This document shows, in pieces, positions 1 through 64,000 of a stretch of DNA of 64,000 nt. The stretch is from assembly GCF_055900595.2 (NCBI RefSeq), contig NZ_CM148325.1; one strand, 5' to 3'. The position numbers and the translations under genes are program-made. A model generated the notes under the pieces. The model was not told the origin of the DNA and ran no database searches. It was given only the letters and a program-made list of their open reading frames with translations. How positions within the stretch are numbered: the stretch's first letter is position 1; every line of letters starts with the position of its first letter.

Positions 1-14313: not shown

Positions 14314-14326
14314 GGGGATCTCTCAG

Positions 14327-14335
14327 TACATCGCG
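14327..14335. repeat. IS10 target-site duplication, right copy (TACATCGCG)
   Basis: Identical to the 9-mer at 12989-12997. Confidence 0.9.
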
Positions 14336-14360
14336 GAGAAAAATAAGATGGAAGCTTTAC

Positions 14361-16106
<1,746 letters not shown>

Positions 16107-16119
16107 TCATCAGGAGCAG

Positions 16120-16405
<286 letters not shown>

Positions 16406-16410
16406 GTTGC

Positions 16411-17715
16411 TTAGAACTGCGATTCTTCGGTGGAGCCGGTCAGCGCGGTAACCGACGACGTGCCGCCCTGAATAATGGTCGTCACTTTATCGAAGTAACC
16501 CGTCCCCACTTCCTGCTGGTGAGATACGAAGGTATAGCCATCTTTCGCGGCGGCAAATTCCGGCTGCTGCACTTTCTCAACATAGTGCTTCATACCCTCG
16601 CCCTGGGCATAGGCGTTTGCCAGGTCAAACATGTTGAACCACATGCTGTGGATGCCTGCCAGGGTGATGAACTGGAACTTGTAGCCCATATCCGACAGCT
16701 GCTGCTGGAAGCTGGCAATAGTTTTGTCGTCGAGGTTTTTCTGCCAGTTGAACGACGGCGAGCAGTTATAAGCCAGCAGTTTGCCCGGATATTTCGCGTG
16801 GATGGCTTGTGCAAAGCGACGCGCCAGTTCCAGGTCTGGCGTGGAGGTTTCACACCATACCAGGTCAGCATATGGCGCATACGCCAGGCCACGGCTGATC
16901 GCTTGTTCAATACCTGCATGAGTACGGAAGAAGCCTTCGCTGGTACGCTCGCCGGTAATAAATTCGCTGTCATATGGGTCGCAATCGGAGGTAATCAGAT
17001 CCGCCGCATCGGCATCGGTACGAGCAACCAGCAGGGTTGGAACGCCCGTCACGTCAGCTGCCAGACGCGCCGCGACCAGTTTCTGAATAGCTTCCTGAGT
17101 TGGCACTAAAACTTTGCCGCCCATGTGACCGCATTTCTTCACTGATGCCAGCTGATCTTCGAAGTGAACTGCCGCTGCACCGGCTTCAATCATCGCTTTC
17201 ATCAGTTCAAAGGCATTCAGGACACCGCCAAAACCGGCTTCCGCATCGGCAACGATCGGCAGGAAGTAATCGACATAGCGCGGATCGCCCGGCTCAATGC
17301 CCGCGGACCATTGGATCTGATCCGCACGGCGGAAAGTATTGTTGATCCGCTCCACCACAGCTGGCACCGAGTTTGCCGGATAGAGCGACTGATCCGGATA
17401 CATGCTGGCCGCCAGGTTAGCGTCCGCCGCTACCTGCCATCCCGACAGATAGACTGCTTCAATACCCGCTTTCGCCTGTTGCAGCGCCTGACCGCCAGTC
17501 AGTGCACCGAGGCTGTTGATGTAGCCTTTTTTCGACTCGCCATGCAGCAGACGCCACATTTTCGCCGCACCCAGTTGTGCCAGCGTGCATTCAGGATTGA
17601 CTGAACCGCGTAATTTCACCACATCTTCCGCACTGTACGGGCGAGTAATGCCTTCCCAACGCGGTTGAGTCCACTCTTTCTGTAATTCTTCAATTTGTTG
17701 TGTACGGGTTTTCAT
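16411..17715 (-). CDS. aceA: isocitrate lyase
   Basis: 434-aa product [27 protein letters not shown]... with KKCGH active-site motif. Confidence 0.95.
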
Positions 17716-17744
17716 GTGCAGATGCTCCATAGTTATGTGGTGGT

Positions 17745-19346
17745 TTACGCTAACAGGCGGTAGCCTGGCAGGGTCAGGAAATCAATTAACTCATCGGAAG
17801 TGGTGATCTGTTCCATCAAGCGTGCGGCATCGTCAAAACGCCCCTGGGAGAAACGTTCTTCGCCCAGTTCGCTGGCAATGACTTTCATCTCTTCGCCCAG
17901 CATCTGGCGGAACAAGGCTTTGGTCACCGGTTTGCCATTACTCAACGTTTTTTGGTGATGGATCCACTGCCAGATGGAGGTACGGGAAATTTCAGCCGTC
18001 GCCGCATCTTCCATCAGGCCATAAATCGGCACACAGCCGTTGCCAGAGATCCACGCTTCGATGTACTGCACAGCCACGCGAATGTTGGCGCGCATACCTT
18101 CTTCGGTGCGTTCACCATCACAAGGTGCCAGCAGCTGATCGGCAGTAATCGGCGCGTCTTGTTCGCGCATCACTTCAAGCTGATTTTTACGGGAGCCGAG
18201 AATGTCGTTGAATACCGCCATTGCCGTATCCGCAAGGCCTGGGTGGGCAATCCATGTGCCATCGTGACCGTTATTGGCTTCCAGCGCTTTATCCGCTTTT
18301 ACTTTGTTCAGCACCTGGTTATTGCGCTCTTCATCTTTGCTCGGAATAAACGCCGCCATGCCGCCCATCGCAAAAGCTCCGCGTTTATGGCAGGTTTTTA
18401 TCAACAGGCGTGAGTAAGCATTCAGGAATGGTTTATCCATCGTCACTGCCTGTCTGTCTGGCAGGACGCGATCGGGATAGTTTTTCAACGTTTTGATATA
18501 GCTGAAGATGTAATCCCAGCGACCGCAGTTCAGACCAACAATATGGTCACGCAACGCGTGAAGGATTTCGTCCATCTGGAACACAGCAGGCAGCGTTTCA
18601 ATCAGCAACGTCGCCTTGATGGTGCCGCGCGGCAGATTAAAGCGATCTTCTGCATAGCTGAAGACTTCGCTCCACCAGGCCGCTTCCTGCCAGGACTGGG
18701 TTTTCGGCAGATAGAAATAGGGACCGCTGCCCTTTGCCAACAGTGCCTGATAGTTGTGAAAGAAGTAGAGCGCAAAATCAAACAGGCTGCCAGGGATTGC
18801 CTCACCACGCCAGGTGACATGTTTTTCCGGCAAGTGCAGACCGCGTACCCGACAAATCAAAACCGCTGGATTGGGCTTGAGCTGATAAATTTTGCCTGCT
18901 TCATTGGTGTAACTGATGGTGCCATTAACTGCATCGCGCAGGTTAATTTGTCCATCGATCACTTTGTTCCAGTCCGGGGCCAGTGAATCCTCAAAATCGG
19001 CCATAAAGACTTTCACATTGGCGTTGAGCGCGTTGATCACCATCTTGCGCTCTACGGGTCCGGTAATCTCTACCCGACGATCTTCTAAGTCCGCAGGAAT
19101 ACCACGAATTTTCCAGTCAGCATCACGAATGGAAGCTGTTTCCGAAATAAAATCAGGCAACGTTCCGTTATCGATATCCTGCTGCTGCTGAATGCGCGCT
19201 GCCAGAAGTTTATTGCGTTGTGGCGTAAAATGCGTCACCAGCTCAGTCAGAAACTCTACCGCTTCGGCAGTAAGAATTTGCTTCTCCTGCTCGCCATACG
19301 GCCTTGTGAAAACCAGTTCATCGGTTGTTGTTGCCTGTTCAGTCAT
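17745..19346 (-). CDS. aceB: malate synthase A
   Basis: 533-aa product [11 protein letters not shown]...; first gene of aceBAK. Confidence 0.95.
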
Positions 19347-19429
19347 CGTGCTGCTCCTCGTCATGGATCCGAAAACTTCCCCACTGTGAACGAAGGATCG
19401 TTGTGCGCTTTTCGTTCAGCACAACTAAG

Positions 19430-19480
19430 ACTACTCATTTAAAATGCAAAATCAAAAACAATTTCCATTTTAATTAAAAA
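19430..19480 (-). promoter_or_regulatory. aceB promoter region with IclR-box-like AT-rich palindrome
   Basis: AAATGGAAATTGTTTTTGATTTTGCAT on the aceB strand upstream of aceB; resembles the IclR operator consensus as I recall it. Confidence 0.45.
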
Positions 19481-19540
19481 TACTTAATAACTTATTGATA
19501 ACAATATAAATAAAATTTGTTCACCTACTAAGGTGCGTTT

Positions 19541-19569
19541 CGGAAATAAAAAAGGCACCCGAAGGTGCC
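19541..19569 (-). terminator. Rho-independent terminator after metA
   Basis: GGCACCTTCGGGTGCC hairpin followed by a T-run on the minus strand. Confidence 0.6.
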
Positions 19570-19614
19570 TGAGGTAAGGTGCTGAATCGCTTAACGATCG
19601 ACTATCACAGATGA

Positions 19615-20544
19615 TTAATCCAGCGTTGGATTCATGTGCCGTAGATCGTATGGCGTGATCTGGTAGACGTAATAGTTGAGCCAGTTGGTAAACAGCAAAT
19701 TACCGTGACTACGCCAGCTCGCTCGCGGTGTATTTTGCGGATCATTATGCGGGAAATAGTTATACGGTACATCCGGGTCTAGTCCGGCTTCCACATCGCG
19801 GAAAAATTCCTGCGCCAGTGTATGTGCGTCGTATTCCGGATGCCCCGTCACAAAGGCAATGCGCTTATCTTTGCTGGCAAACAGATAGGCATCCCCTTCT
19901 TCTGTCTCCGCCAGAATTTCCAGATCGGTGTAATCACGAATCAACGCTGCCGGAAAGTCAGCATAGCGCGAATGTGGTGCCAGGAATGAATCATCAAAGC
20001 CACGCGTCAGAAGTGCATGAGGATGGAGAATGTGATGTTCGTAAACGCCAGAGAGTTTGTCAGTGCGGGTTTGCTTAGGAATGCCATAGAGGATATTGAG
20101 CGCGGCCTGGACCGCCCAACAGACAAACAGCGTCGAGGTGACGTGATCTTTCGACCACTCCAGCACCTGTTTGATTTGCGGCCAGTAAGCGACATCATTA
20201 AACTCCACCAGGCCCAGCGGCGCGCCGGTAACTATCAGACCGTCAAAGTTTTGTTCCTGAATATCTTCAAAGTTACAGTAGAAGTTATTCAGATGCTCTG
20301 CGGGCGTGTTGCGCGATTCACGGGAATCGATGCGCAACAGCTGAATATCGACCTGCAAAGGTGAGTTTGAAAGCAGGCGCAGAAACTGATTTTCAGTTTC
20401 GATCTTCTTCGGCATCAGGTTAAGGATAAGCACCTTTAGCGGACGAATTTCCTGACCAGACGCGCGAGAAGTTGTCATCACAAAGACGTTTTCTTCACGC
20501 AAGAAATTGACGGCGGGTAGCTCGTCCGGCACACGAATCGGCAT
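19615..20544 (-). CDS. metA: homoserine O-succinyltransferase
   Basis: 309-aa [31 protein letters not shown]... Confidence 0.95.
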
Positions 20545-20563
20545 AACCTGATTACCTCACTAC

Positions 20564-20587
20564 ATACGCTTATACGTTTAGACATCC
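20564..20587 (-). promoter_or_regulatory. tandem MetJ boxes (met operator) in the metA promoter
   Basis: GGATGTCT-AAACGTAT-AAGCGTAT 8-mer repeats on the metA strand just upstream of metA. Confidence 0.5.
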
Positions 20588-20700
20588 AGATAGCTGAAGA
20601 TAACCAGAAAATTTGCCAATGTCGAGCCTGCATGTTGAAGGTGAGAAAGTTTCAAGGAAAAGGCTACGTTAGAATATAAGAATGACGAAAAGGAGAGAAA

Positions 20701-21144
20701 ATGGTTATTAGTATTCGCCGCTCACGGCATGAGGAAGGGGAAGAACTGGTTGCGATTTGGTGCCGTTCTGTCGATGCCACTCACGATTTTTTATCAGCAG
20801 AGTATCGGGCCGAGCTGGAAGAGCTGGTGCGTTCCTTCCTGCCGGAAGCGCCGTTGTGGGTCGCGGTTAATGAGCGGGATCAGCCGATTGGGTTTATGTT
20901 ATTGAGTGGTCAGCATATGGATGCGCTCTTTGTCGATCCTGATGCGCGCGGCTGCGGCGTGGGTCGGTTGCTGGTCGAGCATGCGCTCTCAATGGCCCCG
21001 GAACTGACAACCAATGTTAATGAGCAAAATGAGCAGGCGGTGGGGTTCTATAAGAAGATGGGCTTTAAGGTTTCAGGGCGTTCCGAGGTGGACGATTTGG
21101 GGAAACCGTATCCGCTGCTGAATCTGGCGTATGTGGAGGCGTAG
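20701..21144 (+). CDS. yjaB: GNAT-family N-acetyltransferase
   Basis: 147-aa ORF with acetyl-CoA-binding motif (RGCGVGRLL); synteny. Confidence 0.8.
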   Translation: MVISIRRSRHEEGEELVAIWCRSVDATHDFLSAEYRAELEELVRSFLPEAPLWVAVNERDQPIGFMLLSGQHMDALFVDPDARGCGVGRLLVEHALSMAPELTTNVNEQNEQAVGFYKKMGFKVSGRSEVDDLGKPYPLLNLAYVEA

Positions 21145-21207
21145 GCAATTTTTTTCTCATCCCGGTGGGCTGAACTTCAGGTTTCGTACCCACCAATGGT
21201 GACATGA

Positions 21208-21591
21208 TTATTTCTGCTTAAGCATTGCCATGACCGCACTATCACTGAGCACCACTGATTGCGCATGGATGTGGAAATGGCGATATTTCATTAACGTTGC
21301 ACCAGCGACCACTTCATGAAGAATGCGCTCCTCAACCTGTGACAAACCGCCCTCATTCATTTCCAGCGCGCTCACAACAATATCCATACGTTTTGCTGGC
21401 AAAAAAGAGTACCAGGGTGAACGTGGGTGGAGTTGCAAAACAAGATCTTGCAGAACTTTTTCTGCAACAAAGAAATTGGCGATTAACAGGCGCTGGTTAC
21501 TGAAGGCAGCCTCTCCTGACACTTCACGTTTGCTTTCAAGATCGCGAACAGTAATTTGATTACGACGAATTTGGATATACAGAACTGACAT
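21208..21591 (-). CDS. yjaA: small stress-associated protein YjaA
   Basis: 127-aa product MSVLYIQIRRNQITVRDLE... (ORF-track start trimmed by 12 codons); synteny. Confidence 0.7.
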   Translation of the reverse strand: MSVLYIQIRRNQITVRDLESKREVSGEAAFSNQRLLIANFFVAEKVLQDLVLQLHPRSPWYSFLPAKRMDIVVSALEMNEGGLSQVEERILHEVVAGATLMKYRHFHIHAQSVVLSDSAVMAMLKQK

Positions 21592-21624
21592 GAGATTCCC
21601 TTCATCATGCAAATAATTGATATG

Positions 21625-21657
21625 CAAAAAACCCCGGCCTTATGGACCGGGGTTTTT
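21625..21657 (-). terminator. rRNA operon terminator downstream of 5S rRNA
   Basis: AAAAACCCCGGTCCATAAGGCCGGGGTTTTTT hairpin plus U-run on the minus strand. Confidence 0.6.
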
Positions 21658-21665
21658 CTAATTTG

Positions 21666-21785
21666 ATGCCTGGCAGTTCCCTACTCTCGCATGGGGAGAC
21701 CCCACACTACCATCGGCGCTACGGCGTTTCACTTCTGAGTTCGGCATGGGGTCAGGTGGGACCACCGCGCTAAGGCCGCCAGGCA
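21666..21785 (-). rRNA. rrfE: 5S ribosomal RNA
   Basis: 120-nt match to E. coli 5S rRNA; operon assigned as rrnE from synteny (purH upstream, yjaA downstream). Confidence 0.93.
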
Positions 21786-21878
21786 AATTCTGTTTCATCA
21801 GACCGCTTCTGCGTTCTGATTTAATCTGTATCAGGCTGAAAATCTTCTCTCAATCCGCCAAAACATCTTCGGCGTTGT

Positions 21879-24783
<2,905 letters not shown>

Positions 24784-24976
24784 TCACAACCCGAAGATGT
24801 TTCTTTCGATTCATCATCGTGTTGCGAAAATTTGAGAGACTCACGAACAACTCTCGTTGTTCAGTGTTTCAATTTTCAGCTTGATCCAGATTTTTAAAGA
24901 GCAAATATCTCAAACGTCACCCGAAGATGAGTTTTGAGATATTAAGGCAGGTGACTTTCACTCACAAACCAGCAAG

Positions 24977-25052
24977 TGGCGTCCCCTAGGGGATTCGAAC
25001 CCCTGTTACCGCCGTGAAAGGGCGGTGTCCTGGGCCTCTAGACGAAGGGGAC
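24977..25052 (-). tRNA. gltV: tRNA-Glu (UUC) in the 16S-23S spacer
   Basis: 76-nt match to GUCCCCUUCGUCUAGAGGCCCAGGACACCGCCCUUUCACGGCGGUAACAGGGGUUCGAAUCCCCUAGGGGACGCCA. Confidence 0.93.
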
Positions 25053-25137
25053 GTATCAGTCTGCTTCGCAAGACGCCTTGCTTTTCACTTTCTATCAGAC
25101 AATCTGTGTGAGCACTGCAAAGAACAGTTCTTTAAGG

Positions 25138-26679
<1,542 letters not shown>

Positions 26680-26759
26680 AAAAGTTTGATGCTCAAAGAA
26701 TTAAACTTCGTAATGAATTACGTGTTCACTCTTGAGACTTGGTATTCATTTTTCGTCTT

Positions 26760-27000
26760 GCGACGTTAAGAATCCGTATCTTCGAGTGCCCACACAGATT
26801 GTCTGATAAATTGTTAAAGAGCAGTTGCGACGCGGCTTTCAGCTCACTGTCGCGAGGTGGCGTATATTACGCTTTCCTCTTTCAGAGTCAACCCTGAATT
26901 TCAGGATTTTTCTCTTCAACCGAACCGGCTGTTTGTGTGAAGTGATTCACATCCGCCGTGTCGATGGAGGCGCATTATAGGGAGTTCTCCGCAGGCCGCA
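26760..27000 (-). promoter_or_regulatory. rRNA operon tandem promoters P1/P2 region
   Basis: CTCCCTATAATGCGCC -10/discriminator (P1) and TTTAACAATTTATCAGACAATCTGTGTGGGCACTCGAAGATACGG (P2 region) on the minus strand upstream of 16S. Confidence 0.6.
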
Positions 27001-27172
27001 ATAGAAAAATTGCAGAAAAATGACTGACTGCTGCATTCCCCAGCAAAACCCCGCTTTATACCTTTTTACGCACAGAGTTATCCACAATCATCAATGTAAT
27101 TTCTGTATTTTTCCCACGGTAAACACTGTCAAAATTGTGATCACCATTGAAAGAGAAAAATTCGCGAGCGTT

Positions 27173-27188
27173 GCGCAAACGTTTTCGT
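27173..27188 (+). promoter_or_regulatory. PurR operator (pur box) in the purHD promoter
   Basis: GCGCAAACGTTTTCGT palindrome about 110 bp upstream of purH. Confidence 0.6.
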
Positions 27189-27295
27189 TACAATGCGGGC
27201 GAAAAATAAGGATGCCCCGTTAGGGGCGTTAGCTGAGTTTTTCGCGAAAAATTCAGCTAACGCTCTCTGTAATAGTCAAATCCAGGGGATTTACC

Positions 27296-28885
27296 ATGCA
27301 ACAACGTCGTCCAGTCCGCCGCGCTCTGCTCAGTGTTTCTGACAAAGCCGGTATCGTCGAATTCGCCCAAGCACTTTCCGCACGCGGTGTGGAGCTGCTG
27401 TCTACAGGGGGCACTGCCCGTCTGTTAGCAGAAAAAGGTCTGCCGGTAACCGAAGTTTCCGATTACACCGGTTTCCCGGAGATGATGGATGGACGCGTGA
27501 AGACCCTGCATCCGAAAGTACATGGTGGCATTCTAGGCCGTCGCGGCCAGGACGATGCCATTATGGAAGAACATCAGATCCAGCCTATCGATATGGTAGT
27601 TGTTAACCTCTATCCGTTCGCCCAGACCGTTGCCCGTGAAGGCTGCTCGCTGGAAGATGCGGTTGAGAACATCGATATCGGCGGCCCAACGATGGTGCGC
27701 TCCGCTGCCAAGAACCATAAAGATGTCGCTATCGTGGTGAAGAGCAGCGACTACGACGCCATCATTAAAGAGATGGATGCCAACGAAGGATCGCTTCTGC
27801 TTGCAACCCGTTTCGATCTCGCTATCAAAGCCTTTGAACATACCGCCGCCTACGACAGCATGATTGCCAACTACTTCGGCAGCATGGTCCCAGCCTATCA
27901 CGGTGAAAGCAAAGAAGCCGCCGGTCGCTTCCCGCGTACGCTGAACCTGAACTTCATTAAGAAGCAGGATATGCGCTACGGCGAGAACAGCCACCAGCAG
28001 GCTGCCTTCTATATAGAAGAGAATGTGAAAGAAGCCTCCGTTGCCACCGCAACCCAGGTTCAGGGTAAAGCCCTCTCTTATAACAACATCGCCGATACCG
28101 ATGCGGCGCTGGAGTGCGTGAAAGAGTTCGCCGAGCCGGCATGTGTGATTGTGAAGCACGCCAACCCATGCGGCGTGGCTATCAGCGATTCCATTCTTGA
28201 TGCTTACGATCGCGCGTATAAAACCGACCCAACCTCGGCGTTCGGCGGCATTATCGCCTTTAACCGCGAGCTGGATGCTGAAACCGCACAGGCCATCATT
28301 TCTCGTCAGTTTGTCGAAGTGATTATTGCGCCGTCCGCCAGCGAAGAAGCGTTGAAAATCACCGCCGCTAAACAGAACGTACGTGTCCTGACATGTGGTC
28401 AGTGGGCCGAGCGTGTTCCAGGCCTTGATTTCAAACGCGTGAACGGCGGTCTGCTGGTTCAGGATCGTGACCTGGGTATGGTTGGTGCAGAAGAACTGCG
28501 CGTCGTCACCAAACGTCAGCCGACCGAACAGGAGCTGCGTGATGCGCTGTTCTGCTGGAAAGTAGCGAAGTTCGTGAAATCCAACGCTATCGTCTATGCC
28601 AAAAACAATATGACCATCGGTATTGGCGCGGGCCAGATGAGCCGCGTGTACTCCGCGAAAATCGCCGGTATTAAAGCCGCCGATGAAGGTCTGGAAGTGA
28701 AAGGTTCCTCGATGGCTTCTGACGCGTTCTTCCCGTTCCGCGACGGTATTGATGCCGCAGCCGCTGCAGGCGTGACCTGCGTAATCCAGCCTGGCGGTTC
28801 TATCCGTGATGACGAAGTGATTGCCGCCGCCGACGAGCACGGTATTGCGATGCTCTTCACCGATATGCGCCACTTCCGCCATTAA
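27296..28885 (+). CDS. purH: bifunctional AICAR transformylase / IMP cyclohydrolase
   Basis: 529-aa [30 protein letters not shown]... Confidence 0.95.
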
Positions 28886-28896
28886 TGGAGCGACAG

Positions 28897-30186
28897 ATGA
28901 AAGTATTAGTGATTGGTAATGGCGGGCGCGAGCACGCGCTGGCCTGGAAAGCGGCCCAGTCGCCGCTGGTTGAGACTGTTTTTGTTGCTCCGGGTAACGC
29001 AGGCACTGCACTGGAACCCGCGCTGCAAAACGTCGCTATCGGCGTGACCGATATCCCGGCACTGCTAGATTTCGCGCAAAATGAAAAGGTAGATTTAACC
29101 ATCGTCGGCCCGGAAGCGCCGCTGGTGAAAGGCGTGGTCGATACTTTCCGCGCCGCCGGGCTGAAAATCTTCGGACCAACCGCAGGCGCCGCACAACTGG
29201 AAGGCTCGAAAGCGTTTACCAAGGATTTCCTGGCCCGCCATAAGATCCCTACGGCGGAATACCAGAACTTCACCGAGGTAGAACCTGCACTGGCGTATCT
29301 GCGTGAGAAAGGCGCGCCAATCGTCATTAAAGCGGACGGTCTGGCTGCCGGGAAAGGCGTGATCGTGGCGATGACGCTGGAAGAAGCTGAAGCCGCCGTG
29401 CACGACATGCTGGCAGGCAACGCTTTTGGCGACGCGGGTCATCGTATTGTTATCGAAGAGTTCCTCGACGGTGAAGAAGCGAGCTTTATCGTGATGGTGG
29501 ACGGTGAGCATGTGCTGCCAATGGCCACCAGCCAGGATCACAAACGCGTAGGCGATAAAGATACCGGGCCGAACACGGGCGGTATGGGCGCTTACTCCCC
29601 TGCGCCAGTGGTGACAGATGAAGTTCATCTGCGCACCATGGAACGTATCATTTGGCCAACCGTGAAAGGCATGGCGGCGGAAGGCAACACCTACACCGGT
29701 TTTCTCTATGCGGGCCTGATGATCGACAAACAGGGTAATCCGAAGGTTATCGAATTTAACTGCCGCTTTGGCGATCCTGAAACCCAGCCGATTATGCTAC
29801 GCATGAAGTCCGATCTGGTTGAGCTTTGCCTGGCGGCCTGTGAAGGTACGCTTGACGAGAAAACGTCCGAGTGGGATGAACGCGCTTCTCTCGGCGTGGT
29901 GATGGCTGCGGGTGGATATCCGGGCGATTACCGCACCGGCGATGTGATCCACGGCCTGCCGCTGGAAGAAGTGTCTGACGGCAAAGTGTTCCACGCGGGC
30001 ACAAAACTGGCGGATGACGAGCAGGTGGTAACCAGCGGCGGGCGCGTACTGTGCATCACCGCGCTGGGTCATACCGTGGCAGAAGCGCAGAAACGCGCTT
30101 ATGCCTTAATGACCGATATCCATTGGGACGATTGCTTCTGCCGGAAGGATATCGGCTGGCGCGCCATCGAACGCGAGCAGAACTAA
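28897..30186 (+). CDS. purD: phosphoribosylamine-glycine ligase
   Basis: 429-aa product MKVLVIGNGGREHALAWK... (ORF-track start trimmed by 4 codons). Confidence 0.93.
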   Translation: MKVLVIGNGGREHALAWKAAQSPLVETVFVAPGNAGTALEPALQNVAIGVTDIPALLDFAQNEKVDLTIVGPEAPLVKGVVDTFRAAGLKIFGPTAGAAQLEGSKAFTKDFLARHKIPTAEYQNFTEVEPALAYLREKGAPIVIKADGLAAGKGVIVAMTLEEAEAAVHDMLAGNAFGDAGHRIVIEEFLDGEEASFIVMVDGEHVLPMATSQDHKRVGDKDTGPNTGGMGAYSPAPVVTDEVHLRTMERIIWPTVKGMAAEGNTYTGFLYAGLMIDKQGNPKVIEFNCRFGDPETQPIMLRMKSDLVELCLAACEGTLDEKTSEWDERASLGVVMAAGGYPGDYRTGDVIHGLPLEEVSDGKVFHAGTKLADDEQVVTSGGRVLCITALGHTVAEAQKRAYALMTDIHWDDCFCRKDIGWRAIEREQN

Positions 30187-31508
30187 CGCGACAGTTTTGC
30201 CAATAGCGTTTTGCGCGTAATCCCTAACTGACGGGCGGCTTCGGTTTTGTTGCCGCCCGTTTTCTCCAGCGCCGCCAGAATCACTTCTTTTTCGACTTCC
30301 ACCAGCGGCTGAATATCCTGACTTTGCACCAGCGGGATCGGCGTACTGGCAATCGCCAGCGGCAGCTCGCGTTCGGAAATATATTCCCCGGTCAGCAGCA
30401 CCACCGCCCGTTCCACCGCGTTTTCCAGTTCACGAATATTTCCCGGCCAGTCGTAGTGAATCAGCAGATCCATCGCCTGGGGAGTAAACCCTTTTACCGC
30501 CTTGCGATTGCGTTCGGCAAACCGCTGCAGAAAATGGTTAGCCAGCAGAGGAATATCTTCCCGCCGTTGCCGTAGCGAAGGTACTTCAATCGCCACCACA
30601 TTCAGGCGATAGTAGAGATCCTGACGAAAACGCCCGGCCTTTACCTCAGCGGCAAGATCGCGATGAGTCGCCGCAATCAGCCGGACATCAACCGAGATAG
30701 TCTGATTGCTACCGACACGCTGTACTTCGCGCTCCTGAATCGCACGCAGTAGACGAACCTGCATCATCGGTGAGATATCGCCAATTTCATCGAGAAACAG
30801 CGTGCCGCCGTCTGCTTCCACAAAGCGCCCTTCCCGCCGTTTGTCGGCTCCAGTAAACGCCCCTTTTTCGTGACCGAACAATTCAGATTCCAGCAAGGAT
30901 TCGTTGAGTGCCGCACAGTTGAGCGTCACCAGCGGTTTTTCACTCCGTGCGCTACTGGCGTGAATCGCCCTGGCGACCAGCTCTTTACCGGTGCCGGAAT
31001 CGCCGTGGATCAGCACCGTGGCTTCCGATGGCGCGACAAGGGCGATTTCACTGAGCAGGTGTTGCATCGCCGGGCTTTTACCGACCATACCGAACTGGCT
31101 GGCAGACACCGCAGGCGTTTCAGCATCAACACTGTGCGTATGCGCAAGCGCCTTTTCCAGCGTCGCCTGCAGGTTATCGAAATCCAGCGGCTTGATGAGA
31201 TAATCCAGCGCCCCGGTTTTCAACGCCTCTACCGCCGTCTCGACGCTGGAGTACGCGGTCATAATCAGTACCGGAATTGCCGGATTTAACGCTTTGATCT
31301 CTTTCAGCGTGGCGATGCCATCCATCTCTGCCATTCGCACATCACAAAGCACAAGATCAAAAACCTGTTCCCGCACTTGCTCCAGCGCCTGTCGCCCGCT
31401 GTTCGCCAGCGCGACGTTATAGCCCCAGCCGCGCAGCAATGCCTGCAAGATAGTGCAGTGGCTAATGTCATCATCCACCACCAGAATATCGATATTATCG
31501 TGCGTCAT
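30183..31508 (-). CDS. zraR: sigma-54-dependent response regulator ZraR (HydG)
   Basis: Receiver domain, AAA+ sigma-54 activator domain (GESGTGKE, GAFTGA) and C-terminal HTH; 441 aa. Confidence 0.92.
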
Positions 31509-32881
31509 CCTTGTGGGTCCTTACGCGTAATATTGACCGGAAGCCAGAGGGTGAACGTTGCACCTTTCCCCTCCTGGCTTACGACCTGAATTGTACCACC
31601 GTGTTGTTCAACAATATTATGCACAACCGCCAGCCCCAGTCCGGTGCCTTCGGCTTTGGTGGTGAAGTACGGGGTGAAGATGGCTTCAAGCTGATCCGCC
31701 GCAATTCCCTTACCGCTGTCGGTTACGCTTATTTTAACGCCTGCGCTGCTTTCGCTGGCCGTCACGCTAATCACGCCATGCTGACCAATCGCCTGAATAG
31801 CATTGAGATAGAGATTCAACAGGACCTGAGTCAGTCGGTCGGGATCGGCCTGTATCTCCGGCAATGCGTCGTTGGCGGTAAAGCGTAATTGGATCTCCCT
31901 ACTGTTTGCATCCTGGCTTACCAGTTGTAATGAGTGGTTAATCAGCGTGTTGAGATCCACCACCTGCAAAGCCAGATGCGTTGGCTTAACCAGCTCCAGC
32001 AGCTCGCTTACCACGCGGTTTAAACGGTCGGCTTCTTTCGCCATCACCTGCGCCAATTGATGTGCTTCTCCTCCTGCTGGTGCGCGTTCGGCAAAATATT
32101 TCGCCAGCCCTTTAATCGAGGAAAGAGGGTTACGGATTTCATGGGCGACGCCTGCGGCCAGATGTCCCAGCGCCACCAGCTTCTCTTTGCGCTTCATTTC
32201 ATCCTGTAACAGCTGGCGCGAGCGAAGATAGCGGCGATACCAGAAGAATGACAACACGCTTGCCAGCAAGACCGTCGCCAGGGCGAAGAGGATAATCAGG
32301 GTGTTTCTCTGCTCACGCTCTTCGGCACTCACAATGTTACTGGCGTCGAAAGCGATAAAAATTGCTTGTGGTGTCGTGGCATACTGCTGCATATGGCGCA
32401 TCCGGTGCATTCCAGCAGCAAACATCGGTTGAAACTGGCGATAAATTTCCAGAACAGGCTCGCCGTCTGCGCTATCGATCCGCCGCCACGCTTCTTCGTC
32501 TCCCGGATGTAACTGCTGCATTTCCTGCGGGGAATAAAGCTGTTTTCCCACCATGCCGGAGTTGCTATGCATCACGATTGTTCCTTGTTCATCCGTGACC
32601 GCAAACCAACGCACTCCTGGCTGCCCAGCCATTTCTTCCAGTAAAGCCTGCTGCTGCGCATGATGCATGCGCATCCCCATACCGACGCGCGAGCCGGATT
32701 CGAGAGCGCGGATAAGTACACTGCCTTTTTCCAGCAGAGTTTGTCTGGCGGCGGCAGTCTCGCGCCCATAATCGCGAATCACGGTCACCGCAAACAACCC
32801 CACCAGTCCAACAATGACTACGGGAAGGATCGCGCTTAACCATTTTGCTAAGGCATCTTTTGATCGCTGCATAAAACGCAT
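31505..32881 (-). CDS. zraS: sensor histidine kinase ZraS (HydH)
   Basis: Two transmembrane segments, H-box (HEIRNPL) and HATPase_c domain; start codon uncertain, an upstream non-ATG start is possible. Confidence 0.88.
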   Translation of the reverse strand: MRFMQRSKDALAKWLSAILPVVIVGLVGLFAVTVIRDYGRETAAARQTLLEKGSVLIRALESGSRVGMGMRMHHAQQQALLEEMAGQPGVRWFAVTDEQGTIVMHSNSGMVGKQLYSPQEMQQLHPGDEEAWRRIDSADGEPVLEIYRQFQPMFAAGMHRMRHMQQYATTPQAIFIAFDASNIVSAEEREQRNTLIILFALATVLLASVLSFFWYRRYLRSRQLLQDEMKRKEKLVALGHLAAGVAHEIRNPLSSIKGLAKYFAERAPAGGEAHQLAQVMAKEADRLNRVVSELLELVKPTHLALQVVDLNTLINHSLQLVSQDANSREIQLRFTANDALPEIQADPDRLTQVLLNLYLNAIQAIGQHGVISVTASESSAGVKISVTDSGKGIAADQLEAIFTPYFTTKAEGTGLGLAVVHNIVEQHGGTIQVVSQEGKGATFTLWLPVNITRKDPQG

Positions 32882-32908
32882 CTTCTTCTTTGCCTGTTCA
32901 TCCCTTTT

Positions 32909-32928
32909 TGACAGCAGAAATCATGCCA
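32909..32928 (-). promoter_or_regulatory. sigma-54 (-24/-12) promoter of zraSR
   Basis: TGGCATGATTTCTGCTG on the minus strand with correct GG-N10-GC spacing. Confidence 0.55.
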
Positions 32929-33067
32929 TCTTTTATTAGCACTTACCCTGCGCTTTAACACAAAGGCTTAAGTTTCAATGAGTAAAAATGACTCGCTACA
33001 CACAGCAGGCGAGTCATTTTTACTCGTTTATCATGTCATATTGCCCGTCATATCAGCGTTTCGCCGT

Positions 33068-33083
33068 TGGCACGAAAGATGCA
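33068..33083 (+). promoter_or_regulatory. sigma-54 (-24/-12) promoter of zraP
   Basis: TGGCACGAAAGATGCA with correct GG-N10-GC spacing, about 40 bp upstream of the zraP ATG. Confidence 0.6.
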
Positions 33084-33118
33084 ATACCCAAAGTAAGACA
33101 ACCACTGGAGGATTAACC

Positions 33119-33538
33119 ATGAAACGGAACACGAAAATTGCCCTGGTGATGATGGCGCTTTCAGCAATGGCGATGGGATCGACATCTGTATTTGCTCACG
33201 GCGGACACGGTATGTGGCAGCAAAATGCCGTGCCTTTGACCAGCGAACAACAGACAGCGTGGCAGAAAATCCATAATGACTTTTACGCTCAAAGCAGCGC
33301 ACTGCAACAGCAACTGGTGACGAAGCGTTATGAATACAATGCCCTGTTAGCCGCGAACCCACCGGATAGCAGCAAAATTAACGCGGTCGCCATAGAGATG
33401 GAGAATTTGCGTCAGTCGTTAGATGAGTTACGGGTGAAACGAGATATTGCGATGGCTGAAGCGGGTATTCCGCGCGGTACCGGAATGGGTTACGGCGGCT
33501 GCGGTGGTGGCGGTCATATGGGTATGGGCCACTGGTAA
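33119..33538 (+). CDS. zraP: periplasmic zinc-responsive chaperone ZraP
   Basis: Signal peptide MKRNTKIALVMMALSAMAMGSTSVFA, His/Gly-rich C-terminus; divergent from zraSR. Confidence 0.85.
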   Translation: MKRNTKIALVMMALSAMAMGSTSVFAHGGHGMWQQNAVPLTSEQQTAWQKIHNDFYAQSSALQQQLVTKRYEYNALLAANPPDSSKINAVAIEMENLRQSLDELRVKRDIAMAEAGIPRGTGMGYGGCGGGGHMGMGHW

Positions 33539-33539
33539 A

Positions 33540-34241
33540 TCAGAACGTTTTCTCGTTGGGTTGCCAGCGACAGAAATCAGAGTTTGCCACTAACAGTAAT
33601 TGCGAACCTTCGGGCGCTTCCAGCCATGCCACGCTGACATCAACAGAAGAGCGGCTCTGGCGGCGCTCGATATGCGCTATCGCCTGCGAATCTAAATCAG
33701 GTTTAATGGTTTGCCCTTCGCAGGTGGTCACGGTCTGTTCCATCGCATGCCAGCGCCCCTGGCGCAGCACGACTCTCCCCTGACGTAAGGCATCGCTAAT
33801 CTGGCGGATCTGATCAGCACGATAACGGTATAAATCGATTTGGTCGTTAGAAAGCTGCTGCTTTTCCCCATCGGATTCACGTTGCATAAAGCTCAGATCG
33901 CCGCGATCGTCAAAACGCGCGCGAATATTCACCGGCGGTTTGCTGTAAACATTGATATTGATAAGCGTGAGGTTATCGCCCTGCCAGCGATACTCTCGCG
34001 TCGTGGTATCGCCACTGCGCCACGGGCTAAACACAGCAAGCAGATGCACATTATTGCCACTGTCTTTTCGCCAGATACGTACCGCGCCCTGATCTTCAGC
34101 AAATCCACTGGCGGTAAAGGGAGGAAGTGAAGAGTTGTGACTACAGGCAGTGAGAAACAGAGCGCCCGCCAGCATCAATGATCGACGCCAGAAAGACAAA
34201 AGGGGTGAAACCACCCCTTCGTTAAAACTGTTCACTGCCAC
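33540..34241 (-). CDS. yjaH: predicted lipoprotein YjaH (DUF1481)
   Basis: ORF with lipobox-like LFLTAC near the N-terminus; synteny; exact start uncertain. Confidence 0.7.
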   Translation of the reverse strand: MAVNSFNEGVVSPLLSFWRRSLMLAGALFLTACSHNSSLPPFTASGFAEDQGAVRIWRKDSGNNVHLLAVFSPWRSGDTTTREYRWQGDNLTLININVYSKPPVNIRARFDDRGDLSFMQRESDGEKQQLSNDQIDLYRYRADQIRQISDALRQGRVVLRQGRWHAMEQTVTTCEGQTIKPDLDSQAIAHIERRQSRSSVDVSVAWLEAPEGSQLLLVANSDFCRWQPNEKTF

Positions 34242-34247
34242 GCAATC

Positions 34248-34520
34248 TTACTTAACTGCGTCTTTCAGTGCCTTGCCAGAAACAAATGCCGGCACGTTAG
34301 CTGCGGCAATTTTGATTTCTTTACCGGTCTGCGGGTTGCGGCCAGTACGCTCAGCGCGGTGGTTCACTTTGAAGGTACCGAAACCAACCAGTTGTACAGC
34401 ATCGCCTTCTTTCAGAGACTCAGTAATTGCAGCCAGAGTGGACTCCAGAGCAGCTTTAGCCTGGGTTTTGGACAGTTCTGCTTTCTCTGCAATTACATCA
34501 ATCAGTTGAGTCTTGTTCAT
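34248..34520 (-). CDS. hupA: nucleoid protein HU alpha subunit
   Basis: 90-aa [31 protein letters not shown]... Confidence 0.97.
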
Positions 34521-34706
34521 AAGTTATCCTTACAATGTGTTTATCGCTTGCTAAGCATCGAGTGCGACGGAAATGCCAGAATAGCACTCTCCTGCATACA
34601 CGCACCGATAGCCACTTTTTTTCGCCCCCCAAATGTAGACCAGACGGGGGGCGAAAGGGAAGACTCCAGGTATGACAAATCAGGCGTTAAATCACGTTTT
34701 CTGGTC

Positions 34707-35297
34707 TTATTGCTGAAAAATTATACCAATATTGCTCTCGCCCGCCTCACGCAGGTCTGCCCTAAGGCCTTTTATCAGCTCGATATCGCGTTCTTCGCAC
34801 TCAGCTAAAAGTCGGAATATTTCCCACTGAATGTCCCACTCTTGCTCTACAGCTGGGTTTTCTTTGAGCTCTTCATCGCTCATTTCACGGCCAGCCTGAG
34901 TCATTTCCAGCATCGCCACGGTCGTGATGGAGGTCTTACTCACTTCTACCGCGTGTTCGAGCGTTTCGCCACTTAAACGCGAATGGACCAGTTCACTTAA
35001 CGCCACGCAAGCATCGATTGCCGGATAAACGCCGTACAGATCGAAATCGTCGGCTGAAGGAATCGCTTCTTCAAATTTCTCCAGTTGGCTGTCGAAATTT
35101 ACTTTTGCGTCTTTGACGGTCAGCGTTTCCCAGATGAGATCGAGAATACGGCGGTAAATTTGCCCATCACCAAAACCAGTTTGCTGACAGAACATGGCGT
35201 AATTAGGGTACATGCGTTCGCATAAGCAGGCCATAAAAGTGACGTGCTGCCAGCTTTCCAGGCGCTCCAGACGCAGATGAATTGGGTTTTGTAACAT
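34707..35297 (-). CDS. yjaG: DUF416-family protein YjaG
   Basis: 196-aa ORF; synteny. Confidence 0.75.
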   Translation of the reverse strand: MLQNPIHLRLERLESWQHVTFMACLCERMYPNYAMFCQQTGFGDGQIYRRILDLIWETLTVKDAKVNFDSQLEKFEEAIPSADDFDLYGVYPAIDACVALSELVHSRLSGETLEHAVEVSKTSITTVAMLEMTQAGREMSDEELKENPAVEQEWDIQWEIFRLLAECEERDIELIKGLRADLREAGESNIGIIFQQ

Positions 35298-35339
35298 GTT
35301 GAGTTCTCAAATACGGAAATTATCCGCAGTTTACCTGAA

Positions 35340-36011
35340 TTAGGGCTGATTTGCTGTATAGCGCACGAACGCCGGACGTTCCGAGGCCACCGCGTCTGCC
35401 CAGCGCGTTGGCTCCGGCAGACGATAGCCTTTCATGCAGCGTTGTACCCACGCCAGCGCGCTGTCCACGCTGACCCGATGACCGGTAGCGATAAATAGCG
35501 GGTTACAGCGCGCTTTGCTGCGCCAGACCCATGCCAGCTGCTCGCCTTTATCCATCAGTGGGGCCAGCGCGCCCGGTTCGCTGGAGAGCGGTTCGAATTT
35601 ACCGCAGAGCCGTTTTTTCGCTACGCCAATGGTCGGCACATCCACCAGCAAACCAAAGTGGCTGGCGACGCCAAGACGGCGAGGATGCGAGATCCCATGA
35701 CCATCGACAAACACTAAATCGGGCTTTTGCGACAGCATCTCCCACGCTGCCAGCAGCGCAGGATATTCGCGGAAGGAAAGAAAACCTGGAATGTAAGGCA
35801 TGGTGGTGGCGATGCGTGCCACTTTATACTCCACCAGCTCAAGAGAGGGGTATTTCAGCAGCACCATCGCCGCTCGCGTCACATCTCCGCCTTGCTCAAA
35901 CCCGACATCGGCTCCGGCGATCAGATCCGGCGGATCTTTATCAAGTCGATCCTCACGGATCACAGAAGAAGCCAGTTCGATTTGTTGAGCGCGTAATGAC
36001 GCGAGATCCAT
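35340..36011 (-). CDS. nfi: endonuclease V (deoxyinosine 3' endonuclease)
   Basis: 223-aa product [17 protein letters not shown]... (ORF-track start trimmed by 2 codons). Confidence 0.9.
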
Positions 36012-36020
36012 AATCACTCC

Positions 36021-37085
36021 TTAGCGGTGATACTGTTCAGACAGGCGATGCACAGCCTCCACAAACACGCCAGCATGTTCTGGCGGCACATCCTGATGAA
36101 TGCCGTGACCAAGGTTAAATACATGACCTTCGCCGTGACCGAAACCTGCAAGTATAGTCGCGACTTCTTCTTCAATGCGGGCAGGTGGCGCGTACAGCAT
36201 CGACGGATCCATATTACCCTGCAGCGCGACTTTATTGCCCACGCGGCGGCGCGCATCGGCGATATCCGTTGTCCAGTCGAGGCCCAGCGCATCGCAACCC
36301 GTTTCCGCCATAGCTTCCAGCCACTGTCCACCGCCTTTGGTAAACAGGGTGACCGGTACACGGCGACCGTCGTTTTCACGCAGTAAACCATCAACTATTT
36401 TATGCATGTAATAGAGCGAGAACTGTTGATAATCGCGCCCGGTGAGCACGCCGCCCCAGGTATCGAAGATCATCACGGCCTGAGCACCAGCTTTAATTTG
36501 CGCATTCAGATACAAAGTGACGCTTTTCGCCAGTTTATCGAGCAGAGCGTGCAGCGCCTGTGGATCGGCATACATCATCTTTTTGATCACGGTGAACGCT
36601 TTGCTGCTGCCACCTTCCACCATATAGGTCGCCAGCGTCCACGGGCTGCCGGAAAAACCAATCAGCGGCACTTCGCCTTTCAGTTCGCGGCGAATAGTAC
36701 GCACCGCGTTCATCACATAACCCAGCTCATCTTCCGGGTCCGGAATTGGCAGTTTATCAACGTCAGCTTTGCAGGTGACTGGCGAGGTAAAACGCGGACC
36801 TTCTCCGGCTTCAAAATAGAGCCCTAACCCCATCGCGTCCGGCACGGTGAGGATATCGGAAAAGAGGATCGCCGCATCCAGCGGATAGCGACGCAGCGGT
36901 TGCAAAGTCACTTCGCACGCCAGCTCTGCATTTTTGCACAGCGACATAAAATCGCCCGCCTGGGCGCGCGTGGCTTTATATTCCGGTAGATAGCGACCCG
37001 CCTGGCGCATCATCCATACTGGAGTGACATCAACGGGCTGGCGCAGCAGCGCCCGCAGATAACGATCGTTTTTGAGTTCGGTCAT
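36021..37085 (-). CDS. hemE: uroporphyrinogen decarboxylase
   Basis: 354-aa [39 protein letters not shown]... Confidence 0.95.
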
Positions 37086-37124
37086 TTTGGCTGTTCCTTA
37101 GTGCGTCAGGCGGTCAGTGTATCA

Positions 37125-37898
37125 TCACTCATACTCTGCCCGACACATCGCCACCGTATCTTCTATCAGACGGCGCGCCACGGTGCCGGGCGGCGGAAGT
37201 AACGGTAAATCATCGTAGCGATACCAGTTCGCCTCGAGCAGCTCTTTCGGATCAATCACGATGTCGCCGCTATCATATTCCGCCATAAATGCGGTCATCA
37301 GCGACTGGGGAAACGGCCACGGCTGGGAAGTCACGTACCGCAAGTTTTTAACTTTAATTCCGCTCTCTTCCATCACTTCCCGCGCGACCGCCTGCTCGAG
37401 GGTTTCGCCCACTTCGACGAATCCGGCAAGTACCGTATGGACACCGTTACGATGGCGGGTATGCTGGGCGAGGAGGATCGAATCATCGCGACGGATGGCA
37501 ACAATAATGCAGGGGGCGATTTGCGGGTAGTAACGCTCACGGCAATGGCTGCACAGCATCGCCCATTCGGTTTTGCTCGGATACATTTCATGCCCGCAGT
37601 AACCACAGTATTTATGCGATCGGTAAAACTCCGCCAGTTGCACGCCACGTCCGGCCAGTTGAAACAGCCCAACATCGAGATCAATGACCTGACGTACCGA
37701 CCCCATATCGTGACGCCGCTGCTGTTGTACTAACCAAACAGGTTCCCCCTGCCATTCGCCGATTTGTAGTGCGCGCTGACCCACAAGATCGAAATTTGCC
37801 GCTTCGCCATATGGCAATTCTCCCTTCGGCAACCATAATTTTTGTTCATGGCTGACGACCCACCAGCCGTGATCTAATTTTTCAATTATACGATCCAT
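37125..37898 (-). CDS. nudC: NADH pyrophosphatase (Nudix hydrolase)
   Basis: 257-aa ORF with zinc-ribbon cysteines and Nudix box ([22 protein letters not shown]). Confidence 0.92.
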
Positions 37899-37992
37899 AG
37901 CTCTTGCACTACCTTTGCATCACTGGCATGTTTAACATGGTTTTTACATTTCTCACTGAGCAGTTTTTGAATACAAACTTGCGGAGTCAATC

Positions 37993-38469
37993 ATGCTTAA
38001 CCAGCTCGATAACCTGACGGAGCGCGTCAGAGGAAGTAACAAACTGGTTGATCGCTGGCTACATGTACGTAAGCATCTGCTCGTGGCTTACTACAATCTG
38101 GTTGGCATTAAGCCTGGCAAAGAATCGTACATGAGGCTAAACGAAAAAGCCCTTGATGATTTTTGTCAGAGCCTGGTCGATTACTTGTCTGCCGGACATT
38201 TCAGTATTTATGAGCGCATTCTTCATAAACTGGAAGGCAATGGGCAACTCGCACGCGCCGCGAAGATTTGGCCACAACTCGAAGCCAATACCCAACAGAT
38301 TATGGATTACTACGATTCCAGCCTTGAAACCGCTATCGATCATGATAATTACCTTGAGTTTCAACAAGTTTTATCTGACATCGGCGAGGCCCTGGAAGCG
38401 CGCTTTGTGCTGGAAGATAAGCTGATTCTGCTGGTGCTTGACGCCGCCCGCGTCAAACATCCTGCTTGA
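37993..38469 (+). CDS. rsd: regulator of sigma D (anti-sigma-70 factor Rsd)
   Basis: 158-aa ORF MLNQLDNLTERVRGSNKLVDRWLHVRKHLLVAYYNLVG... Confidence 0.9.
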   Translation: MLNQLDNLTERVRGSNKLVDRWLHVRKHLLVAYYNLVGIKPGKESYMRLNEKALDDFCQSLVDYLSAGHFSIYERILHKLEGNGQLARAAKIWPQLEANTQQIMDYYDSSLETAIDHDNYLEFQQVLSDIGEALEARFVLEDKLILLVLDAARVKHPA

Positions 38470-38524
38470 GTTCTGCGCTGTTAACGCGTAATTTACATTC
38501 AACGCCCCGTTTGCGGGGCTAATT

Positions 38525-38625
38525 TCTTGTCGGAGTGCCTTAACTGGCTGAGACCGTTTATTCGGGATCCGCGGAACCTGATCAGGCTAATACCTGCGAA
38601 GGGAACAAGAGTTAATCTGCTATCG
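38525..38625 (+). promoter_or_regulatory. TPP riboswitch (thi box) in the thiC leader
   Basis: CTGAGA ... ACCTGATCAGGCTAATACCTGCGAAGGGAACAAG conserved thi-box elements upstream of thiC. Confidence 0.65.
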
Positions 38626-38698
38626 CATCGCCTTTGCGGCGATCGTCTCTTGCTTCATCCGTCGTCTGACAAGCCACGTCCTTAACTTTTTGGAATGA

Positions 38699-40596
<1,898 letters not shown>

Positions 40597-40597
<1 letters not shown>

Positions 40598-41232
40598 TGT
40601 ATCAGCCTGATTTTCCTCACGTACCTTTTCGTTTAGGACTGTACCCGGTAGTGGACAGCGTACAGTGGATCGAACGTCTGTTGGATGCAGGCGTGCGTAC
40701 TCTCCAGCTGCGCATCAAAGATCGGCGCGATGAAGAAGTGGAAGCCGATGTCGTGGCAGCAATTGCGCTGGGCCGCCGCTATAACGCACGGCTGTTTATC
40801 AATGATTACTGGCGGCTGGCGATTAAGCATCAGGCGTATGGCGTCCATCTGGGGCAGGAAGATTTGCAAGCCACCGATCTCAGCGCCATCCGCGCGGCAG
40901 GCCTGCGGCTGGGCGTTTCGACTCATGATGACATGGAAATCGACGTCGCGCTGGCAGCACGTCCTTCTTATATCGCGCTAGGACATGTGTTCCCGACCCA
41001 AACCAAACAGATGCCTTCTGCACCGCAGGGGCTGGAACAGCTGGCACGGCACATTGAGCGCCTGGCGGATTATCCCACTGTAGCGATTGGCGGTATCAGC
41101 CTGCCGCGCGCACCTGCGGTGATGGCGACAGGTGTTGGCAGTATCGCCGTCGTCAGTGCCATTACCCAGGCCGCAGACTGGCGTTTGGCAACGGAACAGT
41201 TGCTGGAAATTGCAGGAGTTGGCGATGAATGA
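40597..41232 (+). CDS. thiE: thiamine-phosphate synthase
   Basis: 211-aa product [21 protein letters not shown]...; start overlaps the thiC stop. Confidence 0.92.
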
Positions 41233-41980
41233 CCGTGATTTTATGCGTTATAGCCGTCAAATCCTGCTCGACGATATTGCTCTTGACGGGCAACAAAAAC
41301 TGCTCGACAGCCAGGTGCTGATTATCGGTCTGGGTGGGTTGGGTACACCTGCTGCGCTATACCTGGCGGGAGCTGGTGTCGGGACGCTGGTACTGGCAGA
41401 TGACGACGATGTGCATTTGAGCAATCTGCAACGACAAATCCTCTTTACCACTGAAGATATCGATCGCCCGAAATCGCAGGTCAGCCAACAGCGACTGACA
41501 CAGTTAAATCCCGACATTCAACTGACAGCATTACAACAACGGTTAACGGGTGAGGCGTTAAAAGATGCGGTAGCACGGGCCGATGTGGTGCTCGACTGTA
41601 CCGACAACATGGCGACTCGCCAGGAGATTAATGCCGCCTGCGTAGCACTTAACACACCGCTTATCACCGCCAGCGCGGTCGGATTTGGTGGTCAGTTGAT
41701 GGTGCTGACACCGCCCTGGGAACAGGGGTGTTACCGCTGCCTGTGGCCGGATAACCAGGAGCCTGAACGCAACTGCCGCACGGCAGGCGTGGTTGGCCCG
41801 GTGGTCGGGGTCATGGGCACGTTACAGGCACTGGAAGCAATTAAGCTATTGAGTGGTATAGAGACCCCTGCGGGATATCTTCGACTGTTTGACGGTAAAT
41901 TAAACCAATGGCGCAACCTGGCGTTGCGCCGCGCCAGCAGTTGCCCGGTATGCGGAGGAAGCAATGCAGATCCTGTTTAA
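41225..41980 (+). CDS. thiF: ThiS adenylyltransferase (E1-like)
   Basis: [26 protein letters not shown]..., GLGGLG nucleotide-binding motif, C-terminal CxxC. Confidence 0.9.
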
Positions 41981-42164
41981 CGATCAACCGATGCAGTGCG
42001 TCGCCGGACTAACTGTTCACGAACTGCTGGAGCAACTCGATCAACAACAAGCAGGTGCGGCACTGGCGATTAATCAGCAAATCGTCCCGCGGGAACAATG
42101 GGCGCAACATATCGTGCAGGATGGCGACCAGATCCTGCTTTTTCAGGTTATTGCAGGGGGTTGA
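41964..42164 (+). CDS. thiS: sulfur-carrier protein ThiS
   Basis: 66-aa ORF ending in GG (…FQVIAGG). Confidence 0.9.
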
Positions 42165-42165
42165 G

Positions 42166-42936
42166 ATGTTACATATTGCGGACAAAACGTTTGATTCACA
42201 TCTGTTTACTGGCACCGGAAAATTCGCCTCTTCACAACTGATGGTGGAGTCTATTCGCGCTTCCGGCAGCCAACTGGTGACGCTGGCGATGAAACGTGTC
42301 GACTTGCGCCAGCACAACGACGCTATCCTCGAACCGCTTATCGCGGCGGGTGTGACCCTGCTGCCGAATACTTCCGGGGCGAAAACCGCGGAAGAAGCCA
42401 TTTTCGCCGCCCATCTGGCACGTGAAGCGTTAGGCACAAACTGGCTAAAATTAGAGATTCACCCTGACGCCCGCTGGCTGTTGCCCGATCCCATCGAAAC
42501 CCTGAAAGCCGCAGAAATGTTGGTGCAACAGGGATTTGTCGTGCTGCCTTACTGCGGTGCCGATCCAGTGTTGTGCAAACGTCTGGAGGAAGTGGGCTGT
42601 GCAGCAGTAATGCCGCTTGGCGCACCAATTGGCTCTAATCAAGGACTGGAAACCCGCGCCATGCTGGAGATTATTATCCAGCAAGCCACGGTTCCGGTGG
42701 TCGTTGATGCTGGCATTGGCGTTCCCAGCCATGCCGCGCAGGCGCTTGAAATGGGAGCCGATGCGGTGTTAGTGAATACGGCGATTGCCGTCGCTGACGA
42801 TCCCGTCAACATGGCGAAGGCATTTCGTCTGGCGGTAGACGCCGGCCTGCTGGCACGTCAGTCCGGGCCGGGCAGTCGCAGTCATTTTGCTCATGCCACT
42901 AGCCCGCTGACCGGATTTCTGGAGGCATCGGCATGA
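42166..42936 (+). CDS. thiG: thiazole synthase
   Basis: 256-aa product [20 protein letters not shown]... (ORF-track start trimmed by 37 codons). Confidence 0.92.
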
Positions 42937-44066
42937 AAACCTTCAGCGATCGCTGGCGACAACTGGACTGGGACGACATCCGCCTGCGAATCAACAGCAA
43001 AACGGCAGCTGACGTAGAGCGGGCACTCAATGTTTCGCAACTCACTCGCGACGATATGATGGCATTGCTATCACCTGCCGCCGGTGAATACCTGGAACCA
43101 CTGGCTCAACGGGCGCAGCGCCTGACCCGCCAGCGATTTGGCAACATCGTCAGCTTCTACGTCCCGCTTTATCTCTCTAATCTTTGCGCTAACGACTGCA
43201 CTTACTGCGGATTTTCCATGAGCAATCGCATCAAGCGTAAAACGCTGGATGAAGCGGATATCGCCAGGGAAAGCGCCGCTATCCGGGAGATGGGCTTTGA
43301 ACATCTATTGCTGGTCACTGGTGAACATCAGGCGAAAGTGGGGATGGATTACTTTCGTCGTCATCTCCCTGTCCTGCGTGAACAGTTCTCTTCACTACAG
43401 ATGGAAGTACAGCCACTGGCGGAAGCGGAATACGCCGAGTTAAAGCAACTTGGTCTGGATGGGGTGATGGTTTATCAGGAGACATATCACGAGGCGACAT
43501 ACGCCCACCATCATCTGAAAGGGAAAAAACAGGACTTCTTCTGGCGGCTGGAAACGCCGGATCGGCTGGGCCGTGCGGGGATAGATAAGATAGGCCTCGG
43601 CGCGCTAATCGGCCTTTCCGACAGCTGGCGCGTTGACTGCTATATGGTTGCCGAACATTTGCTATGGCTGCAACAACATTACTGGCAAAGCCGTTACTCT
43701 GTCTCCTTCCCGCGCCTGCGCCCGTGTACTGGCGGGATTGAGCCAGCGTCGATTATGGATGAACGCCAGTTAGTACAAACTATCTGCGCCTTCCGCCTAC
43801 TTGCGCCGGAGATTGAACTGTCACTCTCCACGCGGGAATCACCGTGGTTTCGCGATCGCGTTATTCCGCTGGCGATCAATAACGTCAGCGCCTTCTCGAA
43901 AACGCAACCAGGTGGTTATGCCGACAATCATCCCGAGCTGGAACAGTTCTCACCGCACGACGATCGCAGACCAGAAGCGGTGGCCGCCGCGTTAACCGCT
44001 CAGGGTTTGCAGCCGGTGTGGAAAGACTGGGACAGCTATCTGGGACGCGCCTCGCAAAGGACATGA
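42933..44066 (+). CDS. thiH: 2-iminoacetate synthase (radical SAM tyrosine lyase)
   Basis: 377-aa ORF with CxxxCxxC ([10 protein letters not shown]). Confidence 0.92.
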
Positions 44067-44116
44067 GACAAAATGTAAGAACGTAAATTTATTCCGAGCA
44101 GCTACGGAAGATGAAA

Positions 44117-44152
44117 AACGCAAGGTTGTTGAAAGCGTTGCGTTTTTTTATG
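44117..44152 (+). terminator. likely Rho-independent terminator of the thi operon
   Basis: ACGCAAGG...AAAGCGTTGCGT hairpin followed by TTTTTTT; coordinates within about 2 bp. Confidence 0.55.
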
Positions 44153-44261
44153 TTAGTACCGTCAGCAGGAATGTTGTCCAGGGCGAAAAGCTTCTTCCTC
44201 GTTTCGCCCTGCCTTTCTTAATATTTCCCATGAAGAATTTGCCCTCTGAATAACACCCATA

Positions 44262-44290
44262 AAAAAACCCGCCGAAGCGGGTTTTTACGT
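44262..44290 (-). terminator. rpoBC operon terminator
   Basis: AAAAACCCGCTTCGGCGGGTTTTTTT hairpin plus U-run on the minus strand just after the rpoC stop; coordinates within about 2 bp. Confidence 0.65.
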
Positions 44291-44307
44291 TATTTGCGGA
44301 TTAACGA

Positions 44308-47300
44308 TTACTCGTTATCAGAACCGCCCAGACCTGCGTTCAGCAGTTCTGCCAGGCTGGCAGATGCGTCTTCTGCAGTCACCTGCGGTGCAGCCGGAGC
44401 TTCACCTGCAGCACGGCGACGCATACGATCCTGGTGGTACGCGTAACCGGTACCTGCCGGGATCAGACGACCTACGATAACGTTCTCTTTCAGGCCGCGC
44501 AGTTCGTCGCGTTTGCCCGCAACGGCTGCTTCGGTCAGCACGCGAGTGGTCTCCTGGAACGATGCCGCGGAGATGAAGGACTCGGTTGCCAGAGACGCTT
44601 TGGTGATACCCAGCAGATCGCGGGAGTAAGTTGCACCCACTTTGCCGTTCGCTTCCAGTTCGCGGTTTGCGATCTTGACGCGAGAGTATTCAACCTGTTC
44701 GCCTTCCAGGAAGTCGGAGCTGCCCGCGTTAACGATGGTAGCTTTACGCAGCATCTGACGAACGATAACTTCGATGTGTTTATCGTTAATCTTAACGCCC
44801 TGCAGACGGTATACGTCCTGTACTTCGTTAACGATGTAACGAGTCACAGCATGAACACCACGCAGACGCAGAATGTCATGCGGCGCTTCCGGACCGTCGG
44901 AAATTACGTCACCACGTTCTACACGTTCACCTTCGAACACGTTGAGCTGACGCCATTTCGGAATCATCTCTTCGTACGGCTCGCTACCGTCTACCGGGGT
45001 GATAACCAGACGACGTTTACCTTTGGTTTCTTTACCGAAGGAAACCACACCGCTGATTTCAGCCAGGATTGCCGGCTCTTTCGGACGACGTGCTTCGAAC
45101 AGGTCCGCAACGCGTGGCAGACCACCGGTGATGTCCTTGGTACCGCCAGATTCTTGCGGAATACGCGCCAGGGTGTCACCGGAGCTGATCTGTACGCCAT
45201 CTTCCAGCTGAACAATCGCTTTACCCGGCAGGAAGTACTGCGCAGGCATGTCGGTACCCGGGATCAGAACGTCGTTACCCTGAGCATCAACGATTTTCAG
45301 TGCCGGACGCAGATCTTTACCACCTGCGGTACGTTCTGCGGAATCCAGAACCACCAGCGAAGACAGACCGGTCAATTCGTCGGTCTGACGAGTAATGGTC
45401 TGGCCGTCGATCATGTCAGTAAAGCGTACAAAACCGCTTACTTCGGTGATAACCGGCATGGTGTGCGGGTCCCAGTTTGCAACGGTCTCGCCGCCAGCAA
45501 CCTGTTCGCCATCGCCTTTCGCCAGTACTGCACCGTAAGGCACTTTATAGCTTTCTTTGGTACGACCGAATTCGTCGATCAATTTCAGTTCGGTGTTACG
45601 GGAAGTGATAACCAGTTTGCCGCTGGAGTTCACAACCGACTTCACGTTGCTAAGCTTGATGCTACCTTTGTTTTTCACCTGGATGCTGGATTCAGCAGCC
45701 GCACGAGATGCCGCACCACCGATGTGGAACGTACGCATGGTCAGCTGTGTACCCGGTTCACCGATGGACTGTGCCGCGATAACACCGATTGCTTCACCTT
45801 TGTTGATGATGTGGCCACGCGCCAGGTCACGACCGTAGCAGTGCGCACATACACCAAAGTCGGTGTCACAAGATACAACAGAACGTACTTTTACCGCGTC
45901 GACAGAGTTCTCTTCCAGCAGGTCACACCACTGTTCGTGCAGCAGCGTGTTGCGCGGAACGAGGATATCAGCAGTACCCGGCTTCAGAACGTCTTCAGCA
46001 GTTACACGACCCAGTACGCGATCGCGCAGCGGCTCTTTAACGTCACCACCTTCGATAACCGGAGTCATCATGATACCTTCATGAGTACCACAATCGTCTT
46101 CGGTAACCACCAGGTCCTGCGCCACGTCAACCAGACGACGAGTCAGGTAACCGGAGTTCGCCGTTTTCAGTGCGGTATCCGCCAGACCTTTACGAGCACC
46201 GTGGGTTGAGATGAAGTACTGGAGTACGTTCAGACCTTCACGGAAGTTCGCGGTGATTGGCGTTTCGATGATGGAGCCATCCGGCTTCGCCATCAGACCA
46301 CGCATACCCGCCAGCTGACGAATCTGTGCCGCAGAACCACGCGCACCGGAGTCGGCCATCATGTAGATGCTGTTGAAGGAAACCTGCTTCTCTTCCTGAC
46401 CGTCACGGTTAATAACGGTTTCAGTTTGCAGGTTATCCATCATCGCTTTGGATACACGATCGTTCGCCGCAGCCCAGATATCGATAACTTTGTTGTAGCG
46501 TTCGCCCGCAGTTACCAGACCAGACTGGAACTGCTCCTGAATCTCAGCAACTTCAGCTTCTGCCTCGGAGATGATTTCGTGTTTCTTCTCCGGGATGACC
46601 ATGTCATCGATACCAACAGATGCACCAGAACGCGCTGCATATGCAAAGCCGGTGTACATGATCTGGTCCGCAAAAATAACGGTCGGTTTCAGACCGAGAA
46701 TGCGGTAGCAGGTGTTCAGCATTTTGGAGATTGCTTTCTTACCCAGCGCCTGGTTGACGATGGAGTAAGGCAGACCTTTCGGTACAATCATCCACAGAAT
46801 GGCACGGCCAACGGTCGTATCTTTCAGGCTGGTTTTCGCTACTAATTCACCGTTAGCATCTTTTTCATACTCGGTGATACGCACTTTAACGCGCGCATGC
46901 AGAGAAGCCAGACCAGAGCGATACAGACGTTCTGCTTCTTTCGGGCCAGTCAGCACCATGCCTTCGCCTTTGGCGTTAACACAGTCGCGGGTCATGTAGT
47001 ACAGACCCAGTACAACGTCCTGAGACGGAACGATGATTGGTTCGCCGTTCGCCGGGGACAGGATGTTGTTGGTAGACATCATCAGCGCACGCGCTTCCAG
47101 CTGGGCTTCCAGCGTCAGCGGTACGTGAACAGCCATCTGGTCACCATCGAAGTCGGCGTTATATGCCGCACAAACCAGCGGGTGCAGCTGGATAGCTTTA
47201 CCTTCGATCAGTACCGGTTCAAATGCCTGGATACCCAGACGGTGCAGAGTCGGTGCACGGTTCAGCAGTACCGGGTGTTCGCGGATAACTTCGTCCAGGA

Positions 47301-48531
47301 TATCCCAAACGACAGCTTCTTCGCGCTCAACCATTTTCTTCGCAGCTTTAATGGTGGTAGCAAGACCACGCAGTTCCAGCTTGCCGTAGATGAACGGTTT
47401 GAACAGTTCCAGTGCCATTTTCTTCGGCAGACCGCACTGATGCAGACGCAGGTATGGACCTACGGTGATTACAGAACGACCGGAGTAGTCAACACGCTTA
47501 CCGAGCAGGTTCTGACGGAAACGACCCTGTTTACCTTTGATCATGTCGGCCAAAGATTTCAGAGGACGCTTGTTAGAACCAGTGATCGCACGACCGCGAC
47601 GACCGTTATCCAGCAGGGCGTCTACCGCTTCCTGCAGCATACGTTTTTCGTTACGTACGATGATGTCCGGCGCAGCCAGATCCAGCAGACGTTTCAGACG
47701 GTTGTTACGGTTAATGACGCGACGATACAGATCGTTCAGGTCAGAAGTCGCGAAACGACCACCATCCAGCGGAACCAGCGGACGCAGATCTGGCGGCAGT
47801 ACCGGCAGAACGGTCAGGATCATCCACTCTGGTTTGTTACCAGACTGAACGAACGCTTCCAGCAGTTTGATACGCTTGGTCAGCTTCTTACGCTTAGTTT
47901 CGGAGTTGGTTTCGTTCAGCTCTTCACGCAGCTGTTCGCACTCTTGCTCCAGATCCATGCTCTTCAGCAGAGCCTGGATTGCTTCCGCACCCATTTTCGC
48001 GTCGAATTCGTCACCGAACTCTTCCAGCGCGTCCAGATACTGCTCTTCAGTCAGGATCTGCTGACGCTCCAGGTTGGTCATACCGCCTTCGATAACCACA
48101 TAGGATTCGAAGTACAGTACGCGTTCGATATCGCGCAGCGGCATATCGAGCAGCAGACCGATACGGGACGGCAGTGATTTCAGGAACCAGATGTGCGCAG
48201 TCGGGGAAGCCAGTTCGATGTGGCCCATACGCTCACGACGTACTTTGGTCTGGGTCACTTCAACGCCGCACTTCTCACAGATGACGCCACGGTGTTTCAG
48301 GCGCTTGTACTTACCGCACAGGCACTCGTAATCTTTTACCGGCCCAAAGATACGGGCGCAGAAAAGGCCGTCACGTTCTGGTTTGAACGTACGGTAGTTG
48401 ATGGTTTCCGGCTTTTTAACTTCACCGAAAGACCATGAACGGATCATGTCTGGCGAAGCCAGAGCAATTTTGATCGCATCAAACTCTTCGGTTTTAGTCT
48501 GCGCTTTCAGAAACTTTAATAAATCTTTCAC
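44308..48531 (-). CDS. rpoC: RNA polymerase beta' subunit
   Basis: 1407-aa [24 protein letters not shown]..., NADFDGDQM active-site motif. Confidence 0.98.
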
Positions 48532-48607
48532 GGATTTGCTCCCGTCGGAGTTAGCACAATCCGCTGCCGGGTTTTACCCCGACAGCAGTGACCTGTTTGA
48601 GCGAGAA

Positions 48608-51600
48608 TTACTCGTCTTCCAGTTCGATGTTGATACCCAGCGAACGAATCTCTTTCAACAATACGTTGAAGGATTCTGGCATGCCCGGCTCCATCTGATG
48701 GTTGCCGTCCACGATGTTTTTATACATCTTGGTACGACCGTTCACGTCATCAGACTTAACGGTGAGCATTTCCTGCAGGGTGTATGCTGCGCCGTATGCT
48801 TCCAGCGCCCACACTTCCATCTCCCCGAAACGCTGACCACCGAACTGTGCCTTACCACCCAGCGGCTGCTGAGTAACCAGGCTGTAAGAACCGGTGGAAC
48901 GCGCGTGCATCTTGTCGTCGACCAGGTGGTTCAGTTTCAGCATGTACATGTAACCCACGGTTACCGGACGTTCGAACTGTTCACCAGTGCGACCGTCGTA
49001 CAGGCGGATCTGACCAGAAGTCGGCAGGTCGCCAAGTTTCAGCAGTTCTTTAATTTCTGCTTCTTTCGCACCGTCGAAGACCGGCGTTGCGATTGGCATA
49101 CCTTTGCGCAGGTTTTCAGCCAGACGCATAACTTCTTCATCGCTGAAGGTACTCAGGTCAACTTTCTGACGAACATCAGCGCCCAGATCGTATGCACGCT
49201 GGATGAATTCGCGCAGTTTCGCGACTTCTTGCTGCTGTTTCAGCATGGCGTTGATCTTGTCGCCGATACCTTTCGCAGCCATACCCAAGTGGGTTTCGAG
49301 GATCTGACCGATGTTCATACGAGACGGTACGCCCAGCGGGTTCAGTACGATGTCTACCGGCGTACCGTTTTCATCGTAAGGCATATCTTCGATCGGGTTG
49401 ATCTTAGAAATTACACCCTTGTTACCGTGACGACCTGCCATCTTGTCACCAGGCTGGATACGGCGTTTAACCGCCAGATATACCTTAACAATCTTCAGCA
49501 CGCCCGGTGCCAGATCGTCGCCCTGGGTGATTTTGCGGCGTTTCGCTTCGAGTTTCTTCTCGAACTCATGTTTCAGTTCGTCATACTGCTCAGCCAGCTG
49601 TTCCAGCTGATTTTGTTTCTCTTCGTCGGTCAGGCCCAGCTCCAGCCAGCGATCGCGCGGCAGTTTGTCGAGCTTCTCAGCTTCAACGCCACCGGCTACC
49701 AGCACAGCACGGATACGGCTGAACAGACCCGCTTCGAGGATCTGCAGTTCTTCAGACAGGTCTTTCTTCGCCTGTTTGAGCTGCATTTCTTCGATTTCCA
49801 GCGCACGTTTGTCTTTTTCTACGCCATCGCGAGTAAAGACCTGAACGTCGATAACCGTACCGGATACACCGTTTGGTACGCGCAGAGAAGAGTCTTTAAC
49901 GTCAGACGCTTTCTCACCGAAGATCGCACGCAGCAGTTTTTCTTCTGGGGTCAGCTGAGTTTCACCTTTCGGCGTTACCTTACCAACCAGAATGTCGCCA
50001 CCGGTCACTTCCGCACCAATGTAAACGATACCGGATTCATCCAGTTTGGAGAGCGCAGCTTCACCTACGTTCGGGATGTCAGCAGTGATCTCTTCTGGCC
50101 CCAGCTTGGTGTCACGGGACACACATGCCAGTTCCTGAATGTGGATGGTGGTGAAACGGTCTTCCTGAACAACACGCTCGGATACGAGGATGGAGTCTTC
50201 GAAGTTGTAACCATTCCACGGCATGAACGCTACGCGCATGTTCTGACCGAGCGCCAGTTCACCGAGGTCGGTGGACGGACCGTCTGCCAGCACGTCACCA
50301 CGTTCTACCGGTTCACCCAGAGACACACACGGCATCTGGTTGATACAGGTGTTCTGGTTAGAACGGGTGTACTTGGTCAGGTTGTAGATGTCGATACCTG
50401 CTTCACCCGGATACATCTCATCTTCGTTAACTTTGATAACGATACGGGAAGCATCCACGTACTGAACGACACCACCACGTTTAGCAACCGCAGTTACACC
50501 GGAGTCAACGGCAACAGCACGTTCCATACCCGTACCAACCAGCGGCTTATCAGCACGCAGAGTCGGAACGGCCTGACGTTGCATGTTCGCACCCATCAAT
50601 GCACGGTTGGCGTCATCGTGTTCAAGGAACGGGATCAGGGACGCACCGACGGATACCACCTGCTGGGTGGATACGTCCATGTAGTCAACCTGGTCGCGGC
50701 TGAACAAGCTGGATTCGCCTTTGCTACGGCAAGTTACCAGATCTTCTACGAAGTGGCCTTCTTCATCCAGGTTGGAGTTCGCCTGGGCGATAACGTAGTT
50801 GCCTTCTTCGATAGCAGACAGGTAGTGAATTTCGTCGGTTACAACACCGTCGATCACTTTACGGTACGGCGTCTCAAGGAAGCCATATTCGTTAGTCTGT
50901 GCGTACACGGACAGGGAGTTGATCAGACCGATGTTCGGACCTTCAGGGGTTTCGATTGGACATACGCGACCGTAGTGAGTCGGGTGTACGTCTCGAACTT
51001 CGAAGCCTGCACGTTCACGGGTCAGACCGCCTGGGCCGAGTGCGGAGATACGACGCTTGTGTGTAATCTCAGACAGCGGGTTGTTCTGGTCCATAAACTG
51101 AGACAGCTGGCTGGAACCAAAGAACTCTTTCACTGCTGCGGAAATCGGTTTGGCGTTGATCATATCCTGAGGCATCAGGGTATCCAGATCGCCCAGAGAC
51201 AAACGCTCTTTCACCGCACGCTCTACACGTACCAGGCCAACGCGGAACTGGTTTTCCGCCATTTCGCCAACGGAACGGATACGACGGTTACCGAGGTGGT
51301 CGATATCATCGACTTCGCCTTTACCGTTACGGATATCGATGAGCTTTTTCATAACATCAATGATGTCGTCTTTGCTCAGGATACCGGAACCTTCGATTTC
51401 GTCGCGCAGCAGAGAGCGGTTGAACTTCATACGACCAACCGCAGACAAGTCATAGCGGTCTTCAGAGAAGAACAGGTTCTCGAACAGGCTTTCAGCGGCT
51501 TCACGAGTCGGCGGCTCGCCAGGGCGCATCATGCGGTAGATTTCTACCAGTGCGCTCAGACGATCGTTAGTTGGGTCGACACGTAAGGTTTCAGAGATAT

Positions 51601-52636
51601 ACGGGCCGTGATCCAGATCGTTGGTGAACAGCGTTTCGATACGCTTGTGACCAGACTGGCTCAGCTTAGCCAGCAGATCCAGGCTCAGCTCCATGTTCGC
51701 AGCACAGATAAGCTCACCAGTAGACTCATCAATGTAGTCTTTAGCAACCACTTTACCTGCGATGTACTCAACCGGGACTTCGATCAGTTTGACGTCGTCT
51801 TTTTCCAGCTGGCGAATGTGGCGCGCAGTAATACGGCGGCCTTTTTCTACGTACACTTTACCGTTAGCTTCGATGTCAAAAGATGCGGTTTCACCACGCA
51901 GGCGTTCCGGCACCAGTTCCATCTGCAGCTTGTTATCACGGATTTCAAAGATAACTTTTTCAAAGAACAGGTCGAGGATCTGCTCTGTGGTGTAGTTCAG
52001 GGCACGCAGAATGATGGTCGCAGGCAGTTTACGGCGACGGTCGATACGTACGAACAGGTTGTCCTTCGGATCGAATTCGAAGTCCAGCCAGGAACCACGG
52101 TAAGGGATGATGCGCGCGTTATACAGCACTTTACCCGAAGAGTGGGTTTTACCTTTGTCGGAGTCAAAGAAGACGCCCGGACTACGGTGCAGCTGGGAAA
52201 CGATAACACGCTCAGTACCGTTGATAACAAAGGTACCGTTGTCCGTCATGAGCGGAATTTCGCCCATGTAGACTTCTTGTTCTTTAATGTCTTTTACGGT
52301 GCCTTCCGGCGCTTCGCGCTCATAGATCACCAGACGCAGTTTAACGCGCAGCGGTGCGGAATAGGTCACGCCACGGATTTGACATTCCTGGACGTCAAAC
52401 ACCGGTTCGCCAAGGCGGTAGCTGACGTATTGCAGCTCGGAATTACCGCTGTAGCTCTGAATCGGGAATACGGAACGGAAAGCAGCTTCCAGACCATACT
52501 GCCCTTCAGGATCTTGCTCGATAAATTTCTGAAACGAGTCAAGCTGGATAGAAAGGAGATAAGGTACATCCAGAACTTGTGGACGTTTACCAAAATCCTT
52601 ACGAATACGTTTTTTCTCGGTATAGGAGTAAACCAT
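48608..52636 (-). CDS. rpoB: RNA polymerase beta subunit
   Basis: 1342-aa product [28 protein letters not shown]... (ORF-track start trimmed by 11 codons); rifampicin cluster I looks wild-type by eye. Confidence 0.98.
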
Positions 52637-52955
52637 AGGGTTCCTCAGCTCGCTGACAAGTCGACCCATCTGTCCATTGAGCGGACAGTTTGTGCAACAC
52701 TATTTTGTTGACCGGAAAATGGAACACTTTCCGCAATGCCTGTTGCTATCACGCTTAAACCATTTCATTGCGATTTACACAGAACGGGCGTCCTGTCGCA
52801 GTATATTAAGTCGTCGATAGAAACAAGCATTGAAAGGCACAGCAGTAGTCAAACAGTGTGAAACGCTACTGGCGCCTTACAGCGCAAAAAGGCTGGTGAC
52901 TAAAAAGTCACCAGCCATCAGCCTGATTTCTCAGGCTGCAACCGGAAGGGTTGGC

Positions 52956-53321
<366 letters not shown>

Positions 53322-53387
53322 TTAAATTGTTCCTGAATATCAGAATAAGTTTATACGTAAGCGAATGCGTTAAAAAGATAACTGCGA

Positions 53388-53885
53388 TTAAGCAGCTTCT
53401 TTCGCATCGCGTACAGCAGCCAGAGTACGAACCAGTTTGCCAGCCGAAGCTTCTTTCATGGTTGCCATCAGGCGTGCAATTGCTTCTTCGTAGGTCGGCA
53501 GAGTTGCCAGGCGGTCGATCTGAGACGCCGGGATCAGCTCACCTTCAAAGGCAGCGGCTTTGACCTCAAATTTTGCATTCGCTTTCGCGAACTCTTTGAA
53601 CAGACGAGCAGCTGCGCCCGGGTGTTCCATAGAGTATGCAATCAGGGTCGGACCAACAAACGCGTCTTTCAGGCACTCGAACGGAGTACCTTCAACAGCA
53701 CGGCGCAGCAGGGTGTTACGAACAACACGCATGTATACGCCAGCTTCGCGACCTGCTTTACGCAGTTCAGTCATTTTATCTACAGTTACGCCACGGGAAT
53801 CCGCAACTACTGCAGACAGCGCGCCTTTGGCTACTTCGCTGACTTCAGCAACAATCGCTTGTTTGTCTTGAAGATTTAAAGCCAT
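53388..53885 (-). CDS. rplJ: ribosomal protein L10
   Basis: 165-aa [41 protein letters not shown]... Confidence 0.97.
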
Positions 53886-54297
53886 TAGCTTTGCTCCTGG
53901 ATGTTTGCCAGAGAAAATCTCTGGAACTCACTTCACTCCTCCAAACGGAGAGAGCGTCTTTATTACGGTGAGCAGAAACAAGCCAGAATATAAAAGAATA
54001 ATCTTAGCGTTCTGTCACCGTCTACGCAGGGGATTAAGTTTCTTGCGAAACTCCTGCGGTCTTCGACGGAGGCCTGGATAGGCCAGGCTCCAACGAACAA
54101 ATCTTTTCTATCCGTCGCTATTCAGCTTGTAGCGGCGTTGGCTTCCTTCGTTCGCACCAGTCACATAGTTAGCTATGCTCCTGGCGACTCACTCAGTTGC
54201 CGCCTTGCTACAACCCGAATATCTCGGATATACGTCTGCATTAAGCATTATACGTGGGGGTAAGATTGTAGACAAAATCACCGCCCACGTAAAGGCA
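53886..54297 (-). promoter_or_regulatory. rplJL leader (L10-L12 autoregulatory target region)
   Basis: Roughly 410-nt untranslated spacer between rplA and rplJ, typical of this operon. Confidence 0.5.
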
Positions 54298-55497
<1,200 letters not shown>

Positions 55498-55592
55498 TTA
55501 CGGGCAAGGCCCATAAAAACAAAAGGCGCGAAATTGTATTCCAATCTCGCGCCTTGTGCAACGATTAAATCGCCGCTTTTTTGATCGCTGGG

Positions 55593-56138
55593 TTAGGCTT
55601 TTTCAACCTGGCTGAAGTCCAGCTCTACCGGGGTCGCACGACCGAAGATAGAAACAGACACTTTCAGACGAGATTTCTCGTAATCAACTTCTTCAACAAC
55701 ACCGTTGAAGTCAGCGAACGGACCATCATTAACACGAACCATTTCACCCGGTTCAAACAGCGTTTTCGGACGCGGCTTATCGCCAACCTGCTGCAGGCGA
55801 TTCATAATCGCATCCACTTCTTTATCGCTGATTGGCGCAGGACGATCGGAAGTACCGCCGATGAAGCCCATCACACGCGGTACGCTGCGCACCAGGTGCC
55901 AGCTCGCGTCGTTCATCACCATCTGAACGAGGACGTAGCCAGGGAAGAATTTGCGTTCGCTTTTGCGACGCTGTCCGCCACGGATTTCAACCACTTCTTC
56001 GGTTGGTACCATGACTTCACCAAACAAATCTTCCATGTTATGTAATTTGATATGCTCACGTAGCGACGTTGCTACGCGGCCTTCAAAACCGGAAAACGCC
56101 TGAACGACGTACCAGCGCTTTTTAGGAGCTTCAGACAT
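55593..56138 (-). CDS. nusG: transcription antitermination factor NusG
   Basis: 181-aa [43 protein letters not shown]... Confidence 0.97.
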
Positions 56139-56139
56139 C

Positions 56140-56523
56140 TCAGAACCTCAGGCCAGTGATAAAGGATACCAGGCGAACCAGAATACCATCCAGTCCCCAC
56201 AGGATCAGTGACATTACTGCGGTAACCGCAGCCACAATCAGCGTGGTGTGCAATGTTTCCTGGCGAGTCGGCCAAATGACCTTACGGACTTCGGTACGCG
56301 CTTCACGGGCAAAAGCAACGGTTGCTTTTCCTTTTGTCGTTAACAGCGCGACACCACCCGCTGCAGCAATCAGAATTACTACGGCCAGCGCACGCAGCGG
56401 CAGCATAATGTCGCGATAAAGGTAGTTGCCGACAATTGCTACCAGGAGCAATGCCACCACAACGACCCACTTCATCGCTTCCAGGCCGCGCCCGCTTCCT
56501 TGAGCTTCGGTATTCGCACTCAT
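56140..56523 (-). CDS. secE: preprotein translocase subunit SecE
   Basis: 127-aa ORF with three hydrophobic segments. Confidence 0.95.
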
Positions 56524-56752
56524 AAACCAACCTGTCAGAAGTATTCTACAAACATTTTCACCCCGCGATCGCGAGGCAAACCAAATCGAAACGCGTATTA
56601 GCTTTTCGGATTATACGCCCTCAACAGAGCCTGTCTCAGCAATGATTATGACAAAGAAAATCACTGATGAGCCAGGTTCTGGTACGAAAGCGTGCAAAAA
56701 GGGCATCAAATGATGCCCTTTTAGTGCGCATTGCGTCAAATGTTATCGGCAA

Positions 56753-57973
<1,221 letters not shown>

Positions 57974-58051
57974 TCACCACATCAACCAGGCAACATGCCC
58001 GACTTGTTGAATGCAATAAACAGAAGGAAAAAACAGGGAGGAGAAAAGAAG

Positions 58052-58127
58052 TGGTGCTGATAGGCAGATTCGAACTGCCGACCTCACCCTTACCAAGGGT
58101 GCGCTCTACCAACTGAGCTATATCAGC
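58052..58127 (-). tRNA. thrT: tRNA-Thr (GGU)
   Basis: 76-nt match to GCUGAUAUAGCUCAGUUGGUAGAGCGCACCCUUGGUAAGGGUGAGGUCGGCAGUUCGAAUCUGCCUAUCAGCACCA. Confidence 0.9.
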
Positions 58128-58133
58128 ACATCT

Positions 58134-58208
<75 letters not shown>

Positions 58209-58324
58209 ATCCTGGAACTCGGCTACCTGATTTTCATTCTGCACTGAATATCGAGAGAAGCTCTCTTTATTCGAGCCGGTAAGCGAACTTATCGTCTCGG
58301 GCTACGCCATCGCGTGGCCGAAAT

Positions 58325-58409
<85 letters not shown>

Positions 58410-58417
58410 GGACTTGA

Positions 58418-58493
<76 letters not shown>

Positions 58494-58854
58494 ATCAAGT
58501 AGCGCGCATTCTATGGAGACATGCGAGTTCATGCAACTAAAAAATTGCATAATTTGTTTTATTGGTCATATTTTATGCGACACGATGAAGAAACAGTCGA
58601 ACAGAGGGCAAATTAGCACACTTTTTCAACATCATTGTTCTCAACAATGCGCTCCTTCTAAAGCGCAATTCTTTTTATCAGATGGAATATCTGTCACATT
58701 GCTTTTCAACGATAGCTTCCTGGGAGAGATTTTTTCTTATTATTCCTCCCCATCTGGTGTTACCCTCCTGCCCATTAACCCATTCAACAGAACTGTGACG
58801 CGCCATGGCAAATATCGTTTTGCCGATAGAGCTATGACCGCCAGAAACATGCTT

Positions 58855-59805
58855 ATGAGTATAAAAGAGCAAACGTTAATGACGCCTTACCTACAGTTTG
58901 ACCGCAACCAGTGGGCAGCTCTGCGTGATTCCGTACCTATGACGTTATCGGAAGATGAGATCGCCCGTCTCAAAGGTATTAATGAAGATCTCTCGTTAGA
59001 AGAAGTGGCCGAGATCTATTTACCTTTGTCACGTTTGCTGAACTTCTATATAAGCTCGAATCTGCGCCGTCAGGCAGTTCTGGAACAGTTTCTTGGTACC
59101 AACGGGCAACGCATTCCTTACATTATCAGTATCGCAGGTAGCGTCGCGGTGGGGAAAAGTACAACCGCCCGTGTATTGCAGGCACTATTAAGCCGTTGGC
59201 CGGAGCATCGTCGTGTTGAACTGATCACGACTGATGGCTTCCTTCACCCTAATCAGGTGCTGAAAGAACGTGGTCTGATGAAGAAGAAAGGCTTCCCGGA
59301 ATCGTATGATATGCATCGCCTGGTGAAGTTTGTTTCCGATCTCAAATCCGGCGTGCCAAACGTTACGGCACCTGTTTACTCGCATCTTATTTATGATGTG
59401 ATCCCGGATGGAGATAAAACTGTTGTTCAGCCTGATATTTTAATTCTTGAAGGGTTAAATGTCTTACAGAGCGGGATGGATTATCCTCACGATCCACATC
59501 ATGTATTTGTTTCTGATTTTGTCGATTTTTCGATATATGTTGATGCACCAGAAGACTTACTTCAAACGTGGTATATCAACCGTTTCCTGAAATTCCGTGA
59601 AGGGGCTTTTACAGACCCGGATTCCTATTTTCATAACTACGCGAAATTAACTAAAGAAGAAGCGATTAACACTGCCATGACATTGTGGAAAGAGATCAAC
59701 TGGCTGAACTTAAAGCAAAATATTCTACCTACTCGTGAGCGCGCCAGTTTAATCCTGACAAAGAGTGCTAATCACGCGGTAGAAGAGGTCAGACTACGCA
59801 AATAA
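58855..59805 (+). CDS. coaA: pantothenate kinase
   Basis: 316-aa product [20 protein letters not shown]..., P-loop GSVAVGKST; the ORF-track frame is open a further 114 codons upstream, which I do not call. Confidence 0.92.
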
Positions 59806-59810
59806 TTTTC

Positions 59811-59830
59811 AGGGGAGCTAATGCTCCCCT
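59811..59830. terminator. bidirectional hairpin terminator between convergent coaA and birA
   Basis: AGGGGAGCTAATGCTCCCCT flanked by T-runs on both strands. Confidence 0.5.
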
Positions 59831-59833
59831 TTC

Positions 59834-60799
59834 TTATTTTTCTGCACTACGCAGGGATATTTCACCGCCCATCCAGGATTTTATTATTCCATCCTGCTCA
59901 AGCAATAAAGCGCCTTGTTTGTCTATTCCACGTGAAATGCCAAATATTTCTTTATCACCAATGATAAGTTTCACTGGGCGATTAATAAAATTATCCAGTT
60001 TTTCCCAGCGCGAAAGATAAGGTGCCAATCCTTCTTGCTCAAAGAGTTCCAGCGCCGCACGTAATTCACGTATTAGCATGGCCGCCAACGCATTACGATC
60101 GAGATTGATCCCAGCTTCCTGCAGCGTGATCCACCCCTGATTAACGACACTCTCTTCAACACGACGCATTGCCATGTTGATACCAGCACCAACGACTATT
60201 TGCGCCGCATCGCCGGTTTTGCCAGTCAGCTCCACAAGAATACCTGCCAGCTTGCGATCCTGCAGATAGAGGTCATTCGGCCATTTAACACGAACTTTAT
60301 CAGCGCCCAACTTGCGTAATACTTCCGCCATCACGATACCGATAACCAGACTTAAACCAATCGCCGCAGCCGGGCCTTGTTCCAGACGCCAGAACATCGA
60401 CAAATACAAGTTTGCGCCAAAAGGCGAAAACCATTTCCGACCTCGGCGACCACGACCAGCCTGCTGATATTCTGCAACGCAGGCATCACCCGATTTAAGC
60501 TCTCCGATACGATCAAGAAGGTACTGATTCGTAGAGTCAATAACTGGCAGCACGGCTACACTACCGCTATCCAGCTGACTCAATATCTGTTCAGCATTAA
60601 GTAACTGGATGGGCTCAGGCAGGCAGTATCCTTTACCCGGAACGGTAAAGACATCAACGCCCCAGTCACGCAGTGTTTGAATATGTTTATTAATGGCCGC
60701 CCGGCTCATTCCTAACGTTTCACCCAGCTGCTCGCCAGAGTGAAATTCGCCATTCGCTAATAGCGTGATTAATTTTAGCGGAACGGTATTATCCTTCAT
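59834..60799 (-). CDS. birA: biotin-protein ligase / bio operon repressor
   Basis: 321-aa [51 protein letters not shown]... Confidence 0.95.
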
Positions 60800-61824
60800 G
60801 AAATCGTCTCCACTGCGCTAACTTCACCTGATGCACCAATAAAGCGAACTTCTGGCTCAAGCCAGACATTAAATTTTTCACCCACTTTCTGTCTTACATG
60901 ATGTGCCAGCTGCACAATATCTTCGCTTTTTGCATTGCCTTCATTAATGAGAACTAACGCCTGTTGACGGTGTACCGCAGCCCCACCAATTTGTGTTCCT
61001 TTTAGCTGGCACTGATCGATAAGCCAACCAGCGGCCAGTTTTACTGAACCATCCGTCTGGGGATAATTTGGTGCTGTTGGAAATTGTGCCAGTAATGCTT
61101 TAGCCGTTTCGGCAGATACAACAGGGTTTTTGAAGAAACTACCGGCATTGCCATTCACTTTTGGATCAGGGAGTTTGGTGGTGCGCATATGACACACCGC
61201 ATCAAATACTTGCTGTGGCGTTACGGTTGTAGGATCCAGACGAGTTAAGTCACCATACGTTAGTACAGGTTGCCACTCTTTTGGCAGGCGCAGACCTACG
61301 GCTACAATGGCGAAGCGGTCCTGGTATTCATGTTTAAAAATACTGTCGCGATAGCCAAAACGGCACTCTTTGGCAGTTAAGCGCACTTGCTTGCCTGTCG
61401 CCAGTTCGACACAGTCAACATAAGCGCAAACTCGCTGTAATTCTACGCCATAAGCACCAATATTCTGGATAGGTGATGAGCCGACACAACCAGGAATTAA
61501 CGCCAGATTTTCCAGACCTGGCATACCTTCCTGCAAAGTGTATTTTACCAGGCGATGCCAGTTTTCTCCGGCTCCTACATGTAAATACCACGCATCAGGT
61601 TCATCATGAATTTCGATACCTTTGATCCGGTTGATGATCACCGTGCCGCGATAGTCTTCCAGAAAAAGTACATTACTTCCTTCACCCAGAATAAGAACGG
61701 GTTGCCCTTCTGCGGTTGCATGCTGCCAGGCATTGAGTAGTTGTTGTTCGTCTTCGGCACATACAATGTGCTGAGCATTATGATCAATGCCAAATGTGTT
61801 CCAGGGTTTTAAGGAGTGGTTCAT
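60796..61824 (-). CDS. murB: UDP-N-acetylenolpyruvoylglucosamine reductase
   Basis: 342-aa [57 protein letters not shown]... Confidence 0.95.

Positions 61825-64000: not shown

Follow-up and report, generated by a model that had tools for sequence, protein, structure and literature searches.

At glnAp2, the enhancer of the NtrC-family response regulator NtrC consists of two dyads about three helical turns apart, lying roughly 80-120 bp upstream of the sigma-54 promoter, and NtrC acts from it by oligomerising and looping the DNA. At hycA/hypA of E. coli, two sigma-54 promoters stand back to back in one short spacer; the activator is FhlA, the FhlA sites are placed differently from the dyads of the zra locus, and IHF is involved. 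The ChIP-seq motif centres of this promoter pair, OS27 and OS28, are 128 bp apart (PMC4591121). The zraP/zraSR control region analysed here resembles hycA/hypA in its back-to-back sigma-54 promoters within one short spacer and differs from it in its activator and in a spacer devoid of a convincing IHF site. It differs from glnAp2 in that a single enhancer between two divergent promoters would serve both, and in the sequence recognised (GRGTAAAAATGACYC).

The divergent sigma-54 promoters of zraP and zraSR (hydHG) are themselves already known. A review describes both as being under ZraR control (PMC4987338). Zhao et al. (2009) count them among the sigma-54 promoters already known, with positions of -51 and -47 relative to the start codons, and report lower expression of both zraP and zraS in an rpoN mutant (PMC2831329). 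In K-12, Bonocora et al. (2015) found separate sigma-54 ChIP-seq peaks at both motifs: 39 fold above threshold at TTGGCACGGAAGATGCA for zraP, with 25 nt from predicted start to gene, and 9 fold above threshold at ATGGCATGATTTCTGCT for zraS, with 21 nt from predicted start to gene, roughly a quarter of the zraP signal; both promoters were flagged 'predicted' in EcoCyc in 2015 (PMC4591121). Binding of the activator was reported by Shimada et al. (2021) as one strong ZraR gSELEX peak in the K-12 spacer (81/86 clones; PMC8249747) and by Choudhary et al. (2020) as ChIP-exo peaks upstream of zraP and zraSR in K-12, with zraS down by log2 3.18 when zraR is deleted in the presence of zinc (PMC7657598). 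In Salmonella, both promoters are bound by sigma-54 in the ChIP-chip data of Samuels et al. (2013), and a constitutive activator raises zraP 16-fold and hydHG 3.7-fold in a sigma-54-dependent manner; S. Typhimurium LT2 carries divergent TGGCACGGAAGATGCA and TGGCATGATCTCTGCT elements at zraP/hydHG, like those described below (PMC3844500). An earlier reading of the DNA, made from its letters without database searches (here denoted the sequence-only reading), had presented the promoters as known biology belonging to the ZraR-activated sigma-54 regulon and of value for annotation, and the published K-12 and Salmonella evidence agrees with this.

The zraS/zraP spacer and its flanking genes

The window, which is the whole 64-kb stretch of DNA analysed, is a 100% match to several complete E. 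coli genomes over positions 32600-33400, where RefSeq annotates zraS and zraP. By this match the window belongs to the E. coli chromosome, and 32882-33118 is precisely the zraS/zraP spacer, measured at 237 bp where the sequence-only reading had given roughly 240. The K-12 MG1655 locus is orthologous, and its spacer is also 237 bp long and 96% identical. About 11 substitutions separate the two: one falls in the zraP element and two in the loop that joins the enhancer arms, and no change touches the zraS element or either arm. The gene order of the window, purD, zraR (-), zraS (-), zraP (+), yjaH, hupA, includes the purD-zraR-zraS/zraP-yjaH order of K-12.

The zraR gene (30183-31508, - strand; zraR in RefSeq) encodes a sigma-54 enhancer-binding response regulator with the Pfam domains Response_reg, Sigma54_activat (E 6e-74), AAA_lid_14 and HTH_8. 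Its translation contains GAFTGA, and residues 141-441 match the ZraR structure PDB 1ojl (E 3e-178); the promoters thus have their cognate GAFTGA-bearing AAA+ enhancer-binding protein encoded beside them. Overlapping it by 4 nt, zraS (31505-32881, - strand) encodes a sensor histidine kinase with HisKA and HATPase_c domains; the coordinates give the longest possible ORF, 458 aa, with the same start as in RefSeq. On the other side of the spacer, zraP (33119-33538, + strand) encodes a periplasmic chaperone and modulator of 139 aa plus stop, in agreement with RefSeq, with a Metal_resist domain (E 4e-22) and 96% identity to K-12 ZraP. A 186-codon 'long zraP' ORF from 32978 begins upstream of the zraP promoter and was set aside as an artefact.

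The periplasmic sensor domain of ZraS (window 32281-32599, residues ~95-200) is dimorphic in E. coli. Compared with K-12 ZraS, which carries a different allele, the window protein diverges heavily over residues ~95-195, with two indels, and is nearly identical in the remainder. The window allele is found at 95% identity or more in 4183 of 5426 complete genomes, the K-12 form being the minority, a distribution that suggests recombination or diversifying selection acting on the sensor. Elsewhere in the window, arpA (12208-14394, + strand), between iclR and aceK, is annotated by RefSeq in a matching genome as 'ShET2/EspL2 family type III secretion system effector toxin'.

Two divergent sigma-54 elements are the strongest matches in the window

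Each strand of the spacer carries a -24/-12 element. Toward zraP, TGGCACGAAAGATGCA lies at 33068-33083 on the + strand, with GG at 33069-70 and GC at 33081-82; it precedes the zraP ATG (33119) by 51 nt. Toward zraS, TGGCATGATTTCTGCTG lies at 32928-32912 on the - strand, with GG at 32927-26 and GC at 32915-14; it precedes the zraS ATG (32881) by 47 nt. The -51 and -47 offsets of Zhao et al. (2009) are thus the same in the window. GG and GC are 12 nt apart in both elements, the one-turn spacing of the sigma-54 pattern TGGCAC-N5-TTGCW, and the -24 GG dinucleotides of the two promoters are 143 bp apart. The zraS element is identical to the K-12 ChIP-seq site OS39, and the zraP element departs from K-12 site OS38 by a single non-consensus spacer base, A at 33075 where K-12 has G. 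The -12 element of zraS, CTGCT, is off consensus; its GC stands 33 bp from the ATG, close to the 30 bp or so estimated in the sequence-only reading.

The window was scored with a 17-column sigma-54 matrix made from 40 other intergenic E. coli ChIP-seq sites (Bonocora et al. 2015, Table 1), the zraP and zraS sites being left out of the training set. The zraS element ATGGCATGATTTCTGCT (32913-32929, - strand) was the best match at 17.7 bits and the zraP element TTGGCACGAAAGATGCA (33067-33083, + strand) the second best at 17.4 bits, ranks 1 and 2 among ~128,000 positions on both strands of the 64 kb. The next-best score was 14.3 bits, and the median training site scored 15.8. When the window was shuffled 300 times, one match of such strength arose in 6% of the shuffles and two in none (0/300). 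These results confirm that the pair of elements is far beyond chance, and the divergent -24/-12 elements claimed on both strands by the sequence-only reading are found where it had placed them.

A chance origin of the two matches in an AT-rich spacer could appeal to the loose pattern TGGCAYN6TGC, which also occurs inside aceA, aceB and rpoB of the window. The window has 5 matches to this pattern where 1.44 would be expected, an enrichment that, taken alone, is only suggestive. The matrix ranks and the shuffles speak against chance, as do the direction of each element toward its adjoining gene at a typical distance, its invariance across three genera in which the neighbouring bases vary, and the occupancy of both elements in K-12 ChIP-seq. 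Conservation and published occupancy refute the chance reading, to which we assign a negligible probability.

Several weaker matches were recorded elsewhere. CTTGCACTACCTTTGCA (37903-37919, + strand; 14.3 bits) lies in the nudC-rsd spacer toward rsd and lacks GG, and TTGTCATAATCATTGCT (56654-56638, - strand; 14.3 bits) lies in the tufB-secE spacer toward secE-nusG. Neither rsd nor secE-nusG is in the K-12 high-stringency ChIP-seq tables, and both matches are probably due to chance. TGGCAC-N6-TGC occurs in antisense in aceA (17362-17376, + strand) and in sense in aceB (18247-18261, - strand) and rpoB (49498-49512, - strand); these were rejected as sigma-54 sites, scoring at most 11.5 bits and being absent from the same tables.

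A shared ZraR enhancer between the promoters is indicated by two dyads

Midway between the promoters there is an inverted repeat with arms at 32977-32996 and 33009-33028, 20 nt each, 95% complementary and 12 nt apart. Both arms are in turn imperfect dyads, GAGTAAAAATGACTC (GAGT-N7-ACTC). The dyads, at 32980-32994 and 33011-33025, have their centres at 32987 and 33018, and this 31-bp spacing, about three helical turns, brings both sites to one face of the helix. Counted from the transcription starts predicted below, the dyads are at -85 and -116 (zraS) and at -107 and -76 (zraP), within the ~70-150 bp expected of an enhancer for both promoters. Leonhartsberger et al. reportedly described, in 2001, the HydG/ZraR site as a pair of inverted repeats with a short spacer between them, and the inverted repeat of the window presumably agrees with that site. 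We read the repeat, with its two conserved, same-face, dyad-symmetric sites of dimer type, as the ZraR enhancer (32977-33028); at the level of single bases, the dyads are read as ZraR sites from the reported 2001 description together with the conservation found here.

A scan of 32700-33700 found no intrinsic terminator, indicating that the spacer palindrome is not a terminator. An Rfam search of 32700-33300 returned only far sub-threshold microRNA and snoRNA matches, which are caused by the palindrome, and no family at threshold; by this search, known RNAs are absent from the region. The IHF consensus WATCAANNNNTTR was not found between the enhancer and either promoter: the best matches carry 2 mismatches (at 32958, 32973 and 33051 on the + strand and at 32973 on the - strand), and are not conserved in Citrobacter or Salmonella. 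The central enhancer had gone without mention in the sequence-only reading; it would make the two promoters one control unit.

Conservation and phasing in Escherichia, Citrobacter and Salmonella

A ZraP scan with one genome per species yielded 21 loci from Escherichia (coli, whittamii, albertii, sp.), Citrobacter and Salmonella arizonae, which together with K-12 made 22. Both -24/-12 elements are kept in all 22 loci. In a 14-species alignment, the zraS element reaches a column conservation of 0.97, the two dyads 0.93 and 0.99, and the zraP element 0.95, compared with 0.55-0.66 for the DNA between the elements, so that the two promoters and two dyads form a clean phylogenetic footprint. The dyads are also kept in the S. 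arizonae locus, and their spacing is equal in 21 of the 22 loci.

The zraS GG stands 73.5-76 bp from the enhancer centre in all loci. For the zraP GG this interval is 65.5-66.5 bp in Escherichia but 76.5-78 bp in Citrobacter and Salmonella, which have 11 bp more between the enhancer and the zraP -24 element (window 33026-33066). Since 11 bp is about one helical turn, the difference between the genera preserves rotational phasing, and a whole-turn indel fits a constraint on the helix face of the sites. The whole-turn indel, together with the lack of a convincing conserved IHF site, leads us to infer that looping would be direct and phase-dependent and not IHF-assisted.

Predicted transcripts and a model for the control region

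Transcription starts were predicted as motif centre + 19 bp, the rule of Bonocora et al. 2015 (PMC4591121). The zraP start would thus lie at 33094, giving a leader of 25 nt (33094-33118, + strand) with the Shine-Dalgarno sequence GGAGG at 33107-33111 and a duplex energy of -9.3 kcal/mol; the zraS start would lie at 32902, giving a leader of 21 nt (32882-32902, - strand). Both predicted leader lengths equal the K-12 table values (PMC4591121). In the literature searched for published start data, no mapped 5' ends were found for zraP or zraS transcripts.

Together, these data make us highly confident that the E. coli zraP/zraSR control region consists of two divergent sigma-54 promoters around one enhancer of two ZraR dimer sites. 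The elements, their rank, conservation and spacing were computed here, while the literature supplies occupancy by sigma-54 and ZraR and dependence on them; for the strain of the window, sigma-54/ZraR function is transferred from K-12 on the strength of 96% identity. In the proposed mechanism, sigma-54 RNA polymerase would sit as an inactive closed complex on both promoters. Zinc, lead or envelope stress would cause ZraS to phosphorylate ZraR, and phosphorylated ZraR would assemble into an ATPase ring on the two enhancer dyads. Enhancer-bound ZraR would then loop the DNA to either promoter and drive the ATP-dependent opening of the closed complex. Ring assembly on the dyads and looping are inferred steps. 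The outputs would be zraP mRNA, with its 25-nt leader and strong ribosome-binding site, and zraSR mRNA, with its 21-nt leader and weak ribosome-binding site, the latter transcript providing positive autoregulation.

Alternatively, only the zraP promoter might be productive, the zraS element being a weak or poised sigma-54 site and zraSR being transcribed mainly from another, sigma-54-independent promoter. The weaker ChIP-seq occupancy at zraS (9 against 39 fold above threshold) and its off-consensus CTGCT would fit this, the ZraR iModulon did not capture zraS (PMC7657598), and autoregulation logically requires a basal transcript; the source of such basal zraSR expression is not evident from the sequence. 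Against it, zraS expression falls by log2 3.18 in the zraR deletion under zinc (PMC7657598) and is lower in the rpoN mutant (PMC2831329), and Salmonella hydHG rises 3.7-fold with the constitutive activator (PMC3844500). Moreover, the zraS element scores 17.7 bits and is invariant in the 22 loci, and a scan of 32700-33700, spacer included, detected no sigma-70-like promoter. We therefore regard a single productive promoter as very improbable and retain the model in which both promoters are served by the enhancer.

The zraS start codon

The sequence-only reading had considered the zraS start ambiguous, between the ATG at 32881 and a non-ATG start further upstream. The upstream option fell. In the zraS frame, a stop codon, TGA at 32923-32921, lies inside the -24/-12 element and is followed by TTT CTG CTG TCA AAA AGG and then by GAT GAA CAG GCA AAG AAG AAG and the ATG. 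The two CTG codons are upstream of the predicted transcription start at 32902, and none of the last seven codons, which precede the ATG on the predicted zraS mRNA, is a usable start. The in-frame TGA and the absence of a start codon after 32902 exclude a start upstream of 32881, and the annotated ATG (denoted M1; 32879-32881, - strand), the first ATG, GTG or TTG after the in-frame stop, is by this reading of the frame the most upstream zraS start possible.

The ambiguity itself stood, lying now between M1 and a downstream ATG (M4 in E. coli numbering; 32870-32872, - strand). Translation of ZraS from M4 at 32872 and not from M1 would give a 30-nt leader, compared with 21 nt, and a 455-aa protein shorter by three cytoplasmic residues (MRF); this alternative bears on start-codon annotation only and leaves the promoter model as it is. 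An ATG equivalent to M4 is present in 21 of the 22 loci. An M1 equivalent is absent from E. albertii, where a 1-nt deletion destroyed it, from C. sedlakii, from C. amalonaticus ku-bf3 and from seven loci of the C. braakii group, and in Salmonella it is a GTG behind a longer leader than that of the window. Where a strong Shine-Dalgarno sequence occurs (-7.1 to -9.7 kcal/mol; C. braakii group, C. sedlakii, S. arizonae), it always stands ahead of the M4 equivalent, and the nine-base stretch that starts with M1 and ends just before M4 (32873-32881) is, at 0.56, the least conserved of the protein-coding segments in the alignment. On the other hand, Shine-Dalgarno pairing in the window is equally weak for the two starts (M1 -2.5, M4 -1.9 kcal/mol), M1 is the first AUG of the predicted mRNA in the zraS frame and the start in the RefSeq and K-12 annotations, and in Citrobacter R56 an ATA at M4 makes the use of M1 obligatory. 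Weighing these, we put initiation at M4 a little short of an even chance; M1 and M4 may both be in use.

An out-of-frame AUG at 32899-32901 (- strand), at +2 of the predicted zraS transcript, opens a 17-codon ORF that overlaps the zraS start. The 1-nt deletion in E. albertii brings this +2 AUG in frame with zraS, and at +4, C. braakii and Citrobacter On2M carry an AUG that is in frame. The early AUG is not conserved overall.

Two conserved islands on the zraS side

The alignment contains two further conserved islands, ACCCTG at 32945-32950 and ACACAAA at 32958-32964, which occur on the zraS side only, in the DNA separating the zraS promoter from the enhancer; their conservation is 0.92 and 0.94 against 0.55-0.66 in the flanks. 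A gap of 7 bp separates the islands, which occupy roughly -43 to -62 relative to the predicted zraS start, and across Escherichia, Citrobacter and Salmonella they equal the known elements in strength of conservation. No convincing match of the islands to an IHF site, a sigma-70 promoter or a ZraR half-site was found. CRP, CpxR, Fis and ZraR half-sites were also compared with the islands by eye; none fitted convincingly, and this comparison is not counted as evidence. The islands may bind another factor or serve a structural role. That ACCCTG-N7-ACACAAA binds an extra factor not yet described, such as an architectural protein or second regulator, is a speculative reading, which we consider rather unlikely.

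Discussion

The main value of the analysis lies in the accuracy of annotation: the promoters and the enhancer can be transferred to the strain of the window with base-level coordinates. The zraS start is bounded, with none upstream of 32881 and with 32872 as a serious alternative. Two small points, the phasing-preserving 11-bp indel and the conserved island pair, are absent from the literature searched, and the islands are the only part of the region for which that literature offers no account. The indel and the islands leave the accepted picture of ZraPSR regulation unchanged. If the islands do bind an extra factor, it might govern how the zraSR and zraP promoters divide the single ZraR enhancer between them, or supply the basal expression of zraSR.

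Follow-up and report, generated by a model that had tools for sequence, protein, structure and literature searches.

The interval between thiH and rpoC raises the question of whether a gap of some 240 bp, at a place where the Escherichia coli K-12 map has a gene, marks a lesion or a natural form of the locus. The window, that is, the whole stretch of 64,000 nucleotides analysed here, is E. coli-like and collinear with positions 4169718-4233489 of MG1655. In it, thiH (42933-44066, plus strand), an ORF of 377 aa and the last gene of the thiCEFSGH operon, converges with rpoC (44308-48531, minus strand), an ORF of 1407 aa encoding the β′ subunit of RNA polymerase. The two stop codons are separated by 241 bp (44067-44307), which confirms the gap of about 240 bp reported in the original prediction. 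The assignment of thiH matches the RefSeq annotation of an identical locus. The ThiH protein of the window is 96.8% identical in amino acids to that of K-12 and 99.7% identical to ThiH proteins named E. fergusonii by NCBI, and its rpoC shares 98.6% nucleotide identity with the K-12 gene.

The original prediction also placed a K-12 gene of about 180 codons, yjaZ (htrC), next to rpoC. This is correct, with yjaZ (b3989) encoding 179 aa. In MG1655, rpoC ends at 4189573 and thiH at 4190735, leaving a spacer of 1161 bp that contains yjaZ (4189786-4190325) and, directly after it on the other strand, sroH (b4691, 4190327-4190487). Alignment with the K-12 region bears out the suspected absence of yjaZ: 947 bp of K-12 sequence, comprising yjaZ, its promoter region and sroH, face 27 bp in the window. 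Two genes, and not one, are therefore missing relative to K-12, since sroH, which had gone unmentioned, lies wholly inside the K-12-only segment. This segment of about 930-947 bp encodes only yjaZ and sroH and has a G+C content of 41.5%, compared with 55-56% in the flanking genes. On the thiH side, the first 162 bp or so of the spacer are 97% identical to K-12. The alignments were carried out with BLAST and with a pairwise method using cheap gap extension, as MAFFT alignment of whole spacers misplaced the rpoC-side flank. The counterpart of the K-12-only segment in the window amounts to 27 bp that are unalignable in the pairwise comparison, and to 14 bp when several species are aligned together.

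Searches with the missing genes gave the same result. A tblastn search with YjaZ against the whole window returned nothing better than E = 0.43. No member of the YjaZ/HtrC family (NCBIfam NF007263; Pfam PF27200) was found in the spacer, where no ORF exceeds 36 aa; as a positive control, K-12 YjaZ scored 430 bits against NF007263. For sroH (Rfam RF00372, gathering score 80 bits), no match was obtained in window positions 43000-45500 even at E <= 1, and the K-12 sroH locus scored 201 bits as a positive control.

What the spacer does contain is a set of hairpins. It was first described as holding no ORF longer than about 27 codons and two terminator-like hairpins, one per strand. No yjaZ-sized ORF is indeed present, but the longest frame spans 36 codons (44111-44221, plus strand), followed by frames of 32 (44162-44260, minus strand) and 27 codons (44148-44231, minus strand). 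All three overlap hairpins and lack a usable ribosome-binding site. The 36-codon frame was considered as a small protein and rejected: it spans a terminator hairpin, its sole Shine-Dalgarno-like motif lies directly against the ATG, and the conserved block that it covers is invariant at all three codon positions, which is a non-coding pattern. No sigma-70-like promoter was found in 43500-45000. The spacer has three hairpins, and not two.

The thi-operon intrinsic terminator (44114-44149, plus strand) consists of a core at about 44119-44142 preceded by an A-run 5′ of the stem and followed by UUUUUUU at 44143-44149. Its predicted fold reaches -17 kcal/mol (z -4.45), a value that none of 200 shuffled sequences equalled. 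It is found in all the Escherichia alleles examined, with 3 of 33 columns variable; Salmonella has an analogous hairpin and U-run in its place, but with a different sequence. The intrinsic terminator of rpoC, and thus of the rplKAJL-rpoBC operon, was located by a terminator scan at 44261-44286 on the minus strand (AAAAAAA CCCGC CGAA GCGGG TTTTT). Its CCCGC/GCGGG stem is followed by seven U residues on the minus strand and folds on both strands. The stem lies between an A-run and a T-run, a symmetry that could in principle allow bidirectional action. Over its last 52 bp the spacer matches K-12 perfectly (100%), and only 2 of these 52 columns vary across Escherichia. Judged by sequence, both elements combine the stable G+C-rich hairpin and the immediate U-run of an intrinsic terminator, and the hairpins of the spacer are predicted to terminate transcription in vivo. 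The spacer would thus be a convergent transcription-end zone made only of transcription-end signals, in which the thi operon would stop at its hairpin and U-run and the rplKAJL-rpoBC operon at the symmetric rpoC hairpin.

As a separate observation, an exact 24-nt string of the rpoC terminator, AACCCGCCGAAGCGGGTTTTTACG, recurs in a few unrelated bacteria and, in Citrobacter gillenii, downstream of eno. A scan of a genome collection with this string gave six loci, of which one, E69, was informative. The Citrobacter match was discarded as a thiH-rpoC locus because it is the eno terminator, an unrelated site.

The third hairpin lies between the two terminators, in a 56-nt block (44166-44221, strand undefined). 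This block carries the inverted repeat CAGGGCGAAA-N13-TTTCGCCCTG at 44179-44211, with a 10-bp stem and a 13-nt loop, which is predicted to fold on both strands (-15 kcal/mol, z -3.5). Among eight short alleles, drawn from E. coli (B2, F-like and W), the window lineage, E. albertii and E. ruysiae, the block shows no variable column, and the part of it that was compared is also identical in the long alleles of K-12, O157, a D-like strain and E69. By contrast, variability reaches about 11% in the rest of the spacer outside the junction, 48% in the junction and 33% at third codon positions of thiH. The invariance of the block amid variable surroundings indicates that selection constrains it as nucleic acid. 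It has no match in Rfam and no annotation in K-12, and Salmonella lacks it. Furthermore, a test for REP- or BIME-like repetition within the 64-kb window found a single copy of the inverted repeat with up to three mismatches allowed. The simplest guess is that the block may serve as a second, tandem or back-up terminator, or as a 3′-end stabiliser, for thi transcripts, and the thi operon would then end in a functional element that has so far gone unannotated.

How common the short form is was assessed in complete E. coli genomes. The short junction (44180-44300) is contiguous in 1630 of 5426 genomes, counted as those covering at least 80% of the junction query. DNA of yjaZ was detected in 3738 of the 5426 by megablast and in 3742 by a sensitive blastn able to detect about 65-70% identity, leaving 1684 without any. 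The long allele is carried by K-12 and by about 69% of E. coli, and yjaZ is missing from about 31% of complete genomes. The short allele was sampled in mutually unrelated backgrounds: in a B2 strain (arpA-negative, yjaA-positive), in an F-like strain lacking both genes and in E. coli W, and the long allele in K-12, O157:H7 and a D-like strain (arpA-positive, yjaA-negative).

These counts bear on two further readings. A bare difference in length from K-12 could also arise if a recent strain-specific deletion, or a collapse in the assembly, had removed yjaZ. This has next to no probability: a 1-kb region of the window is 100% identical in an independent complete genome, the junction occurs in 1630 complete genomes, the 241-bp spacer recurs in other species, and the junction has diverged between lineages, which makes it old. 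Alternatively, yjaZ could have moved elsewhere in the chromosome or onto a plasmid, and divergent plasmid genes of the yjaZ family do exist in E. coli and its relatives; the additional matches of the sensitive search correspond to nine divergent plasmid copies with 60-80% identity. Relocation is nevertheless very improbable. The 64-kb window has no YjaZ match, and yjaZ-like DNA of any kind is found in only four genomes more than the chromosomal gene, so a relocated copy is unlikely. Moreover, the short and long counts add up to 5368 of 5426 genomes, consistent with mutual exclusion, with about 58 genomes in other states, among them the alleles of 15A23CPO013 and HH45 described below. Between the deletion and the lineage-specific absence that the original prediction had left side by side, lineage-specific absence fits better, given the 1630 genomes and the presence of the short form in E. 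albertii and E. ruysiae. The short gap is an ordinary, widespread presence/absence difference in accessory genes, and not a lesion.

Some long alleles are themselves damaged. In O157:H7 SS52, a 71-bp deletion yields a shortened 'HtrC' of 147 aa, and the urine isolate 15A23CPO013 has a 232-bp deletion inside yjaZ, annotated as frameshifted, which represents a decay independent of that in O157:H7.

The window itself belongs to a rare, deep-branching lineage that carries both arpA and yjaA. Its relatives comprise eight RefSeq genomes named 'E. coli' that are 100% identical and about six to eight at around 98-98.5%, with the rest at or below about 96%. Local introgression as the source of this divergence was rejected, since the closest genome repeats this rare-lineage pattern at a second locus, 2 Mb distant. 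At 0.28, the thiH Ks between the window lineage and K-12 is on a par with that of E. albertii. Over 21 kb, the window is nevertheless 98.9% identical to a complete genome deposited as E. fergusonii (CP079891.1), and proteins identical to those of the window are named 'MULTISPECIES [Escherichia]'. With E. coli, E. fergusonii and MULTISPECIES names in mixed use, species labels for this lineage are inconsistent.

Other differences from K-12 were noted along the window. At 12997-14327, between arpA and aceK, a 1.33-kb insertion encodes a 402-aa DDE_Tnp_1 transposase, and its flanks overlap by 9 bp in the manner of a target duplication. From its size, the 9-bp duplication and the protein, it looks like IS10. 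The insertion is absent from the otherwise identical Z0117EC0005, as judged by a 1.3-kb coordinate offset. The adjacent arpA product (10868-13045, 725 aa) combines an N-terminal ShET2 enterotoxin domain (Toxin_15, E 4e-95) with ankyrin repeats; it is named a ShET2/EspL2-family type III effector or EspL4 in RefSeq and an 'ankyrin-like regulator' in K-12. A coverage count over 2200-12900 of the window was set aside as an arpA census because arpA makes up only 19% of that query. In zraS, about 285 bp (32305-32590) are too diverged from K-12 for megablast and differ in length, the gene measuring 1377 bp in B2 and F-like strains and 1398 bp in K-12.

The short spacer is also found in other Escherichia species. 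The distance between thiH and rpoC is 241 bp in contigs of E. albertii and E. ruysiae (with ThiH so named by NCBI), and all three hairpins recur in their spacers together with the junction motif. Loci deposited as E. fergusonii have a 241-bp spacer as well, but given their 98.9% identity with the window across 21 kb they were rejected as an outgroup and treated as the window's own lineage. Beyond E. coli, the comparison within the genus covers E. albertii, E. ruysiae, these loci and E69. The long allele is found at the same site in E69, a GTDB species representative deposited as 'E. coli E69', whose rpoC is 98.9% identical to that of E. ruysiae.

Both alleles are old. Between K-12 and E69, yjaZ has a Ks of 0.28 with a Ka/Ks of 0.18, and thiH has a Ks of 0.31 between K-12 and E. 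ruysiae. As the two Ks values are similar, the long allele must date back at least to the time when E. coli and the E. ruysiae-like lineage separated. The cassette is accordingly functional, inherited over long periods and under purifying selection. Across the same pair of genomes, sroH is 98.8% identical and yjaZ 91.3%, and sroH is therefore under much stronger constraint than the adjacent yjaZ. The short junction, in turn, is present in E. albertii at species-level divergence, which makes the short allele at least as old as the E. albertii split. In the Escherichia phylogeny, E. albertii lies outside the group formed by E. coli and the cryptic clades. With the short allele in this outer position, a short ancestral form and a single gain of the cassette is the more parsimonious course.

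The short spacer is a natural allele without yjaZ and sroH and probably the ancestral empty site. On this account, the cassette of YjaZ (179 aa) and SroH would have been acquired once by an early Escherichia lineage, replacing a 14-bp stretch. Both alleles would then have persisted, or have been exchanged by homologous recombination, within and between species. The window comes from a rare, deep-branching lineage carrying the empty form. Several observations weigh against a gain: the long allele of E69 at the same site requires, in any scenario, a polymorphism spanning species or a transfer between them; the sequence shows neither terminal repeats nor a clean target-site duplication as signs of an insertion; and the long allele is itself ancient and under purifying selection.

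The site of the cassette in K-12-type genomes corresponds to a variable junction segment in the window (44223-44255, strand undefined), in which 16 of 33 columns vary among short alleles. The left flank ends in ..CCCAT (44227-44231) and the right flank starts with CTGAATAAC (44246); the 14 bp between them (44232-44245, GAAGAATTTGCCCT) have no counterpart at either junction of the long allele. The short alleles of B2, F-like strains, W, E. albertii, E. ruysiae and the window have in common the motif ..TTAATATTTCC(C/G)(A/G)TGAAGA(A/C)TTTGCCCTCTGAATAAC.., and the window shows all the features that define a short allele, namely a spacer of 239-241 bp, the invariant hairpin block and the junction ..GAAGA(A/C)TTTGCCCT|CTGAAT... 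The B2 allele is 96% identical to the window in the junction segment, and short alleles differ from one another by point differences only. The left junction is distributed as a mosaic across short and long alleles. It reads TTAATATTT in E. albertii, E. ruysiae, B2 and the window, and TTAAAAATT in all long alleles as well as in the F-like and W short alleles, which have TTAAAAATTCCGT at the left junction, like the long alleles.

The K-12-only segment has neither terminal inverted repeats nor a clean target-site duplication as the footprint of an insertion sequence or transposon, and no transposase is encoded in the cassette, which holds only yjaZ and sroH. The only flanking direct repeat, TTAAGGAATTT / TTACGGAATTT (10 of 11 positions), is offset from the cassette boundaries, and AT-rich repeats containing TTAA flank the cassette in two inconsistent registers, 910 and 920 bp apart. 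The junction is blurred: what remains of it is 57-65% similar to either cassette end, and shuffled sequence gives 55.6 +/- 5.3%. The junction repeats were therefore rejected as a guide to the direction of change and no conclusion was drawn from them, as the registers are inconsistent and the similarity falls within the shuffled range.

The opposite direction deserves consideration at this point. The common ancestor of E. coli and its near relatives could have had yjaZ and sroH at this site, and a single ancient deletion, retaining some 10-14 nt of yjaZ, could have produced a short allele that went on to spread or survive in many lineages, that of the window among them; variants of this reading involve two breakpoints, or one deletion with a small retained fragment. 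Such a loss finds some encouragement in the similarity between the short junction and the interior of yjaZ (CTTTGCCCTC / AAGACTTTGCCCTC). A 10-nt junction string, CTTTGCCCTC in B2 and TTTGCCCTC in the window, also occurs inside yjaZ, a match with an estimated chance of about 0.04-0.14, and the 14 bp of the short junction could accordingly be what is left of a deleted yjaZ. E. albertii reads TTCGACTCTC at this position. Yet the rest of the junction is no more cassette-like than shuffled sequence. One strain, HH45 (NZ_CP116411.1, 4510966-4511269), seems to bridge the two forms. Its 304-bp spacer consists of a short-type junction, 45 bp of yjaZ interior joined at the 10-mer CTTTGCCCTC, and then about 29-35 nt that match neither the K-12 nor the window spacer. 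This allele joins a short-type junction to yjaZ at the shared 10-mer, as a loss intermediate might, but no other of the 5426 genomes has this form, and the yjaZ piece in it does not differ at all (100% identity) from modern K-12, so that it looks like a recent microhomology-mediated event and not an old intermediate. The age of the long allele, matching the divergence of E. coli from the E. ruysiae-like lineage, and its purifying selection also speak for an ancestral cassette, and yjaZ is known to decay, having done so independently and recently through the 71-bp deletion in O157:H7 and the 232-bp deletion in 15A23CPO013. Against this stand the short alleles of E. albertii and E. ruysiae, the absence of yjaZ from the junction of every other genus examined, the low G+C content of the cassette and the plasmid or mobile setting of the YjaZ family elsewhere. 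Taken together, an ancient secondary loss is less likely, and an ancestral short site with a later gain is the preferred reading.

The setting of the family was examined at several loci. YjaZ relatives are patchily distributed in Raoultella, Pantoea, Salmonella, Enterobacter, Aeromonas and cyanobacteria. At the loci inspected, their neighbours are Tn3, IS1, resolvase and TraJ genes, in plasmid-like or mobile contexts, or else RdgC and HigBA, on an E. fergusonii contig of 88 kb.

That many E. coli genomes lack yjaZ can already be seen in public annotation, and a search of the literature on yjaZ, htrC and sroH found nothing on a presence/absence polymorphism. Only three aspects of this locus are mildly unusual: both alleles are very old, they occur in more than one species, and the hairpin block is invariant. 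Tentatively, and with some doubt, yjaZ-sroH may be a very old presence/absence polymorphism that segregates both in E. coli and in the E. ruysiae-like lineage, next to a functional 56-nt block. If so, long-term balancing or niche-dependent selection, or repeated exchange between species, would have acted on the yjaZ/sroH pair.

On these counts, yjaZ and sroH are accessory and not core genes of E. coli, and they are also absent from at least two sister species. Although annotated in K-12, yjaZ is uncharacterised; its 'heat-shock' designation as htrC is now retracted (PMC11551758). The rpoC-htrC (yjaZ) gap has served as a 'featureless' or neutral site for tagging and insertion (PMC7160681). The difference described here matters little in itself, and it provides context for assigning a function to yjaZ and sroH or for choosing the rpoC-yjaZ gap as an insertion site.

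Finally, the locus can be compared with its counterparts in K-12 and in other enteric bacteria. It resembles the K-12 locus in its flanking genes, their orientation, the thi terminator, the hairpin block and the rpoC terminator. Salmonella has the same convergent layout of thiH and rpoC, but there a gene for an SseK/NleB-like effector, and no yjaZ, lies between the terminators, whereas the window has no cargo. In another enteric bacterium, a csp gene and genes for PTS IIB/IIA are located between thiH and rpoC, again without yjaZ. A contig of Klebsiella michiganensis, which does not reach rpoC, has GGDEF, PTS and dcuB genes after thiH, and no yjaZ. On the sequence comparisons made here, the junction between thiH and rpoC looks like a place where enteric bacteria have repeatedly integrated cargo specific to each lineage.
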